A DNA stretch of 64,000 nucleotides from Oceanispirochaeta sp. (GTDB taxonomy: Bacteria; Spirochaetota; Spirochaetia; DSM-2461), in the NCBI GenBank assembly GCA_963666275.2, contig CAXXOA010000003.1, forward strand, positions 317,806 through 381,805. Reading direction: 5' to 3'. How positions within the stretch are numbered: the first letter of the stretch is position 1; each line of letters opens with the position of its first letter. Position numbers and translations under genes: made by a program. Below are positions 1 to 64,000 of the stretch, piece after piece. The notes beneath the pieces were generated by a model. That model saw only the letters and a program-made list of their open reading frames with translations, had not been told where the DNA came from and ran no database searches.

Positions 1-18
1 TCCCGGGGGCTTTCGGCA

Positions 19-2016
19 CTACAGTGTGTCGTCATCTCCCAGGGCGGTTGTCTGGAGGGGGCTTTTAAAATAGAAAAAGATGACACCGATAATAAGGCAG
101 TTCACAATAGAGGCGGTAGCAAAAAGATGCCACTGGGGCCGACCCGAGGAAAGATTCCCCACCAGGGAGAAGAGCTTGATGCTGATTGTGAATTTCTCCT
201 CCTGATTCAGAAAGAGCAGGGGAGCCATGAAACCGTTCCAGGCGGAAAGGAAGGCCAGAATCCCGTTTGTGGTCAGGATGGGTAAACTCAGGGGGAGTAT
301 GATTTTTACCATATATTTCAGAGGGGAAATCCCTTCCAGTTCGGCCGCCTCCCTGTAGGCGGGAGGGATTTTCTCAAGATAGGCGATAGAGGTTATCAGC
401 CCTGTGGTCAATGAGTGGTTCAGATAGATCAGGATCAGGGGGAGATAGCTGTCCAGAAGGTGGAGCCTCCGGAAAAGGGCGTACAGGGGGATCATGGAGT
501 GCATTCCCCCGTAAAGCCCTATGATCTGGAGCCCTGTGATGACCGCAAAGACTGTTTTCACTCCCCGCTCTCTGAGAACCAGCGCCGAGGGAAGGACTAT
601 AAACGGAGTCAGTATCCCCGCAGCGGCGGCAATGGCCAGGGTGTTGAGAAAATAGTGCAGTATATTCTCCTCCACCAGGATCTTTCTGTAGTTGGAAAGG
701 GTGGCAAAGGGGGGAATCAGCGAATCAATGGAACAGGCACCGATGCCGGAAAGGCTGAGCCAGATCACCAGGAAGAATATGAGCAGTGAGGCAGCCATAA
801 AGGTATACTTTAAAAGAGCGGTCCCCGCAAGGTGAAGGGTATTCCTGATTTCCGGAAACAGGAGCCGGGAATCTGTCTTTTCCTCCTGCTGCGTGACCAG
901 AAGGGGAATCAGGGCCACCAGGATTTCCGGGTGGAACCCTTCGAAAAATCCGGCTTTGAATATCCAGCGGAGATTGATAAGGCAGTGTACCAGAAAGACT
1001 GTCATATAGGACTTCCTGCTGCGGAACCAGGCCGCCAGGTAGATCCCTCCCCAGATAATGCCCCATATTCCTCCCATAAGAACCTGGGAGACTACAAGGA
1101 CTATGAGGGGGATCCTGTGTGATCTCTTCTCCCTCCTCGCCGCCAGCCATAGGCCCATGAGGACGATCACAAGCCCGGCCAGACAGACTGCATAGGCCGA
1201 TGTTATCCCCAGATCTTCTGTGGTTTTGAACACCTCATAGAGGAATATGTCCAGTGTGGTTGTAGCCCCGATGATATGGCGGTTTGTCATGCCTGATACC
1301 AGGGGAGGGCCTCCGGTGGTCATAAGGAAGAGCAGGTTGAACTCTTTGAAAAACTTGAGAAAGTTGATAATTGTCATGGCCCCGATGGAACCCCGGATTT
1401 GGGGAAGCAGGATTTCTTTGAAAATAATATAGGAGTTGGCCCCGTCGATCCTGGCCGCTTCCGAATAGGACAGGGGGATCTTCCGGAAGCTTCCCCAGAA
1501 GAGAAATGTCATGAAAGGAACTGTCATCCAGAGACTCACCCACAGGGCTGCCAGAAAGGCGGCGACCGGATCGTTCATCAGATCTACAGGGATCCTGAAA
1601 AGAGTACGGAACAGGGAGTCTCCTCCGTCTCCATGAAAAAACGAACGCCAGAGCGGAACCGCTATATAGATGGGAGTTCCCCAGGGTACCAGGAGGGAGA
1701 GATAGAGCAGGGTGATCTTTTTCTTCTTTCTGCTCAGGTACCAGGCCAGTTTCAGAGATATCCCCAGAGAGAGCACCGTGTTGGCAAAGGCCCATAAGAG
1801 GCTTATTTTGAAACTGTATAAAAAACCTTTATCTGAAAGAATATAGAGATAATTGTCCAGGCCCGCTGCTGTCCGCCGGCCGTATATGTCATGGAAAAAG
1901 GAAGTGAAAACAGCTTCGCCGAAAGGGGCTATACCCACAAGCAGAACAATCCCGGCCATAGGCAGGAGCAGGAGGCTGTCTGCGGGAAATCCCTTTCTTT
2001 TCAAAGCTGTTTTCAA
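19..2016 (-). CDS. Fused carbohydrate-type (CUT1) ABC permease with MalF-like and MalG-like halves in one polypeptide
   Basis: 665 aa hydrophobic ORF with two EAA loops (YSEAARIDGA, YREAAELEGI). The N-half has GLDNY and LMTTGGP; the C-half has TLSNY and FLSAWNGF. TTG start. Confidence 0.88.
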   Translation of the reverse strand: MKTALKRKGFPADSLLLLPMAGIVLLVGIAPFGEAVFTSFFHDIYGRRTAAGLDNYLYILSDKGFLYSFKISLLWAFANTVLSLGISLKLAWYLSRKKKKITLLYLSLLVPWGTPIYIAVPLWRSFFHGDGGDSLFRTLFRIPVDLMNDPVAAFLAALWVSLWMTVPFMTFLFWGSFRKIPLSYSEAARIDGANSYIIFKEILLPQIRGSIGAMTIINFLKFFKEFNLLFLMTTGGPPLVSGMTNRHIIGATTTLDIFLYEVFKTTEDLGITSAYAVCLAGLVIVLMGLWLAARREKRSHRIPLIVLVVSQVLMGGIWGIIWGGIYLAAWFRSRKSYMTVFLVHCLINLRWIFKAGFFEGFHPEILVALIPLLVTQQEEKTDSRLLFPEIRNTLHLAGTALLKYTFMAASLLIFFLVIWLSLSGIGACSIDSLIPPFATLSNYRKILVEENILHYFLNTLAIAAAAGILTPFIVLPSALVLRERGVKTVFAVITGLQIIGLYGGMHSMIPLYALFRRLHLLDSYLPLILIYLNHSLTTGLITSIAYLEKIPPAYREAAELEGISPLKYMVKIILPLSLPILTTNGILAFLSAWNGFMAPLLFLNQEEKFTISIKLFSLVGNLSSGRPQWHLFATASIVNCLIIGVIFFYFKSPLQTTALGDDDTL

Positions 2017-2030
2017 TTTACCTGAATTCT

Positions 2031-3404
2031 CTATTCTACAATCAGTTTACTGATATTCCTTACGGCTTTGATTCCATCGGGAACCAGAGCGGCATTCTGA
2101 TCCCAGACAAGCACCAGGGGCCTTTCCCGGTCCGAGAGTTCCGAACCGTCTCCGTAGTACATGGCCAGGATGACATCCTGATTTCCGATCACTTCTGAGG
2201 CATCAAGGGTAATGGAAAAACCGTCTTCCGCCTCCAGAGTCACCTGATTCACACCGTCATAGCGGCTGAACATCTCAAACAGAGGCAGGCCCATATACTC
2301 AACGGAGGATTCGCTTTTTCTGTCGTAGTAGGAAACTACAGATTTATGGGTGGACACTCCGCTCTGCAGGGTCTGGCGATCAAAAACTTCCTTCCCTCCG
2401 GGACCGTCCATGGTTATGGCAAAATCAGTGAAGGATTCCTGACTGATCATGATCTTCTTCACCATTCTGGCTGAAACATGACCTGTAATTTCAGGATTTT
2501 CGGGCCCTACTTTTACAAGACGGATATAACCGGGATCTTCGGGCATATACTCACCGTTCTCTTTGAATGCCAGGATCCAGGTGCCGTTCTCCTGATCCAG
2601 CAGCTGGCTGCCGCTGTAGTCCATCTCATAGCCGTCCATCGCCTGGATTGTGATTGTCATATCCTCTGTCAGGGTGGTGTAGTCGTTTATGAGATCCACC
2701 AGCTTGACCCCGCCCCAGGTGTACTGGAAGTTATTTCCGTAGGAGTTGGTGTAGTTCCCCCTGTCTTCCAGATAGTAGGGGTGATTCTCCATCTCGGAGA
2801 TGGTAAAGGAGGCATTTTCGGAACCGATTGACAGGAGCAGCTCGAAATCGTTGGTTTCCAGAGACACAGGCTGGAGTCCCAGGCTGATGGAGGCAAGATC
2901 TCTGACCCAGTACTGGCCTGAAATATCGCCGATCAGGGTCGGGGCCATGGGGCTGCCGTCCTGACTGATCCCCAGGTAGAGATCCCCGGGATTGAAATCC
3001 GAAGTCATCAGAGTCTGGGCATAGCCGTCCCCGGCGGTCAGGGTCAGTTCATACCCTGCAGTCCATTTTTCCGTCCGGAAGGATGCGGGCATGGAACCGT
3101 CCGCATCATCTACCATGGCGATGATCTCTTTCAGGGGAAACCCCTGGTAACTGTGGAGTTCCCCTTTTTTCTCGTATTCCAGCGGCACGAGAAGCTCCGG
3201 GTTCTGCTGGATCCAGCTGTTCAGGTTGGATTCCCATACTTCATCGTTTCGCACTCCCGACAGCTCTATCTTCCAGCCTTCCCCTTTGGGGGTTGCCTGG
3301 GAGACGGCATCGGGAGTCGTACCTTCATGATCTGTTGAGGCACAACCGGTCAGAACCAGGAACCCCATGAGTGCCAGGAGTCCTGCTGCAAACATTTTCT
3401 TCAT
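2031..3404 (-). CDS. Lipoprotein with three tandem molybdopterin-oxidoreductase-like (Oxidored_molyb/sulfite-oxidase-fold-like) repeats
   Basis: Lipobox LTGC. Three repeats: YQGFPL..AGDGY..VRDLASI, WGGVKL..AMDGY..ARMVKKI and YMGLPL..AEDGF..VRNISKL. RBS AGGAGA. Confidence 0.75.
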   Translation of the reverse strand: MKKMFAAGLLALMGFLVLTGCASTDHEGTTPDAVSQATPKGEGWKIELSGVRNDEVWESNLNSWIQQNPELLVPLEYEKKGELHSYQGFPLKEIIAMVDDADGSMPASFRTEKWTAGYELTLTAGDGYAQTLMTSDFNPGDLYLGISQDGSPMAPTLIGDISGQYWVRDLASISLGLQPVSLETNDFELLLSIGSENASFTISEMENHPYYLEDRGNYTNSYGNNFQYTWGGVKLVDLINDYTTLTEDMTITIQAMDGYEMDYSGSQLLDQENGTWILAFKENGEYMPEDPGYIRLVKVGPENPEITGHVSARMVKKIMISQESFTDFAITMDGPGGKEVFDRQTLQSGVSTHKSVVSYYDRKSESSVEYMGLPLFEMFSRYDGVNQVTLEAEDGFSITLDASEVIGNQDVILAMYYGDGSELSDRERPLVLVWDQNAALVPDGIKAVRNISKLIVE

Positions 3405-3427
3405 TTTTTTCTCCTATCTGTTCAGCC

Positions 3428-4921
3428 TCAGGGGCTGTTTTTCAGCTCTTCATCCAGAAGGCTCTGCCCTCTGTCCAGAATCTGTTCGGTCGTCAATTGT
3501 CCTGAAAGGGCGAAACGAAGCAGTTTCCACATGATATTTTTATACACGGTAAAAGATTTCTGCGAGGGGATCACGGTTCCATCCGCAGCGCTGTCCAGCA
3601 TTATCCTGTAGTAGGGGTTTCTGTCCCCGACCAGATTCGCCGCTTCTGTGTTGGAAGGAAGCTTGGTCAGGGCAATGGGAAAGTCCTGCTGGTATCCGAT
3701 TCCTGTCAGATGCCCTATGAGAGCCCGGGCAAGGAGGGGATTCCGGGATTTTCCCGTTATGGCGAATGCTTTAAAGTCCAGCAGGGGAGAGACTTGTTTT
3801 CCGGTTGTTTCATTCCGGGGAAAACCGGCAATACCGAAGGGAATCCCCAGCTCCTGGAAAAGAGGGATTGTATAGGAGGCGGATAGGATGACTGCCGCTT
3901 TTCCCGTGGCAAAATAGGAGGTCATGGCGTCCCTTTCCAGGGGCTTGAAGTAATCAGTATCCGTAAGGGCTGTCAGGTATTCCAGAGCCTGTCGGGTGGG
4001 CCTGTCATTGACAGTGATTGTACCATCCCTGTTGAGAATCTCCTCTTTGCCGAAGGCTGCCTGAAAGGGGATCAGCCAGTTGATGGAGTAGGCATTCCAT
4101 GTCAGGGGCACTTCTACCTTTCCTGTCAGAGAGGACGCCAGGCTCTCCAGCCGGTTCAGAGTCAGATCAGGGTACCGGGAAAGATCAATATAGTCGGGGT
4201 TATAGAAAATGAGCTGCGTATCGTAGTAGAAAGGGGCGGCCCACTGTTTCCGTCCTGACTGAAATGTCCTGTTTCCCCGGGAGTCCAGAGGGGAGGCTAT
4301 CCAATCGGGAATGGTCTGCAGGGCTTCTGTCCGGATTAGTCTGTTCATGTCTCCCGCAGAAACCATAATCAGATCCGGTACATCCCCGCCGCCACGCAGG
4401 ATGGACAGGTATTTGGATGCGGGATCCGGAAGGGTGGTTACATGGATCTCCAGACCGAAACGGGCGGCGTAGGACTCTATCTCCTCTTTCAGCTCCTTTG
4501 TTCCTTCCCAGCTGATCCAGACTTCAAGCTTCGTATTCAGGAGCTTTTCACCTGCAATATCGATGGCTCTGATATCCCTGAATACCTGTCCGTTCTGCCA
4601 GTGAAGATCCCATGTGCCCGGTGAGCCTTCTATCAGGCAGGTCCTGTTTATACTATCGGGAAAGGACGCAATCCGGAGGGATTCCTGAGAACCGCCGCTC
4701 TTGATATTCAGTTCCCAGGCGTCGTAGAGAGGGGGGAACAGATCGCTGAGAACCATACCCCGGGGAGAGTTCTCTCCCGGAAGGGCATAGGCTCTCCGGG
4801 TAAGCTCCCCGTGAGGATAGCTGTTCCGGAGTTCTCCGTTCAGAGTTATGTCTAAGGCGCTCACCGACAGAAGGGGCACGAAAAAAAACACTGTCATGCA
4901 GTGCTTCAGAGTTCTTTTCAT
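3428..4921 (-). CDS. Extracellular solute-binding protein (family 1, MalE-like) with an extra N-terminal domain
   Basis: Signal peptide followed by SBP_bac_1-type motifs (GGDVPDLI, APFYYDTQLIFYNPD, FATGKAAVI). Start moved to ATG 4921, which follows GGAAAGGAAG. Confidence 0.82.
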   Translation of the reverse strand: MKRTLKHCMTVFFFVPLLSVSALDITLNGELRNSYPHGELTRRAYALPGENSPRGMVLSDLFPPLYDAWELNIKSGGSQESLRIASFPDSINRTCLIEGSPGTWDLHWQNGQVFRDIRAIDIAGEKLLNTKLEVWISWEGTKELKEEIESYAARFGLEIHVTTLPDPASKYLSILRGGGDVPDLIMVSAGDMNRLIRTEALQTIPDWIASPLDSRGNRTFQSGRKQWAAPFYYDTQLIFYNPDYIDLSRYPDLTLNRLESLASSLTGKVEVPLTWNAYSINWLIPFQAAFGKEEILNRDGTITVNDRPTRQALEYLTALTDTDYFKPLERDAMTSYFATGKAAVILSASYTIPLFQELGIPFGIAGFPRNETTGKQVSPLLDFKAFAITGKSRNPLLARALIGHLTGIGYQQDFPIALTKLPSNTEAANLVGDRNPYYRIMLDSAADGTVIPSQKSFTVYKNIMWKLLRFALSGQLTTEQILDRGQSLLDEELKNSP

Positions 4922-4926
4922 AGGGT

Positions 4927-5025
4927 CTTCCTTTCCAAACACGGGAGGTAGGACTGTTTCCGGTCCTACCCGGCGGCTCAGTTTTCATGACAGACATCTG
5001 TTTTAGAAATATGAGCTCGGAAGTC
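4927..5025 (-). ncRNA. Moco RNA motif / molybdenum- or tungsten-cofactor riboswitch candidate (RF01055-like), P3-less form
   Basis: The minus strand reads GACUUCCGAG-CUCAUAUUUCUAAAACAGAUGUCUGUCAUGAAAACUGAG-CCGCCG-GGUAGGACCGGAAACAGUCCUACC-UCCCGUGUUUGGAAAGGAAG. P1 is CUUCC/GGAAG, P2 has a CUAA..AUG receptor-like loop, and P4 has a GAAA tetraloop. The 3' CUCCCGUnUUUGGAAAGG matches the E. coli moaA leader. Confidence 0.88.
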
Positions 5026-5045
5026 GATTCTTTTATATCGATTGA

Positions 5046-5074
5046 ATTGTAACAGGGATTTACTTTTATGGCAA
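5046..5074 (-). promoter_or_regulatory. Sigma-70 promoter for the riboswitch operon
   Basis: Minus strand TTGCCA-17 nt-TACAAT with an extended TG, about 20 nt upstream of the riboswitch. Confidence 0.75.
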
Positions 5075-5232
5075 TTTTTCCGTTTATTTTTTTACAGGTT
5101 TTCCTTTTTCAGAGGCAGCCGTAAAAGAGCGCACATTTTCGAAACCCCCTTTTTATGCGTTTTAAAGGCTGAAAATCCTATTTTTCGGGGGAGGTTCTTC
5201 TGCAAGGAGCAGCATTGGATTAAAATATAATC

Positions 5233-5868
5233 ATGCAGGGAATTGTCAATTATCCGATGTTTCTTCTGGCGGGTATCCTTCTCAATATCACCCCCGGAGC
5301 CGATACCATTTACATACTCAGCCGCAGCGTCGCCGGAGGCCGGAGTGCGGGGATCCTGTCCACTTTCGGCGTTTCTACAGGAATCCTGGTCCATACCACA
5401 CTGGCAGCCCTGGGACTGTCGGTGGTACTCAGAGAATCCCTTTTTCTCTTCTCTCTTGTGAAATATACAGGAGCGGCCTATCTTGTCTTTCTGGGAGCCC
5501 GCAGCCTTCTGCAGAAAAAGGGGGAAATGTTTGGCCTGGACAGACCCGGCAGACAGGAGGCATCCCGGTGGAAGCTCTATTTTTCCGGTGTTCTCACCAA
5601 TGTGCTGAACCCTAAGGTGGCCCTGTTCTTTCTGGCTTTTCTCCCGCAGTTTATCAATCCTGCCCTTCCCCGGCCGGGCTCGTCCTTCTTCCTTCTGGGA
5701 TTGACGTTCACCTTTACAGGGACTCTGTGGTGTCTGTTCATAGCTGTTGTGGCATCCAGAGTCTCCCGGCTCCTCAGGGAGTCTCCCTCCTTTTCCATCC
5801 TTCTGGAAAAAATGGCCGGAGCTGTCTTCCTGGCTCTGGGGGTCCGGGTCGCCCTGAGTAAAAGCTGA
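5233..5868 (+). CDS. LysE/RhtB family amino-acid exporter
   Basis: 211 aa hydrophobic protein with TPGADT and TNVLNPKVALFFLAFLPQF motifs. Confidence 0.92.
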   Translation: MQGIVNYPMFLLAGILLNITPGADTIYILSRSVAGGRSAGILSTFGVSTGILVHTTLAALGLSVVLRESLFLFSLVKYTGAAYLVFLGARSLLQKKGEMFGLDRPGRQEASRWKLYFSGVLTNVLNPKVALFFLAFLPQFINPALPRPGSSFFLLGLTFTFTGTLWCLFIAVVASRVSRLLRESPSFSILLEKMAGAVFLALGVRVALSKS

Positions 5869-5947
5869 TCCAGCACAGAGGCTCTTTTAATCAATCACAA
5901 AGGTATTGACCTGGTCTCCTGTGCCGCTTCTCCTTCAGGTTTACCCT

Positions 5948-7465
5948 TTAGGGGAGAAAAAACGGGGCATGATTGGCTGTGAAAACAGGAGGGGTTCGTT
6001 TCAGTATGGTCCCCAGTTCGGGGATCTTGCGGAAATCTCTGTCCAGAAAATCCCTGACCTGCCTTCTGTTCCACCCCTCGGGATGGGCGAATTCGCTGTA
6101 AAGGGAGAGGTCTCCGTCATAAAAACGGTTTACCGCCAGGTCCTTTGCTTCTTCACTTCCTATGGGCATATTGAAAATAGAGACATTCAGAAAATCAATA
6201 TTCGCCGCGTTCTCCAGAACATAGTCCCTTGTGCGGAAGGCTTTTTCCCGGTTTTCCGATGGGGTTCCGAACATGATATACACATAGGTCCCGATCCCCG
6301 CCTCTTTCAGATTGGCCAGTATGGTCTGCACTTGATCCGTGCGGATGCCCTTTTTCAGGCTGTCTAGTACGGTCTGATCTCCCGATTCCAGTCCCAGGCA
6401 GAGCATGACGCATCCCGATGCCGCCAGCTTGCGGCAGTAGGCTGCCCCTGTCATTTCGGGAAGGAAACGGCTGAACCCGTACCAGGGGGCTCCCGGGGGA
6501 TGATTGAGGATCTTCTGCATAAACTGCCGGCTGATTTCACTGTCGCAGAGATGGATCAGCCGGGGTTCGTGCCTCTCCGTCAGGGTTCTGAGCTGTTCCA
6601 GCGACTCCTCCGGCGGGTCTTCGCAGTAGGGGTTGTCCTCCCACAGTTCGGAGCAGAAGGTACAGCGCTTCCAGGAACATCCCAGTGATGCGGTAAAGGG
6701 CAGAATTTTTCCGGGAGTGAGATAGTCCCTGCCCGGCTCTCTTTTGTAGATCTCGTCAAAAAAGGGCGTTCCCGGGCCTTTGTACTCCCTGCCTGTAAAC
6801 TTGACTATCTCCTCTTCGCCCGGTCCGTTCTGGACCCTGTGGGCCAGCTGGTAGAGGAACACTGTATCTGAGGGGCCTTTGATCCAGGAGTTGATCAGTC
6901 CCCCGCCGAGCTGTACTTTCACTCCCGGAAAGTTTTTGCGGATAAAACCGCACATGGCCATTCCTGTGAGAGCCTGACTCAGATAGCCCAGGGAAATCCC
7001 CACGAATTTCTCGCCGCTTTTCTGAAGCAGTCCTGTCAGACGGCGGGAAAACCAGGGATAGAAAAGGTTCTCCTCCGGGTGTTCCCAGCTGTGGATCAGA
7101 TCCTTTGAATTCAGCGGTGAAAGCTGAGGATCCTGATAGTTGGCAGGCGAGACAATCACATTCCGGGAGGCTGCAGGAAGGGCAGAGGCTGCCATGTAGC
7201 GGATATGGGATACCTTTTTTTTGTACTCTTCGAAAGTGAGGGGATCTCCTGTGAACTGCAGAAAGTGATCTTTCCTTTTCCGGATCATCAGGGATTTGGG
7301 ATCCTCCGGATTGGCAGGGGGCTGGTCACAGAGCCAGTGAAATCCTTCGAGAGCCCCGTCCAGAAGGGTCACCGGTTCCCCTGCCGTGATGAGGGCTCCC
7401 GCCAGACGGGAGAGGGCTACGGGTGGTTCGCAGTTCCGGACCTGAGGAGGATGGATCAGGAGCAT
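5948..7465 (-). CDS. Radical SAM protein with a probable N-terminal cobalamin-binding-like domain
   Basis: CxxxCxxC motif (CSWKRCTFC) and GLESG. N-terminal LIHPP..PPVAL..LAG, VGISL and LGGG are typical of class B radical SAM proteins. Confidence 0.85.
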   Translation of the reverse strand: MLLIHPPQVRNCEPPVALSRLAGALITAGEPVTLLDGALEGFHWLCDQPPANPEDPKSLMIRKRKDHFLQFTGDPLTFEEYKKKVSHIRYMAASALPAASRNVIVSPANYQDPQLSPLNSKDLIHSWEHPEENLFYPWFSRRLTGLLQKSGEKFVGISLGYLSQALTGMAMCGFIRKNFPGVKVQLGGGLINSWIKGPSDTVFLYQLAHRVQNGPGEEEIVKFTGREYKGPGTPFFDEIYKREPGRDYLTPGKILPFTASLGCSWKRCTFCSELWEDNPYCEDPPEESLEQLRTLTERHEPRLIHLCDSEISRQFMQKILNHPPGAPWYGFSRFLPEMTGAAYCRKLAASGCVMLCLGLESGDQTVLDSLKKGIRTDQVQTILANLKEAGIGTYVYIMFGTPSENREKAFRTRDYVLENAANIDFLNVSIFNMPIGSEEAKDLAVNRFYDGDLSLYSEFAHPEGWNRRQVRDFLDRDFRKIPELGTILKRTPPVFTANHAPFFLP

Positions 7466-7466
7466 C

Positions 7467-8477
7467 TCAGAGGCTCTCTTTTCTGTAGGTCATGGTCATT
7501 TTTTCAAGGTCCCGGCAGATTTCATCTCTCAGATCACGGGGTTCCAGGAGTTCCGCCTGGTCTCCGAAGGACAGGATCCAGCTTTTAATATCCCGTCGTC
7601 CGGATGTGGTCATTTTCAGGATCACCGATCCGTCGCTTCCCAGGGATATTTTCTGATTGGGTGTCCACTGCCTTTCCCGGATATACCGGGACTGGGCGGG
7701 GGCAAAACGGACTGTCACATTCAGAGGTTCATCCCAGTTGATTCCCCAGGCTCCGCCGAGAAGCTGCTGAGGATCAATATCCACCGGTTCTTCAAAGCTT
7801 TGTTCCAGAACCTCCAGGCTCGTGAATCTCTCTACCGCTGTGGTCCGGATGGTTTTCTCAGGCAGGGTCTGGATAAAGCAGTAGAGCCCGTCGTTCCACT
7901 CATAAAATCGCAGGGGGTTGAACAGGATCTCCTTTTTTGTGTTGTTCCGGAATGAGAAATATTCCGCCCTGCAGGTCCGGCGCTCAATGGCTGCGGAGAT
8001 CAGCTCCTCCAGGAGCCTCTCCTTGCCCTCCAGGTTTTTGAATTTCCGGGGAACCGAAAGGAATACACGGGAGAAGCGGTCGATCAGTGTCTCCTCTTCT
8101 GTTTCGAGATGAAACTTTTCCAGTCTTGTCTTCAGGGTCTGTATGGTCTGTTTCAGCTCGGTTTCGTAAAGAGCAGTGCTTCGGGAGAGGATCAGGTAAA
8201 GCACAAGGACTTCTCTTTTGTTCAGTTCCAGACGGGGAACCCTGCCCTTGGGGGCTCCCTGGAAATAGTCCTCCATGATGCACCAGCGTTTCTGTTTTTC
8301 CGGATTCTCCAGCTGCATAAGGGGAAAGCCCAGCTCTTCGAAAGATTCGAAAAGCCGGTATACCGAGCGTCGGCTGATACCCAGTTTTTCCTGCAGGGTG
8401 GCTATTGTTACCCCTGAAGGATGGGAGAGAAGTTCAAAACCGTTGAGAAACTGTACAAGATTCCTGGCTGCAGGCAT
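7467..8477 (-). CDS. WYL-domain transcriptional regulator (HTH-WYL-WCX; PafB/YafY-like)
   Basis: HTH (LGISRRSVYR), WYL core (NPLRF..GLYC..RTTAVERF) and WCX (WILSFGDQAELLEPRDLR). The start could be 8477 or 8489. Confidence 0.9.
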   Translation of the reverse strand: MPAARNLVQFLNGFELLSHPSGVTIATLQEKLGISRRSVYRLFESFEELGFPLMQLENPEKQKRWCIMEDYFQGAPKGRVPRLELNKREVLVLYLILSRSTALYETELKQTIQTLKTRLEKFHLETEEETLIDRFSRVFLSVPRKFKNLEGKERLLEELISAAIERRTCRAEYFSFRNNTKKEILFNPLRFYEWNDGLYCFIQTLPEKTIRTTAVERFTSLEVLEQSFEEPVDIDPQQLLGGAWGINWDEPLNVTVRFAPAQSRYIRERQWTPNQKISLGSDGSVILKMTTSGRRDIKSWILSFGDQAELLEPRDLRDEICRDLEKMTMTYRKESL

Positions 8478-8644
8478 GATTATCCACATTAATCCGAAAC
8501 ACTTTATTGGTAAAGCGTAAAGCTGAATTTTATGTCTTTTCCGTGACTGAGGGGGACTCCGGTTTTCTGCAGAAAATCATTGCTTCCCGGGACTATATTC
8601 AATATTTTATATAAATAGAAACTAAAACATCAGGGAGAGTATCT

Positions 8645-8959
8645 ATGCCTGTCCTTCCCAAAAGCTTTGATGAACTGATTCAGAACAGCGATCTGCCTGT
8701 TCTTGTGGATTTTTATGCCGACTGGTGCGGTCCCTGCAAAATGGTGAGCCCCACAATCGCCCGTCTTGCGGGAGAGTACAAAGGCCGCCTGGTAACCGTG
8801 AAAATCAATACGGAAAAAAAACCGGCCATTGCGGGAAAATATGCCATCCAGTCCATTCCGACGATTATGCTCTTTCATAAGGGAGCCTCTCTTATGAGAC
8901 TTCAGGGGGCCTATCCCTATGATGCCCTGAAAGCGGAGCTGGAAAAGGCTCTCCCCTGA
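8645..8959 (+). CDS. trxA: Thioredoxin
   Basis: VDFYADWCGPCK and SIPT motifs, 104 aa, RBS GGGAGA. Confidence 0.95.
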   Translation: MPVLPKSFDELIQNSDLPVLVDFYADWCGPCKMVSPTIARLAGEYKGRLVTVKINTEKKPAIAGKYAIQSIPTIMLFHKGASLMRLQGAYPYDALKAELEKALP

Positions 8960-9061
8960 TCTCCGGGGAAGAAACTTTTTGTAAAAAAAACATTTCATGT
9001 GTCATGATATGACATATTGCCTTTCTATAGTGTGCTTATCCAGAACAAAAGGAAGGAACCT

Positions 9062-9274
9062 ATGAGAAAGATCATGATACTCAATGAAAAAGACTTTAAC
9101 GGCGAGCCGGGAGATCTCACAACTCTCGGTTTCCCCGGAAATGACGCCCTTTCCCAGGTGGATGATATTTTTATCATTCAGCCCTACAACACAATCAAGT
9201 GCCTGAAAACATCCTCCACTTATCCCGGACACTATTCTGTGGCGGATTTTGTAAAATATGTACTAAACCAGTGA
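9062..9274 (+). CDS. Small hypothetical protein (70 aa)
   Basis: Strong RBS AAGGAAGGA before ATG 9062. Fills the gap between trxA and the PPIase gene. Confidence 0.65.
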   Translation: MRKIMILNEKDFNGEPGDLTTLGFPGNDALSQVDDIFIIQPYNTIKCLKTSSTYPGHYSVADFVKYVLNQ

Positions 9275-9292
9275 TCCTTTATGATCCTTATG

Positions 9293-9321
9293 TTGACAAC
9301 TCGAAACGCAGCCCGTACCAT
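9293..9321 (+). promoter_or_regulatory. Sigma-70 promoter, likely giving a leaderless mRNA
   Basis: TTGACA-17-TACCAT ends 6 nt before ATG 9328, with no SD sequence. Confidence 0.7.
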
Positions 9322-9327
9322 AGCTTC

Positions 9328-10314
9328 ATGAAAATACATAAAATTTTACTGGCAGCAATCGTTACAGCTGCCCTGTTTTTAGGCTGCGGCAGCAAAGAAC
9401 TGCCTGAAGGCGCTGTTGCGGTGGTCAATAAAACCACGATTAGCGAAGAAGAATTCAACACAGAACTGAACAGATTCAAAGAGCAGTATGAAGCTCAGGG
9501 AATGACCGTTTCCGAGGACGATCTGGAAATGATCAAGCCCCAGCTGCTGGATTCCCTGATTATCAAAAATCTGCTTTTAACCGAAGCGGACGATCTGGGA
9601 CTGACCCCGGATGAAGAGAGCATCAATTCTCAGATCGACGGTTTTAAAGCTCAGATGGGATCAGAAGAGGCATTTGCACAGGCTCTGGAAGCCAGCGGAT
9701 ACTCAGAAGAGCGTCTCCGGTCCGACCTGGGAGAGCAGTCTGTGGTGCAGCAGCTCTTCGAGCAGGAAGTGTATGCCAATATAAGTATTTCCGAAGAGGA
9801 CATGCGCACTTTTTACGATGAAAACCGGGACACCGCTTTTGTTATTCCCGAATCTATAGAAGCCAGTCATATCCTTGTACGGGTTGATGAGAACCAGTCG
9901 GAAGAAGCCGCCCTGGATAAGATTCAGGATATTAAAGCCATGATCGATGAGGGAATGGATTTCGGCGATGCGGCGGTTCAGTACTCAGAAGGACCCAGCA
10001 ATACAAACCGGGGCGTACTGGGGCAGTTCGGCCGGGGACAGATGGTTCCCGAGTTTGAAGAAGCGGCTTTTAATCTGGAAGTCGGAACAGTCAGTGAACC
10101 GGTTCTCACCCAGTTCGGTTACCATCTGATTCTGACAACAGCCAAAAATCCTGAAGAGGTCATGAGCTTTGATGAGTCTAAACAGTTCATTGAACAGCAG
10201 ATGAATCAGGATGCCCAGAATACCAAGACCATGGAATACATTGAAAAGATGAAGGATGATGCGGATATCATCCTGCCTGAATGGGCTATGCCCCAGGAGG
10301 AAACAGAAGAGTAA
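9328..10314 (+). CDS. Parvulin-type peptidyl-prolyl isomerase lipoprotein (PrsA/SurA-like)
   Basis: Lipobox FLGC, SurA-N-like helical region, and rotamase motifs ASHILV, GQMVPEFEEAAF and TQFGYHLI. Confidence 0.92.
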   Translation: MKIHKILLAAIVTAALFLGCGSKELPEGAVAVVNKTTISEEEFNTELNRFKEQYEAQGMTVSEDDLEMIKPQLLDSLIIKNLLLTEADDLGLTPDEESINSQIDGFKAQMGSEEAFAQALEASGYSEERLRSDLGEQSVVQQLFEQEVYANISISEEDMRTFYDENRDTAFVIPESIEASHILVRVDENQSEEAALDKIQDIKAMIDEGMDFGDAAVQYSEGPSNTNRGVLGQFGRGQMVPEFEEAAFNLEVGTVSEPVLTQFGYHLILTTAKNPEEVMSFDESKQFIEQQMNQDAQNTKTMEYIEKMKDDADIILPEWAMPQEETEE

Positions 10315-10345
10315 GCCATCGGGCACTCTCTTTTAAGTTTCCCCC

Positions 10346-10390
10346 ATCCCCTGACATTCGGGTTTCCCCCGTCGGATCAGGGGATTTTTT
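10346..10390 (+). terminator. Intrinsic terminator between convergent genes
   Basis: ATCCCCTGA...TCAGGGGAT stem followed by a T-run. Confidence 0.6.
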
Positions 10391-11518
10391 TTAGTCTGCG
10401 TAGGTATTCCTGATTTCCTGGATGGTTTCAATATTTTCAAGAAAGACCCGGACCACCTGGGGATCGAAATGCTTGTCCGCTTCACTTTCGATGTAATTCA
10501 GACATTTCTCATGGGGCCATGGTTCCTTGTAGGGCCTATGGCTCCTCAGGGCATCATACACATCCGCTACTGCTGTGATCCTGGCCTCTATGGGAATCTC
10601 TTCTCCTTTCAGTCCCAGAGGGTAGCCGGAACCGTCCCAGCGTTCATGATGGTTCAGGGCAATATTGGCCGCTGTCTCGATCAGCTGGTGGCCGAACTCC
10701 TCCAGAGATTCCCCGTTTTCGGACTGGTTTTTAATATAAAAACTGACAAATTTATCGGATTTGAGGATGTTGTTGCCGTACTGGGTATGGTTTTTCATCA
10801 CTTCCCACTCCTCGGGAGTGAGTTTGCCTTCCTTCAGCAGTATATGGTCGGGAATCCCTATTTTCCCGATATCATGTACAGGCGAGGCCAGCTTGATATG
10901 ATTGATCATCTCTTCGGTCCATCCCATTCCTTCGGCAATGCAGGCGCAGTACTCGGAAACCCTGAGGAAGTGATCTCCCGTTTCAAAGTCCTTGTACTCC
11001 GCCGCCTGGGAGAGGATCCCTATGATCTGGCGCCGAGAGATATCCAGCTGTTTATTTCGCAGTTCCAGCTGCTGTGTCCTCTCCTGAACCAGCTCCTCCA
11101 GATGGACCCGGTAGCGCCGGTTCTCTTTGAGTAGACGGGATTTTTCCAGGGATTTTTCGATGGTATGCTGAAGGATCGACATATCCTGGAGAGGTTTTAT
11201 CAGATAGTCCCAGGCGCCCTGCCGGAGGGCTTTGACAGCCGCATCCAGAGTTCCCGCTCCGGAGATCACCACAATGGGAAGATCTTCATCCTTTTCATGG
11301 GCCTGCTTCATAACATCATACCCGTCGGTATGGGGCATATTCAGATCGGTAAGCACCAGGGCCGGATTTTCCGATTCTATCATTTCAAGGCCGGTCCGGC
11401 CGTTGTCGGCGGAGACCACATTATACCCCTTTTCCTCCAGATAGATGGAGAAGAGTTCACGGATCATGGGCTCGTCATCGATGATGAGGATTTTTTCTGT
11501 TGAGCTGGGTTCTTGCAT
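10391..11518 (-). CDS. Response regulator with HD-GYP c-di-GMP phosphodiesterase domain (RpfG-like)
   Basis: REC domain (IIDDE, TDLNMP, KP) followed by HDIGK and HHERWDGSGYP. Confidence 0.93.
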   Translation of the reverse strand: MQEPSSTEKILIIDDEPMIRELFSIYLEEKGYNVVSADNGRTGLEMIESENPALVLTDLNMPHTDGYDVMKQAHEKDEDLPIVVISGAGTLDAAVKALRQGAWDYLIKPLQDMSILQHTIEKSLEKSRLLKENRRYRVHLEELVQERTQQLELRNKQLDISRRQIIGILSQAAEYKDFETGDHFLRVSEYCACIAEGMGWTEEMINHIKLASPVHDIGKIGIPDHILLKEGKLTPEEWEVMKNHTQYGNNILKSDKFVSFYIKNQSENGESLEEFGHQLIETAANIALNHHERWDGSGYPLGLKGEEIPIEARITAVADVYDALRSHRPYKEPWPHEKCLNYIESEADKHFDPQVVRVFLENIETIQEIRNTYAD

Positions 11519-11551
11519 AGGTAATAGTATAGTGAATTCAATTTGAAATTT

Positions 11552-11583
11552 CCGAAAAAAAAACCGGGCTTTTCAGCCCGGTT
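11552..11583 (-). terminator. Intrinsic terminator of the Ig-like lipoprotein operon
   Basis: AACCGGGCT-TTTC-AGCCCGGTT hairpin with an A-run on the + strand (U-run on minus). Confidence 0.8.
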
Positions 11584-11601
11584 ACCGGTTTGTAGCTTTA
11601 C

Positions 11602-13266
11602 TTAGAAAAAAGATTTTCCTGTACTGAAAGCCATTAAGTCCGATGTGTAAAAAGGAACTTTAATAGTAGAATCCGTATAGTACTCAACTTTCCAATAGTA
11701 TGTTGAACTTAACGACAGTTTTGGTAAATCCTTACTTTCGAGAAAGGGAACACCAACAGCAGCAATTAGTGTTTGAGATTTACTAGTCCCCATATATATT
11801 CTGTAATAATGGGTTGAGTTAGCTTCCGTCCATGCCAGATCAGTTGCAGTTGATATTCCGGTGCTGCCATTGGCAGGATAGAATCTTGGATTTCCAAACT
11901 TATCTGCTGTTGGAAATAAACCATTCGTATATGTTTGAGATAATGAGGCTGACCAGTTTCCTGCAAGATCCTGACCCTGAATCTCAATGGTGGGGGTTCC
12001 ATAGATGCTGACAGTCACTGTAGGAGTTGTTGAAGTGGTATAAGACCAGCTTCCATTATTTATCTGGTAGCGGAAAGAGTTTTCTCCGCCGGAGCCAGCA
12101 CTGATATTAAATGTCAGAGTGTTATCACTGGTTAATAAAAGGCCACTGGGGACTGGAGTTGTATTGTTTGTGGGGGCTCCTGGTGGAGTTACATCACGTC
12201 TTATCAATCTTGTTGTAGAAGTCGCTGAATTTCCCGCATTATCATAGGCGGTCACTTCAATATAGGCATCACCTTCTGCACTGAGGGATACATTTGTAGA
12301 TGAAGAGTTTATTGCAGTGAACGTGACTGTAGGAGATCCGGAATTTTTAGCCCATGTGTAGGAAGCAATACCGCTGGTGGCATCAGAGGCAGTTGAATAC
12401 ATAACAGGACCTGTTGTTGCATTGTAGGAATTCTGATAAAGGATGGTTCCGCTATCATTAATGGAAATGCTGGGGGCTACATTATCAAACGTTACGTTTG
12501 CAGTTGCCGTAGATGAAATATTGGCTGTACTGGCATTTGTATCGTTACCATCTCTGTATCTGGCATAAATTGTATTGACTCCCTGTGTGCCAATTACACG
12601 CCCACTAACTGTATCAGTAATTCTACTGGCTCCGTTTGTAGGCTTCCAGCCGCTGGAATATAAGTCTCCATCACCAGATCCTACATGTTCAAAGTTAGCA
12701 TTGTTTGATAATTCATAATAGGATGCCCCGTTTGAATTGACTTCAACATCAACTAAATAGCTATTAATATAATCATCATCGATAGTTATGTATCCTCTTG
12801 GAGGATTTAAAGTGGTAAATCCAACAATGTATGAGTCTCTCAATAGACTTCCATCAACACCAGACAACCCTTCAGTGATCGATAATTGATAGTTTACCGG
12901 ACCATCAAAGTATGGATAGGGGCTGATACTGAGAACATTATTGGTGCTGTTAAAGGAGTAATTCAGGGCATTGTCTTCATTTTCTGATTCAAAAGAAATA
13001 CCATTCGCATTAACTATAGATATGAATCCTTTTGCCGTTTCTAAATCAATTTCCCTGTCAAACGCAATTTCTATCGTATCTCCGGGATTAAAATCATTTA
13101 CGCCATCATCCGGGGAAATACTAACAATCTCCAGATACAGATCATTGGCCATTTTGACTTCGTCTTCCAGACCTTCCAGAAGATTCGTCGGATCCTTACA
13201 GGTCATCAGGCCTGCCAGAAGAAGAATGCCCCCAGCAATTTGAAATACTTTTTTTATTCGCTCCAT
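11602..13266 (-). CDS. Ser/Thr/Asn-rich lipoprotein with Ig-like (Big_5/FN3-like) domains
   Basis: Lipobox LMTC, N-terminal P.DG..IEIAFDREID (Big_5-like), DNVAP/DVTPP Ig repeats, and C-terminal YYWKV. AT-rich coding sequence. Confidence 0.78.
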   Translation of the reverse strand: MERIKKVFQIAGGILLLAGLMTCKDPTNLLEGLEDEVKMANDLYLEIVSISPDDGVNDFNPGDTIEIAFDREIDLETAKGFISIVNANGISFESENEDNALNYSFNSTNNVLSISPYPYFDGPVNYQLSITEGLSGVDGSLLRDSYIVGFTTLNPPRGYITIDDDYINSYLVDVEVNSNGASYYELSNNANFEHVGSGDGDLYSSGWKPTNGASRITDTVSGRVIGTQGVNTIYARYRDGNDTNASTANISSTATANVTFDNVAPSISINDSGTILYQNSYNATTGPVMYSTASDATSGIASYTWAKNSGSPTVTFTAINSSSTNVSLSAEGDAYIEVTAYDNAGNSATSTTRLIRRDVTPPGAPTNNTTPVPSGLLLTSDNTLTFNISAGSGGENSFRYQINNGSWSYTTSTTPTVTVSIYGTPTIEIQGQDLAGNWSASLSQTYTNGLFPTADKFGNPRFYPANGSTGISTATDLAWTEANSTHYYRIYMGTSKSQTLIAAVGVPFLESKDLPKLSLSSTYYWKVEYYTDSTIKVPFYTSDLMAFSTGKSFF

Positions 13267-15302
13267 TCGTCCACCTCTCTATTCTGAGCCTGTGAGGCCC
13301 GTCCGATTCCGCCGGTTCCCAGATGGGCTACCTCTACCGCCGCGGCGGGGTTAATTTCCTGAAGGGAGGCCAGGGCAGAGTCTGCGGTGGAGTAGTCCTC
13401 CAGTTCTGAACTCACTCTGGCCAGTCCGATCAGGGCCTTTTCACTGTCCGGTTTGATCTGCAGGGCTCTGTTGTAGTACCGGGAGGCTTCGGCGGGATTT
13501 TTATTCAGATAGTATATATTTCCCAGGTTCATAAGGCTGGGATAGAAGTCGTCTTTTGCCGCCACCAGTTCGAACTGGCTTTTGGCTTCGTCCAGGAAGC
13601 CGTAGCGGGCATAGGTGACGCCCTTACGGTTCATCAGGATCGAAGTGGCGCCCTTCTGTCGGATCTCTCCGTCAATGGCGGCAATCTGCAGGTTCACTTC
13701 CCGTCTCAGGAACCGTCTCAGCTCCTGAGAGTACTGGTTTACAACCTCTTTGGGTTCGGGCAGATAAGCCAGGCCGCTGCTTTCGTACTCGGCAGCCGGA
13801 AAGGTCTGCCAGGCTTCTCTGACAGGGAAGAACCCGTACTCGCCGTTGTTTTCCCGGATCTGTTTGGCTCCGGTCTGCCAGGAGGCGAGAAACCCCTCTT
13901 TCACCAGAGTGATTTCCACTGGTACCCAGGGTTCGTTATTGATGAAAAGGAGGTTCTGGGAATTGGGAAAGTTCTTTTTTGCCACCCGTTCATCCATATC
14001 GAGCTTATAGGCCACATAGATATGTCCCGGAATGGTTATGAAGGCGGCGGGAATTCCCGAAGCTTCCAGCATGGCTGCGTAGAGGACGGAAATATCATCG
14101 CAGTCCCCCGCTTTGGAGACCAGGGTCTGCTGGGGAAACTGTATGTAGTCTACGGCTTCCTCGTTTTCCGACAGTTCCACGTAGGAGGAGGAGGGGTCCA
14201 CCACATAGCCGATCCCGTAGAGATTGAGGGATTCGAACAGGCCCATGCCGATCTGGAAGTTCTTGTCCAGAGCGCTCAGGGCTCCTCCCCGGATCTCTCC
14301 CGAAAGGTTCCGGGAGTAGCTGTAGATCAGTGGATTGTTGGCTGTCACGAAACTGGCCGCCTTGCGGTCGTCGTCCCAGGTCATGGCATTCTTGTTGTTG
14401 ATAAAAATCGTCAGGGGAACGGTTTTTTTCACCTCTTTTCCGAAATAGGTGTATTCCACATTGACCTCTCCGGCTACCTTCAATCCTTCATTGATCTCAA
14501 AAATATTATTGGTGAACAGCCCCTGAAGATCCAGGGTTGCGGTTTCTCCCCGGGAAATCCGGCGGATTTCGCCGTCCGTATACTTGGGCTGTTCCATATA
14601 CTGGGGCACGTAGAAACTGGCTCTCACATTCTGGATCTCTTCGGAGGATTCGTTGGTGATTGTTACCTCTCCCAGGGCGTTTTCATCGTACCAGGTATAG
14701 TAGAGAGGGAATATCTCCGTGGAAAAGGGAATGACCCTCAGGGCAGCGCCTGAACCGCCGCTCTGGAAGTTATAGCCTATGGTCAGAGACGCTCCCGTGG
14801 CCTGATAGATTGTTCCGGCGGAAGATTCGCCCTGAATATAACGGCCTCCCAGACCTATGTTGAAGGAAGGGGACAGACGGAATGTCAGATCCGCCCCCCC
14901 TGTGTAATAGGGAAAGAGGGAGGACTCCGTATCCAGCATCCCGTAGGAACCGCCACCGCCTCCCCAAATCCTGAGAATGGAACGGGAAAAGGGGGATATT
15001 TTAAGACCCACAGTGCCGCCGAAATTGAAATAGGAGAAGTTGATGGATCCCTGATTTATGGGGAGCAGGCTGTATTCGAACTGGGGACCGAAGTGGAGAA
15101 ACTCCAGTTTCCGGAAGTTCAGTTCGCCTTCGAGCATGGCTCCGCCGCCGGTAGAGTAATAGGCGACGCCCTCGTCTGTCTCAGGTCCTGAAGGGAAAAG
15201 AAGGGTCGGCTGGGTTATCAGGGTAAAAGGGCTTTCTGCCAGCAGGGAAGCCTGTAGCAGAATGAAACCTGTAATTATGAAAATTGAAACTTTTTTAATC
15301 AT
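13254..15302 (-). CDS. Exported protein with a putative beta-barrel N-terminus, transglutaminase-like core and C-terminal TPRs
   Basis: Signal peptide, alternating aromatic/Gly strands ending LTIGYNF, GDCDD..PGHIY..VEIT motifs, and TPR (LMNLGNIYY..YNRALQIKPD). Confidence 0.72.
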   Translation of the reverse strand: MIKKVSIFIITGFILLQASLLAESPFTLITQPTLLFPSGPETDEGVAYYSTGGGAMLEGELNFRKLEFLHFGPQFEYSLLPINQGSINFSYFNFGGTVGLKISPFSRSILRIWGGGGGSYGMLDTESSLFPYYTGGADLTFRLSPSFNIGLGGRYIQGESSAGTIYQATGASLTIGYNFQSGGSGAALRVIPFSTEIFPLYYTWYDENALGEVTITNESSEEIQNVRASFYVPQYMEQPKYTDGEIRRISRGETATLDLQGLFTNNIFEINEGLKVAGEVNVEYTYFGKEVKKTVPLTIFINNKNAMTWDDDRKAASFVTANNPLIYSYSRNLSGEIRGGALSALDKNFQIGMGLFESLNLYGIGYVVDPSSSYVELSENEEAVDYIQFPQQTLVSKAGDCDDISVLYAAMLEASGIPAAFITIPGHIYVAYKLDMDERVAKKNFPNSQNLLFINNEPWVPVEITLVKEGFLASWQTGAKQIRENNGEYGFFPVREAWQTFPAAEYESSGLAYLPEPKEVVNQYSQELRRFLRREVNLQIAAIDGEIRQKGATSILMNRKGVTYARYGFLDEAKSQFELVAAKDDFYPSLMNLGNIYYLNKNPAEASRYYNRALQIKPDSEKALIGLARVSSELEDYSTADSALASLQEINPAAAVEVAHLGTGGIGRASQAQNREVDEWSE

Positions 15303-15510
15303 GGATTTACCTCATTTTTATACGAGTTTCCTATCTATTATAATAGTCCATTTTTTCCGGTCTCACCATGTAAAATGCATGGATAATTTATTCCAGTGAA
15401 TGAATATATACTATTAAATATTAGTATTTTCAGTGTTTTTATAGAAAAGAACGAAATTGAAGTTTTTACTGCGTTTATCGCGATAATAGGGGCATGAATC
15501 TACGAAAACC

Positions 15511-15539
15511 TTGAGTATCCTCCATGTCTACTTTATACT
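15511..15539 (+). promoter_or_regulatory. Sigma-70 promoter of the amino-acid ABC operon
   Basis: TTGAGT-17-TATACT. Confidence 0.65.
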
Positions 15540-15576
15540 GCCTATGCAAAAATTAGCAAAATGGAGAGAACTATAT

Positions 15577-16386
15577 ATGAAAAAAGGAATTTTCGCAGTC
15601 CTGCTACTGACTGTCTGCTCAGTTTTTTTAACAGCCGGCGGAGCACAGGAAACCGGAGAGGGAGACAACTCTCTGCAGTACATCCTCGACAAGGGAACTT
15701 TTGTCTTGGGGCTGGATGACAGCTTCCCCCCCATGGGCTTCCGTGATGAAGCCGGAGAGATCACCGGTTTTGATATTGATCTGGCCAGAGAGGTCTGTAA
15801 CAGAATGGGTGTGGAGCTGAAAACTCAGCCTATCGACTGGGATGCCAAGATCCTGGATCTGAACAGCAGAGATATCGATGTTATCTGGAACGGTCTGACC
15901 ATAAACGATGAGAGAATCGAGAAAATTGATTTTTCCAAACCCTATATTGCCAACAGACAGATCATTGTTGTTCAGGATGGTTCCGGCATCGATACCAAAG
16001 GGGATCTGGCCGGGAAAAAAGTCGGTGTTCAGCTGGGAAGCAGCGCCGATGATGCTGTGAACGGAGATGCCGCAACAGCCGAAACTCTGGATGAACTTGT
16101 CAAATTCCAGGATAACATTCAGGCTCTGATGGACCTGGAAGTGGGCCGGATTGACGCGGTCGTGGTTGATGAAATCCTGGGACGCTATTATATTTCCAAA
16201 AAAGCCGGCGTATTTGCGGTGGCAACCGACTATTTTGCAGAAGAGCAGTATGGGATCGGTTTCCGGAAAGGGGAAGCGGCCTTTGTCAGTGAAGTGGATC
16301 GTATCCTGGATGAAATGGTAAAAGACGGTACAGCCGAAGCTATTTCAACCAAGTGGTTCGCTGAGAATGTCCTCCTGCCCCGGTAA
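15577..16386 (+). CDS. Polar amino-acid ABC transporter substrate-binding protein
   Basis: SBP_bac_3 motifs GLDDSFPPMGF, GFDIDLA and EQYGIGFRK. RBS GGAGAG. Confidence 0.93.
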   Translation: MKKGIFAVLLLTVCSVFLTAGGAQETGEGDNSLQYILDKGTFVLGLDDSFPPMGFRDEAGEITGFDIDLAREVCNRMGVELKTQPIDWDAKILDLNSRDIDVIWNGLTINDERIEKIDFSKPYIANRQIIVVQDGSGIDTKGDLAGKKVGVQLGSSADDAVNGDAATAETLDELVKFQDNIQALMDLEVGRIDAVVVDEILGRYYISKKAGVFAVATDYFAEEQYGIGFRKGEAAFVSEVDRILDEMVKDGTAEAISTKWFAENVLLPR

Positions 16387-17033
16387 TGGAATACTTCATT
16401 GATTCTACCCGTTACATCCTTCTGGGATGTACGGTAACACTGAAACTTTTTTGTATCACCCTGGCGGTATCCCTGCCGCTGGGGTTTCTCTGCGCTATGG
16501 CAAAGACCTCCCGGTGGAAGGGGCTGCGGGCTCTCATGGAGCTCTATACCTCGGTTGTCCGGGGAACACCCCTTCTGCTGCAGATCTTTTTTGTCTATTA
16601 CGGACTTCCTATCCTGATCCCCGGCCTCCGGTTTGAACGGTTCACTGCGGCGGCGCTGACCTTTGTTTTGAACTACGGGGCCTATTTTACTGAAATATTC
16701 AGGGGGGGAATCCAGTCTATTGAGAAGGGACAGTACGAAGCTTCCAGGGTTCTGGGAATGAGTTACGGCAAGACCATGGTCCGAATTATCCTTCCCCAGA
16801 CCGTCAAAAGGGTTCTGCCTCCCGTGTCCAATGAGGCTATTACCCTGATTAAGGATACAGCCCTTATTGTCGTTCTGGGTATAGGGGATATTCTGAGAAA
16901 CTCTAAAGAGATCGTTGCCAGGGATTTTACAATCAGCCCCTTTGTCATTGCCGCTCTTATCTATCTGGGAATGAACTACCTGGTGGTTCTGTTCTTCAGG
17001 CATCTTGAAAAGAGGTATTCCGTATATGAGTGA
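16386..17033 (+). CDS. Polar amino-acid ABC permease
   Basis: RGTPLLLQ and [17 protein letters not shown] (HisM/GlnP family). Confidence 0.93.
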
Positions 17034-17769
17034 AATGATTGCTGTTGAGGGTCTGAAAAAGTCATTCGGAAATCTAGAAGTCCTCAAAGGTGTGGATCTG
17101 AAAGTCCATAAAGGGGAGATCATCTCCATCATCGGACCTTCCGGTTCGGGAAAAAGCACACTCCTGCGCTCGCTGATTCATCTGGAAAAAGCTTCTTCCG
17201 GAAGGATAGAAATCGAAGGGGAGCCTATTGCATCGGATGAGCATATCAGTGAATCTCAGATCCGCCACAGGTGCCGGAAACTGGGTATGGTATTCCAGGG
17301 ATTCAACCTGTTTCCCCATAAGACGGCTCTGGAAAATGTGATGGAGGCCCCTCTGTCTGTTCTGAAAATGGACAGGAAGAGCGCTGCCGCCAGAGGAGAA
17401 GATTTTCTGGCCAAGGTAGGACTGTCGGATAAAAGGGATGTCTATCCCTGTTACCTTTCGGGAGGGCAGAAACAGCGTGTAGCCATAGCCCGGGCTCTGG
17501 CAATGGAGCCGGATATCATGCTCTTTGACGAGCCTACCAGCGCTCTGGATCCGGAACTGATCGGAGAAGTTCTGGGAGTTATCAAAGATCTGGCGAATGA
17601 GCATATGACCATGCTTATCGTGACCCATGAAATGAGTTTTGCCCGTGAGGTTTCAGACAGGGTTATCTTTATGGATGAAGGGGTCATTCTGGAGGAGGGA
17701 TCTCCCGAGAAAATCTTTTCCCGGCCGGATCATCCCAGGATCCGGACTTTTCTGGATAAAATGCTCTAG
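17026..17769 (+). CDS. Polar amino-acid ABC ATP-binding protein (GlnQ-like)
   Basis: [16 protein letters not shown] and [11 protein letters not shown]. Confidence 0.95.
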
Positions 17770-17777
17770 ACTCTTAC

Positions 17778-17811
17778 CGGTACTCTGTTCTTCCAGGGTA
17801 CCGTTTTTTTT
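17778..17811 (+). terminator. Intrinsic terminator
   Basis: CGGTACTCTG/CAGGGTACCG stem followed by 8 T. Confidence 0.8.
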
Positions 17812-17960
17812 ACTCACCTGTCTTTTTTATCTCATTCACAGGAATACAGGGGATAGCTGGAAGAAAATTCACTTAAAAGTAATTTTTTTTTAAAAGTTCG
17901 TGAAATTCGGAAATAAAGTATTATAATTTGTAAAAATTATCCGTAAAAAAGGAGCCTCTT

Positions 17961-18512
17961 TTGGCGACTATATACCAGTTCCCGGTTGATAGAATGGAGA
18001 TTGATCTGTCATTGTCCGGGCCATACTCCCACGAATACATCTTGTCTCCTCTCCCGGCCGGTCTGCTCGAACAGGCCCGGTGTTCTGAAGAAGAGAAAAG
18101 GGATCTGATTCCTCTTTATATAGAGCTTTTGTCGCTCCATTACAGTTACAGGGATGAAGGTCCGGAAGCTCTGCTTGAAGACGTTCCCGGGGCGGGCCGG
18201 GGATTTCTGAATACCGCCATCACACTGTTTCAGTCGGGAATAAAACCGAAAAACCTGGAGAAGCAGCTTCTCAAAGTGATAAGGAAGTCGGGGCACACAG
18301 GTATCAGGCTTATGAAATCCCTGATGATTCAGCAGGCCTTTATGAGCCTGGCCGTAAACAATCACCCCTCCAGAACCAATGAGCTTCTGATGGACCTGAT
18401 CGGTTTCGCCAACCCCGGCTCCCTTCTGGAGGTTATTCTGAATGCCCTGTCGGTGAATGCAGCGGGAGAACCGGAAGAGTTTGTCTCTTTCAGGTCCTGT
18501 CCCTCTTCCTAG
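17961..18512 (+). CDS. Hypothetical protein with weak similarity to the cytoplasmic part of MotA
   Basis: RBS AAGGAG with a TTG start. Motifs RDEGPEAL, FLNTAITLFQSG.KP and NNHPSRTNELL. Confidence 0.55.
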   Translation: MATIYQFPVDRMEIDLSLSGPYSHEYILSPLPAGLLEQARCSEEEKRDLIPLYIELLSLHYSYRDEGPEALLEDVPGAGRGFLNTAITLFQSGIKPKNLEKQLLKVIRKSGHTGIRLMKSLMIQQAFMSLAVNNHPSRTNELLMDLIGFANPGSLLEVILNALSVNAAGEPEEFVSFRSCPSS

Positions 18513-19450
18513 CCACCGCACAGACCGCAGGGATCTCCCTGCTTTTCTTCCGTATAATATCCATGCGAAGTCTTGCCGTAGTAACGGCAGCGGCTGTTGT
18601 GACGGGTGCTGTTGCTGCTGTTGATCCAGTAGGGCAGAACCGTTCCGGCTGTTACGGCTGTGGGTGAGAGATTCTGTTCCCTCAGGGGCGCTGAGGACTC
18701 TCCTGCGGGATAAAAATCCCATGTCTCCTTTTCAATGACCGATTCAATTTCCTCTTCCTCCGGATCGGGGAGTCCGGGAAAAAAATCTATTCCTGTGAGA
18801 ATTTCAACATCATCCACTGTCACCGCATAGGAGGAGAGGGGGAATTCCCCTTTTTTATTGGGAAGGACAAATCCGATGCTTTTCTGAACGGACTCATCAT
18901 AGACCAGAATCACCTTATAGAAGTATACGGGAACAGCCACCCCGCTGGTACCGATCCGCGGCAGATCCTCTTTCGTCAGGATGGGCCCCGTTACGATGAA
19001 CAGGCTCCCGTACTGTCGGGCCCAGTCCCGGACCAGCTCCTCCAGGTTTTTCCAGATTCCTCTGTTGAAAGACGGATTCTGGGGGCTCATATTGGAGAGG
19101 TAGAAAGAGTCTGACATAGTCTGCCCTGTGAGTTTCATATCTCCTGCCGGCGCCAGATGGCCCCGGTCGAAACCGGACCCTTTGTAGTCCTCCCCAGAGG
19201 CCGATCCTGTAAGAACAAGAGGATCTTCCCTGAAATTGTCAGTCCGTTCAAATGTCCCCTCTGTTTCGGAGGCTGTCAGTTCATAGGCCACCCAGTCGGC
19301 CTGTTCGTACTCCTCTCTGTAATTCAGGGTATAGGCGCTGTGCCTGATAATCTGATCTCCCTCTCTGGGAAGGGGAATTTCCAGGGACTGACTGAAACCT
19401 GCCGCGGGAAGAGATAAAAGGAGGAACAGAAAGAGGAGTAAACGTCGCAT
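18509..19450 (-). CDS. Secreted DNA/RNA non-specific endonuclease (NucA/EndoG family) with a C-terminal Cys/His domain
   Basis: DRGHLAPA, NMSPQ and FNRGIWKNLE motifs. Signal peptide begins MRRLLLFL. Tail HNSRC...PCGLC. Confidence 0.92.
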   Translation of the reverse strand: MRRLLLFLFLLLSLPAAGFSQSLEIPLPREGDQIIRHSAYTLNYREEYEQADWVAYELTASETEGTFERTDNFREDPLVLTGSASGEDYKGSGFDRGHLAPAGDMKLTGQTMSDSFYLSNMSPQNPSFNRGIWKNLEELVRDWARQYGSLFIVTGPILTKEDLPRIGTSGVAVPVYFYKVILVYDESVQKSIGFVLPNKKGEFPLSSYAVTVDDVEILTGIDFFPGLPDPEEEEIESVIEKETWDFYPAGESSAPLREQNLSPTAVTAGTVLPYWINSSNSTRHNSRCRYYGKTSHGYYTEEKQGDPCGLCGG

Positions 19451-19672
19451 CCGCATATTGTATAAAAAATATATATTTTTTAAAGGTTTTCGAAAAAAAA
19501 TCCATTTTAATCTCTCCTCTCCGGGATGTAAGGTATAAAAGTGCATTGATCGGTGTGTAATGTGTATCCGTGAGAAAAATTGTCCATCCTATTCTGCAAT
19601 TTTCTGAATGGTGAAACGGGCTGTTTCCTCCGGATAATAGAGTTCAGCAGAACAGTACAAAGGAGAGCGATT

Positions 19673-20614
19673 ATGCTTCAGAATTTTGAAAAGACGAATA
19701 AGATGATTGATGAGAAGTTTGAAGCTTTCAAATCAGAAAGGTCTTCAGAGATGAAAAACCCCCTGAAGATCTCCTGGAGTAACTGGGGATTCGGTGTGGA
19801 ACCCCTCAAAACCTCCATGGAAAGGCTGGCCCGGCACGGCCTGGAATACATTGAACTCCACGGAAATCATTACGGACCGGATCTGGGCTATAAAGCGAAG
19901 GATGTGAAAAAACTCCTTTCTGAAATGGATATGAAAGTCAGCGGCGTATGCGGAATGTTTTCGGCGGAGAATGATCTGTCCAGTGTTTCCGCCGTTCACA
20001 GACAGGCGGCCCTGGACTACATAAAAAGGGAAGTGGAGTTTACCGCAGAAGTGGGGGGAACCTATATTCTTGTGGTTCCCGGCGCTGTGGGAAGGAATGC
20101 CGCTTACGATGATATGGAGTATCACAGGAGTATTGAAACCCTGCAGATTGTTGCGGATATTTTCGAGAAACATAATATCAAAGGGGCGATAGAACCGATC
20201 CGTTCTGCGGAAGTATCCTTTGTTCATACAGTCAAAGACGCCCAGCAGTACATAAAGGATTTAGGCTGTCCCGGTGTTTCCTGGATCAACGGGGATGTCT
20301 ATCATATGCAGTCCGAAGAATCTCATATCGCAGGAGCCATCCTCGATGCGGGAGAACAGCTTGTGAATCTCCATATGGCGGACAGTCAGCGGGGAGCCCT
20401 GGGAACGGGATTTCTGGATCTGGACAGGATCATCGAAGCCCTCTATCTGATCGGATATAATAACAGGGACTGCTTTATGAGCCCCGAACCTCTGGGGCCG
20501 GGAGGAGATCCCTATCCGGCCATGTACGGAAAGCCCGAACCGGAAGTCCTGGAAGAGCTTGTGAAAGTCACTGTTGAGACCATCAGAAGCCGAGAGGCTT
20601 TTCTGAAAGCATAG
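19673..20614 (+). CDS. Sugar phosphate isomerase/epimerase (D-psicose/tagatose 3-epimerase-like TIM barrel)
   Basis: IEPIRSAE, DVYHM and HMADSQRG motifs. RBS AAGGAG. Confidence 0.88.
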   Translation: MLQNFEKTNKMIDEKFEAFKSERSSEMKNPLKISWSNWGFGVEPLKTSMERLARHGLEYIELHGNHYGPDLGYKAKDVKKLLSEMDMKVSGVCGMFSAENDLSSVSAVHRQAALDYIKREVEFTAEVGGTYILVVPGAVGRNAAYDDMEYHRSIETLQIVADIFEKHNIKGAIEPIRSAEVSFVHTVKDAQQYIKDLGCPGVSWINGDVYHMQSEESHIAGAILDAGEQLVNLHMADSQRGALGTGFLDLDRIIEALYLIGYNNRDCFMSPEPLGPGGDPYPAMYGKPEPEVLEELVKVTVETIRSREAFLKA

Positions 20615-20629
20615 GAGACACGGGAGAAG

Positions 20630-21544
20630 GTGCAGGCATCTGCTCATAGACCGGAGAATTTTTTCCACTATTTCGACTACTCCCAGGAGGATATGGACTG
20701 GCAGCTCTATGTGACAACCATAGGGCATGTCCATATCCGGCCCGGGGATCCCTATCCCTATGAGTGGGAAAAGCATCCAAAGCCCTATACACACAACTGG
20801 TCCTCCGGGCGGATACTCAGTGAGTTCCAGTTCGTCTATATCGTGGAAGGTTCGGGAATATTCCGGTCCTTCCACGGGGAGTTTTCCGTCAGTGCCGGTA
20901 CAATCCTGGTTCTGGTTCCGGGAGAGCGCTACTGGTACGTACCCGATCAGGATACGGGATGGACCGAGTACTGGATCGGTTTCAACGGGGAAAGCGCCCA
21001 GAGATGGCTGGAGAAGAGGTTTGTTCTGAGAGAGAACAATCTCTTTCATGTGGGATACAACCGCGCCATCATCTCCCTTTTCAATCAGGCTGTGGAATTT
21101 GTAGAGGAGAAGCCGGCAGGGATGCAGCAGCTGATCTCTTCGCTGATTCCCCAGATCCTGGCGAGGCTCAACTCTATTCGGAAAGATACGGGTGCCGGGG
21201 GCGACACGGGGTCTCTCCTGGAACGAGCCAGAATCCTCTTTGATGAAAAGCTTTACGAAAGGTATGATGTGGAAGCAATCACCGCCTCTCTGAAGGTCAG
21301 CTACCGAACTCTTCGCAGCTATTTCAATGAGCAGACAGGACTCTCGCCCTACCACTACTTTCTTCAGATGAAGATCAACAAAGCCAAGGAACTCCTCCTG
21401 CAGGAGGATATGACAGTGAAAACCGTTTCGTTCAGACTGGCTTTTGACAATCCCTACTATTTTTCCCGTCTCTTCAAGAAGAAGACAGGTGTGCCCCCCT
21501 CGAAATGGCATCTGGTTCATGTCAATTATGATCTGGAACTGTAA
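20630..21544 (+). CDS. AraC family transcriptional regulator
   Basis: N-terminal cupin and C-terminal FDNPYYFSRLFKKKTGVPP. GTG start after AGGAGA. Confidence 0.93.
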   Translation: MQASAHRPENFFHYFDYSQEDMDWQLYVTTIGHVHIRPGDPYPYEWEKHPKPYTHNWSSGRILSEFQFVYIVEGSGIFRSFHGEFSVSAGTILVLVPGERYWYVPDQDTGWTEYWIGFNGESAQRWLEKRFVLRENNLFHVGYNRAIISLFNQAVEFVEEKPAGMQQLISSLIPQILARLNSIRKDTGAGGDTGSLLERARILFDEKLYERYDVEAITASLKVSYRTLRSYFNEQTGLSPYHYFLQMKINKAKELLLQEDMTVKTVSFRLAFDNPYYFSRLFKKKTGVPPSKWHLVHVNYDLEL

Positions 21545-21617
21545 GCAGGTTTCTGCCCTTTAACACATTGAGTGTTCTCAGATTGTCCTTTGTCTCTGAA
21601 ACTGATAGTCTGGCAAA

Positions 21618-22523
21618 ATGCATTTACCATTTATCTACAGCCTGCTGATTATACTACTTGTGTACAGCCTGAAAAAAGCGGGGCTTTTCAAGTCCTCCGA
21701 CTATGTTATTTTCTCCCGGGCAGTGATGAATTTCACTTTCCCCGCAGTGATCCTTCTGAATGTCTCCTCCACAGCTCTGTCGGCTGATATGGCTCTGCTG
21801 CCTGTTGTGCCCATCCTTATGGCCCTGGCCGCTTCCGGGCTAGGATTCTTTCTGTTCCGATCCTTCCCCTCTGACACAAGGGGGCTCATGATGCTCAGCA
21901 CCATGGGCCTCAATATCGGTCTCTTCGCCTTTCCCATTATTGAGGGGCTCTTCGGGGCGGAGGGCCTCCGGATTGCAGCGATTATGGATATGGGAAACGC
22001 CCTGACAATTTTCGGATTTTCCTACTTTCTGGGAGCCCATTACTCTCCTCTCCATGCCGGGAACAGAAGGGACGTCCTGAGTTTTATAAAGATCTTTTTG
22101 AAGTCCCCGCCCTTTATGGCCTATATTATTGCGCTGTTTCTCAATATGAACGGGATAGTTCTTCCTGAAATTCTGACAGGCTGGATGGGGATCTTTGCCA
22201 GGGCCAATCAGTTCCTTGTCCTTCTTGTGCTGGGACTTGTGCTGAATTTCGACTGGAAGGACCACGGAGCCAAAGGGGTTTTCACCCTTCTGCTGCTGAG
22301 GTACTTTGTGGCATTCCTTTTTGCTCTGCTTACCTGGTATCTCCTGCCTTTTGACCACATTACAAAAAAAGTCGCCATCATCTGCATGATCCTTCCCGTG
22401 GGATTCCTGGTTGTTCCCTATTCCCATCAGTTCGGCTATGACGAGAAAACCGCCGGGGGAATCATCAATATGTCACTGGTCCTGGGTTTTTTTACCATGT
22501 GGGCCCTTATGGTGATACTGTAG
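21618..22523 (+). CDS. AEC (auxin efflux carrier/malate permease) family transporter
   Basis: About 10 TM segments with NFTFPAVI, NIGLFAFP and SPPFMA. Confidence 0.85.
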   Translation: MHLPFIYSLLIILLVYSLKKAGLFKSSDYVIFSRAVMNFTFPAVILLNVSSTALSADMALLPVVPILMALAASGLGFFLFRSFPSDTRGLMMLSTMGLNIGLFAFPIIEGLFGAEGLRIAAIMDMGNALTIFGFSYFLGAHYSPLHAGNRRDVLSFIKIFLKSPPFMAYIIALFLNMNGIVLPEILTGWMGIFARANQFLVLLVLGLVLNFDWKDHGAKGVFTLLLLRYFVAFLFALLTWYLLPFDHITKKVAIICMILPVGFLVVPYSHQFGYDEKTAGGIINMSLVLGFFTMWALMVIL

Positions 22524-22625
22524 ATCCCGCATCAGAATTTATCCGGCCCTCAGGGAAGTCCTTGTGCCTGAGGCAGAGGGGATTATAATTAGAAGAAGAT
22601 ATTTATTTTCAGGGGAGAGTCATAA

Positions 22626-23753
22626 ATGGGATACGCAGATGCTTACAGAGATTGTGAATGGGTGGATTTCGCCGTACTTGAACGCTTTATGAAAGAGGTT
22701 CTTGTAAAAAGCGGAGTTCCCGAAGAGGATGCCGAAATTGTCAAAGAGGTTCTTATCGAGTCAGACCGGCGCGGTATTGATTCACATGGAATCGGCAGGC
22801 TCAAGCCCATCTATATAAACCGTCTGGATGCGGGAACCCAGGAGCCTGTGACCAGAGTGGATATACTGAAAGAAACGGAAACCACAGCCGTTCTGGATGC
22901 CAACAACGGGATGGGTCATGTCGCTGCGAAACAGGCCATGCAGATGGCCATTGATAAAGCAAAAGACCATGGCATGGGCATGGTGGCTGTGAGGAATTCC
23001 ACCCACTACGGCATAGCCGGGTACTATACCTCCATGGCCACAAAAGAGGGCATGATCGGAATGACAGGCACCAATGCCAGGCCTTCCATCGCCCCCACCT
23101 TCGGCACGGAGAATATGCTGGGAACCAATCCTCTCACCATAGGGCTGCCTACGGATGAAGAGTTCGATTTTATTCTGGACTGTGCCACCTCGGTCTCCCA
23201 GAGAGGGAAAATTGAGGTCTACGGCCGGGCCGGGAAGGACCTTCCTCCCGGATGGGTCATAGGAGAAGACGGAAAAACCCGGACCGATACAGAACAGATC
23301 CTGGTGGATCTTACCAAAGGCAAGGCTGCCCTGGCTCCTCTGGGAGGAATCGGGGATATGACCGGCGGGTACAAGGGATTCGGTTATTCCACGGTGGTGG
23401 AGATTCTTTCGGCGGCCCTTCAGGACGGGAAGTTTCTGAAAGATCTTAACGGTGTCGATCAGGAGGGAAAGAAGAAGCCCATCCTGCTGGGACACTTTTT
23501 CATTGCCATCAATACTGATTTCTTCCTGGGAGAACAGGTTTTCCGCAAAATTGCCGGGACCATCCTCCGGAATCTCAGGGACTCCCGGAAAGCTCCGGGA
23601 GAGGAGAGGATCTATACGGCCGGTGAGAAGGAGTATCTTGCCTGGCAGTACAGAAAGGAACACGGCTGTCCTGTTCCTGTGACCCTGCAGAATCAGATGA
23701 GTGAGCTCCGGGACCGCTGGAACCTGGACTTTCAATTCTCCTGGGATAAATAG
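22626..23753 (+). CDS. Ldh_2 family malate/L-lactate dehydrogenase-like oxidoreductase
   Basis: RGIDSHG, NSTHYG, GTNPL and GGYKG motifs. Confidence 0.92.
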   Translation: MGYADAYRDCEWVDFAVLERFMKEVLVKSGVPEEDAEIVKEVLIESDRRGIDSHGIGRLKPIYINRLDAGTQEPVTRVDILKETETTAVLDANNGMGHVAAKQAMQMAIDKAKDHGMGMVAVRNSTHYGIAGYYTSMATKEGMIGMTGTNARPSIAPTFGTENMLGTNPLTIGLPTDEEFDFILDCATSVSQRGKIEVYGRAGKDLPPGWVIGEDGKTRTDTEQILVDLTKGKAALAPLGGIGDMTGGYKGFGYSTVVEILSAALQDGKFLKDLNGVDQEGKKKPILLGHFFIAINTDFFLGEQVFRKIAGTILRNLRDSRKAPGEERIYTAGEKEYLAWQYRKEHGCPVPVTLQNQMSELRDRWNLDFQFSWDK

Positions 23754-23779
23754 TAGAATAGTCAGACCTTTTTCTTATT

Positions 23780-23944
23780 CCCTCTTCCCCCGGGAGAGGG
23801 CTGGGGAGAAGGACGGGAGTCGGTACACCTCCATTTCAACCTCTCTTTAATCGTGAGAATCCTCCGGTTAATTGATGAAGGGTTTCTCTTTAGTATCTGG
23901 AACTGACCCTCTCCCCCGACCCCTCTCCCAAAGGGAGAGGGGAG
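23780..23944. repeat. Inverted pair of CCCTCTCCC...GGGAGAGGG palindromic (BoxC/REP-like) elements
   Basis: 23780-23812 CCCTCTTCCCCCGGGAGAGGGCTGGGGAGAAGG and 23907-23944 CCCTCTCCCCCGACCCCTCTCCCAAAGGGAGAGGGGAG are near reverse complements of each other. Confidence 0.7.
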
Positions 23945-23968
23945 ATTCGTTGTAATAAGGATAACTAT

Positions 23969-25252
23969 ATGGACGATATGAAGAAAAACGCTCTGGCCTA
24001 TCATGAGCTGGAGGGTAAACCCGGAAAACTGGAAGTAGTGGCTTCCAAACCCTGCAAAACCTCGGATGACCTGACCCTGGCCTATTCGCCGGGAGTGGCT
24101 CATCCGGTGCTTGAAATTGATGAAAACCCCTCTGATGCCTACAGGTATACCAATAAGGGGAATCTGGTGGCTGTTGTCTCCAACGGGACTGCCATCCTGG
24201 GGCTGGGCGACAGGGGGGCTCTGGCGAGTAAACCTGTTATGGAGGGGAAGGGTGTTCTTTTTAAACGCTTTGCCGATATTGATGTGTTTGACATTGAACT
24301 GGATACAAAGGATCCCAAAAAAATAATAGACATTGTCAAAACCATGGAGCCCACCTTCGGAGGTGTGAATCTGGAGGATATCGGAGCACCCGACTGCTTT
24401 GAAATTGAGCAGACCCTGATCGAGGAGTGCAATATCCCTGTCTTCCATGATGATCAGCACGGGACCGCCATTATTGCTACAGCAGGGCTTATGAACGGCG
24501 CGGAAATTCAGGGGAAAAAGCTGGAGGATCTTAAAATCGTTGTAAACGGTGCCGGCGCTGCGGGAATCAGCTGTTCCAAAATGTTCCTGGCCGCGGGTGT
24601 CAGAAAAGAGAACCTCCTTCTGTTGGATTCCAAAGGCGTGATCTACAAAGGACGGACCGAACGTATGACTCCCGAAAAAGTGGAGTTTGCCGCAGACACC
24701 GACAGAAGGACTCTGGCGGATGCTGTTGAGGGTGCCGATGTTTTTATGGGCCTTTCCGTTGCGGACTGTCTGACCGCGGAAATGCTGAAATCCATGGCTC
24801 CCAGGCCTATCATTTTTGCCATGGCCAATCCCAACCCCGAAATTAAGCCCGATCTGGCTCATGCCACCAGGGATGATCTGATCATCGGTACGGGAAGGAG
24901 CGATTATCCCAACCAGGTCAATAATGTTCTGGGATTCCCCTTTATTTTCCGGGGAGCCCTGGATGTGAAGGCCAGAAGAATTTCCGAAGGTATGAAGATG
25001 GCTGCGGCAAAAGCTCTGGCGGAACTGACGAAACAGAGTGTTCCCGATGAAGTCCGAGCGGCCTATGGAAGGGATTTTACCTTTGGTAAAGAGTATGTTG
25101 TTCCCAAACCCTTCGATCCCCGGGTTATTGAGTGGGAAGCCCTGGCTGTGGCGAAAGCCGCCTGTGAAGAAGGCCTGGCTGCAGAGCCCATTACAGACTG
25201 GGACGCCTACAGAGCCTCTCTGAAAAAGAGAATGGAAAAACACTGGAAGTGA
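23969..25252 (+). CDS. NAD(P)-dependent malic enzyme (MaeB-like, lacking the PTA domain)
   Basis: [29 protein letters not shown] and [12 protein letters not shown] motifs. Confidence 0.95.
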
Positions 25253-25467
25253 TGATCCTCCTTCCCGGCCTCTCTTATGGAGGAGAAGGGGATCTTCTTT
25301 TTTCAGGAATAAATGAAATTGACAAACACCCCTGCGGACGGCAGAGGGTGTTTTTTTAACAGGCATTCTCTTTTCCTGCCCCTGTCAGGTCTGACCATTT
25401 GGTTTTTTATTTGCCAATTCCCGGTTCTGAAGTTAAAATTCACAATGTAAAGACCAAGGAGGCAGCA

Positions 25468-26112
25468 ATGCAGGTAGCTTACAGAATGACGAAAAATCCT
25501 ATTACCATTACTTCTCATACCCCGGTGAACGAAGCCAGAAATATTATGAAGAAAGAAAAGATTCACCGATTGCCTGTTACAGACAAGCACGGACACCTGG
25601 AGGGGATTGTCACGGAAAAGGATATCCTTTATGCCTCTCCCTCTCCTGCCACATCTCTTGATGTCTGGGAAATTTCCAATCTGATGAATAAACTGGAAGT
25701 CCATTCGGTGATGACAAAGAAAATGATCACCATCACGTCCCAGACTCCCATTGAGGATGCCGCCAGGATCATGTCGGATAACAATATCGGAGGACTTCCC
25801 ATTCTGGAGGATGATATTCTGGTGGGAATTATCACGGAATCCGATATTTTCAAGGTTTTTATAGAACTCTTCGGAGCCAGAGAAAAGGGGCTGAGAGTTA
25901 CGATCCTTATGCCAGAGAAACACGGAGAACTGGCAGCTGTTTCCAGCGCTATTGCCAATGCCGGAGGGGACATCGTCTCTTTCGGTAATATGCTGGGGGA
26001 GAATGCCACCAACCGCTATGGGATCTTTAAAGTTCAGAACCTGACGGAGCAGGAGCTCATAGGCTGTATCGAACCCCTTGTGGAACGGATTGTCGATGTA
26101 AGGCAGATGTAA
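25468..26112 (+). CDS. CBS-pair plus ACT domain protein (AcuB-like)
   Basis: Two CBS domains (HRLPV..GIVT; GGLPI..GIITESD) and a C-terminal ACT domain. RBS AAGGAGG. Confidence 0.9.
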   Translation: MQVAYRMTKNPITITSHTPVNEARNIMKKEKIHRLPVTDKHGHLEGIVTEKDILYASPSPATSLDVWEISNLMNKLEVHSVMTKKMITITSQTPIEDAARIMSDNNIGGLPILEDDILVGIITESDIFKVFIELFGAREKGLRVTILMPEKHGELAAVSSAIANAGGDIVSFGNMLGENATNRYGIFKVQNLTEQELIGCIEPLVERIVDVRQM

Positions 26113-26119
26113 ACCCGAC

Positions 26120-26147
26120 GGGAGGCTTTTAAAAGTCTCCCTTTTTT
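26120..26147 (+). terminator. Intrinsic terminator
   Basis: GGGAGGCTTTTAAAAGTCTCCC followed by a T-run. Confidence 0.7.
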
Positions 26148-26553
26148 ATTGACTGGTCCCGATCTCTCTACTGACCCGACTTTTCCTGTCCAGGCCGGCT
26201 GCGCCCCTTTTTTGACCTCTATCAGATTGGAGTTCCTCTGAATAATCTCCTTCCATATAGACGGCTCCAGCACCTCCAGCCTTTTGTGATCAGGTAGTAG
26301 AGATTGCTGTCTGCCAGGCCGGAGATATCCGTATTGAGCTGATAGGCCATTTTGTACTTCCGGGAGCTGCTCAACCGAGTTGGGCACTGCGGTTGAGACT
26401 ATAATCCAGTGACTGCATTGTCTCTGACCGAACCCTTATAAATCTATTTTGCAAAAACTCATTAATAATCCAATGAAATTACCCCATTAATCAGATTGGA
26501 CGGATTGGAATTCTCACGGTATGATAAAAGTCATCAAAAAAGAGGGAATCCCT

Positions 26554-28155
26554 ATGGAAGAGTTATACAAACTGATTCTGGTGGACGATGAAGATGAGGT
26601 CAGGGGCCGTATCTCTTCCAAAATCTCCGAAGACAGCGGTTTTTCCGTCGTGGGGACCGCAGGAAACGGATACGACGCCCTGGAACTGATTGAAAAATAT
26701 TCCCCCCACGTTGTTCTTACAGACATAAAAATGCCATTTATTGACGGGATAGAACTGGCTTCAACCATACGGAGGGATTATCCCACCGTACGGGTGGCCT
26801 TTATCACTGGATACGACGAGTTTGACTATGCCCGGGAAGCCATAGAGCTGAATGTCTACAGCTATCTGACAAAACCGGTTACCCAGGGGGATATTTCCCG
26901 GTTTCTGGACAAGCTGAAAGCGGAACTGGATAAGGAGATCAAGGAAAAGTACAACCTGGAACTTCTGAAAAGCCGGTTCGAGCAGAGCATTCCCCTGATC
27001 ATTGACAACTATTTTACTTCCTATCTTGTTTCTACAACTACCGGCCATGCCGGAGACATCGAAAACCTGAAATCCTACGGAGTTTCCCTGGATGACAGCA
27101 GCTATCTTCTATCCTATATAAAAATGGAACGGGATGATTCCATGCAGGATGTGATGGAATATGAAAAGCGGAAGCTCTCTCTCCGCTCGGTTATCCAGTC
27201 GATCATGGAACGTCACAGCTATGACTACTACAGTTTCCTTTTCAATGACGGGATCATTTTTATTATTAAAGAGAAGGGAAAGCTCTTTCTGAGAGAGGTC
27301 GATCAGGTCTTCTATGAGATGCAGAAAAAGGCGGAACGCTTTCTTTCCGCCAGAATCGATATAGGAATCAGTTCTCTCCACCGGGAATTCCGGCAGCTTC
27401 ACCAGGCCTATGAAGAGGCAGGCAAGGCGCTGGCCTACAGTAAATTCCTCAATGCGGGAAGGATCATCTACATTGATCAGCTGGAGGAGAACCAGCCCAA
27501 AATCCTCAATCTGAGCGAATCGGAAATCCGGAATCTGGAGTATACTGTCAAATTCGGGACAGACAATGAAATCCGCAACCTTATGGAAACTTTCAAGCTC
27601 AATGCCCTGAGGGATAACAAAACCGTTGCCAACTACAGGCCCTACATCATCAACATGCTTCATATTATGGTCAATTACGCAGATTCCATCGGACTTGATC
27701 TGAATACCCTCATAGGAGGGGATGTTCTGGAGGAGATGGTCAAATTCCGGAGTCTGGAACAGATGTTCGACTGGGCCCTTTCTATTTTTCTGAAACTGAG
27801 GGAACTGAATCTGACCACAAAAATGACAAGTTCCCAGAAACTCCTGGATAGAGCCGTCAGGTATATAAATGACAATTTTTCTGATACGACAATTTCCATG
27901 GAAAAGGTTTGTGACGATCTCGGCATCAGTATCTCCTATCTGAGTCTTCTCTTCAAAAAGGAGAGAGAGACGACCTTTGTCAGGTATCTTACAAGCGTAA
28001 GGATGGAGAAAGCCAAGGAGTATCTGAAGCTGACAGGAGATAAAATTATTGATATCGCCGGCAAATGCGGCTATAACGAGGTTTACTACTTCAGTCACAG
28101 TTTTAAAAAATACACAGGCCTCTCGCCCAAAAAATACAGAGAAGAGGTTTCATGA
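26554..28155 (+). CDS. Response regulator with AraC output domain (YesN-like)
   Basis: REC domain (VDDED, TDIKMP) and C-terminal YFSHSFKKYTGLSP. RBS GAGGGA before ATG 26554. Confidence 0.93.
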   Translation: MEELYKLILVDDEDEVRGRISSKISEDSGFSVVGTAGNGYDALELIEKYSPHVVLTDIKMPFIDGIELASTIRRDYPTVRVAFITGYDEFDYAREAIELNVYSYLTKPVTQGDISRFLDKLKAELDKEIKEKYNLELLKSRFEQSIPLIIDNYFTSYLVSTTTGHAGDIENLKSYGVSLDDSSYLLSYIKMERDDSMQDVMEYEKRKLSLRSVIQSIMERHSYDYYSFLFNDGIIFIIKEKGKLFLREVDQVFYEMQKKAERFLSARIDIGISSLHREFRQLHQAYEEAGKALAYSKFLNAGRIIYIDQLEENQPKILNLSESEIRNLEYTVKFGTDNEIRNLMETFKLNALRDNKTVANYRPYIINMLHIMVNYADSIGLDLNTLIGGDVLEEMVKFRSLEQMFDWALSIFLKLRELNLTTKMTSSQKLLDRAVRYINDNFSDTTISMEKVCDDLGISISYLSLLFKKERETTFVRYLTSVRMEKAKEYLKLTGDKIIDIAGKCGYNEVYYFSHSFKKYTGLSPKKYREEVS

Positions 28156-29888
28156 AAAGGCATTCAATTCATGATCTCTCCATCTCTCAGAGTATTCTGG
28201 CGGCAACTCTGATTATCGTTGTGGGAGTTCTTCTTTTTACAAGCATTGTCTACTATACCTCATTTTCCCGCCGAACCGATGCCCTTGTGGAGAGCCAGTC
28301 CCGTGAAATCAATAAACAGATTGTTCTGAACTATAAAAGCTATATTTCCAGTGTTCTTGAAACGGCCAACTATATCCTTTCGGGGTCAATCAACCTGGAT
28401 GCCCGGGATTCAATTGACTCTCTCCAGAGGCTCTATTCCTCCAGTATGGAGATAAAAAAGGATGTGGCTTCGATTTTTCTCTTCGACTCTCAGGGGAACC
28501 TTGTGCTGGGGAGTTTTCCCATTCCCAACGCCTGGGCGAACTTCTCCGGAGAAAACTGGTTCATCAATGCCAGAAACGAAAGGACCATCTTTCATTTCTC
28601 CCCTCCTCACGATATGGGTATCTTTTCCACAGAAGGGGAGGAGGTCATCTCTGTCTCCCGGCTTATCGAATACTCGGACGGGGGCGTCAGAAAGGAGGGG
28701 GTTCTTCTGATTGAACTGAACTTCAATACCCTTGCGGAACTGGCCGCCCAGACCAATCTGGGAAAAGGGGGGCATATCCTCATAATTGATGACAATGATT
28801 CCCTCCTCTACTCCTTCGGGGGAGATTCATTCAAAGCAATGGAAGAGAGCTACAGGCTGTCGGTAGAAAATCTCATGGGGGGATTCAAGGCCCTTATTGA
28901 CAGCAGAGAAATGTATATCAATATCAACACCCTGGCCCAGACCCGCTGGAGGATTGTGACTGTTTACAATATCAATGCCATTGCCGAAGCAAAGGACAGG
29001 ATGATTCTGATCATTTTTATGATGTTCCTTGTCAGTTTCTTCGTTACTGCTGTCATTGCCTACTGGATCTCCTACAGGATCACCCGTCCTCTCTATCAGC
29101 TTGAAAAAACAATGGAAAGGATCGAGAAAGGGGACTTTCACAGCAAGGTCGAGGTGTCCGGACAGAAAGAGATTGTTCTGCTGGCCGGGTCCTTCAACAG
29201 TATGATTGATGAAATCCGGACCCTTATGATTAAAGTCGTGGATGAACAGAGGGAGAAGAGGAAAACCGAGCTGAAGGCTCTGCAGAATCAGATCAATCCC
29301 CACTTCCTCTACAATACTCTGGATTCCATAGTCTGGCTGGCGGAAAATCAGAGGTCCCAGGATGTCATCAATACCGTGGTGGCTCTGGCCCGTTTCTTCA
29401 GAATCAGTATCTCCAAGGGGAAAAACTTCATCTCCGTGCGGAGTGAGATCGAACACATCAAAAACTACCTTACCATTCAGTCTATCCGGTATGTGGACAA
29501 GTTTACCTACAGTTTTGAGGTGGATGAGGATATTCTGGAAAAAAAGGTCATGAAGCTGATTCTTCAGCCTATTGTGGAAAATGCCATCTACCATGGAGTG
29601 GGAGAAGAGGACGGGTATATCTCCATTTCAGGCCGGCAGGAAGGCAATTTCCTCTATTTCTCTGTCACCAATTCGGGATACGGTCTGACCGATGAGCGAA
29701 TCGAAGAGATTCACAGGGTCCTGGAGGGAGGAGAGGGGGATACCGGAGTGGGGCTGAAGAATGTCTACCTCCGCCTGAAAATCTACTACGGAGACAAGGC
29801 GGATATCCTTTTCAGCAGCGAGCTGGATGAGTGGACCAGGGTTACCATAAAAATTCCTCTGGCAACCAGCGGGGGGAGCGGTTCATGA
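28152..29888 (+). CDS. Sensor histidine kinase (YesM/LytS-like; Cache, HAMP)
   Basis: Two TMs, HAMP, QINPHFLYNTL, LQPIVENA and GVGLKNV. Confidence 0.93.
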   Translation: MKRHSIHDLSISQSILAATLIIVVGVLLFTSIVYYTSFSRRTDALVESQSREINKQIVLNYKSYISSVLETANYILSGSINLDARDSIDSLQRLYSSSMEIKKDVASIFLFDSQGNLVLGSFPIPNAWANFSGENWFINARNERTIFHFSPPHDMGIFSTEGEEVISVSRLIEYSDGGVRKEGVLLIELNFNTLAELAAQTNLGKGGHILIIDDNDSLLYSFGGDSFKAMEESYRLSVENLMGGFKALIDSREMYININTLAQTRWRIVTVYNINAIAEAKDRMILIIFMMFLVSFFVTAVIAYWISYRITRPLYQLEKTMERIEKGDFHSKVEVSGQKEIVLLAGSFNSMIDEIRTLMIKVVDEQREKRKTELKALQNQINPHFLYNTLDSIVWLAENQRSQDVINTVVALARFFRISISKGKNFISVRSEIEHIKNYLTIQSIRYVDKFTYSFEVDEDILEKKVMKLILQPIVENAIYHGVGEEDGYISISGRQEGNFLYFSVTNSGYGLTDERIEEIHRVLEGGEGDTGVGLKNVYLRLKIYYGDKADILFSSELDEWTRVTIKIPLATSGGSGS

Positions 29889-30829
29889 AAAAAGGTATTC
29901 TGGCAGTTCTGTTTATGGTCCTTCTTGGCGGATGCGACAGCCGTTATATGCGGGTGGGATTGATACTCTATAATCTGGAAGATCCCTTTGTGGAGAGTTT
30001 TGCCGAAAAAATTCAGGAGGAAGCCTCGGGGAAGATGATCCTGGATGTCTATGATTCCCAGAACTCCCAGATCCTTCAGAATGAGTATATAGAAACTCTT
30101 CTGAAAGAGGATCCGGACCTGGTGGTTCTGAACCCTGTTGACCGTCTGGGAGTCTATCCCATTATCCGGAAGCTGAAAAAGGAGAATATTCCTGTTATCT
30201 TTTTCAACAGGGAGCCCCTTGTCAAGGACATGAAACTCTGGAACAGAGCCTATTATGTGGGAGCCCTGGCGGAACAGTCCGGGCAGATGCAGGCCCAGCT
30301 GATTATGGACTTTTTCGGTGGTGATCCTGACAATCTGAATGAGAATGATCTGAATGGAGACAATGCGATTCAGGCTGTTATTATGAAAGGAGAGCAGGGC
30401 CATCAGGATGCGGAAATCCGGACCTCTGAGGTCATCCGGGCTTTTAAAACAGCCGGTTACAATCTGGACCTGCTGGAGATCGTCGGAGCCAACTGGAACC
30501 GAATTGAGGCATACGAAAGGGCCGGAGAGATTCTGGATAACTACGGTGGCCGACTGGAAGCGGTCCTTTCCAATAATGATGCCATGGCCCTTGGCTTTAT
30601 AGAGAGAATGCTTGTCGAACAGGGACAGATAGATATTCCCGTAGTGGGAATCGACGGAATAGATGTGGCTGTGAATCAGATCAAGGAGGGCAACCTTTAC
30701 GGGACTGTTCTGAATGACTCGGAAGCCCAGGCCAAAGCCATTATGGATCTGGCCCGGGCTATTCTCAGCGGATACCCGCCGGAAGAGCAGTATATCTGGG
30801 TGAACTATCAGCCTTTCAGTCTCGAATAA
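29885..30829 (+). CDS. Galactose/glucose-binding-like lipoprotein (MglB paralog, probable kinase accessory)
   Basis: Lipobox LGGC with KGEQGHQDA and NNDAMALG. Overlaps the kinase stop (ATGA). Confidence 0.85.
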   Translation: MKKGILAVLFMVLLGGCDSRYMRVGLILYNLEDPFVESFAEKIQEEASGKMILDVYDSQNSQILQNEYIETLLKEDPDLVVLNPVDRLGVYPIIRKLKKENIPVIFFNREPLVKDMKLWNRAYYVGALAEQSGQMQAQLIMDFFGGDPDNLNENDLNGDNAIQAVIMKGEQGHQDAEIRTSEVIRAFKTAGYNLDLLEIVGANWNRIEAYERAGEILDNYGGRLEAVLSNNDAMALGFIERMLVEQGQIDIPVVGIDGIDVAVNQIKEGNLYGTVLNDSEAQAKAIMDLARAILSGYPPEEQYIWVNYQPFSLE

Positions 30830-31029
30830 TCAGAATATATCCCCGGATTTCTCTGTTTTCGGTCAATAACCCAACCAAAAGAATCTTATATCGAAAAATC
30901 CTAATAAAGCCTGATTTATTAGAAAATCTTATAAATATTGAAGAAAATATCACATTGTGGTCTCCCGGATCGGTGCTAGACTGGATTCATAACCATGAAA
31001 AAAACACGGTTAAAGGAGATGTAATTTTT

Positions 31030-32046
31030 ATGAAAAGAAGTGTAATTCTTATTGCTATGATCGCACTGATGGTGCTCCCTTTCGGTCTTTTCGCAGAAGG
31101 TCAGAAAGATGATGGAAAAATCGTAATCGGTGCCAACATCTATAGCTTCGCAGACAACTTTATGAATGGTGTTATGAAGCCCGAGCTGGAAAGATATGCC
31201 AAAGAAAAAGGTGTAGAAATTCAGGTTGTCGACTCTGAAGGACAGCAGGCAATTCTGAACAATCAGATTGACGTTTTCATTACCAAAAAAGTGGATGTTC
31301 TTGCGATCAACCTGGTAGACCCCGCTTCTGCCCAGTCTGTTATTGAAAAAGCAAAAAAAGCTGACATCCCCCTGATCCTTTTCAACAAGGAAGGTTCAAA
31401 AGAAGCCATGGCTTCCTACGATAAAGTCTGGTATGTGGGAACCAACTCAGCCGAGTCCGGAATTATCCAGGGCGAAATGATGGTTGCCGACTGGAACGCA
31501 CACCCCGAATGGGATAAAAACGGCGACGGTGCTGTACAGTATGTTCTTCTTAAAGGTGAACCCGGACATCCCGATGCGGAAGCCAGAACAAGAGAATCTG
31601 TAAAAGCCTTTGTTGATGCGGGAATCGAAGTTGATCAGCTGGCTCTTGAAGCTGACCCCAACTGGTCTACCCAGCACGGTAATGACAAAATGGCTGCATG
31701 GCTCACATCTTCTTTCGGAAAAGATATTGAGCTTGTTATCTGTAACAACGACGGTATGGCTTTCGGTGCAATCACCGCTATGAAAGCTGCCGGTGTAAGA
31801 CTCCCCATCTACGGTGTTGACGCTCTGGCTCAGGCTCTGACTCACATCGAAGACGGCGAACTGGACGGAACAGTTCTGAACGACGGTGTAAACCAGTCCA
31901 GAGCCACTGTTGATCTGGCTATCAACGCTGCCATGGGTAAAGATGTTGTTGCCGGTACCGGTTGGACTCTGACTACTGACGGAACAAAAGCGGTTCGCGT
32001 ACCCTACGTTGCCGTTACTCCCGATAACTACGAGGATTTCCGCTAG
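31030..32046 (+). CDS. mglB: Galactose/glucose ABC transporter substrate-binding protein
   Basis: AINLVDP, FNKE, LKGEPGHPDAEART, NNDGMA and GTVLND motifs. Confidence 0.9.
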   Translation: MKRSVILIAMIALMVLPFGLFAEGQKDDGKIVIGANIYSFADNFMNGVMKPELERYAKEKGVEIQVVDSEGQQAILNNQIDVFITKKVDVLAINLVDPASAQSVIEKAKKADIPLILFNKEGSKEAMASYDKVWYVGTNSAESGIIQGEMMVADWNAHPEWDKNGDGAVQYVLLKGEPGHPDAEARTRESVKAFVDAGIEVDQLALEADPNWSTQHGNDKMAAWLTSSFGKDIELVICNNDGMAFGAITAMKAAGVRLPIYGVDALAQALTHIEDGELDGTVLNDGVNQSRATVDLAINAAMGKDVVAGTGWTLTTDGTKAVRVPYVAVTPDNYEDFR

Positions 32047-32080
32047 GAAATACGGCCCGTAAAAGGGACTGTTAACTGGA

Positions 32081-32113
32081 AAATGGCTGGCTCTACGGAG
32101 CCGGTCATTTTTT
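32081..32113 (+). terminator. Hairpin or terminator after mglB
   Basis: AAATGGCTGGCTC-TACG-GAGCCGGTCATTT followed by Ts. Confidence 0.7.
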
Positions 32114-32211
32114 ATCATAGATTACGGCTGCCTGTATCCTCCTTAAAAGGGATTCTGCATGCCGGGTAATATGTGAATTATCGTGCCGTGGCGCGAAGAG
32201 AGGTTATTCTT

Positions 32212-33735
32212 TTGCAGGAAGAATTTTTATTAAGAATTAAAAATGTCTGTAAGGCGTTTTCGGGTGTTCGGGTTCTGAAGCATGTGAACCTGGATGTAAG
32301 GCCCGGATCCGTACACGCTCTTATGGGTGAAAACGGAGCCGGAAAATCCACTCTGATGAAATGCCTCTTCGGCATTTATATTCAGGATGAAGGGCAGTTT
32401 TTTCTGGAAGGGCAGGAGTATAACTTCCAGGATCCCAAACATGCTCTGGAAAACGGAGTCTCCATGGTACATCAGGAACTCAATCAGGTTGTTCAACGTA
32501 CCATTACGGATAATATATGGCTGGGCCGTTATCCGAAGAAAGGGGTTTTTGTCGACGAGAAAAAGATGCACAAAGACACGAAGGCCCTGTTTGACCGCCT
32601 TGGTATCCATCTGGATCCCAATACCTATCTGAACAAACTCTCTGTTTCTCAGAGACAGATGGTGGAAATAGCCAAAGCGGTTTCCTATGATGCGAAAATT
32701 ATCGTACTGGATGAGCCTACATCTTCATTGACAGACAACGAAGTCAAAAAGCTTTTTGACATTATCAGTGTCCTCAAAAATGAAGGCGTGGGAGTTGTCT
32801 ATATTTCTCATAAAATGGAAGAAATCTTTGAGATCTGTGATGAAGTGACCGTCCTGAGAGACGGTGAGTATATCGGAACAGAAAAAATCAAAGATATAGA
32901 TATGGAAAAGATCGTCAATATGATGGTCGGAAGAAACCTGGAAGAGAGATTCCCTCCCAAAACAAATGAGCCCGGCGGGGTTCATATGACTGTGAAGAAT
33001 CTTTCCACCATGTACGCTCCCTTTGTCAGAGATGTGAACTTTGAACTGAGAAAGGGGGAAATCCTGGGGGTAGCCGGTCTTGTCGGTGCGGGAAGAACGG
33101 AAATGGTCGAAGCTATTTTCGGAGCCCGGACGCTGCTGAGCGGTGAAATCTTCATAGACGGCAAAAAAATTGATAACTCCACCCCTCACAAAGCGATCAA
33201 TAACCGGTTTGCCCTTTTAACCGAGGAGCGTCGTGAAACGGGAATCTATCCCATCGCAGACATTACATTCAACTCAACTATCTCCAATGTGAACTCCTAT
33301 AAAAACAGGTTCGGCTGGCTTCTGGACCGGAAGATGCAGAGTGATACGGATAAGCAGATCCAGAATATGCGGATCAAGACTCCCAACAGAAGAGAACTTA
33401 TCCGGTCTCTCAGCGGTGGAAACCAGCAGAAAGTTATCATTGGCCGCTGGCTTCTGACCAACCCGGATATTCTGCTTCTTGATGAACCCACAAGGGGAAT
33501 CGATGTGGGAGCAAAGTTCGAAATCTATCAGCTGATTATCGACCTTGCCAGAAGCGGAAAATCTGTGATCGTTGTTTCATCGGAAATGCCTGAGCTGCTT
33601 GGTATTACCAACAGAATCATGGTTATGAGCAACGGAAGGGTTTCGGGAATTGTGAATACCGATGAAACAACCCAGACAGAGATCTTCAATCTGTCTGCAA
33701 AATATTTGAATAATAATAAAGAGGCGGAAGTATGA
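32212..33735 (+). CDS. mglA: Galactose ABC transporter ATP-binding protein (double ABC)
   Basis: [26 protein letters not shown] and [15 protein letters not shown] start after AGAGG; an alternative start is 32173. Confidence 0.9.
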
Positions 33736-34766
33736 TAAGTTCTGAAAGAGAGAACCTCTTCAGTGTCAGAAAGACAAAAGAAGAGTGGAAAGACTTTTTT
33801 ATCAATAATGCAATATACATTGTAATTGCCGTAATCATTATGATCATTGTCATCAGCGAACCGGCATTCGTATCCTGGGCTGTTCTGAAAAATATACTCA
33901 CCCAGTCTTCGGTCCGGCTGATACTGGCTTTTGGTGTTGCCGGAATCATTATCCTTCAGGGAACAGACCTTTCTCTGGGGAGAATGGTGGGATTTGCCGC
34001 GGTTATTTCGGCGTCTCTGCTCCAGAGGCCTGATTATCCCTCAAGGTTCTATCCGGATATGGTTCAGCTGCCTCTGTTCGTACCCCTTCTGGCTGCCATC
34101 GCCGCCTGTGCGTTCTTCTCCATGATCAACGGATGGGTGGTTGCCACCTTCAAGATTCACCCCTTCCTGGCAACCATGGGTATGATGATTACCCTCTATG
34201 GTATCCTCTCCATCTATTTTGCATCCGGAGCTCCCGGCCCCCAGCCTATCGGCGGTCATGACAACCGTTACGTGGATCTGATCAACGGACAGGTTCTGGG
34301 TATACCCAATCTGGTCCTTTTTGCGGCGGCCGCAAGCATTGTCATGTGGGTCCTCTGGAACAAAACCACATTCGGAAAGAACATGTATGCCGTCGGCGGA
34401 AATCCGGAAGCGGCCAAAGTATCCGGAGTTAATGTTACAAAGACCTTCCTTCTGGTTTACCTACTGGCCGGTGTTATGTACGGACTGGGCGGGTATCTGG
34501 AAGCGGCCCGTATCGGAAGTGCCAATAACGGGACCGGATTCGGTTATGAGCTTGATGCCATCGCGGCCTGTGTTGTCGGTGGTATCTCCTTCAGCGGCGG
34601 TGTCGGTAAAGTTTCCGGAGCCATCGTTGGTGTTCTGATGTTTACGATCATCAGTTACGGTATGACCTTTATGGGACTGGATCAGTACTATCAGTACATC
34701 ATCAAGGGTGTGCTGATTGTCGTGGCTGTCTCTTTGGATACCAAAAAATATCTTAAAAAAGTCTGA
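33732..34766 (+). CDS. mglC: Galactose ABC transporter permease
   Basis: [19 protein letters not shown] and [13 protein letters not shown]. Confidence 0.9.
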
Positions 34767-34806
34767 TTCCTTTACTCCTTTTGGGATCGGAGTTTATTTT
34801 GTTACT

Positions 34807-34841
34807 ATAGAGCCGTTCATTCTGAACGGCTCTATTTTTTT
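34807..34841 (+). terminator. Intrinsic terminator of the mgl operon
   Basis: ATAGAGCCGTTCA/TGAACGGCTCTAT 13-bp stem followed by a T-run. Confidence 0.85.
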
Positions 34842-34908
34842 GCTCCTTTGAAAGGGGGTTTTTAAAAAGGAAATGATCCTCGGGTATGCGACAGGGGAGG
34901 GGGCCTGA

Positions 34909-35379
34909 TCAGGAGGCCGTAAAGGTTTCCATAAGCTCGGTATAGATCCTTTCCAGGAGAGGGCTGGTCCGGCTCTCTATGCCTCCTTCTGAGAGAACAT
35001 CGCTCCTCTCCTTTCTGAACCAGCTGTATAGACCTGCAGCTCCCTTTGAGGGAGAACCGGAATTGCTGGCAATCGTATAAAGAGCTTTGATTTCATGTCT
35101 ATCCATAAAAAGCTTGGCTTTTCCTATCCTGATATTGAAATACCCCGGCTTTTCAAGCTGCTCAATGAACACTTCCGGGCCGGAAGGTCCAGGCTTTTCC
35201 CTTTCAGGAGAATTTCCGGATTTTTTCTGTTTTTTCATGAGGGCCTCATTGGCGGTCTCCACTTCCTGATTGTAGATCAGAACAGAAGCCTGTTCCTTCA
35301 GGAATGTCAGGCCCTCTGGAGAGATCTTTTCAAGCAGTTCTGAAATTTCAGCTATCAGTGCCTTTTTCTTCTTGTCCAT
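34909..35379 (-). CDS. Hypothetical protein
   Basis: 156 aa ORF filling the gap. Extended -10 (TGcTATATT) lies 6 nt before the ATG. Confidence 0.75.
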   Translation of the reverse strand: MDKKKKALIAEISELLEKISPEGLTFLKEQASVLIYNQEVETANEALMKKQKKSGNSPEREKPGPSGPEVFIEQLEKPGYFNIRIGKAKLFMDRHEIKALYTIASNSGSPSKGAAGLYSWFRKERSDVLSEGGIESRTSPLLERIYTELMETFTAS

Positions 35380-35454
35380 CTCATAAATATAGCACCTGAG
35401 TGCAGGAATTCCAGTTGTTGCAACTTATACTGCAGGATGGCTATACTCAAGTTC

Positions 35455-36918
35455 ATGAAGGACTCCCGGGACACCCCTCTTTTACAGATAGAAAACTACT
35501 CTTTTACCTATCCCTCCTATCCCGGACTACCTTCCAGTCCCCTTTTTCAGGAGATGAATTTTACCCTGAACCGGGGAGAGTTCTGGGTCATCCTGGGAAA
35601 TCCCGAATGCGGGAAATCAACACTCAGCCGCTGTCTGACAGGCCTCTATCCCGGGTTTACCAGGGCTGAGACGGAAGGGCGGATCCTTCTGGACGGAGAG
35701 AACATCACGGACCGTTCGGCCTGCGACTGGATCGAAAGGGTTGGGATTGTCCTGCAGGGACCGGATGAGCAGATAGTCTCTTCCCGCTGTGATGATGAAA
35801 CGGCTTTTGCCCTGGAGTCTCTGGGCCTGCCACCCGCAGAGATCCGGTCCCGGATGGAGAGGGCGTTCCGCCGTTTTTCTGTCACCTGGCCTGCCAACCG
35901 GGATCCATTGAGTCTTTCGGGAGGAGAGAAGAAAAGGCTCCTTCTGGCAGGCCTGGCCATGCAGGATCCGGATCTGTGGATCCTGGATGAAACCCTGGAT
36001 GAACTGGACAGGGACAGCCGCTCCGCTCTACTTGTGGAATTACTGCGTCTGACTGCCGAGGAGGGCAAGGGGATCCTCCTGTTCGCCTCGAAATACAGTG
36101 ATGTTTTTGCTTCTCCGGAAATCCGGATGGCCATCCTGGATAAGGGGCGTCTTCTGCCTCTGGAAAGCCCGGAGGATTCTCACGGTCTTCTGAAAAGCCG
36201 GGGTCTTATGACCGAAGAGGATCTTAGTGTTCTCGGGACCCTCCCGGAATCCGGCCATTCCCGCAATTTCCTGGAACTGGAGGACCTCCGCTATACCTAT
36301 CCGGGAAATCCTGATTTCTCGCTCCGGATCCAATCCTTTTCCATACCTCCCGGGTCGGTCACCCTTTTATCCGGGCCCAACGGCTGCGGGAAGTCCACTC
36401 TTGCCAGGCTGCTCTGCGGGATTCTCGAGCCGGATGCCGGCCATATTCTCGTTGAAGGGAAGAGAGCGGACCGTTCTCTGCTGAACAGGTATTGCGGATA
36501 CCTGTTTCAGAATCCCGACTATCAGCTCTTCCTTCCTACCGTTGCGGATGAACTGGCCCTGGGGCTGAAGCACTCAAGGTATTCCCGTCAGGAGAAGCTG
36601 GATATGATTGACCGGGGAGTCTCTCTTTTCCGTCTCCCCGGTAGGGATGCCCCCCCTTCTCTGATGAGTTACGGCGCCCGGAAACGGCTTCAGGGGGCCA
36701 TCTATTCTCTACTGGAAAAGAGAGTTTATATTCTGGATGAAGCGGATGTGGGCCTGAACTTTACAGACTATGAACTCCTGACGGGAGAACTTAAAAAGAG
36801 GGGAGCCGCTCTGGTTATTATTTCCCATAATAGGGAGCTTCACTCGGATGAACATGTGAGGATCTATCAGATGGCAGAAGGACGGCTCCTTTCTGTTTCC
36901 GGAGGGGCTGCAGAATGA
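35455..36918 (+). CDS. ECF transporter fused double ATPase (A-A')
   Basis: Two NBDs (GNPECGKS/LSGGEKKR; GPNGCGKS/FQNPDYQ/MSYGARKR). The start could be 35455 or 35437. Confidence 0.88.
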   Translation: MKDSRDTPLLQIENYSFTYPSYPGLPSSPLFQEMNFTLNRGEFWVILGNPECGKSTLSRCLTGLYPGFTRAETEGRILLDGENITDRSACDWIERVGIVLQGPDEQIVSSRCDDETAFALESLGLPPAEIRSRMERAFRRFSVTWPANRDPLSLSGGEKKRLLLAGLAMQDPDLWILDETLDELDRDSRSALLVELLRLTAEEGKGILLFASKYSDVFASPEIRMAILDKGRLLPLESPEDSHGLLKSRGLMTEEDLSVLGTLPESGHSRNFLELEDLRYTYPGNPDFSLRIQSFSIPPGSVTLLSGPNGCGKSTLARLLCGILEPDAGHILVEGKRADRSLLNRYCGYLFQNPDYQLFLPTVADELALGLKHSRYSRQEKLDMIDRGVSLFRLPGRDAPPSLMSYGARKRLQGAIYSLLEKRVYILDEADVGLNFTDYELLTGELKKRGAALVIISHNRELHSDEHVRIYQMAEGRLLSVSGGAAE

Positions 36919-37694
36919 TCGATACCCTTTTTGTCAGAAAAAAAACGCTGCTCCACCGTTATGACTGCCGTCTGAAGCTTATCTTGCTGCCGGTTTTCGT
37001 CATCTACTACTTTCTGCCCCTTTCGCTGAGCTTTCCGGCAGGGCTTCTGGTCCTGTCTTTCCTGACCGCCACGCTTGCTCTGGGTTTAAGGGATGCGGTT
37101 CTTCCCGTAAGAATGATTTTTCCCCTGCTTGTGCTGATTCTGATACTGACACCCCTTTTTCATCGAGAGGGGGAGGTCCTCTGGCGTATGGGGGGAACCA
37201 CGGTACTCACCCTGTCGGGCCTGGAGGAAACAGCCCTCTATCTGGTCCGCTTCACAGGGATCACAATGACCTTTTTCCTTCTCTTCCGAACCACCTCTAT
37301 GGAGGATCTTCTGCTGGGGCTCCGCTGGTTCCGTCTGCCCTTCATTATGACCCTTGTCATCTCAGTGGCCCTCCGGTATATCCCCCACCTGGCCGGCCTC
37401 TTCAATCAGGTGAAAACAGCCCACTCTCTCAGATGCGGTCTGGGGGATCCCCCTGTAAGATCAGGGTGGCTGCGCCGGTTCCGCAATCTTTTTCCCATTC
37501 TGGTGTCCCTGATGATTCAGAGTGTGAAAACCATTCCCTCCCTCACTATGGCTCTGGAACTGAAAGGAGTGGGCAGGGATAACCCGAGAACGGCTTTCAG
37601 GAAGCTCCCGTCCCCGGAATGGCGGACTTTTCAGATCATACTGACAGTCAGTATACTTGTCCTTGTGTGTACAACTTTGCTACTATGGCTGTAA
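36915..37694 (+). CDS. ECF transporter transmembrane component T (CbiQ/EcfT)
   Basis: LHRYDCRLK, ALRYIP, AHSLR and ALELKG motifs. Confidence 0.88.
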   Translation: MIDTLFVRKKTLLHRYDCRLKLILLPVFVIYYFLPLSLSFPAGLLVLSFLTATLALGLRDAVLPVRMIFPLLVLILILTPLFHREGEVLWRMGGTTVLTLSGLEETALYLVRFTGITMTFFLLFRTTSMEDLLLGLRWFRLPFIMTLVISVALRYIPHLAGLFNQVKTAHSLRCGLGDPPVRSGWLRRFRNLFPILVSLMIQSVKTIPSLTMALELKGVGRDNPRTAFRKLPSPEWRTFQIILTVSILVLVCTTLLLWL

Positions 37695-37717
37695 TTTTTT
37701 TCACACTGGAGAGATAA

Positions 37718-38266
37718 ATGGCGAAGTCGAACAGTTCTTCCAAGCAGAAACTGGCTTTTAGAATTGCATCTATAGCTGTACTAACAGCAGTGACCACAGT
37801 ATTTACCATGATAATCCGGATCCCTGTAACACCCACAAGAGGGTATATCAATCTGGGGGATGTGGCGATCTTTTTCACAGCCCTGACATTCGGTCCCTTC
37901 ACAGCCCTGGCTGCCGGCGGTCTCGGTACTGCTCTGGCTGATATCCTGGGCGGCTATGCCCAGTGGGCTCCCATTACATTCTTTGCCCACGGCGTTCAGG
38001 GTCTTGTCATAGGATTTATCTTCAAAATGGTAAAAAAAGAGAAAGCCGCCGGGTTTATGCTGAGTCTTTTCTTCTCTTTTCTGCTGGGAACCCTGATTAT
38101 GGCGGGAACCTATTTTTTAACGGGAGGCCTGATGTACGGCTTCGGTGCGGCTGCTACAGAAATTCCAGGAAATATCCTGCAGAATGTTGCCGGTGTTGTG
38201 ATAGGAACACCCCTGTTTTTTGCTGTAAAAAAAGCCTATCCCCCGATCGAGGGATTCAACTGGTAA
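37718..38266 (+). CDS. ECF transporter S component
   Basis: RGYINLGD, GLGTALAD..GYAQWAP and PGNILQ motifs. Confidence 0.9.
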   Translation: MAKSNSSSKQKLAFRIASIAVLTAVTTVFTMIIRIPVTPTRGYINLGDVAIFFTALTFGPFTALAAGGLGTALADILGGYAQWAPITFFAHGVQGLVIGFIFKMVKKEKAAGFMLSLFFSFLLGTLIMAGTYFLTGGLMYGFGAAATEIPGNILQNVAGVVIGTPLFFAVKKAYPPIEGFNW

Positions 38267-38325
38267 TCAAAAGCCCCCCAGTGCGTCTGCTTCAGGGGGG
38301 CCGCTGATCCGAAGGATCCTTTGTA

Positions 38326-38787
38326 TTACTGCATCTTCATCAGGGTTTCATAATGCACCCCGTTGTCCTTATCAATAATCAGAGTCATATCCCTGTTGGT
38401 CACACCTTTTACAAATTCATAGGACCTTGCTGTTTCTGCAGTGCGGAACTTGAGAGTCACGCCATTTGCGCTTCCGGCAATATCAAACCCTTCCATTTTA
38501 TCCTTGAAATCGAAAATCAGTTCTCCCTCTTTGAAGAGCTGAATATTCCCGCTTGAGAATGACCAGATAGCATCGTAGTTGGCATCCAGCCACTTCCCTA
38601 CAGGGAAATTCCCCGTATCGGGCATCTCCATCTCGGGCACTTCCATCTCCGGAACATCGACTTCAGGGACTTCTGTCTCTGGAACCTCCACGTCCGGGAG
38701 GTCCGTACCGCCCAGATTCAGATTCTGGGCCGAAACAAAAGACAGGCTTAAAAGCAAAATAGGAAATATCAAAAAAATCTTTTTCAA
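38326..38787 (-). CDS. Exported hypothetical protein with an acidic Pro-rich pentapeptide repeat linker
   Basis: TTG start after AGGAGGA, signal peptide, and LPDVE-VPETE-VPEVD-VPEME-VPEME-MPD repeats. Confidence 0.75.
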   Translation of the reverse strand: MKKIFLIFPILLLSLSFVSAQNLNLGGTDLPDVEVPETEVPEVDVPEMEVPEMEMPDTGNFPVGKWLDANYDAIWSFSSGNIQLFKEGELIFDFKDKMEGFDIAGSANGVTLKFRTAETARSYEFVKGVTNRDMTLIIDKDNGVHYETLMKMQ

Positions 38788-38868
38788 GTGACTCCTCCTG
38801 AAACTTGTCATATCCCTCAATTTTAGGAGCTGCCGGAAAAAAAATCCATTTATTCCGGCAATATGCTT

Positions 38869-39795
38869 TTAATAGAACATGCTGACCGCGATAACAGCAA
38901 TAACAGATAGGACAGTACTCAGTGACAGGGTATTGTTCACATAATCCAGATTTTCCCGGTCCTCCTGTTTCATATAGATGGAGATCACAAAGGGGGGAGG
39001 GAGCATAAACATGGTCAGAAGAGCGTATTCGTAAATTTTATCCAGCCCCAGGATGTTCCGGATAAACAGAATGTTGATTCCCAGAGCAATCACAAAAAGA
39101 AGGATTTTGCGGGTGAGCACGGTTTTAAGAGCCATGACCATGCCCTGCTTATGAAAGGTCAGTTCATAGCCAATCATCAGAGAGATAAGGGGAACAGTCA
39201 GCCCTCCCATAAGGGTAATGAATTCGTTCAGGCTGTCTGTCAGGGGCGAAGGAGATACCACCTTTTTCAGAAAGCTCGTGATGATCCCGGCGAATATGGC
39301 CAGAATAACGGGAGAGGTCAGAAATCCTTTTATAAGTTCCCCGGGATGGCCTACGCCCTCTTTTTCCCGCAGAAGAAGGGTCATCAGAACAAAAAACACA
39401 AATATGACCTGCCCCAGATCCATAAGGGCGAATCGGCTGATGTTCTCCTGGCCGTATAGGGAAAGGAACAGGGCGTATCCCAGCATACCCATTTCAAATC
39501 CCCCCATCATCAGGGAAAAGTAGGGGGATCGGATTCCCAGCAGCGCTGCGGCGCCTTTTCCCAGAAATATCATAAAAGCGCAGACCAGAAAGATCAGAAC
39601 AATCAGAGTAAGATACCGGGTTTCAAGTTCCAGTGAGGCGAAGGCAGAAAACAGCAGCGCCGGAAGAGCCATGGAGGAGACGACCTTCTTTATATCAGGA
39701 ACCGACCCGCTCTTGAGAAATCCCCTTTTGTTCAGTCCATATCCAAGAAGGAAAAACAGTATCACAGGTAGAACACTGAAAATTGTATCAGCCAT
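38869..39795 (-). CDS. AEC family transporter
   Basis: ALPALLF, EMGMLGY and SPVILA motifs, about 10 TM. Confidence 0.85.
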   Translation of the reverse strand: MADTIFSVLPVILFFLLGYGLNKRGFLKSGSVPDIKKVVSSMALPALLFSAFASLELETRYLTLIVLIFLVCAFMIFLGKGAAALLGIRSPYFSLMMGGFEMGMLGYALFLSLYGQENISRFALMDLGQVIFVFFVLMTLLLREKEGVGHPGELIKGFLTSPVILAIFAGIITSFLKKVVSPSPLTDSLNEFITLMGGLTVPLISLMIGYELTFHKQGMVMALKTVLTRKILLFVIALGINILFIRNILGLDKIYEYALLTMFMLPPPFVISIYMKQEDRENLDYVNNTLSLSTVLSVIAVIAVSMFY

Positions 39796-39911
39796 ATATA
39801 CTCCTTTATTCTGCTGTCAGATTCACCGGAAGAAAAGTTAGCGGTTCTCTGCAGTTCTATCAGTATAAAGGCTGTTCCGATTTTTTGAACAGCCCGGGGG
39901 GAAAAAGGCGT

Positions 39912-41246
39912 TCAGAATTCACCTTTCATAAAAAGTTCCCGGATTTTCTGTTCTGTCGTTTCCGGAGGATCCGCCGGGAATTCCCAGTAGGGCAGGGCGG
40001 GATGCCTGGTCAGACCCCTTTCTTCCGGTGACAGATCCGTTATAAGGGAGAGAAGGAAATCACTGCTGACCCGGGGACTATCAAGGAAGTAGAAGTGGCC
40101 GCCCCTGGAACTGACTCCTTCGGCCTGGCTCACATCAATGAGATGAAGACTTTCCCGGCTTCGGAGAAAACGGATAAGCTCGGGGGAAGCGATGCTGTAC
40201 TGCCATTTTTCCCCCAGTCTGGGGTTGCTGTGAACGGCATGGGATGCTTTTAAAAGCTGATCCTCTTCAGATACGTATACTGTAATTTCCTCCAGTGTTT
40301 TCAGAAGTCCGTCCTGAAGGTAGGTCCCGAAGAGTTCCCGATCCATATCGCTGGCAAGAAGGGTGAGAGAACCCAGTTTTGTTATCTTCCTGGATTCCGG
40401 TCCTGTCATCTCATGGTGGAGCAGAGAGATCTGGTTCAGAGCCTGTGTCACAAGCCTGGTGCCCGCGCTGTATCCGATAATATGAATTTTTTCCGCTTCT
40501 GTTGAATCTGCCAGATATTCAAGAAAAATTCTGAAGGTCCGAGCTGACGCGAGGGCTGTATCCACATCTCCCAGGTAGGCTGTCTCTTTATGAAAAGAAG
40601 GCCAGGAGTAGGCAATGAAAGCCCCCTGATAGCCTGTATAGTGCCAGAACTGGGAAGCCATCAGAAGAGGTTCTTCAAAGTTGGAGTTATACCCGTGGAC
40701 AAAAAGGAATATCTCCTTTGTCCGGGATTTTTCAAGGAGTCCGTTGACTCTCCGGGTAAAAATCTCCTCCCTGGAAATCATCTCCCTGTCGCGTTCTGTT
40801 ATTTCCGTATACTCTCCGATGCTCCGGTCCAGTACGGCCAGTTCCTTTACGGATGAGACATAGATTTTCGGACGGTCTCCTGTGGTTCGCATCTCTTCAA
40901 ACCGGGTCAGGTCATCCCAGGTACGTCCTTCTTCGGTCATTCCTATCTCAGCCTCTCCCAGTCTGAGAATATGCCCTCTGGCATTCTGATAGAATGGCAG
41001 ATCTTCATAGAAAGGCAAATCCGCATCCTTATCTGAAGGTGCTCTTGTTGTGGCATACAGAAAGGAAAGAGAAGTACTCACAGGAGGGAGTACTTCGGGA
41101 GAAAAGGGGTAGAGCCCCTGGTCGCTGTATATAGCCGGAGGCGGCATGGCCTCTATGTCGTAGGGCGCAATAAGATCGGTGGAAACGCAGCCCGTGAGAA
41201 GGATAAGAGTAAGGGCCCCCATGGCCGCGGAAATAATCCTTTTCAT
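39912..41246 (-). CDS. Alpha/beta hydrolase lipoprotein (DUF900-like)
   Basis: Lipobox LTGC, YATTR, FVHGYN, YSWPS, nucleophile elbow GYSAG, and GHFYF. Confidence 0.85.
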   Translation of the reverse strand: MKRIISAAMGALTLILLTGCVSTDLIAPYDIEAMPPPAIYSDQGLYPFSPEVLPPVSTSLSFLYATTRAPSDKDADLPFYEDLPFYQNARGHILRLGEAEIGMTEEGRTWDDLTRFEEMRTTGDRPKIYVSSVKELAVLDRSIGEYTEITERDREMISREEIFTRRVNGLLEKSRTKEIFLFVHGYNSNFEEPLLMASQFWHYTGYQGAFIAYSWPSFHKETAYLGDVDTALASARTFRIFLEYLADSTEAEKIHIIGYSAGTRLVTQALNQISLLHHEMTGPESRKITKLGSLTLLASDMDRELFGTYLQDGLLKTLEEITVYVSEEDQLLKASHAVHSNPRLGEKWQYSIASPELIRFLRSRESLHLIDVSQAEGVSSRGGHFYFLDSPRVSSDFLLSLITDLSPEERGLTRHPALPYWEFPADPPETTEQKIRELFMKGEF

Positions 41247-41250
41247 ATTT

Positions 41251-41928
41251 TCAGGATATCTCCCTCTGCATCATTCGTATGACATCTTCCGCACGGTAGG
41301 GGCCGCTATGGCCTGTATAGCAGAATCCTTTCAGCAGGGGAATCAGGGTGCTGTAGCTCTCCCGGAGTCTGTCTGGATTCTCAATAAAGAAAGGCCGGCC
41401 GGGTTTGCGCTTTTTTCCAGGCATGACCGTATCCCCCAGGACTGCGGATCCATCCTCCAGCAGAATGGAAATAGAACCCATCGTATGTCCGGGAGTGGGT
41501 ACGGCTCTGCCGGATACTCCGTAATCCTTCAGATCCGTCTCTGTCGTGATCGTTTTTTCAGGCTCCCTTGTGAATCCAGTCGATGCATTCAGCCGTGCCA
41601 GAGCGGCAATCAGTTTTCCTATCGGTCCTACTCCTTTTACGGGACTGCTCTTTCCGTTCCTGAGGGCAGCCCCTGCCTTTTCGTGACACAGAACCGGTGG
41701 GTTGCCGCAGACTTCCAGACAAACGGGGAGACCTCCGAGATGATCCTTATGACCATGGGTCAGAATGATGAGCTGAACATCTTCCGGTTTCAGATTCAGT
41801 TTCATAAACTCATTTTTCAACTGTTTACTCTTCCATTTCATTCCGGTATCAACCAGTACCAGTCCCTCTCCTTCAAGAAGGAAGCAGTTGGCATACCCAT
41901 TCTGCAGCAGATGTACTTTCGTTGTCAT
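41251..41928 (-). CDS. MBL-fold metallo-hydrolase
   Basis: LVDTG, THGHKDHLGG, TPGHT and GD motifs. RBS GGGAGA before ATG 41928. Confidence 0.9.
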   Translation of the reverse strand: MTTKVHLLQNGYANCFLLEGEGLVLVDTGMKWKSKQLKNEFMKLNLKPEDVQLIILTHGHKDHLGGLPVCLEVCGNPPVLCHEKAGAALRNGKSSPVKGVGPIGKLIAALARLNASTGFTREPEKTITTETDLKDYGVSGRAVPTPGHTMGSISILLEDGSAVLGDTVMPGKKRKPGRPFFIENPDRLRESYSTLIPLLKGFCYTGHSGPYRAEDVIRMMQREIS

Positions 41929-42053
41929 ATCTGTATCTCCCTGTTTCCTGTTATTATAAAGCAAAAAAGGGGCCTGGGCATCCCCGTGATTGTGAAAGTT
42001 CAGGATAATATGATAAAGTGGGAACAGAAAAAAATCCCCCCTAGGAGTACCCA

Positions 42054-43232
42054 ATGGCTGTTTCAAGACGTATACAGGAAATGCAGGCATCATCCTCATT
42101 CATCAGAAAAATGTTCGAAACCGGAACCCGGTTGAAAGAAGAGTTCGGACCGGAAAATGTGTTTGATTTTTCCATCGGAAACCCTGATGCTCTCCCCCCC
42201 GCGGAATTTACCCGGGTGCTCCTTGAAGAGGCCGGCAGAGAAGAAATGCACGGCTACATGGCCAATGCGGGTTACCCCTTTGTGAGGGAACAGATCGCAT
42301 CCTATCTGGAAAAGGAACAGCTGGTTCCCTTTAAAGGGGATCACATCCTCATGACAAGCGGCGCCGGGGGGGCTCTGAATGTCGCCCTGAAAACAATTCT
42401 GAATCCCGGGGATAAAGTTCTTGTCAGCCGTCCCTGTTTTATGGAGTACAAATTCTACTGCGACAATCACGGGGGATCTCTGGAACTGGTTGACTGCAAA
42501 CCCGATTTTGACCTTAATGTGGAGGCCCTTGAAAAAGCGGTTGATGAAACCACAGCGGCTCTTATTATCAATTCTCCCAATAATCCTTCCGGTCGGATAT
42601 ATCCCGAAAGCACCCTGACGGAGCTGGCGGATATGCTTGAAAGGAAAAGCAGGGAGATCGGACGCCGCATCTATATCCTCTGTGATGAACCCTACAGGAA
42701 GATTGTTTACGGCGGAGCGGTCGTCCCCTCCATTCCCGCCCTGTATCCCCATACTATGATCTGTACATCCTACTCCAAGGATCTGTCGGTTCCGGGTGAA
42801 AGAATCGGTTTTCTGGCTGTTGCTCCGGAACTGGAGGACCGGGATCATATTGTGGGAGGAGCCATCCTCTGCAACAGGATCCTGGGATATGTGAATGCTT
42901 CCGCGCTGATGCAGAGAGTGGTAGGACGTCTCCAGGGAATCTCCTGCGATGTGAGCCAATATGAACGGAAGCGGAATCTTCTGGGAGGGATCCTTCAGGA
43001 CTGCGGTTTTGATCTTACTCTGCCCGAAGGAACATTCTACCTGTTTCCCCGGGCTCCCATGGGAGATGATCAGCTGGTGGTAGATTTTCTGCAGGAGCAG
43101 AATATCCTGACTGTTCCGGGAAAGGGCTTCGGACTCCCCGGATATTTCCGCCTTTCCTACTGTGTGGACGACGAGGTTATCCAGAGGTCCGAACCGGCCT
43201 TCAAACGGGCAGCGGAGAAAATCTTCGGATAA
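42054..43232 (+). CDS. PLP-dependent aminotransferase class I/II (aspartate aminotransferase-like)
   Basis: NSPNNPSG, DEPY and SYSKDLSVPGERIG. Confidence 0.93.
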   Translation: MAVSRRIQEMQASSSFIRKMFETGTRLKEEFGPENVFDFSIGNPDALPPAEFTRVLLEEAGREEMHGYMANAGYPFVREQIASYLEKEQLVPFKGDHILMTSGAGGALNVALKTILNPGDKVLVSRPCFMEYKFYCDNHGGSLELVDCKPDFDLNVEALEKAVDETTAALIINSPNNPSGRIYPESTLTELADMLERKSREIGRRIYILCDEPYRKIVYGGAVVPSIPALYPHTMICTSYSKDLSVPGERIGFLAVAPELEDRDHIVGGAILCNRILGYVNASALMQRVVGRLQGISCDVSQYERKRNLLGGILQDCGFDLTLPEGTFYLFPRAPMGDDQLVVDFLQEQNILTVPGKGFGLPGYFRLSYCVDDEVIQRSEPAFKRAAEKIFG

Positions 43233-43318
43233 TCTGAAGGTTTTTCTCCTGCTTTTGAATCAGTCCTGTCACTTTCCTTGTTGTAAGTCCTGAATGGTTT
43301 TATAATGAAGGAGAGTGT

Positions 43319-43704
43319 ATGGGAGATGCCCTTGTGGAAAACAGAGATCTTGAAAAAATCGGCGACTATGTAAAAAAACATCTGGTCCAATGGATGGAGA
43401 GGCAAGGATCCTGCCATCGGCAGGAAGTACCGATGGGGGTACACCGGTCATTAGCCTGGAAACTGCAGAAAGGATTGTCCGTGTAGAAGAGGGAATCAAA
43501 CATCAGGGAGAGCTTCTCGAAAAAACCCTGGAGTACATGGAGAAGCGTTTTGAGCAGGTCGATAAAAGATTTGAGCAGGTGGACAAGAGATTCGAAGAAC
43601 TCCGCAGCGATATGAATTCCCGGTTTAATCAGATGTTTGCCTATTATACGACAGGTATCATACTCCTGGGGGTTCTCATGTCTGTCTATCAGTTCCTCGG
43701 ATGA
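43319..43704 (+). pseudogene. Apparently frameshifted coiled-coil membrane-anchored protein (DUF1640/KRFEQVD-repeat type)
   Basis: RBS AAGGAG-ATG at 43319 opens MGDALVENRDLEKIGDYVKKHLVQWMERQG (stop 43486). The heptad repeats and TM tail lie in the -1 frame (ORF 43390-43704). One extra base near 43407 would join them. Confidence 0.55.
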
Positions 43705-43707
43705 TTT

Positions 43708-43971
43708 CTATAGGGCTTTTTCAAGCTTCCGATTCCGAAAATACAAAGCCGCATCCACTGATACCATTATAAGATTGAGAATATAGAAAATGATCACAAT
43801 GTCCATGGAATAAACCAGTTTGTGGAGGACTCCGCTGACATAACCGGTCCAGATTATAATCAGAAAAGGAAGGCTTTTTCCTTTTGTGCTTTTTGATTTA
43901 AGAGATTTGTATATGGATGTGGGCCAGGCACAGCCGAAGGCGAAAATCATCAGGGCTTCGAAAATACTCAT
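43708..43971 (-). CDS. Small 3-TM membrane protein (PQ-loop/SemiSWEET-like)
   Basis: 87 aa with WPTSIYKSLKSKSTKGKS and three hydrophobic segments. RBS AAGGA. Confidence 0.75.
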   Translation of the reverse strand: MSIFEALMIFAFGCAWPTSIYKSLKSKSTKGKSLPFLIIIWTGYVSGVLHKLVYSMDIVIIFYILNLIMVSVDAALYFRNRKLEKAL

Positions 43972-44061
43972 TGCATTCCTTCTTATGAATTGTTCCGTGT
44001 CCTCTCACCATACCAGAAAGACTCTGACTCTGCCATCATTTTCTGCATTTGTGCAGAACCA

Positions 44062-44089
44062 TTGACTTTCCCGGTCTCCCTGCTAGAAT
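44062..44089 (+). promoter_or_regulatory. Sigma-70 promoter, likely leaderless
   Basis: TTGACT-16-TAGAAT with an extended TG, 6 nt before ATG 44096. Confidence 0.65.
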
Positions 44090-44095
44090 AACTTT

Positions 44096-44572
44096 ATGAA
44101 CACATCAGAAGAAAGCACCAGAGGATTTGTTTCCGCACTGTTTCTCAGTAAAGAGAAGGGGACTCCCCGCCTTGAGATTCCCGAAGGCTATTTCAGGTCT
44201 GAATACGGTCTGGAGGGAGATGCCTGGTCAGGCCCCGGGGACAGACAGGTTGTTATCCTCTCCCAGAGGAGGAGGCAGGATGTGCTTGATGATGTCCGCA
44301 ACGGCCTCTGTTATCCCAAATTCATGGAAACCCTCCAGGTGGGGGGGCTTGCTCTGGAAGCCTGTTCTATAGGGACAAAATTCCTTGCCGGTGAAGCCCT
44401 TATGGAAATTACCGGTGTGGGGAAACGCTGTTTTAAAGAGTGTGAGGTTGTGCAGTCCGGATCTGTCTGCAGTCTCAGGAAAGGGGCTGTTTTTGCCCGG
44501 GTCATCCAGTCGGGCAGAATCCGCCGGGATGACGATATTCAGATCCTTCAGACTAATCCAGAATCCGCATAG
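44096..44572 (+). CDS. MOSC domain protein
   Basis: GLEGDA..RQV, GKRCFKEC and GAVFARVIQSGRI motifs. Confidence 0.88.
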   Translation: MNTSEESTRGFVSALFLSKEKGTPRLEIPEGYFRSEYGLEGDAWSGPGDRQVVILSQRRRQDVLDDVRNGLCYPKFMETLQVGGLALEACSIGTKFLAGEALMEITGVGKRCFKECEVVQSGSVCSLRKGAVFARVIQSGRIRRDDDIQILQTNPESA

Positions 44573-45545
44573 TTGTTGGCAGCCGGATCTCCCGGGGCTC
44601 GGAACTGTTGCCGCTGATCCTTTCTAAAAGGATGCCCGCGGCTTTCCTGCCGATCTCTTCCATGGGCTGGGCGATGATAATACTGGAATAGGGGAAAAAC
44701 GAAGCCAGTGGCATGTCGTCAAAAGAGAGGATATGCAGTCCGCTGGGGTTGCCGGGGTTTTCCATCAGGTATCGGGCCGCTCCCAGGTGCATGAAATAGT
44801 TGGAAATAAAGATATGCCGCGGTGGTTGAGGCTGTTTCATCAGGGTATTCATAAGAGTGTAGCCGCTCTGGATATGGTAGTCTCCGAAAAGGATTATGGA
44901 ATCGTCCGCTTCCAGTCCTCCCTCTTCCAGGGCCGCCAGATACCCTTCGTATCGCTCCCTGGCTGAGGTTAACCCCATATCTCCCCCCAGAAATCCGATC
45001 CTCCGGGCGCCCTTGCCTATGGAGTACTGCACCGCCTCAAAGGCTCCTCTGTAGTTGTCTGATAGAACGGCATCTGTTTTAAAATCTTCCACTGTCCGGT
45101 CCACAAGAACAATTGGTTTTTTCTGAAAAAGGGAAAAATGCTTTCCCGTGTGGCTGCCGGGGATTATGATGGCTCCATCCACATTCTTTTCATTGAGCAG
45201 CTGGATCTGCTCTTTTTCCTTGATCACATCCTCGCTGGAACTGCAGAGAATAACCGAATAGCCGAACTGCTGCAGCTCCTGTTCCACTCCGGTAACGATA
45301 TTCATAAAAAAGTCATTGCTGAATTCAGGGGCAATGATTCCTATGGTATGGGTTTTATTGGTTTTCAGGCTTCTTGCTACCTGGTTCATCCTGTATCCCA
45401 GAGCCTTTATGGAATCCTGTACATGCTTCGCTGTTTCCGGCTTGACCTTGGGATCCCCGTTGATCACCCGGGATACAGTGGCCGTGGAGACTCCTGCATG
45501 GGTGGCTACATCTTTCACAGTGACTGTGCGGTTTCTATTGTCCAT
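44553..45545 (-). CDS. LacI family transcriptional regulator
   Basis: TVKDVATHAGVSTATVSRVING HTH followed by a sugar-binding domain. Confidence 0.95.
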   Translation of the reverse strand: MDNRNRTVTVKDVATHAGVSTATVSRVINGDPKVKPETAKHVQDSIKALGYRMNQVARSLKTNKTHTIGIIAPEFSNDFFMNIVTGVEQELQQFGYSVILCSSSEDVIKEKEQIQLLNEKNVDGAIIIPGSHTGKHFSLFQKKPIVLVDRTVEDFKTDAVLSDNYRGAFEAVQYSIGKGARRIGFLGGDMGLTSARERYEGYLAALEEGGLEADDSIILFGDYHIQSGYTLMNTLMKQPQPPRHIFISNYFMHLGAARYLMENPGNPSGLHILSFDDMPLASFFPYSSIIIAQPMEEIGRKAAGILLERISGNSSEPREIRLPTTMRILD

Positions 45546-45656
45546 TTTTCACTCATTCCTATTTCAGCCATACAGCATAGGGGGCAATCCGGTCTCTGAC
45601 AACGGGCAGAAAGATTTTGAAGAATTTTCTTGCAACATAGCCAAAGCCATGTAATA

Positions 45657-45672
45657 ATGTAATCGATTACAT
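45657..45672. promoter_or_regulatory. LacI-type operator overlapping the fucI promoter
   Basis: Perfect 16-bp palindrome ATGTAATCGATTACAT with a central CG. It overlaps the -10 of TTGCAA(45630)-17-AATAAT. Confidence 0.8.
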
Positions 45673-45761
45673 CAGAGTTGTAAAGTATTTTTTATTCTAC
45701 CTGATATCCACAGCGGAGAGAGGATGGGGAATAAAAACAGAATATACAGAAGGAGTTATTC

Positions 45762-47570
45762 ATGGATATTAAAATGACAGAACCTGTTAACAGGCTCAAA
45801 GGCAGCATGCCCAAGGTCGGTATCCGGCCCGTTATTGACGGCCGTGAAAGAGGAGTCCGGGAATCCCTGGAAGTTCAGACAATGAATATGGCCAAATCGG
45901 CTGCCAGACTGATTGAAGAGAATCTGACCCATTCCAACGGTCTTCCCGTGGAATGTGTCATTGCTGACAGTACAGTCGGCGGATTTGCCGAGGCTGCGGA
46001 ATGTGCCGAGAAGTTTGCCAGAGAAGGAGTGGGAGTTTCTCTGACAGTGACTCCCTGCTGGTGCTATGGAACAGAAGTTATGGATAAAGACCCTCTTGTT
46101 CCCAAAGCAGTCTGGGGATTCAATGGGACGGAACGGCCCGGCGCTGTCTATCTGGCAGCGGCCCTGGCAGGATATACCCAGAAAGGTCTGCCCGCATTCG
46201 GTATTTACGGAAGGGATGTGCAGGATTCAGATGACACCTCTGTTCCCGGAGATGTAAAAGCCAAGATACTCAGATTTGTCAAAGCCGGTCTTGCGGTGGC
46301 AACAATGAAAGGAAAGTCCTATCTTTCCGTCGGCGGTATGTCTATGGGGATCGCCGGATCTCTGGTAGATCAGGATTTCCTTCTGGATTACCTGGGAATG
46401 AGCACTGAAGTTGTTGATATGAGTGAAATCGCCCGGCGTGTAGAAGAGGATATCTATGATCCCGAAGAGTACAAACGGGCTCTGAAATGGGTGAAGGAAA
46501 ACTGTAAAGAACAGGAAGACACTGTGAATGCTCCCGAATACAGAAGGAGCAAGGAACAGAGGGAAGCCGACTGGGAATATGTTGTAAAGATGGTCCTGAT
46601 CGGAAAAGATCTGATGGTGGGAAACCCCAAACTGAAAGAGCTCGGGTTCGGTGAAGAATCCAGAGGCCGGAATGCCATCGCCGGGGGATTCCAGGGACAG
46701 AGATCCTGGACCGATCACTATCCCAACGGGGACTTTATGGAGATCATGCTGAATACCTCTTTTGACTGGGACGGTATCCGGGAAGCCTTTATCTTTGCCA
46801 CTGAAAATGATCATCTCAACGGAATTTCCATGCTCTTCGGTCACCTTCTGACCAATACCGCCCAGATTTTCAGTGATGTCAGAACCTACTGGAGTCCCGA
46901 AGCCATTGAAAGGGTTACCGGATGGAAACCTGACGGACTGGCCAAAGAGGGATTCATTCATCTGATCAATTCTGGGTCCACCACATTGGACGGAGCCGGG
47001 CAGATGACAGATGCCGAAGGCAAGCCTGTTATGAAACCCTTCTGGGAGATCACCGCCGAAGATGTGGATAAGACCATGAAAGCAACAGAGTTCTGCGTCG
47101 GTGACGGCGGTTACTTCCGGGGAGGCGGTTATTCTTCCGATTTCCTGACCAAAGGCGGTATGCCTGTGACTATGGTCCGCCTGAATCTCGTCAAAGGTCT
47201 GGGCCCTGTTCTTCAGCTTGCTGAGGGATGGACCGTGGATGTTCCCCAGGAAGTTCATGACACCCTGGATGTAAGAACCAACCCGACCTGGCCGACTACA
47301 TGGTTTGTTCCCAGAACAACCGGCGAAGGCGCTTTCAAGGATGTTTACTCTGTTATGGCAAACTGGGGAGCCAATCACGGTGCCGTCAGCTACGGTCATA
47401 TCGGAGAAGATCTTGTGACCCTCTGTTCCATGCTGAGGATCCCTGTGTGCATGCATAATGTGGAGGGAGATCTCTTCCGGCCCAGTGCCTGGGCATCCTT
47501 CGGTATGGATCCTGAAGGATCCGATTACAGGGCCTGTGAGAATTTCGGCCCTCTCTACGGTAAATACTGA
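45762..47570 (+). CDS. fucI: L-fucose isomerase
   Basis: [37 protein letters not shown] and WGANH motifs. Confidence 0.96.
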
Positions 47571-47595
47571 AGTTTTTTGTAGATAATCTTTTTCT

Positions 47596-47630
47596 GCCTG
47601 CCGGTTCCTCCTTGCCGGCAGGCTTTTTTT
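47596..47630 (+). terminator. Intrinsic terminator after fucI
   Basis: GCCTGCCGG/CCGGCAGGC stem followed by a T-run. Confidence 0.85.
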
Positions 47631-47683
47631 GCGTTTACTCCTAATATTGACAGTTTCTCACAGAGGATGGATAGTTAAGCTAT

Positions 47684-49780
47684 ATGGATCAGAAAACTTA
47701 CTCTGATATTGATGCCCGATGCGATGAGTCTCTCATTTCCTGTTATAAGGATATTCCCGGGGCCAGAAAAATGGCGGAAGAGAGCCTGGATCTTTCTGAA
47801 AATATCGAGTACGGAAAAGGGGTCATGAATGCCCGGATAATCCTCTGTTCAATGGAAATATTCAGCGGCAATATGGACCTGGCCCGGGAAAAAATCGGCC
47901 TCATAGAAGAAAACCTCGTTTCTCATGCCTCTCCTGATGAATGTCTGATGAGGCTGTTCTATATCAGGGGGCTCTATTTTCTGAAAGAAAGGAATCTGAA
48001 AGACGCTTTCGATGCCTTCTTCCGTTCGGGGCTTCTGGCATCCCGGCTGGGGCAGGAGCTCTATAAGGGACTCAGTGAAAACGGGAAGGGGAATATTAAA
48101 TACGAAGAGGAGGAGTATGATGATGCCTATGACTATTATACCTCCGCCTCGGAAATCCTCTCTTCCCTGAACCATTCCATACTCAATAGTGTTGTCTCCT
48201 TCAATCTGGGAGCTTCTCTTTTCGGAGCCGGTCATACCGAAAAATCTGAATCAATTCTGCGCAGGCTGCAGGAGCAGGTTTCGCAGGAGAACTGGTATCT
48301 GCTGGACTGTTCCATACTGGATCAGCTGGGGCAGATCATGCTGAAGCAGGAGAAGCTGGATGATGCCCTGATTTTCTTCAACCAGGGAGTTGAGAAAAGC
48401 CGGAATATCTATAATAAGGAAGTCATTTCTTCTCTTGTGTATGGAAAAGCCAGGATCCTTATCCTTCAGGGGGAAATCCTTCAGGCGGAAGATATTCTTC
48501 AGGAATTTGCTACGCAGAACAGCCGTCTGGAGCATAAGTCCCTTTACTATAAGCTCCGTGCGGAGATTCTGGAGTTAAAAGGACTTTATAGAGATTCCCT
48601 GAAATTCTACAAACTCTTTCTCCGGGAAAAAAAGAAATCCATAGGATACGATGTGTCCAGATCCATTCTCCAGCAGGAGAACCGGCAGCTCAAGGAAGTC
48701 GCTCATCAGCAGAGGCTTATCAGCACGATCGGGCAGGAACTGGTAGCCAATCTGGATATCGGGCTTATTCTGAATCTGATCTATGCCCAGATGAATGTTC
48801 TGATGCCTGTGAATATGCTTGTGGTTGCCCTGGTTGAGGGAGATTTCATCAATGTCAAATTTGCTCTGAGACACGGTCAAAGGTTCAATCCTGTAAAAAT
48901 ATCGATTCAGGAGCCCAACAGCCTCCTGGCCTGGGCTGTTCGGAACAGAAAAGAGGTCTTCGTCAGAAATTTTATGGAGGATGGAAGTCAGTACATAGAG
49001 TCTCCAATGGGGTTTAAGGAAGATCACGAAGATTACAAGATGCATTCAGTGCTCTGTATCCCTCTGTGGTATATCGATGAAGTTGTGGGGGGCATTTCTG
49101 TCCAGGCTGAACAGATGAATGCCTATACAAACAGGGATCTGGAGAACCTCAGAGCGCTGGGAGCCTATGCAGGAATCGCCATAAGGAATGCTCTTCAGAC
49201 AGAAAAGATCAACGAAATGAATGAGGTCCTGAAAAAGCAGTCCTCCGTTGACAGTCTGACTGGTCTTGTCAATCGGAGAGAGATGGCTATTCAGGCCAGG
49301 AATATATGGAGGGTCTGCCGGAGAAATCATTTCTGGATTTCCCTTGTCATGATAGATCTTGATCATTTCAAAATCATCAACGATACCCATGGTCATGCTG
49401 TGGGGGATGTGGTGCTCAAAAAAGTCGGCTCCCGGGTCAGGCATTTCTTTAAACGGGCTCTGGACAGTGCCTGCCGGTACGGCGGGGAGGAGCTTATGAT
49501 CATTACAGGGGAAATGAGTCCGTCACAGGCAGCCCAGCGGGTTGAGGAACTGCGGGAGGATCTGGCCAGTCTCTGGTTTGAAGGAAAAAACGGTCAGACC
49601 TTTCAGGTCGGTTTCAGCTGCGGGATTTACGGGGAAGTCCCTGTGCAGGATGTGAATATCCGCTTTGCCAGATTAACAAATCTTGTAGATTCCTATCTCT
49701 ATAAAGCAAAGGAAAACGGAAGAAACTGTACCTATCTATCTGATGATTTCAAGAAGCCGCCTGAAAAGTTCCGTTCCTGA
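47684..49780 (+). CDS. Diguanylate cyclase with TPR-like N-terminus and GAF domain
   Basis: DLDHFKIINDTHGH and RYGGEEL, GAF (SVLCIPL..GGISVQ), and helical repeats. Confidence 0.9.
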   Translation: MDQKTYSDIDARCDESLISCYKDIPGARKMAEESLDLSENIEYGKGVMNARIILCSMEIFSGNMDLAREKIGLIEENLVSHASPDECLMRLFYIRGLYFLKERNLKDAFDAFFRSGLLASRLGQELYKGLSENGKGNIKYEEEEYDDAYDYYTSASEILSSLNHSILNSVVSFNLGASLFGAGHTEKSESILRRLQEQVSQENWYLLDCSILDQLGQIMLKQEKLDDALIFFNQGVEKSRNIYNKEVISSLVYGKARILILQGEILQAEDILQEFATQNSRLEHKSLYYKLRAEILELKGLYRDSLKFYKLFLREKKKSIGYDVSRSILQQENRQLKEVAHQQRLISTIGQELVANLDIGLILNLIYAQMNVLMPVNMLVVALVEGDFINVKFALRHGQRFNPVKISIQEPNSLLAWAVRNRKEVFVRNFMEDGSQYIESPMGFKEDHEDYKMHSVLCIPLWYIDEVVGGISVQAEQMNAYTNRDLENLRALGAYAGIAIRNALQTEKINEMNEVLKKQSSVDSLTGLVNRREMAIQARNIWRVCRRNHFWISLVMIDLDHFKIINDTHGHAVGDVVLKKVGSRVRHFFKRALDSACRYGGEELMIITGEMSPSQAAQRVEELREDLASLWFEGKNGQTFQVGFSCGIYGEVPVQDVNIRFARLTNLVDSYLYKAKENGRNCTYLSDDFKKPPEKFRS

Positions 49781-50686
49781 CTCTGACAGGTCTTTCAGGT
49801 TCATCCGCTCACGCAGCGCCTCTTCGGTCTCGTTTCTTCCGTAGGGAATTCCCTCCAGAAAATCTGCATTTTCAGACTCACTCCGGATCAATCCGCTCTT
49901 TACAGTAATGAATGTGCTTCCATCGGACTCCTGAAATGCCGAACTGATATCCTGCCGGAATAGGGGTGTTTTGCCGAAAATCCAGTCTTCCGATGTGAGG
50001 ATCCTGTACTCATTCTGAACCTCTTCGGAGCAGGCGAGGCTTTTCAGGTCGATCAAAGAGAACTCCATGGCCCCTCTGAAGAGTTCCAGGCTCTTTTCTA
50101 TTGTCAGATCCGGCGCCACCCCGGATAGATTTATAACCCGGGACCGGACCGATTCGGTTCCTCTTGTATTTAGGAATTTTCTGGGGATTCCGGGTGTAAT
50201 GGATTTTTTCAGTGTGGCTAATTCTGAATTAATAAGCAGGGTGCCATGATGAAAAACCCTGTCTTTTTTCAGACGGAAAGCGCTGCCGCTGACCTTGTAG
50301 GTTTCTCTTTCAAAGTCGACAGTCAGATCATGACGCTGGTTGATCTTGAGGCTGAGACCTGCCGGCTCCAGAATACGGCTTATCTGTTTGAGATTTTCTG
50401 TTTTATCATAATCATCCTGGCCTGATAGAAATGAGAAGTTCAGATTACCCCGATCATGAAACACGGTTCCACCGCCGCTCTGCCTTCTGACAAGGTGGAT
50501 TCCTTCTAAAGAAGAGGGGGCTGTTTCCACCCAGGGATTCTGAAAACGTCCGATCACAACAGAAGGATCGTTGATATACAGCAGGAGGAGGGGATTGTTC
50601 AGGTCCAGAGTGTCCAGAAGGACACTTTCTATGGCTAGATTCAGATACGGGTCATGGAAGGGGGAAACAAGGAGCTGCTGCTTCAC
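49736..50686 (-). CDS. Lipoate-protein ligase A family
   Basis: NLAIE, GRFQNPW, RRQSGGGTVFHDRGNLNF, KVSGSA and HHGTLL motifs. GTG start. Confidence 0.92.
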   Translation of the reverse strand: MKQQLLVSPFHDPYLNLAIESVLLDTLDLNNPLLLLYINDPSVVIGRFQNPWVETAPSSLEGIHLVRRQSGGGTVFHDRGNLNFSFLSGQDDYDKTENLKQISRILEPAGLSLKINQRHDLTVDFERETYKVSGSAFRLKKDRVFHHGTLLINSELATLKKSITPGIPRKFLNTRGTESVRSRVINLSGVAPDLTIEKSLELFRGAMEFSLIDLKSLACSEEVQNEYRILTSEDWIFGKTPLFRQDISSAFQESDGSTFITVKSGLIRSESENADFLEGIPYGRNETEEALRERMNLKDLSESGTELFRRLLEIIR

Positions 50687-51438
50687 ACCTGCAGAACCTC
50701 TATGCCCGCTTCCTGTATTTCTGCCACAACAGCGGCTTTCATATCCCTGTCGGTGATGATCATGTCCACGCTGTCCAGAGGAAGGATCTTTACAAATCCC
50801 GCCTGATCGTACTTGGAAGAATCAGCCATAAGGATGGTTTTATCAGCCTGTCTTTCCATGTATTTAATGATTTCAGCAGACTCTTCTATATGGGTTGTCA
50901 TGCCGGTTTTGAGAGAAAAACCTCCTGTTCCGACAAAGGCATACTTCACATGGTACCGTTCCAGGTGGGTCAGAGAGACAGGTCCGACCAGTGATTCCGA
51001 CCCGGGTTTGAATTCCCCTCCCACCATGGTCAGGTGGATCGTGGGGTTCACACGGGCATAGGTCAATGCCAGGGTCGAGTTGGTCACTACATGAATATTG
51101 CGTTTACCCATCAGGTATTTCATCAGCAGGGACGTGGTCGTACCATCGTCAATCATTATGGCATCGCCCTCTTTGACCATTTCGGCTGCTGCTCTGGCAA
51201 TCCGGTTCTTCTCTTCGGTATGTTTTTTCTGGCTGACCAGGATATCCGGGTGGAATGCAGGCAGAGCACCGCCTCTTGTTCTCAGTATAAAACCCTTTTC
51301 CTCCATACTGGACAGATCGCTTCGGATCGTCACAGCCGAGACTTCCAGAGCTTCGCTGATTTTTGTTACAGATAAATTGTAATCTTCTATCAGCATATTG
51401 AGTATCTTGTTTTCTCTTTCTGAAAGAAACGGGTTCAT
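50683..51438 (-). CDS. DeoR/GlpR family transcriptional regulator
   Basis: VSAVTIRSDL..RTRGGA HTH, DDGTT, VTNS and ADSSK motifs. Confidence 0.94.
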   Translation of the reverse strand: MNPFLSERENKILNMLIEDYNLSVTKISEALEVSAVTIRSDLSSMEEKGFILRTRGGALPAFHPDILVSQKKHTEEKNRIARAAAEMVKEGDAIMIDDGTTTSLLMKYLMGKRNIHVVTNSTLALTYARVNPTIHLTMVGGEFKPGSESLVGPVSLTHLERYHVKYAFVGTGGFSLKTGMTTHIEESAEIIKYMERQADKTILMADSSKYDQAGFVKILPLDSVDMIITDRDMKAAVVAEIQEAGIEVLQV

Positions 51439-51629
51439 CCTTTACCTCCGGCCTTGCCATTTTCTCAGAAAACACGTATTTTTCTGCAGGAAAGCCACTT
51501 ATTTGCTCTCCATTTTACTGTATTTTTTCAATAAGTCAATCAATCCCTTTCAATTTGCTTACTCTTTACCTTCGAATATTTTAATCGATATAAATTGATT
51601 CATTTAAATTTGTAGTGTATTCTAGTACA

Positions 51630-52076
51630 ATGACTTTTGAGTATCAGGTCTCAGGTGAAGATTATTCTCTGGCCGGACGGGCTTCGAGCAGTATCAAGAA
51701 GAAGCTGAAACAGCTCGGGCTTCCCTCCTGTCTTATAAAACGTACGGCCATCTCCATGTACGAAGCTGAAATCAATATGGTGATTCATGCGGACGGGGGA
51801 AATATCCTGGTTGAAATCGGAGCGGATTCGATTAAAATAGTACTCTCCGATCAGGGGCCGGGAATACCGGACCTGGAACAGGCAATGCAGGAAGGTTTTT
51901 CCACCGCTTCGGAGGAAGCCCGGGAGCTTGGCTTCGGTGCCGGTATGGGCCTGATGAATATACAAAGGAATTCGGATCTCCTGCAGGTGGATACAGAAGT
52001 CGACAGGGGAACAACGGTTACTATCGTTTTGAATATGGAAAGAGATGAGGACGAAGAATGTACTTCCATTCTGTAA
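51630..52076 (+). CDS. Anti-sigma regulatory factor / Ser-Thr kinase (RsbT-like HATPase)
   Basis: EAEINMVIHA, DQGPGIPD and GFGAGMGL motifs. Promoter TTGATT-17-TATTCT lies 6 nt before ATG 51630. Confidence 0.88.
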   Translation: MTFEYQVSGEDYSLAGRASSSIKKKLKQLGLPSCLIKRTAISMYEAEINMVIHADGGNILVEIGADSIKIVLSDQGPGIPDLEQAMQEGFSTASEEARELGFGAGMGLMNIQRNSDLLQVDTEVDRGTTVTIVLNMERDEDEECTSIL

Positions 52077-53347
52077 CTCTTGATGAAGAGAGCTGCAAAG
52101 GCTGCACTGTCTGTATAAAAGGATGTCCCACTGAAGCGATCAGAGTTCAGAAAGGCCGGGCCTTTATAATACCCGAACGGTGTATCGATTGCGGCGAATG
52201 TATAAGAACCTGTCCTCATGAAGCCAAAAAGGCAATTTCCGATCCTCTGAGCCAGCTGGAGGACTTCGACTATACCGTTGCGATACCCGCACCGACTCTC
52301 TATGGACAGTTCAAAGATTCCGTCTCCTGTAACAGGATCCTTACGGGGCTGAAGAACCTGGGGTTCGACGAGGTTTATGAGGTTGCCGCGGCCGCGGAAA
52401 TTATCACTGACCTGACGCAGAAGTATCTGGAAAAGAAAAAACCGGGTATTCCCATGATCTCATCGTCCTGTCCCGTGGTTGTCCGGTTGATCCAGTCCCG
52501 GTTTCCCTCTCTGACTGATCAGATTATCCCGCTTATCTCTCCCATGGAGCTGAGTGCCCGGATTGTCAGAGAAAAGAGGAAAGGTTTTGAGGGGCGGACA
52601 GGGGTCTTTTTTATTTCCCCCTGTGCGGCGAAAGTCACGGCTGTTAAAAGCCCCAGAGGTTTTCATGAGTCTTCTGTGGACGGCGTGCTTTCCATACGAG
52701 AAATCTACAAACCCCTGAAGCAGGCTGTGGCTGAAGTGAAAGAGGAGGAAGCGCTTAGTCAGGCCTCTTTCGTCGGAATAAGCTGGGCCAGGACTGATGG
52801 CGAGGGATCGGCGGTGTATGCGGAGAATCATATCTCCGTAGATGGTATCAATCATGTGATTGATGTGCTGGAAAATATTGAAAACGGTCATATTCAGGAT
52901 GTGGATTTTGTGGAAATGATGTGCTGTCCGGGAGGATGTGTCGGGGGGCCTATGACGGTTGAAAACCCCTACATAGCCAAAACCCGGATTTATAATAGAG
53001 AAAGAACAAATCAGAAAGTCGCGGCTCAGCCTCTGTCTCCGGAGCTTCCCGGAGGAATTCAGACACTCTGGGAAGAGGAGCTTGAAAACCGTTCCATTTT
53101 TCAGCTGGATCAGGACTACAGAAAAGCTATACAGATGATGGAGGAGATGGAGTCTCTGCAGCAGGGACTTCCGGGGCTTGACTGCGGTTCCTGCGGAGCT
53201 CCTTCCTGCCGGGCTCTTGCGGAGGATATTGTCCGGGGGAAGGCTTCTGAAACCGACTGTGTTTTTAAGCTGAGAGAAAAGATCCGGGAGCTCACCAGGG
53301 AGATGATTGACCTGGAAAGCCGGATGCCTCCTGGCCTGGACCGCTGA
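52058..53347 (+). CDS. [FeFe]-hydrogenase large-subunit-like protein (sensory/ancestral type) with 2x[4Fe-4S] and a C-terminal FeS domain
   Basis: Two ferredoxin motifs (CKGCTVC..CP, CIDCGEC..CP), H-cluster-like SSSCP, SPCAAK and EMMCCPGGCVGG, and C-terminal LPGLDCGSCGAPSC. Confidence 0.88.
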   Translation: MYFHSVTLDEESCKGCTVCIKGCPTEAIRVQKGRAFIIPERCIDCGECIRTCPHEAKKAISDPLSQLEDFDYTVAIPAPTLYGQFKDSVSCNRILTGLKNLGFDEVYEVAAAAEIITDLTQKYLEKKKPGIPMISSSCPVVVRLIQSRFPSLTDQIIPLISPMELSARIVREKRKGFEGRTGVFFISPCAAKVTAVKSPRGFHESSVDGVLSIREIYKPLKQAVAEVKEEEALSQASFVGISWARTDGEGSAVYAENHISVDGINHVIDVLENIENGHIQDVDFVEMMCCPGGCVGGPMTVENPYIAKTRIYNRERTNQKVAAQPLSPELPGGIQTLWEEELENRSIFQLDQDYRKAIQMMEEMESLQQGLPGLDCGSCGAPSCRALAEDIVRGKASETDCVFKLREKIRELTREMIDLESRMPPGLDR

Positions 53348-53349
53348 CA

Positions 53350-53634
53350 ATGCTTACAGTTATATCTCTTATGGTGCTGGGAATGGGGCTGGGTTACCTT
53401 ATAAGAAACAAAGCCGCTCTTCTCAAAAAACTGGATCGCTGGATAACCTATACCATTTATGTTCTCCTTTTTGTATTGGGCCTGACCGTGGGGAAGAACG
53501 ACATCATCCTTAAGAACATTCATCTCATAGGCGTAAAAGCCTTCATTATAACTTTATCCGCCGTGGCGGGGAGTGTTTTTGTCTGCTGGTTTGTTTTCCT
53601 GTTTTTCTTTCGTTCCCGAAAGGAGAAAATATGA
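53350..53634 (+). CDS. LysO/DUF340 family transporter, small subunit
   Basis: Three TMs with LLFVLGLTVG. Confidence 0.78.
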   Translation: MLTVISLMVLGMGLGYLIRNKAALLKKLDRWITYTIYVLLFVLGLTVGKNDIILKNIHLIGVKAFIITLSAVAGSVFVCWFVFLFFFRSRKEKI

Positions 53635-54233
53635 AAAACAGTCTTATTATTCTCTGCTTTTTTGCTGCGGGTATTCTCCTGGGGATATTCGACATCCTTC
53701 CCGACTTACCGGAGAAGCATGATATAAGTATGTATGTCCTCTACTTTCTGATGTTTCTGGTGGGAATCAGCATTGGGGGGGATTCTCATGCCTGGGATGT
53801 TCTGCGGAAAGCCAATGTGAAGATTTTTCTGGTACCGGGGGGCATTATTGCCGGATCTCTCGGAGGAGCACTGATTGCGGCTCTTATCCTTAAAGGGATG
53901 GCTGTCAAAGATGTTCTTGCGGTGAGCGCCGGATTCGGTTACTACAGCCTTTCCAGCCTGTACATATCCAGTATCAGGGGCGAGATGCTGGGGACAATCG
54001 CTTTACTCTCTAATATTATGAGAGAGATCTTTACGCTTCTGATGACACCCCTTCTTGTGAAGTTCACAGGTCCTCTGTCTCCTATTGCGTCCGGCGGGGC
54101 TACCAGCATGGATACGACTCTTCCTATTATAACCATGTATTCAGGTAGGGATTTTGCCGTTATCTCTCTGTTCAGCGGTATTGTCCTGACAGTCCTTGTT
54201 CCCTTCCTTGTGCCGCTGATTCTCAGCTTCTGA
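53631..54233 (+). CDS. LysO/DUF340 family lysine exporter, large subunit
   Basis: GFGYYSLS, NIMRE and GGATSMDTTLP motifs. Confidence 0.9.
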   Translation: MKNSLIILCFFAAGILLGIFDILPDLPEKHDISMYVLYFLMFLVGISIGGDSHAWDVLRKANVKIFLVPGGIIAGSLGGALIAALILKGMAVKDVLAVSAGFGYYSLSSLYISSIRGEMLGTIALLSNIMREIFTLLMTPLLVKFTGPLSPIASGGATSMDTTLPIITMYSGRDFAVISLFSGIVLTVLVPFLVPLILSF

Positions 54234-54298
54234 ACCCCTACTGTTAATTCCGGGTGTATTGTTCTATAATTTAGCTTCTATCCAAGGGGAGTATCGGT

Positions 54299-54673
54299 AT
54301 GGAAAGAAAACGCTATTTAAATGCCCTGGTATTTTCAATAGTCACATCAGCGGCGACTTTTCTTATTCTTGTTTTTTTCGATCAGGTCCTCCTGAAGGGG
54401 ATTGATCTGGGGATTTTTCTTTCTCTGGCAATCTCTCTGCTTGCGGGAATCCTTCTGTTTCCCTTTTTTCTCTGGATGAGATCAAGGATCATGGAGGAGC
54501 CCATTCCGGCAACCCGTCTGAGTGATCTTGAATTGAATGACAGAGATATCAGAGAAGCGGTTGATCAATGGGTTTATGTGCATTACAAAAAAAGAGCCGA
54601 AGGTGTGATGGAGTTTTCTCTTGATGACAAGGGTTCTTTAGCCTGTACAGTCACAGTCAGGGACGAGTCTTAG
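54299..54673 (+). CDS. Hypothetical membrane protein
   Basis: Two N-terminal TMs. RBS GGGGAG, with TATAAT upstream. Confidence 0.75.
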   Translation: MERKRYLNALVFSIVTSAATFLILVFFDQVLLKGIDLGIFLSLAISLLAGILLFPFFLWMRSRIMEEPIPATRLSDLELNDRDIREAVDQWVYVHYKKRAEGVMEFSLDDKGSLACTVTVRDES

Positions 54674-54797
54674 GGTGTTGAACGGTTTATTTGAGAAATA
54701 ATTTATTCAGATATCAAGTATTTTGATAGCCTGTCGATAATTACAAAGTTCCCGCTGATGTTGATCGAAAATAATTGAAAAAAAATCAGCAAATGGG

Positions 54798-54931
54798 TTT
54801 ACAAGAAAATCAATTTTCAATATTATCACCCTCACGCCCTGAGATGCAGGGGTGAGCAAATAACGGTTTTGAAAAGATTTAAAATAATTTTTACTAACCG
54901 GTTGATTAAAAATAGCAAAATCTGCTATAAC
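54798..54931 (+). promoter_or_regulatory. Tandem sigma-70 P1/P2 promoters of the first rRNA operon
   Basis: P1 TTTACA(54798)-17-TATTAT and P2 TTGATT(54902)-18-TATAAC with extended TG. AT-rich UP-like tracts upstream and boxA-like GTTCTTTGAAA downstream. Confidence 0.7.
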
Positions 54932-54941
54932 TTGTATCACA

Positions 54942-54958
54942 TTGGCACGGAAGTTGCT
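54942..54958 (+). promoter_or_regulatory. Sigma-54 (-24/-12) consensus in the rRNA leader
   Basis: TTGGCACGGAAGTTGCT matches YTGGCACG-N4-TTGCW with GG-N10-GC spacing. Confidence 0.65.
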
Positions 54959-55313
54959 AATGGTTCTTTGAAAGAGTAAATAGAGAAGGGAAATTGAAGT
55001 ATTTGACGAAAGTCAAGTCCATTGCGAATCACAGGCACTTGTGCCGGGGATCGCAATGATTGGTAGTATGTTCGGATCGCTGATCTTTTTAGATTGACGG
55101 TCCGCCCACTATGGTTCGGTTAAGGTTTATCTGAAGCCGTGACCATTAAGATTCCGTTCCTCGGCACTAGTGCCTGTGGTACGGAATATCGTTAGTTTTC
55201 TTTTAGAGATAAAGGGAATCTGACTCACTTTGAAACGGATCAGGATGATTACATTCGACAGTATCTGTTTTGAAGCTTTGATACGAACTTATCCACTTCG
55301 GTGGATAAATTAT

Positions 55314-56855
<1,542 letters not shown>

Positions 56856-57113
56856 AGCGTGAAAGGTATAAAGACCTTGAGTTTGTACACTTAAAGGCAG
56901 TGAGTCACTGAGTAATCGGTGCACTACTGATCATATATGGCTTGGCTTTCGTCAACTACTTCTAATTTCCCTATGGATCATCCTGCAGGTATTTATGCCG
57001 GTGAGGAATCCGACTCTTTTTATATAAAATCCGTCTTTGGACGGTCGTTTTATCCGGTTTGACTGGATGGAATGCTTTTAAATAGGTAATAGCGAAGGGA
57101 TAAATAATAATAT

Positions 57114-60045
<2,932 letters not shown>

Positions 60046-60219
60046 ATATTATTATTTATCCCTTGGTTGCAGAGGCGAGCAGTAAATCTCTGATTTACGA
60101 CCAGCCTTTGAGATATAATTTTTATTCTGCTTTGAATTGCAGAAATAAATTATATCGTGTTATTTATAGAAATTAGCAGTTAACGCTGTTGATTATATAT
60201 AGTGTGCTTCTGCACACAA

Positions 60220-60327
60220 TCTGGTGGCTATTGCGTTGAGGTTATACCCGTTCCCATCCCGAACACGGAAGTCAAGCTCAACTGCGCCGATGGTACTGCT
60301 ACGGTGGGAGAGTAGGTCGTCGCCAGT
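60220..60327 (+). rRNA. rrf: 5S rRNA (operon 1)
   Basis: CTGGTGGC...CCCATCCCGAACACGGAAGTCAAG...GGGAGAGTAGGTCGTCGCCAG. Confidence 0.97.
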
Positions 60328-60332
60328 TCAAT

Positions 60333-60364
60333 CGCCCCCTGTCTTCGGACAGGGGGCGTCTTTA
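60333..60364 (+). terminator. rRNA operon 1 terminator
   Basis: CGCCCCCTGTC-TTCG-GACAGGGGGCG followed by TCTTT. Confidence 0.85.
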
Positions 60365-60554
60365 AGAAAAATCAGAATATCAGAATAATTCGCATTAGAT
60401 TTGATACGGCTTTTGATGTGTTTCATGTTATTTGCTATATCAGGATCCCGATGCTGTTACTCAGAAAGCCCGTCTGTAAAATAACCGGGAAAACCGGTTT
60501 GTTCAGGCAGAATGGACTGTTTCTGTAATATTGCGAAAAAAATCCTGAAAAGGG

Positions 60555-60701
60555 TTTACAAAGGAAGTCATATTCAATATGATCATCCTCGCGCCTCAAG
60601 AAATTGATGCGCAAATGGAAATGATAAATAACTGCCTTGAAAAGATTTAAAATATTTTTTTTGAAAAGCGGTTGACAAGAAATAGTAGTAACTGCTATAA
60701 C
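60555..60701 (+). promoter_or_regulatory. Tandem sigma-70 P1/P2 promoters of the second rRNA operon
   Basis: P1 TTTACA(60555)-17-TATGAT and P2 TTGACA(60672)-18-TATAAC. Confidence 0.75.
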
Positions 60702-60711
60702 TTGTATCACA

Positions 60712-60728
60712 TTGGCACGGAAGTTGCT
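60712..60728 (+). promoter_or_regulatory. Sigma-54 (-24/-12) consensus in the second rRNA leader
   Basis: TTGGCACGGAAGTTGCT, identical to 54942-54958. Confidence 0.65.
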
Positions 60729-61083
60729 AATGGTTCTTTGAAAGAGTAAATAGAGAAGGGAAATTGAAGTATTTGACGAAAGTCAAGTCCATTGCGAATC
60801 ACAGGCACTTGTGCCGGGGATCGCAATGATTGGTAGTATGTTCGGATCGCTGATCTTTTTAGATTGACGGTCCGCCCACTATGGTTCGGTTAAGGTTTAT
60901 CTGAAGCCGTGACCATTAAGATTCCGTTCCTCGGCACTAGTGCCTGTGGTACGGAATATCGTTAGTTTTCTTTTAGAGATAAAGGGAATCTGACTCACTT
61001 TGAAGCGGATCAGGATGATTACATTCGACAGTATCTGTTTTGAAGCTTTGATACGAACTTATCCACTTCGGTGGATAAATTAT

Positions 61084-62625
<1,542 letters not shown>

Positions 62626-62883
62626 AGCGTGAAAGGTATAAAGACCTTGAGTTTGTACACTTAAAGGCAGTGAGTCACTGAGCAATCGGTGCACTACTGA
62701 TCATATATGGCTTGGCTTTCGTCAACTACTTCAAATTTCCCTATGGATCATCCTGCAGGTATTTATGCCGGTGAGGAATCCGACTCTTTTTATATAAAAT
62801 CCGTCTTTGGACGGTCGTTTTATCCGGTTTGACTGGATGGAATGCTTTTAAATAGGTAATAGCGAAGGGATAAATAATAATAT

Positions 62884-64000
<1,117 letters not shown>

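What the first reader, a model, noticed from the sequence alone, without database searches (positions are those of the whole stretch)
19..5074. Moco/Tuco-riboswitch-controlled sugar-type ABC system: candidate molybdenum/tungsten-cofactor (or pterin) importer
Seen: a promoter (5046-5074), a Moco RNA motif whose 3' P1 strand is the RBS of gene 1, and three tightly spaced minus-strand genes. These encode a family-1 SBP with an extra domain, a lipoprotein with three molybdopterin-oxidoreductase-like repeats, and a fused MalF/MalG-type permease. Established: Moco RNA motifs normally precede Moco/Tuco biosynthesis, molybdate/tungstate transport (ModABC, TupABC, WtpABC) or Mo/W enzyme genes. CUT1 permeases carry bulky organic solutes and are not the known oxyanion importers. 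Inference: this would be auto-annotated as a sugar transporter, but the regulation and the pterin-binding-like domains suggest salvage of intact cofactor or a precursor, or metal capture by a non-canonical route. I know of no characterised ABC importer with this architecture.
Basis: partly seen in the sequence, partly recalled or inferred. Interest (0 to 1): 0.9.

Follow-up and report, generated by a model that had tools for sequence, protein, structure and literature searches.

The report
Candidate tungsten-cofactor importer in a spirochaete
A tungsten/molybdenum-cofactor-type RNA switch sits directly in front of a three-gene, sugar-type ABC transporter operon whose lipoprotein is built from three predicted pterin-pocket domains; it likely imports the ready-made tungsten cofactor, an uptake route I found described for no bacterium, but the cargo is untested.

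Summary
Observation confirmed. RF01055 lies at 4912-5034(-) (77.6 bits) and lacks P3 (Tuco-type). Its P1 3' strand is the ribosome-binding site of gene 1. The genes are a MalE-fold binding protein with an extra N-domain, a lipoprotein, and a fused MalF/MalG permease; there is no ATPase. The lipoprotein has three cysteine-free repeats of the sulfite-oxidase/PruR fold (Z about 15).

The cassette is conserved in Spirochaetota and Thermotogota, and the riboswitch precedes it in 45 of 50 scorable clusters. It tracks tungsten aldehyde oxidoreductase: 20 of 21 carriers have one. Related domains are fused to ECF S-components in other anaerobes.

Against simple salvage: this host has its own moa/tup genes. 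The operon is not enriched in moaC-less genomes (8 of 16 vs 12 of 30). 56 of 63 moaC-less genomes with molybdo-hydroxylase genes lack it.

Best reading: a feedback-repressed importer of W-loaded pyranopterin (0.5); rivals are precursor, tungstate or enzyme-substrate import. The scan reported both this operon and the ECF version before, on other genomes.

The parts
5046..5074 (-). sigma70-type promoter-like site (-35 TTGCCA, 17 nt, TG-extended -10 TACAAT)
   Evidence: consensus match only, 7 sites vs 4.0 +/- 2.5 in shuffles; lies 12 nt upstream of the RNA
4912..5034 (-). Moco RNA motif RF01055, P3-lacking (Tuco-type) form
   Evidence: 77.6 bits, full model 1-135, P3 deleted
4927..4931 (-). P1 3' strand GGAAG, within the Shine-Dalgarno of gene 1 (pairs with 5019-5023)
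   Evidence: a start codon follows 3-12 nt after this strand in 42 of 44 homologous hits
3428..4921 (-). gene 1: secreted family-1 (MalE-fold) solute-binding protein, 497 aa
4538..4861 (-). extra N-terminal domain of gene 1 (about 108 aa); possibly a degenerate fourth repeat, not shown
   Evidence: model secondary structure resembles the repeats; HHalign to repeats 0.7-6%, to the ECF-linked copy 25.7%; no Atlas hit
2031..3404 (-). gene 2: lipoprotein, 457 aa (lipobox C21), with three Cys-free SUOX/PruR-fold repeats
3291..3311 (-). DAVSQAT in the disordered linker (aa 32-38), resembling an ApbE flavinylation motif
   Evidence: [DN]xx[ST]xA[ST] in 68 of 82 homologues of this sub-clade and 10 of 38 of the other; the canonical motif is [S/T]GA[S/T] (PMC8238504 passages); modification untested
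2871..3278 (-). repeat R1 (aa 43-178)
   Evidence: HHalign to R3 98.6%, to the ECF-linked copy 97.2%
2436..2855 (-). repeat R2 (aa 184-323), best-conserved pocket: D257, R295, H309, S311, R/K313 in 120 of 120 homologues
2034..2429 (-). repeat R3 (aa 326-457)
   Evidence: matches PruR 7rkb at Z 15.3, rmsd 2.2 A over 124 residues
19..2016 (-). gene 3: fused MalF+MalG-type (CUT1) permease, 665 aa

Best explanation
This is a conserved three-gene ABC-type transporter operon behind a P3-less Moco/Tuco RNA, and it likely imports the metal-loaded pyranopterin cofactor (most likely the tungsten form) and is likely switched off when that cofactor is plentiful. Proposed working: (1) When cofactor is scarce, P1 stays open and gene 1 is translated; bound cofactor would close P1 over the ribosome-binding site. 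The geometry is shown; the switching is inferred from the E. coli moaA RNA. (2) The membrane-anchored lipoprotein would catch free or protein-released cofactor in its Cys-free sulfite-oxidase-type pockets, mainly R2, and shield it from oxidation. The fold and residues are shown; binding is inferred. (3) It would pass the cofactor to the MalE-fold binding protein, which delivers it to the fused permease, driven by a MalK-like ATPase encoded elsewhere (inferred). In this host, which can make its own cofactor, the system would be a salvage or recapture route that spares synthesis.
For: Regulation: RF01055 directly precedes the binding-protein gene in 7 of 10 loci and is found in 7 of 9 further loci, 6 of them before this operon. 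By a profile search it precedes it in 45 of 50 scorable non-redundant clusters (no hits in shuffled loci). All 15 Rfam alignments seen lack P3, the form that PMC2408646 (passages) links to tungsten use. The host's other two copies precede tupABC-moeA-moaA-moaC-MOSC-mog and an aldehyde oxidoreductase operon. Fold: R2 and R3 match PruR at Z 15.3-15.8, rmsd 2.2-2.6 A, and sulfite oxidase at Z about 15. PruR is a Cys-free periplasmic SUOX-fold protein crystallised with neopterin (PMC11194511, section 12). R2's invariant D257, R295, S311 and R/K313 align with plant sulfite oxidase D161, R207, S218 and K220 (weak alignment, E 0.17; their role as Moco contacts is recalled). Distribution: 7 of 19 genomes with a canonical AOR vs 0 of 19 without, and 13 of 28 vs 1 of 73 in a second set; 0 of 16 moaC-positive genomes without such an AOR. 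Carriers G438 (one 3.29-Mb chromosome), G028, G463, G515 and G518 have AOR and 3-7 xanthine-oxidase-family genes but no MoaA, MoaC, MoeA or TupA hit. Convergence: the same domain is fused to an ECF S-component and to a metallophosphoesterase in L092 and L093; L093 lies inside a moa/tup cluster behind a P3-less RF01055. A search with that S-component fusion returns 699 hits.
Against: No ligand, transport or expression data exist. This host and 11 other carriers of 24 have MoeA_N, and 8 of 24 have TupA, so import is not needed for cofactor supply there. Among AOR-positive genomes the operon is not enriched where moaC is missing (8 of 16 vs 12 of 30, p 0.55). Of 63 genomes with xanthine-oxidase-family genes and no moaC, 56 lack the operon; the absence of moa genes therefore does not by itself prove this route, and another unknown supply must exist there. 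5 of 50 clusters lack the riboswitch, including G438. The binding protein's closest solved relatives bind maltodextrins. PruR's W160 is replaced by Lys/Arg in all three repeats by my motif mapping, so PruR-type pterin stacking is not shown. Free Moco is described as unstable and oxygen-sensitive (PMC7849362 passages). Many genomes are incomplete MAGs, and kin are not independent.
Confidence: 0.5

Rival explanations
1. The cargo is a metal-free or damaged pterin (MPT, dephospho-MPT, cPMP or an oxidised product) that is re-metalated inside the cell.
For: PruR-type domains bind small metal-free pterins. The ECF version carries a surface metallophosphoesterase. cPMP is the most stable intermediate (PMC2408646). 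12 of 24 carriers have MoeA_N.
Against: 12 of 24 carriers have no MoeA_N hit over the cut-off. Three of these have a clostridial-type moa cluster. G438, G028, G463, G515 and G518 also lack MoeA_C, so they could not insert the metal by the known route.
Confidence: 0.17
2. It is a non-canonical tungstate (or W-complex) importer.
For: P3-less RNAs control TupABC in this host and in E. limosum (PMC11725836 passages). The operon tracks AOR. 16 of 24 carriers have no TupA hit. The binding-protein family has invariant Lys residues.
Against: 8 of 24 carriers also keep TupA under a separate unit. The binding protein is MalE-like, not ModA/TupA/WtpA-like. Oxyanion uptake would not need three pterin-pocket domains. 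Carriers without MoeA could not use free tungstate by the known route.
Confidence: 0.13
3. It imports an organic substrate of the tungsten aldehyde oxidoreductase (a sugar-derived aldehyde or similar) and is merely co-regulated with W-enzyme production.
For: The binding protein has a MalE fold and the permease is CUT1-type. The operon tracks AOR rather than moaC loss. Tuco RNAs in E. limosum also control iron transporters and FocA, so they need not mark cofactor import.
Against: The SD-in-P1 geometry predicts OFF at high cofactor, the opposite of what substrate supply needs. It does not explain the pterin-fold lipoprotein or its reuse on ECF S-components. A MalE aromatic position and the HD motif are not kept (alignment; roles recalled).
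Confidence: 0.11
4. The lipoprotein is a flavinylated periplasmic redox or pterin-sensing protein (PruR-like regulator or cofactor chaperone for exported W-enzymes), and the transporter's cargo is unrelated or secondary.
For: A flavinylation-like motif in 68 of 82 homologues of this sub-clade. ApbE is present in 5 of 5 genomes tested. A NapH-like plus FMN-binding gene pair follows the permease in L007 (Pfam) and apparently in L008. The host has a Tat-linked AOR operon.
Against: The motif is non-canonical at the Gly position and mostly absent from the other sub-clade (10 of 38). No DcpA-type partner gene is adjacent. The lipoprotein sits between binding protein and permease in 70 of 72 and 71 of 77 scorable loci.
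Confidence: 0.09

Closest known systems
Moco RNA motif RF01055, P3-lacking 'Tuco' class (Regulski et al. 2008, PMC2408646; parts 1-2 of 7 and passages read)
   Same: Full model match; SD inside P1 as in E. coli moaA; the host's other copies control tup/moa and AOR genes.
   Different: The regulated genes are a CUT1-type ABC unit, not Mod/Tup/Wtp, moa or an enzyme. Direct ligand binding was not shown in that paper.
PruR periplasmic pterin-binding proteins (PDB 7kp2, 7kom, 7rkb, 7kos; PMC11194511 passages and section 12; review PMC13259868 passages)
   Same: Exported, Cys-free SUOX fold; Z 14.6-15.8 per repeat; D-G-Y/F motif at the position I map to N102/Y104.
   Different: Three tandem copies on a lipid anchor, not a single 170-aa domain. 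No PW motif; Lys/Arg where I map W160; R2 keeps a long hairpin. The partner is a transporter, not a DcpA or kinase.
Sulfite oxidase family Moco domain (SUOX, SorA, MsrP/YedY; PF00174)
   Same: Fold (Z 11.6-15.7); R2 keeps D, R, S and K/R at positions aligned to plant SO D161, R207, S218 and K220.
   Different: No metal-ligating Cys in any repeat (S/T at about that place in R2), no dimerisation or heme domain; not predicted to be a catalyst.
CUT1 maltodextrin importers (MalEFGK; T. maritima MalE1/E2)
   Same: MalE fold (Z 40), MalF- and MalG-like halves with EAA loops, ATPase supplied in trans.
   Different: About 22% identity; extra N-domain; fused permease; accessory lipoprotein; cofactor riboswitch instead of a sugar regulator; all NCBIfam Mal scores far below cut-off.
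Riboswitch-controlled coenzyme salvage importers (BtuFCD, ThiBPQ, ECF YkoEDC; recalled)
   Same: Logic: a coenzyme-sensing RNA represses an importer that coexists with biosynthesis genes.
   Different: Different transporter class and capture domain; Sun et al. 2013 (PMC3766115 passages) list only Mo/W transporters and Moco biosynthesis, not Moco uptake, among categories.

Membership tests
Moco RNA motif RF01055 | CM score above gathering 36 bits over the full model | tested here: met
   77.6 bits, positions 1-135
Moco RNA motif RF01055, Tuco class | P3 stem absent, host with tungsten genes | tested here: met
   P3 deleted; tupABC-like genes and two AFOR-domain genes
Moco RNA motif RF01055 | Ligand-dependent repression | not testable with these tools
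   only geometry and bistable folding
Sulfite oxidase family enzyme | SUOX Moco-binding fold | tested here: met
   PF00174 in 41 of 42 R2 members
Sulfite oxidase family enzyme | Conserved Mo-ligating cysteine | tested here: not met
   only C21 in this protein; no conserved Cys in the R2 hairpin in 120 homologues
PruR | Exported Cys-free SUOX fold | tested here: met
   lipobox; Z 15.3-15.8 to 7kp2, 7kom, 7rkb
PruR | PW motif (W70) and N102/Y104/W160 sandwich | tested here: inconclusive
   Y/F kept after D-G in all repeats; no PW; Lys/Arg at the position I map to W160. The mapping is by motif analogy; no residue-level superposition was available.
PruR | Single domain in an operon with a DcpA/DTB regulator | tested here: not met
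   three repeats, flanked by binding protein and permease
MalE / CUT1 sugar importer | Family-1 SBP fold plus MalF/MalG-type permease with EAA loops | tested here: met
MalE / CUT1 sugar importer | NCBIfam MalE/MalF/MalG cut-offs | tested here: not met
   35.7/291, 74.1/392, 67.7/261 bits
MalE / CUT1 sugar importer | Conserved linkage to glycosidases or LacI regulators | tested here: inconclusive
   flanks vary between loci and no such conserved neighbour was seen by eye; not counted systematically
ModABC / TupABC / WtpABC oxyanion importers | ModA/TupA/WtpA-type binding protein (PF13531, PF12849) and single ModB/TupB-type permease | tested here: not met
   gene 1 hits only PF01547; ModB models score far below cut-off on gene 3
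ApbE-flavinylated lipoprotein | [S/T]GA[S/T]-like motif and ApbE in the genome | tested here: inconclusive
   SQAT here; related forms in 68 of 82 of the sub-clade; ApbE present

The most novel reading that the evidence does not exclude
Anaerobic bacteria and archaea trade intact tungsten/molybdenum pterin cofactor like a vitamin. A Cys-free sulfite-oxidase-fold capture domain has been attached independently to a CUT1-type ABC importer (Spirochaetota, Thermotogota) and to an ECF importer (Bacillota, archaea), both found under Tuco-type riboswitch control. This lets some cells run W-enzymes without any moa or moe genes.
Probability: 0.4. Interest if true: 0.92.

Novelty: new variant of a known kind. 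Interest (0 to 1): 0.74.

Why it matters
[quoted passage not shown] PMC7849362 (passages) names only C. elegans as taking it up and calls the transport pathway unknown. PMC13259868 (passages) says it is unknown how pterins cross bacterial membranes. This operon gives named, soluble, expressible proteins with which to test cofactor uptake. It suggests cofactor cross-feeding in anaerobic communities. It could supply a natural carrier for an unstable cofactor, and a new genetic handle on the unproven ligand of the P3-less Moco RNA. It also corrects an annotation trap: these genes read as a maltose transporter and an oxidoreductase.

Tried and rejected
- Host auxotrophy: rejected. G000 has tupABC-, moeA-, moaA-, moaC-, MOSC- and mog-like genes.
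- The claim from earlier scan notes that cofactor non-makers almost always keep the operon: not reproduced (8 of 16). One negative, G453, is uninformative because its contig ends about 5.5 kb before the expected place.
- Phylum-wide sample: none of 400 other genomes matched, so the operon is patchy.
- SBP N-domain as a fourth repeat: HHalign 0.7-26%, no Atlas hit, and both fold searches were filled by the MalE domain. Left open.
- Sequence-level PDB searches with the whole lipoprotein or R3 found nothing relevant.
- PF00174 genome screen for other repeat proteins: too insensitive, missing 10 of 24 known carriers. Whether operon-less AOR genomes have the ECF type is therefore untested.
- Complex prediction of binding protein with lipoprotein was not available, and neither was the representative-protein search.
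- No RNA holder listed.
- A terminator-like hairpin at 4885-4907 lies inside gene 1; such sites are at chance level (6 vs 5.7).
- Literature: searches listed no paper describing this operon or a prokaryotic Moco/Tuco importer. Most hits were seen as listings only. PMC7759655 and PMC13119186 (passages) added nothing. Subscription papers and the supplements of PMC2408646, PMC3766115 and PMC11725836 (gene-context tables) were not read and could mention these genes.
Full report
Observation. The window holds one RF01055 hit, at 4912-5034 on the minus strand (77.6 bits), aligned over the full model with the P3 stem deleted. P1 pairs CUUCC (5023-5019) with GGAAG (4931-4927), which is 5 nt before ATG 4921. 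The leader folds two ways at almost equal energy, with P1 formed about half the time. A promoter-like site lies at 5074-5046; such sites are not above chance in this region, but this one is placed 12 nt upstream of the RNA. Three genes follow with gaps of 23 and 14 nt: a PF01547 binding protein, a lipoprotein with one detectable PF00174 stretch, and a permease with two PF00528 stretches. There is no ATPase gene. The genome has nine hits above 200 bits to a MalK-type query, and a MalK-like gene lies divergently next to the cassette in L038/L039, L050, L057 and L058. Named homologues are from Spirochaetales, including Oceanispirochaeta, so the host is probably of that group (inference).

The lipoprotein. 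An AlphaFold model (mean pLDDT 87) shows a disordered linker and three similar domains; profile comparison confirms the repeats. Fold searches return the sulfite-oxidase family and PruR: R2 to 7kp2 at Z 15.8, rmsd 2.6 A over 133 residues, and R3 to 7rkb at Z 15.3, rmsd 2.2 A over 124. Unrelated folds begin at Z 5.4. PruR is a periplasmic, Cys-free SUOX-fold protein crystallised with neopterin (PMC11194511, passages and section 12). The only cysteine here is the lipobox C21, so this is not a catalytic SUOX enzyme. In 120 homologues R2 keeps D257, G258, D290, P291, G292, R295, H309, S311, M314 and R/K313 in 120 of 120, and Y259 in 119. A weak profile alignment (E 0.17) puts D257, R295, S311 and R313 on plant sulfite oxidase D161, R207, S218 and K220, which I recall as Moco contacts. 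By my motif mapping the repeats keep the SUOX basic residue where PruR has W160, and R2 keeps a long hairpin that PruR has lost. That fits a pocket for the larger phosphorylated pyranopterin better than for a simple pterin (inference). A DAVSQAT motif in the linker resembles an ApbE flavinylation site (canonical form in PMC8238504 passages).

The binding protein. Residues 122-489 (P0121 numbering) have the MalE fold, closest to T. maritima MalE at 22% identity. In the alignment the HD motif is missing and a MalE Trp aligns with an invariant Lys (K453); several other lysines are invariant. This hints at an anionic, non-sugar ligand but was not checked on the model. The extra N-domain may be a degenerate repeat, but the scores are not significant.

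Conservation. Of 92 loci examined, the binding-protein gene is directly upstream of the lipoprotein in 70 of 72 with enough sequence, and the permease directly downstream in 71 of 77. A riboswitch profile hit precedes the unit in 54 of 63, with no hits in shuffled loci; the profile was built from 10 hits, 7 of them from these loci. After clustering at 90%, 45 of 50 scorable clusters have it and 13 more could not be scored. Rfam itself found it in 7 of 10 and 7 of 9 loci tested; it did not confirm the weak profile hit in L082. All 15 Rfam alignments lack P3, the class that PMC2408646 links to tungsten (passages). A start codon follows the P1 strand within 3-12 nt in 42 of 44 hits. The unit also occurs in Thermotogota MAGs. 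Flanks vary, but include an FDH/FdhD/MobA group (L019), AOR clusters (L041, L082) and an AOR plus Mo-hydroxylase cluster (L105, L106). It was not found in 400 other genomes sampled across the phylum.

Genome context. This host is no auxotroph. Its other two RF01055 copies precede tupABC-moeA-moaA-moaC-MOSC-mog and a Tat-linked ydhYVW-type AOR operon. Across two genome sets the operon tracks canonical AOR (PF01314 at E <= 1e-60, my threshold): 7 of 19 vs 0 of 19, and 13 of 28 vs 1 of 73. It is in 0 of 16 moaC-positive genomes without such an AOR. The second set was centred on a carrier, and kin are not independent. Five carriers have AOR and 3-7 xanthine-oxidase-family genes but no MoaA, MoaC, MoeA or TupA hit: G438 (a single 3.29-Mb chromosome), G028 (90% complete), G463, G515 and G518. 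In G028, G463 and G518 the only RF01055 found is the one before this operon. Results against the simple salvage story are equally clear. Among AOR-positive genomes the operon is in 8 of 16 without moaC and 12 of 30 with it (p 0.55). Of 63 genomes with xanthine-oxidase-family genes and no moaC, only 7 have it: 6 of 12 with a canonical AOR and 1 of 51 without. So it is not the general Moco supply of these spirochaetes; it is linked to tungsten enzymes. TupA is present in 8 of 24 carriers and 15 of 26 AOR-positive non-carriers.

A second transporter class uses the same domain. The two most distant loci, L093 and L092, encode a multi-repeat exported protein, a metallophosphoesterase with a C-terminal repeat, an ECF S-component (PF09819) with a C-terminal repeat, an ECF ATPase and a T-component. 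L093 lies in a tupB-moaA-moaC-MOSC-moeB cluster behind a P3-less RF01055 and tupA. The ECF-linked domain matches R1, R2 and R3 at 97%, 94% and 97%. A search with the fusion gives 699 hits, with names mostly from Bacillota; I saw the gene context of only these two. ECF systems import vitamins and metals, so a pterin-pocket domain fused to the substrate-capturing subunit of an unrelated importer is the best independent argument that the domain captures the cargo.

Mechanism and odds. Shown: the RNA and its geometry, the gene order, the folds, the residue conservation and the co-occurrence. Inferred: repression by cofactor, cofactor binding, hand-over to the binding protein, and a shared ATPase. 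I put import of metal-loaded, probably W-, pyranopterin at 0.5, metal-free or damaged pterin at 0.17, tungstate at 0.13, an AOR substrate at 0.11, and a mainly redox or sensing role at 0.09.

Novelty. Coenzyme-sensing RNAs that repress coenzyme importers are a known kind of system; the cargo, the capture domain and the CUT1 architecture would be new. Searches listed no description of this operon or of a prokaryotic Moco/Tuco importer, within a library that lacks most subscription papers; relevant supplements were not read. The scan has reported this operon five times and ECF-type or similar systems seven times on other genomes. Those notes are not independent evidence, and one of their claims was not reproduced here.

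Noticed in passing
L093:6297-13129 and L092:7785-14622: ECF importer operons in which the exported protein, a metallophosphoesterase and the S-component each carry Cys-free SUOX-fold domains; L093 is inside a moa/tup cluster with a P3-less RF01055.
   Followed up: partly
G443-G541 set: 63 of 101 spirochaete genomes have xanthine-oxidase-family genes but no moaC hit, and 56 of them also lack this operon: their cofactor source is unexplained.
   Followed up: no
G000:C2:1404653-1405873 (L143): A 406-aa secreted protein with the same N-terminal domain as gene 1 (E 2.7e-15) and no NCBIfam match, downstream of a radical SAM gene; no riboswitch.
   Followed up: partly
G000:C1:305367-310651 (L141): RF01055-led ydhY/V/W-type aldehyde oxidoreductase operon with FdhD and TatC, suggesting a periplasmic W/Mo enzyme.
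   Followed up: partly
L007:4053-5193, L008:11944-13087: A NapH-like 4Fe-4S membrane protein and an FMN-binding protein follow the permease on the same strand.
   Followed up: partly
L070, L071, L074, L077: Thermotogota version: four-repeat 617-aa protein, with the permease upstream on the opposite strand in L070, L074 and L077.
   Followed up: partly
L064:7953-8936, L068:2967-3950: Lipoprotein shortened to 327 aa (R1 and R2 only), so R3 appears dispensable.
   Followed up: no
L109:6491-6681: RF01055 with a roughly 70-nt insertion in P4, barely over the gathering score.
   Followed up: no
window 55314-64000: Two rRNA operons in tandem (16S-23S-5S, then 16S-23S), about 750 nt apart.
   Followed up: no
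window 5948-8489 (-): WYL-domain regulator immediately upstream of a radical SAM gene (best but sub-threshold hits to B12-binding types); LysE exporter at 5233-5868 is divergent from the operon.
   Followed up: no
window 4885-4907 (-): Terminator-like hairpin with a U-run inside the first codons of gene 1; chance level by count.
   Followed up: partly
L128:1423-1956 (G008): Single-domain 178-aa PF00174 lipoprotein that looks like an ordinary PruR-type protein, in a genome without the operon.
   Followed up: no

Follow-up and report, generated by a model that had tools for sequence, protein, structure and literature searches.

A three-gene cassette preceded by a Moco/Wco riboswitch in an Oceanispirochaeta genome is probably a salvage importer of metal-loaded W/Mo pyranopterin, in which a triple-repeat lipoprotein serves as the capture module. 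The gene order, the riboswitch match, the fold match of a predicted model, the residue conservation and the genome distribution were observed, whereas the ligand, its hand-off, the transport, the ATPase partner and the direction of switching are what we infer. Positions below refer to the window, the whole 64,000-nucleotide stretch analysed, in which the following features were located.

19..2016, minus strand: fused MalF/MalG-type ABC permease of 665 aa, with two PF00528 stretches and two EAA loops
2031..3404, minus strand: lipoprotein of 457 aa with an ATG start and three predicted SUOX/PruR-fold repeats
2034..2429, minus strand: repeat 3 (R3, aa 326–457), with D394-G-F396, R362 at the Cys position, K446 and R449
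2436..2852, minus strand: repeat 2 (R2, aa 185–323), the best conserved and the match to PruR 7kp2, with D257-G-Y259, D290, R295, H309, S311, R313 and M314, and T219–S221 at the Cys position
2871..3281, minus strand: repeat 1 (R1, aa 42–178), with D126-G-Y128, K79 at the Cys position and R168
3291..3311, minus strand: D-x-x-S-x-A-T motif (aa 32–38) in a low-confidence tether, present in 85/120 listed homologs
3342..3404, minus strand: Sec-type signal peptide with lipobox and Cys21, predicted from sequence; Cys in 99/120 listed homologs
3428..4921, minus strand: MalE-like solute-binding protein (PF01547) with an extra N-terminal domain of ~105 aa
4912..5034, minus strand: Moco/Wco riboswitch (RF01055) with the P3 stem absent (77.6 bits, E = 4.6 × 10−17)

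The lipoprotein gene lies 23 bases downstream of the binding-protein gene and directly upstream of the permease gene. Of 29 other genomes, 27 had this order unbroken on a single contig, and in the remaining two (G194 and G106) contig ends interrupt it; among the 27 unbroken cassettes, the binding protein was split in two in one and the lipoprotein was partial in another. The binding protein, whose start is likely the ATG at 4921 rather than the GTG at 4942, shares ~22% identity with T. maritima MalE (TM 0.85), its nearest solved relatives bind maltodextrins, and MalE dominated the Foldseek list for its model. MalE and GanS were its only NCBIfam matches, both far below the cut-off. Its extra N-terminal domain is possibly a fourth degenerate repeat, having the strand and helix order of the lipoprotein repeats, a best profile probability of 49% (to R3) and, as a lead, an Atlas score of 0.75 with PF00174 in 19% of members. 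The permease best matched MalF and MalG in NCBIfam, below the cut-off, and carries EAA motifs at aa 186 and 556. No ATPase gene was found inside the cassette in 30 loci. The cassette adjoins a xanthine-dehydrogenase/dihydropyrimidinase operon in L001 and L003 and is divergent from an AOR operon in G185 and G194, and mobA follows it in two loci, one of which also has fdhD and formate dehydrogenase. On a Haloferax plasmid, genes for a binding protein and a permease follow a small gene with a SUOX domain.

The RF01055 match spans the full length of the model and its 77.6 bits compare with a gathering threshold of 36 bits. This riboswitch, unseen when the initial annotation tied the lipoprotein to Moco or its tungsten counterpart, supports that link. 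Its P1 stem pairs CUUCC with GGAAG, and the 3' strand GGAAG (4931–4927) doubles as the ribosome-binding site of the first gene, whose ATG at 4921 comes just after it. A ribosome-binding site so placed fits translational shut-off. RF01055 headed the cassette in 24 of the 28 loci with upstream DNA (L004 and L028, which have none, fall outside this count), the cassettes lacking a match being L001, L002, L003 and L081. A weak riboswitch was sought upstream of the L002 cassette at E up to 1 and was not found, and carriers G209 and G210 had no RF01055 match anywhere. P3 was missing in all four cassette copies whose alignment was inspected. Such P3-less Moco RNAs have been tied to tungsten cofactor metabolism, cofactor-dependent control has been described for the E. 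coli Moco RNA, and the regulated genes of the class are reported to comprise metal transporters, synthesis enzymes and cofactor-using enzymes (PMC2408646). Two further RF01055 copies in this genome stand before tupABC-moeA-moaA-moaC-MOSC-mogA/moaB and before an Fe-S/AOR operon. Because the latter copy heads an enzyme operon, the riboswitch marks cofactor-linked genes and not importers as such. The tupABC-moeA-moaA-moaC operon also means that this organism is able to make the cofactor, the uptake of which would be for it an option and not a need.

The lipoprotein was originally described as three repeats with the lipobox Cys as the only Cys, and both descriptions held: C21, in the lipobox L-T-G-C after a Sec-type signal, is the sole Cys among 457 aa, and profile–profile comparison linked R1 to R3 at 98.7% probability (E = 4 × 10−16), R2 to R3 at 94.0% (E = 1 × 10−7) and R1 to R2 at 66.5%. 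The repeat profiles were cut from an alignment of 113 out of 120 listed homologs; these 120, the best of 232 matches at E up to 0.001, were also used for the residue counts, and every listed homolog with a taxon name belongs to the Spirochaetia; Oceanispirochaeta crateris, a cultured species, has annotated homologs. The motif pattern given for the repeats was present in each of them, except that R3 ends in Leu in place of Ile. Columns conserved at 95% or more made up 29/139 positions of R2, 19/132 of R3 and 14/137 of R1, and because R2 is thus the best conserved repeat, multivalent binding by three equal sites, as first proposed, is no more than possible. No twin-arginine (RR) motif was seen on inspection of the signal. 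The lipobox points to an extracytoplasmic anchor only, from which display on the outer surface would be a further step.

An AlphaFold model of the lipoprotein (mean pLDDT 89.1, pTM 0.70) retrieved sulfite dehydrogenase and sulfite oxidase at the top of the Foldseek list, with PruR in the same list. In a wide structural search, the closest solved fold to R2 was PruR 7kp2 (Z 15.8, rmsd 2.6, 133 aligned), and R3 matched PruR 7rkb (Z 15.1, rmsd 2.4, 126 aligned); sulfite dehydrogenase 2blf scored Z 15.1 and MsrP 1xdq Z 11.8, with unrelated folds beginning at Z 5.2. In the predicted model, the fold of R2 and R3 is therefore that of SUOX, and the proposed likeness to the SUOX/MsrP family stands (Z 11.8–15.8 against unrelated folds from 5.2). 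PF00174, named as a check for each repeat, exceeded its cut-off on R2 alone (aa 222–327, 36.9 bits, E = 3.4 × 10−9), with R1 and R3 falling under it. R1 probably has the same fold, judging from its match to the profile of Cys-bearing single-domain relatives (75.9%) and an Atlas feature score of 0.90 against PF00174 clusters. Sequence and profile searches of solved structures with the lipoprotein gave no significant match (PruR 7kom, E = 0.44); the assignment to this fold comes from the predicted structure.

The putative pocket lacks the Cys that ligates Mo, as had been claimed: the corresponding positions hold K79 in R1, T219–S221 in R2 and R362 in R3, and no Cys occurred at the Mo-ligand columns of any repeat in 120 listed homologs. 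Placement at T219–S221, good to within ~1 residue, used a profile of eight single-domain Cys-bearing relatives. An early alignment that set the SoxC Cys against D214 of R2 was rejected, since the helix-Pro and W-x-G spacing and the relatives' profile point to T219–S221. The residues expected at a pterin and phosphate site are kept. All three repeats retain D-G-[YF] (D126/Y128, D257/Y259, D394/F396), the counterpart of PruR N102-x-Y104, with the D, and Y or F, each found in no fewer than 118 of the 120 homologs. All 120 have R295 and either R or K at position 313, and 119 have K/R446 and R/K449. By sequence alignment, these conserved basic residues coincide with R194/K204/K207-type positions of MsrP and with P-x-R and G-x-K-x-[VI]-K, two motifs found in MsrP and SoxC; we take R194 and K207, a numbering that agrees with the E. 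coli MsrP sequence, to be phosphate ligands. In a PruR-like protein encoded on a plasmid, the Lys position is occupied by Trp and the phosphate positions by Trp or a hydrophobic residue. With basic residues there instead, the repeats look fitted to a phosphorylated pterin and not to be PruR proper.

This comparison bears on the alternative that the imported compound is a simple pterin or a substrate of the W/Mo enzymes, the candidates being a purine, pterin, folate fragment, sugar or aldehyde. The repeats would then bind unphosphorylated pterins in the manner of PruR, and the riboswitch would merely couple the operon to cofactor status. In its favour, the top fold match, PruR, is a binder of monapterin and neopterin (PMC11194511), the solute-binding protein resembles MalE, an enzyme operon follows one of the riboswitch copies in this genome, and the cassette in L001 and L003 has a xanthine-dehydrogenase/dihydropyrimidinase operon beside it. 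We nevertheless consider this reading unlikely. The phosphate positions are basic, unlike those of the PruR-like protein (Trp or hydrophobic), and a ribosome-binding site in P1 fits an off-state at abundant cofactor, when a substrate importer should presumably be on. It also leaves unexplained the excess of synthesis-less genomes among carriers (see below).

R2 has conserved residues beyond the usual set of the fold, with invariant H309, S311, M314 and E213 and near-invariant K298, M261 and S/T221. These could suit a lipoprotein that is an active enzyme, with Ser, His or Met of R2 as metal ligand, or one that extracts cofactor from the molybdoproteins of dead cells, the cofactor perhaps being kept reduced by FMN bound covalently to the tether. 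The tether region (aa 20–37) has pLDDT below 50 in the model, and its D-x-x-S-x-A-T motif resembles the ApbE flavinylation motif, with Gln standing where D-x-x-[S/T]-G-A-[S/T] has its canonical Gly (PMC12052999). Frequent occurrence of the motif (85 of 120 homologs) and ApbE in all five genomes examined favour such a role, as does a Cys-His pair at 352–353, found in 43/120 listed homologs and mostly where the tether motif is missing (30 of 32 homologs). Against this, Gly itself is found in 8 of the 85 motif-bearing homologs, Sec-type export would leave no path for a cofactor loaded in the cytoplasm, and no MsrQ-like or cytochrome partner was recognised among the annotated neighbours of the cassette; we regard the enzyme or extractor as very improbable. 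The Cys-His pair lies away from the Mo-ligand position. Cys352 was rejected as a Mo ligand, being at a helix end and 18 residues before Y370, compared with ~10 for the ligand Cys. 'Cys-less' is thus true for this lipoprotein and false for the homolog family as a whole.

The cassette and the cofactor-synthesis genes were surveyed across 181 genomes of the class, all at least 90% complete and most of them draft assemblies. Thirty-three genomes matched and 32 were counted as carriers; G129 was dropped (48 residues at E = 8 × 10−5), whereas G055, with a partial match in the R2 region, and G078, with one in two pieces, were retained. AOR was found in 31/32 carriers vs 48/149 non-carriers, strong xanthine-oxidase-family matches were found in 32/32 carriers, and the cassette occurred in none of the 72 genomes that lack both enzyme classes. 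No moaA, moaC, moeA or tupA was found in 15 of the 32 carriers, although the moa genes sit in one operon and a single gap in a draft assembly can remove the whole set. Another 15, including this genome, have moaA, moaC and moeA, 14 of them together with tupA, and two are partial; G082 retains moeA alone. The 15 synthesis-less carriers span 13 genera and nine families, and four genera contain carrier pairs that differ in synthesis (G051/G124, G099/G120, G154/G044 and G169/G178), a pattern suggestive of repeated loss. Among genomes with strong AOR (E at most 1 × 10−60, a cut-off for 'strong' set after the match lists were inspected), synthesis genes were absent in 15/31 carriers vs 4/32 non-carriers (P = 0.0025, Fisher test with kinship ignored). 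The cassette and moaC were not associated overall (16/32 vs 54/149, P = 0.16). Of the 45 genomes that combine strong xanthine-oxidase-family genes with an absence of synthesis genes, 30 were without the cassette, so either it is not the sole route or many such enzymes are inactive. G209, a single contig of 3,294,133 bases, has the cassette adjoining a xanthine-dehydrogenase operon and AOR ~20 kb away. A search of G209 for moaA, moaC, moaE, modA and MoeA/MogA, with tupA and wtpA outside its scope, found none of them; its single PF00994 match, in a 425-aa frame, was taken for CinA by size only.

Because 15 carriers lack MoaA, MoaC and MoeA (and MoaE in the four examined), free metal or a precursor would be useless to them by known enzymes. 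This touches two other possible ligands. Conserved pterin and phosphate residues would suit cPMP or apo-molybdopterin equally well, and a cassette that imports such a metal-free precursor for the cell to finish would rescue carriers without moaA and moaC; the retention of moeA alone in G082 agrees with this. However, moeA is missing from the 15 carriers too and moaE was not found in any of four synthesis-less carriers examined, so that such cells would be unable to sulfurate cPMP or insert the metal by known enzymes, and we think this reading quite unlikely. The cassette could instead carry tungstate, molybdate or thiometallate, as a fourth kind of importer alongside ModABC, TupABC and WtpABC. 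In this genome tupABC is headed by a copy of the same RNA, the place once occupied by Cys is taken by Lys in R1 and by Arg in R3, tupA is missing from 15 carriers (modA was not found in any of the five examined), and the Haloferax gene order has a SUOX-domain gene ahead of a binding protein and permease. Yet free metal would be useless in carriers without tupA, because their pterin pathway is absent as well; of the 15 that have the full set of synthesis genes, 14 are already equipped with tupA (WtpA being outside the search); and the MalE class, to which the binding protein belongs, takes large ligands. We hold an oxyanion importer to be the least probable of the readings considered.

Import of the finished cofactor, the reading we prefer, would proceed as follows. 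Because of its Sec-type export, the lipoprotein would leave the cytoplasm empty and meet its ligand outside. There the repeats, R2 above all, may hold the pterin ring with D-G-Y and the terminal phosphate with the conserved Arg and Lys, and without a metal-ligating Cys the cofactor could be protected yet releasable, no catalytic site being formed. It would then be handed to the MalE-like binding protein and pass through the fused permease, energised by an ATPase encoded outside the cassette, and would finally reach cytoplasmic AOR and xanthine-oxidase-family apoenzymes. Once cofactor is abundant, the riboswitch would hide the ribosome-binding site and turn the operon off. The lipoprotein had been proposed as a non-catalytic binder or shield; the binder is retained here, and since its gene is a constant member of an ABC importer cassette, the likely role of the lipoprotein shifts from passive shielding to capture for uptake. 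Several observations speak against import: the cassette is not confined to auxotrophs, it contains no ATPase, and the relatives of its binding protein are sugar binders. The PruR pocket has, in addition, been reported as too short for Moco (PMC11194511).

More broadly, it seems to us slightly better than an even bet that anaerobic spirochaetes salvage intact W/Mo cofactor through a dedicated riboswitch-controlled importer whose capture lipoprotein consists of disarmed sulfite-oxidase domains, that this has allowed many lineages to drop synthesis, and that multi-repeat surface relatives act as cofactor 'sponges' in other anaerobes. A wide profile search of 1.84 billion representatives gave 720 matches at E up to 0.001. 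At least two repeats were present in 140 of 149 listed distant relatives, with a maximum of ten, and the partner domains among 33 scanned (including SLH, PKD, Ig-like and CARDB) are of kinds commonly seen in cell-surface proteins. In 90 of 500 repeats of these relatives, a Cys stands a short way ahead of the W/Y-x-G motif, in most cases within a Cys-His pair.

According to a 2021 review, Moco is not taken up as a nutrient in most organisms (PMC9026282), and how pterins cross bacterial membranes was described as unknown in a 2026 review (PMC13259868). 'Orphan' molybdoenzymes have been reported in prokaryotes without the synthesis pathway, with incomplete assembly left open as a cause (PMC6147048). 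Our literature search, which had most subscription journals outside its scope, found no description of the cassette or of a bacterial Moco importer. The cassette offers three named genes and specific residues for testing bacterial cofactor uptake. If import is confirmed, members of anaerobic communities would be trading W/Mo cofactor as they do B12 and thiamine, and a protein able to bind this labile cofactor and let it go again could become a tool to stabilise or deliver it.

The idea of a dead SUOX binder has a precedent in PruR, a known Cys-less pterin binder, and we propose by analogy that the lipoprotein works like PruR as a non-catalytic pterin binder. PruR (Agrobacterium, Vibrio and Klebsiella; PDB 7kos, 7kp2 and 7rkb) is a secreted SUOX-fold protein without the Mo-ligating Cys, in which small pterins are held between Tyr104 and Trp160 (PMC11194511, PMC13259868), and its Asx-x-Tyr pterin site corresponds to D-G-[YF] of the lipoprotein. 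Whereas PruR is one soluble domain of ~170 aa, the lipoprotein has three lipid-anchored repeats. PruR has Pro-Trp at the Cys position, with the stacking Trp160; by sequence mapping the lipoprotein has no PW motif, and has Arg or Lys where the PruR-like protein has Trp. PruR further combines a short pocket with a dcpA signalling partner, in contrast to the transporter and riboswitch that accompany the lipoprotein gene. The SUOX enzymes proper (MsrP/YedY, SorA/SoxC and eukaryotic sulfite oxidase, PF00174) share the predicted fold (Z 11.8–15.1), the W/Y-x-G and D-G-Y motifs and the basic residues at phosphate positions, but the lipoprotein differs from them in its tandem repeats and in having no Mo-ligating Cys, Tat signal or recognised redox partner.

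The riboswitch resembles the P3-lacking 'Tuco' type of RF01055 in its full-length match, absent P3, ribosome-binding site in P1 and host with tungsten enzymes, although the regulated genes given in the available text of the report on that class include no cofactor importer (PMC2408646). Like CUT1 importers (MalEFG), the cassette has a MalE-like binding protein and MalF- and MalG-like halves with EAA loops, its ATPase presumably being encoded elsewhere; unlike them, it shows only ~22% identity to MalE, a fused permease, an extra N-terminal domain on the binding protein, an accessory lipoprotein and cofactor riboswitch control. It differs from ModABC, TupABC and WtpABC in that its binding protein is not of ModA, TupA or WtpA type (MalE and GanS in NCBIfam), and a separate tupABC is present in this genome. 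Dietary Moco uptake in C. elegans, according to one review the sole known departure from de novo synthesis (PMC9026282), likewise draws the cofactor from another organism, but in an animal and by an unknown mechanism. The cassette invites a further comparison, with vitamin importers. BtuCDF (cobalamin) and ThiBPQ (thiamine) are riboswitch-controlled, one RNA class governing both synthesis and uptake, and uptake permits the loss of synthesis. The proposed cofactor importer would share this control logic, while differing from both in transporter class and ligand.

Xanthine-oxidase-family genes were matched in 152 of the 181 class genomes, compared with only 70 of 181 for moaC. Thirty of the 181 had strong xanthine-oxidase-family matches with neither cofactor synthesis genes (moaA, moaC, moeA) nor the binding protein-lipoprotein-permease cassette, hinting that these genomes use other uptake routes or that their enzymes are inactive.

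The Oceanispirochaeta genome itself carries two cofactor-related loci outside the window (each in its own locus coordinates, contig C1):

L034 8555-9379, short moaA, approximately 270 aa
L035 9368-14602, Moco-riboswitch-headed operon of Fe-S, YdhV-type AOR, ydhW and fdhD genes

Of the model's 336 positions, MoaA matches only the first ~200 and is thus apparently without the C-terminal region normally present; this short form was found in the Oceanispirochaeta genome and in 39 of the 68 moaA-bearing genomes. The L035 operon is followed by tatC and tatB.

Three further features lie in the window:

3291-3311 (-), D-x-x-S-x-A-T tether of the triple-repeat lipoprotein (aa 32-38), resembling an ApbE flavinylation motif
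5948-8489 (-), WYL-domain regulator, then radical SAM gene
55314-64000 (+), two tandem rRNA operons: 16S-23S-5S, then a second 16S and 23S

The tether motif was found in 85 of 120 lipoprotein homologs. It was largely mutually exclusive with the Cys352-His353 pair (motif only, 73 homologs; Cys only, 30; both, 11; neither, two), a pattern that may be a mere product of two clades. Just 3' of the cassette, loci L004 (4780-5193) and L005 (14566-15087) have a small gene with the canonical D-x-x-S-G-A-T flavinylation motif, and a homolog occurs in L072.

The WYL-radical SAM pair was not conserved beside the cassette in other loci, and the radical SAM gene resembled B12-binding methyltransferase families at scores below the cut-off. 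The second 16S starts 755 bases beyond the first rRNA operon and the second 23S is cut by the contig end; the tandem arrangement is possibly an assembly feature.

Among the matches listed, the lipoprotein's distant relatives (P0121-P0269) form a large family with up to 10 SUOX-like repeats per protein, many repeats bearing a Cys-His pair; in some of these proteins the repeats share the polypeptide chain with SLH, PKD or Ig-like domains. On a Haloferax gibbonsii plasmid (L060 1456-3363), a gene for a 157-aa SUOX-domain protein retaining the hairpin Cys lies four bases 5' of a binding protein and ABC permease.

Follow-up and report, generated by a model that had tools for sequence, protein, structure and literature searches.

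The 17-mer TTGGCACGGAAGTTGCT, which occurs in the leaders of two tandem rRNA operons of this spirochaete and fits the sigma-54 promoter consensus YTGGCACG-N4-TTGCW without a mismatch, most probably forms the core of a boxB-type RNA hairpin in a two-promoter rRNA leader, its likeness to a sigma-54 site being incidental (probability roughly 0.7). A stem-loop lies directly 5' of boxA, in the slot of boxB, and since this tetraloop hairpin covaries across the genus, conservation of the motif can be explained without sigma-54.

Within the window, i.e. the whole 64-kb stretch of DNA analysed, the copies at 54942-54958 and 60712-60728 (both +) are the only matches to the consensus with one mismatch or fewer, compared with 0.19 expected; one of 100 shuffles gave two. 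The strict consensus occurs three times in the 5.27 Mb assembly, and one occurrence is a contig-overlap copy of the 60712 site, leaving two distinct sites, so that across the whole genome the strict consensus is confined to the two rRNA leader copies. Each copy lies 372 nt upstream of a 16S start (55314 and 61084), 10 bases from the -10 hexamer of a putative promoter P2 (TATAAC, 54926-54931) and 3 bases from boxA. The original prediction had described a full consensus match at 54942 and 60712, about 10 nt after the P2 -10 element and 3 nt before boxA, in both rRNA leaders; the match and its placement were confirmed, and "both" holds for the leaders in the window but not genome-wide, where two of five distinct operons carry the motif. 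Public contigs show no difference over 54300-54951 and none or one gap over 60301-60721, which rules out an assembly artefact as the origin of the motif, although these contigs possibly derive from the assembled sample and are therefore not an independent confirmation.

The assembly contains six 16S starts, one of which is the contig-overlap duplicate of the second window copy, giving five distinct operons. This overlap, approximately 6.7 kb duplicated between the end of contig C3 and the start of contig C1, inflates the rRNA operon count. The tandem pair in the window forms class A, with two promoters and the motif; the remaining three operons form class B, with a single promoter and without the motif. 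Operon 1 comprises 16S (55314-56854), 23S (57114-60047) and 5S (60220-60328) rRNA genes, and operon 2 a 16S gene (61084-62624) followed by a 23S gene from 62884 that extends past the window end, all on the forward strand. Two extra '5S' hits were discarded as chance word matches in coding-like DNA. A comparison of the 16S gene with plasmid sequences matched only a Treponema record, at 80.6%, which suffices to identify the organism as a spirochaete. The 16S-23S spacers (56855-57113 and 62625-62883) lack tRNAs, and the only boxA-like word in them, a degenerate one, precedes the 23S processing arm. The region upstream of operon 1 (51615-54673) encodes a histidine-kinase-like ATPase, an [FeFe]-hydrogenase-like Fe-S protein, a LysO-family exporter as two adjacent ORFs, and a conserved 124-aa protein outside any Pfam family, which serves as a marker of the orthologous rRNA locus in all 11 genomes of the genus. 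Elsewhere in the window, a molybdenum/tungsten cofactor riboswitch lies at 4912-5034 (-).

The leaders of both window operons begin with a sigma-70-type promoter, P1 (TTTACA-17-TATTAT, 54798-54826, and TTTACA-17-TATGAT, 60555-60583; both +), whose -35 element does not vary among the 11 orthologous leaders. A GC-rich hairpin (54833-54854, +) lies at the predicted +1 of P1, and a hairpin folds at this place in 14 of 15 leaders, the fifteenth being mis-anchored. It is followed by a boxA-like word without the C (54865-54876, +) that is present also in species lacking the sigma-54 motif, and the succession suggests that a promoter-hairpin-boxA module has been doubled in two-promoter leaders. The putative sigma-70-type P2 reads TTGATT-18-TATAAC with a TG extension in operon 1 (54902-54931, +) and TTGACA-18-TATAAC in operon 2 (60672-60701, +), the -35 element being altered in the first copy. 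A consensus promoter scanner calls P1 in both copies but not P2, the -10 element of which ends in C after an 18-nt spacer; its assignment therefore rests on homology with relatives, which have TTGACA-17-TATATT at the aligned position.

Immediately downstream is the boxB-type hairpin (54940-54962, +; second copy 60710-60732, +), with nine pairs, one bulged U and a C(GGAA)G tetraloop, and the sigma-54 match lies entirely within it. The hairpin starts at about +1 to +2 of P2, some 9 nt past the P2 -10 element, and boxA (GGTTCTTTGAAA, 54962-54973, +; in operon 2, 60732-60743, +) starts on its last paired base. We assign boxA by its position and its conservation, the 12-mer being found between promoter and 16S in the leaders of the genus; it is identical to E. 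coli boxA at 8 of 12 positions, and nusB is present in the genome. An almost invariant purine-rich stretch 3' of boxA corresponds to the 5' arm of the leader-spacer processing helix (54987-55019, +), which pairs with approximately 56939-56972 (duplex -46.8 kcal/mol). A long nested hairpin insert follows at 55021-55190; four of the five operons have it, and the fifth has a shorter stretch in its place.

The hairpin has a predicted folding energy of -9.4 kcal/mol (z -2.26), reached by 5 of 200 shuffles, or 11 of 200 with slightly different ends, and all 14 predicted ordinary sigma-54 sites of the genome fold at only -1.1 to -5.4 kcal/mol. For the five core pairs, 91.7% of cells are paired across 12 distinct class A rows compared with 86.4% in shuffled alignments (0/500 shuffles); 2 of 500 shuffles attained the covariation and all slid controls scored lower, with the tool's own warning that related sequences can beat its shuffles and that the structure was derived from the same sequences. 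RNAalifold recovered the same stem, with double changes in four of eight pairs. In a loop-anchored count over eight pairs and 11 rows, 85 of 88 cells are paired, the three misses belonging to one species with a bulge-free register; alignment A1 omits one genome whose region could not be aligned (G004), duplicate copies and one locus identified later (L209), and the loop-anchored count omits a further genome without the bulge (G008). The loops found across the genus are GGAA, GAAA, GAGA, UACG and AACG, the first four of which are of the classic GNRA and UNCG tetraloop types. Among carriers of the motif, bases outside the consensus change pairwise (T-A to C-G; A-T to G-C or T-A), and the closing C-G pair becomes T-A while the loop remains GNRA. 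This covariation shows that the RNA stem and a stable tetraloop are under selection. Counting against the hairpin reading, all 11 rows retain the weak G.U pair and most retain the bulged U. Single-promoter leaders also begin with a hairpin, one type of which has a 15-mer common to three species from a single half of the genus; slow hairpin change is thus not unique to class A, if somewhat weaker in class B.

To follow the motif through the genus, we compared the leaders of this genome and of all ten other genomes available (11 species). The genus has two rRNA leader classes: two-promoter leaders, found at one orthologous locus and mostly in the second of tandem operon pairs, and single-promoter leaders. 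Eleven of 18 class A leaders carry the motif and seven do not, whereas it occurs in none of the 27 class B leaders. A metagenome scan with a leader word found two loci, one per class, and the two-promoter locus, with an identical motif, adds a twelfth carrier. At the orthologous locus downstream of the conserved 124-aa gene, the motif is kept in six and lost in five of the 11 species. Overall it is retained in seven of the 11 with differing flanks, a check that the original prediction had called for. On the rpoB tree carriers fall in both halves of the genus, so that the simplest reading is an ancestral motif that was lost at least three times. Five species from both halves, with rpoB third positions approximately 50% identical, have the same core 15-mer, and one genome is mixed, with three copies carrying the motif and one without it. 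Loss of rpoN can be ruled out as the cause of motif loss, given that rpoN is present in 11 of 11 genomes; in genomes without the motif, sigma-54-type sites remain in excess of a reversed control (17 vs 7, 25 vs 11, 26 vs 13 and 27 vs 6).

By an alignment-dependent count, the nine sigma-54-critical positions changed 1.44 times per site and the other 13 hairpin positions 2.38 times, with the P1 -35 element (0.00) and the processing arm (0.08) far below either; the critical positions are, however, also the G-C core of the stem and would be conserved in any case. Two distant species have a common variant in which hairpin and consensus are both intact, and in one of these the variant 15-mer recurs letter for letter upstream of an ordinary gene, where it is probably a genuine sigma-54 site. 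A 14/15 look-alike has the same probable role in another. In the one species with a decayed P2, the motif has decayed too. Decay of P2 is seen in one half of the genus, with the -35 element lost in G010 (L108, G010:C59) and both the -35 and -10 elements lost in G004 (L079, G004:C9).

Outside the genus, the motif-plus-boxA pattern was matched in one of 400 other genomes of the phylum, and no 16S start was found at that locus; drafts often lack rRNA operons, and this absence therefore means that the pattern was not found in the genomes searched. Three of 32 leaders outside the genus contain a site with at most one mismatch, at unrelated positions, the closest of them in one of three copies of a sister-genus genome (G019). 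In that genome, one leader (L120, G019:C1) carries CGGCAC-N5-TTGC within a small perfect hairpin upstream of boxA, 278 nt before 16S, and an extra T disrupts the spacing in the other two; it is possibly a homologous hairpin. Leader pattern searches in ten draft genomes of sister genera gave no more than the control level, with one new leader inspected.

The sigma-54 machinery itself is in place: rpoN, whose presence was to be checked according to the original prediction, is encoded in the genome, and sigma-54 activator domains give 21 matches, 17 of them full-length. At positions 8, 12 and 17 the rRNA site reads G, G and T, bases found in 1, 0 and 1, respectively, of the genome's 14 predicted sigma-54 sites, which favour A at all three. 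These departures (G8, G12 and T17) are exactly the bases required by the hairpin. With a matrix score of 14.2 bits, the rRNA site ranks below all 12 leave-one-out seeds (15.4-25.3 bits; the seeds are predicted rather than mapped), and it thus fits the textbook consensus perfectly but the preferences of this organism only modestly. Nevertheless, because the same core is a likely sigma-54 site in a relative, the holoenzyme is probably able to bind the leader site. Among 6,000,000 simulated GNRA hairpins, 88 spelled TGGCAY-N5-TTGC (1.5e-5, approximately 11 times the random rate); at this frequency a few cases are expected over very many genomes, and each is still a rare event.

We propose that the housekeeping RNA polymerase starts at P1 or P2, as the promoter sequences suggest, and that the P2 transcript, beginning almost at the hairpin, would fold immediately. 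The adjoining boxA would then load NusB/NusE for rRNA antitermination, by analogy with E. coli. Since the sigma-54 consensus is partly self-complementary (GCA...TGC), the ancestral hairpin of the genus could by chance have spelled it; the match would have persisted because leader hairpins are slow to change, and would have been lost wherever another hairpin sequence took its place. Sigma-54 holoenzyme may well touch the site without any selected regulation.

A dual use of the element is a tentative alternative that we consider unlikely, in which the RNA hairpin would double as a repressive DNA site, a closed sigma-54 complex occluding P2 and damping the two-promoter operons; an activator might further release the complex from P2. 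We take the footprint of such a complex to be roughly 54935-54965, which would cover the P2 start and discriminator, and algD is reportedly a case of sigma antagonism. Direct occlusion of P2 by this footprint is a variant not separated out in the original prediction, which had envisaged a sigma-54 roadblock of P1 and P2. For P1 the roadblock is disfavoured by E. coli data: in the available portions of the two sources, intragenic sigma-54 sites did not lower the expression of overlapping genes (PMC4591121), and silencing at glnKp persisted without rpoN (10.1101/086108). P2 occlusion, by contrast, is kept at low probability. It retains this share because the perfect consensus, improbable by chance at the simulated rate, appears ancestral and survives in most species of the genus, its critical positions are more conserved than the remaining stem, binding is likely given the use of the same core in a relative, motif and P2 decayed together in one species, and RpoN holoenzyme is described as repressing overlapping sigma-70 promoters in E. 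coli in the accessible text of PMC8743547, with competition at the overlapping glmY/glmZ promoters noted in that of PMC3844500. Several observations weigh on the other side, namely the repeated loss of the motif while rpoN and the regulon were kept, its mixed presence within a single genome, its low score on the genome's own sigma-54 matrix, the failure to find it in the rRNA leaders searched outside the genus, and the coincidence of the critical positions with a G-C stem core that is conserved anyway.

The original prediction had also raised an activator-dependent third rRNA promoter, which we now regard as very unlikely; it would yield a boxA-less pre-rRNA under some nutrient signal. Sigma-54 promoters start transcription approximately 12 nt after the -12 element, here near 54969 and 60739. 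The -24 GG/-12 GC spacing of the leader motif is exact for such a promoter, AT-rich bases lie 3' of it, the genome has 17 activators, and a start upstream of the processing helix (54987 onward) means that the RNA could still mature. That start, however, falls at boxA position 6-8 in all ten carriers checked, and the resulting transcript would be left without the Nus loading site. Inspection of the leader alignment revealed no upstream activator site that tracks the motif: a single conserved element was seen upstream, at 78-80 nt from the GG in seven of ten carriers (93 nt in two, the last being mis-anchored), and species lacking the motif have it equally. Interpreting the element that separates P1 from P2 as a Fis- or NtrC-like site, by comparison with consensus sequences, was dropped since this element does not track the motif. 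No activator gene was found adjoining the leader.

The spacing at comparable loci elsewhere also argues against a third promoter. When species genomes were scanned with a narrow pattern, the consensus and a boxA word downstream of it, 44 loci were returned. Of these, 27 have a gap of 14-18 nt that keeps boxA in the RNA, compared with 6 nt in the leader, although approximately 15 of the loci are one related family. None of the 44 has a 16S start within 700 nt or a tRNA, and the 40 of them searched against Rfam gave no match. The 15 related loci (L010, L011, L012, L013, L014, L015, L019, L020, L022, L023, L032, L036, L039, L040 and L043; for example L012:727-1023:+ and L014:416-715:-) constitute a candidate sigma-54-driven small RNA family, 212-339 nt long, with a strict sigma-54 consensus and a boxA-like word at the predicted 5' end. 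They end in a common module of mostly two CU-rich CCTCTCA words, which look like anti-Shine-Dalgarno seeds, followed by a GC hairpin and a T run, and the long forms have complementary-looking words near both ends. By record title, six of the hosts are Riflebacteria or Rifleibacterium, one is an Erysipelotrichia, and the rest are bacteria.

Least probable is an attenuator in which the hairpin and the U-rich start of boxA would form a weak intrinsic terminator overridden by Nus loading, coupling rRNA to Nus supply: a scanner does call the hairpin plus GTTCTTTGAA terminator-like in both copies (0.4-0.6 expected per region), but the U tract is interrupted and simply boxA, and in single-promoter leaders the first hairpin is separated from boxA by a second hairpin or by a linker of approximately 10 nt.

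Interpretation as a boxB-type hairpin agrees with the organisation of known rRNA leaders. In E. coli, as far as the available text of PMC6614801 and PMC8632103 covers it, boxB precedes boxA and is mostly dispensable, and the rrn nut-like site (boxB-boxA-boxC) shares with the leader described here a hairpin directly 5' of boxA, a position in the 16S leader behind tandem sigma-70-type promoters, and a hairpin sequence that is free to vary. Unlike in E. coli, the spirochaete hairpin lies right at the 5' end of the P2 transcript and in contact with boxA, and it spells a sigma-54 consensus in 7 of 11 species. Mycobacteria likewise combine tandem-promoter (rrnA) and single-promoter (rrnB) operons in one genome, both with boxA, whereas no sigma-54-like site is seen there in the portion of PMC10218544 available and the present genome has two two-promoter and three single-promoter operons.

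For the dual-use alternative, the model is provided by the 'repressive' RpoN promoters of E. coli, where a sigma-54 site overlaps a sigma-70 promoter; according to the accessible part of PMC8743547, these were established by binding and expression tests at protein-coding genes. The leader site described here is known from sequence and is explained by RNA structure, and its target would be rRNA. The silent intragenic sigma-54 sites of E. coli are similar in being consensus sites bound in transcribed DNA without a roadblock effect, but they lie within genes (PMC4591121, in part), whereas the leader site overlaps a promoter start, where occlusion is possible. The available part of another report (PMC12037070) mentions RpoN solely as a control. 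At title and abstract level, literature searches that included spirochaete rRNA leaders returned no report of sigma-54 control of rRNA promoters; most subscription papers, supplements and RpoN ChIP tables lay outside this view.

Best read as an ordinary rRNA-leader hairpin, the motif carries a practical lesson: the sigma-54 consensus is partly palindromic, so that tetraloop hairpins can mimic sigma-54 sites, and motif calls in structured leaders therefore need a covariation check. The genus also supplies natural controls, in the form of species, and even copies within one genome, with and without the motif. Should the dual use nonetheless be true, rRNA synthesis would be under sigma-54 control and one sequence would be under DNA-level and RNA-level selection together, with ribosome synthesis wired to the sigma-54 and enhancer-protein network through occlusion of P2 and, possibly, its release.
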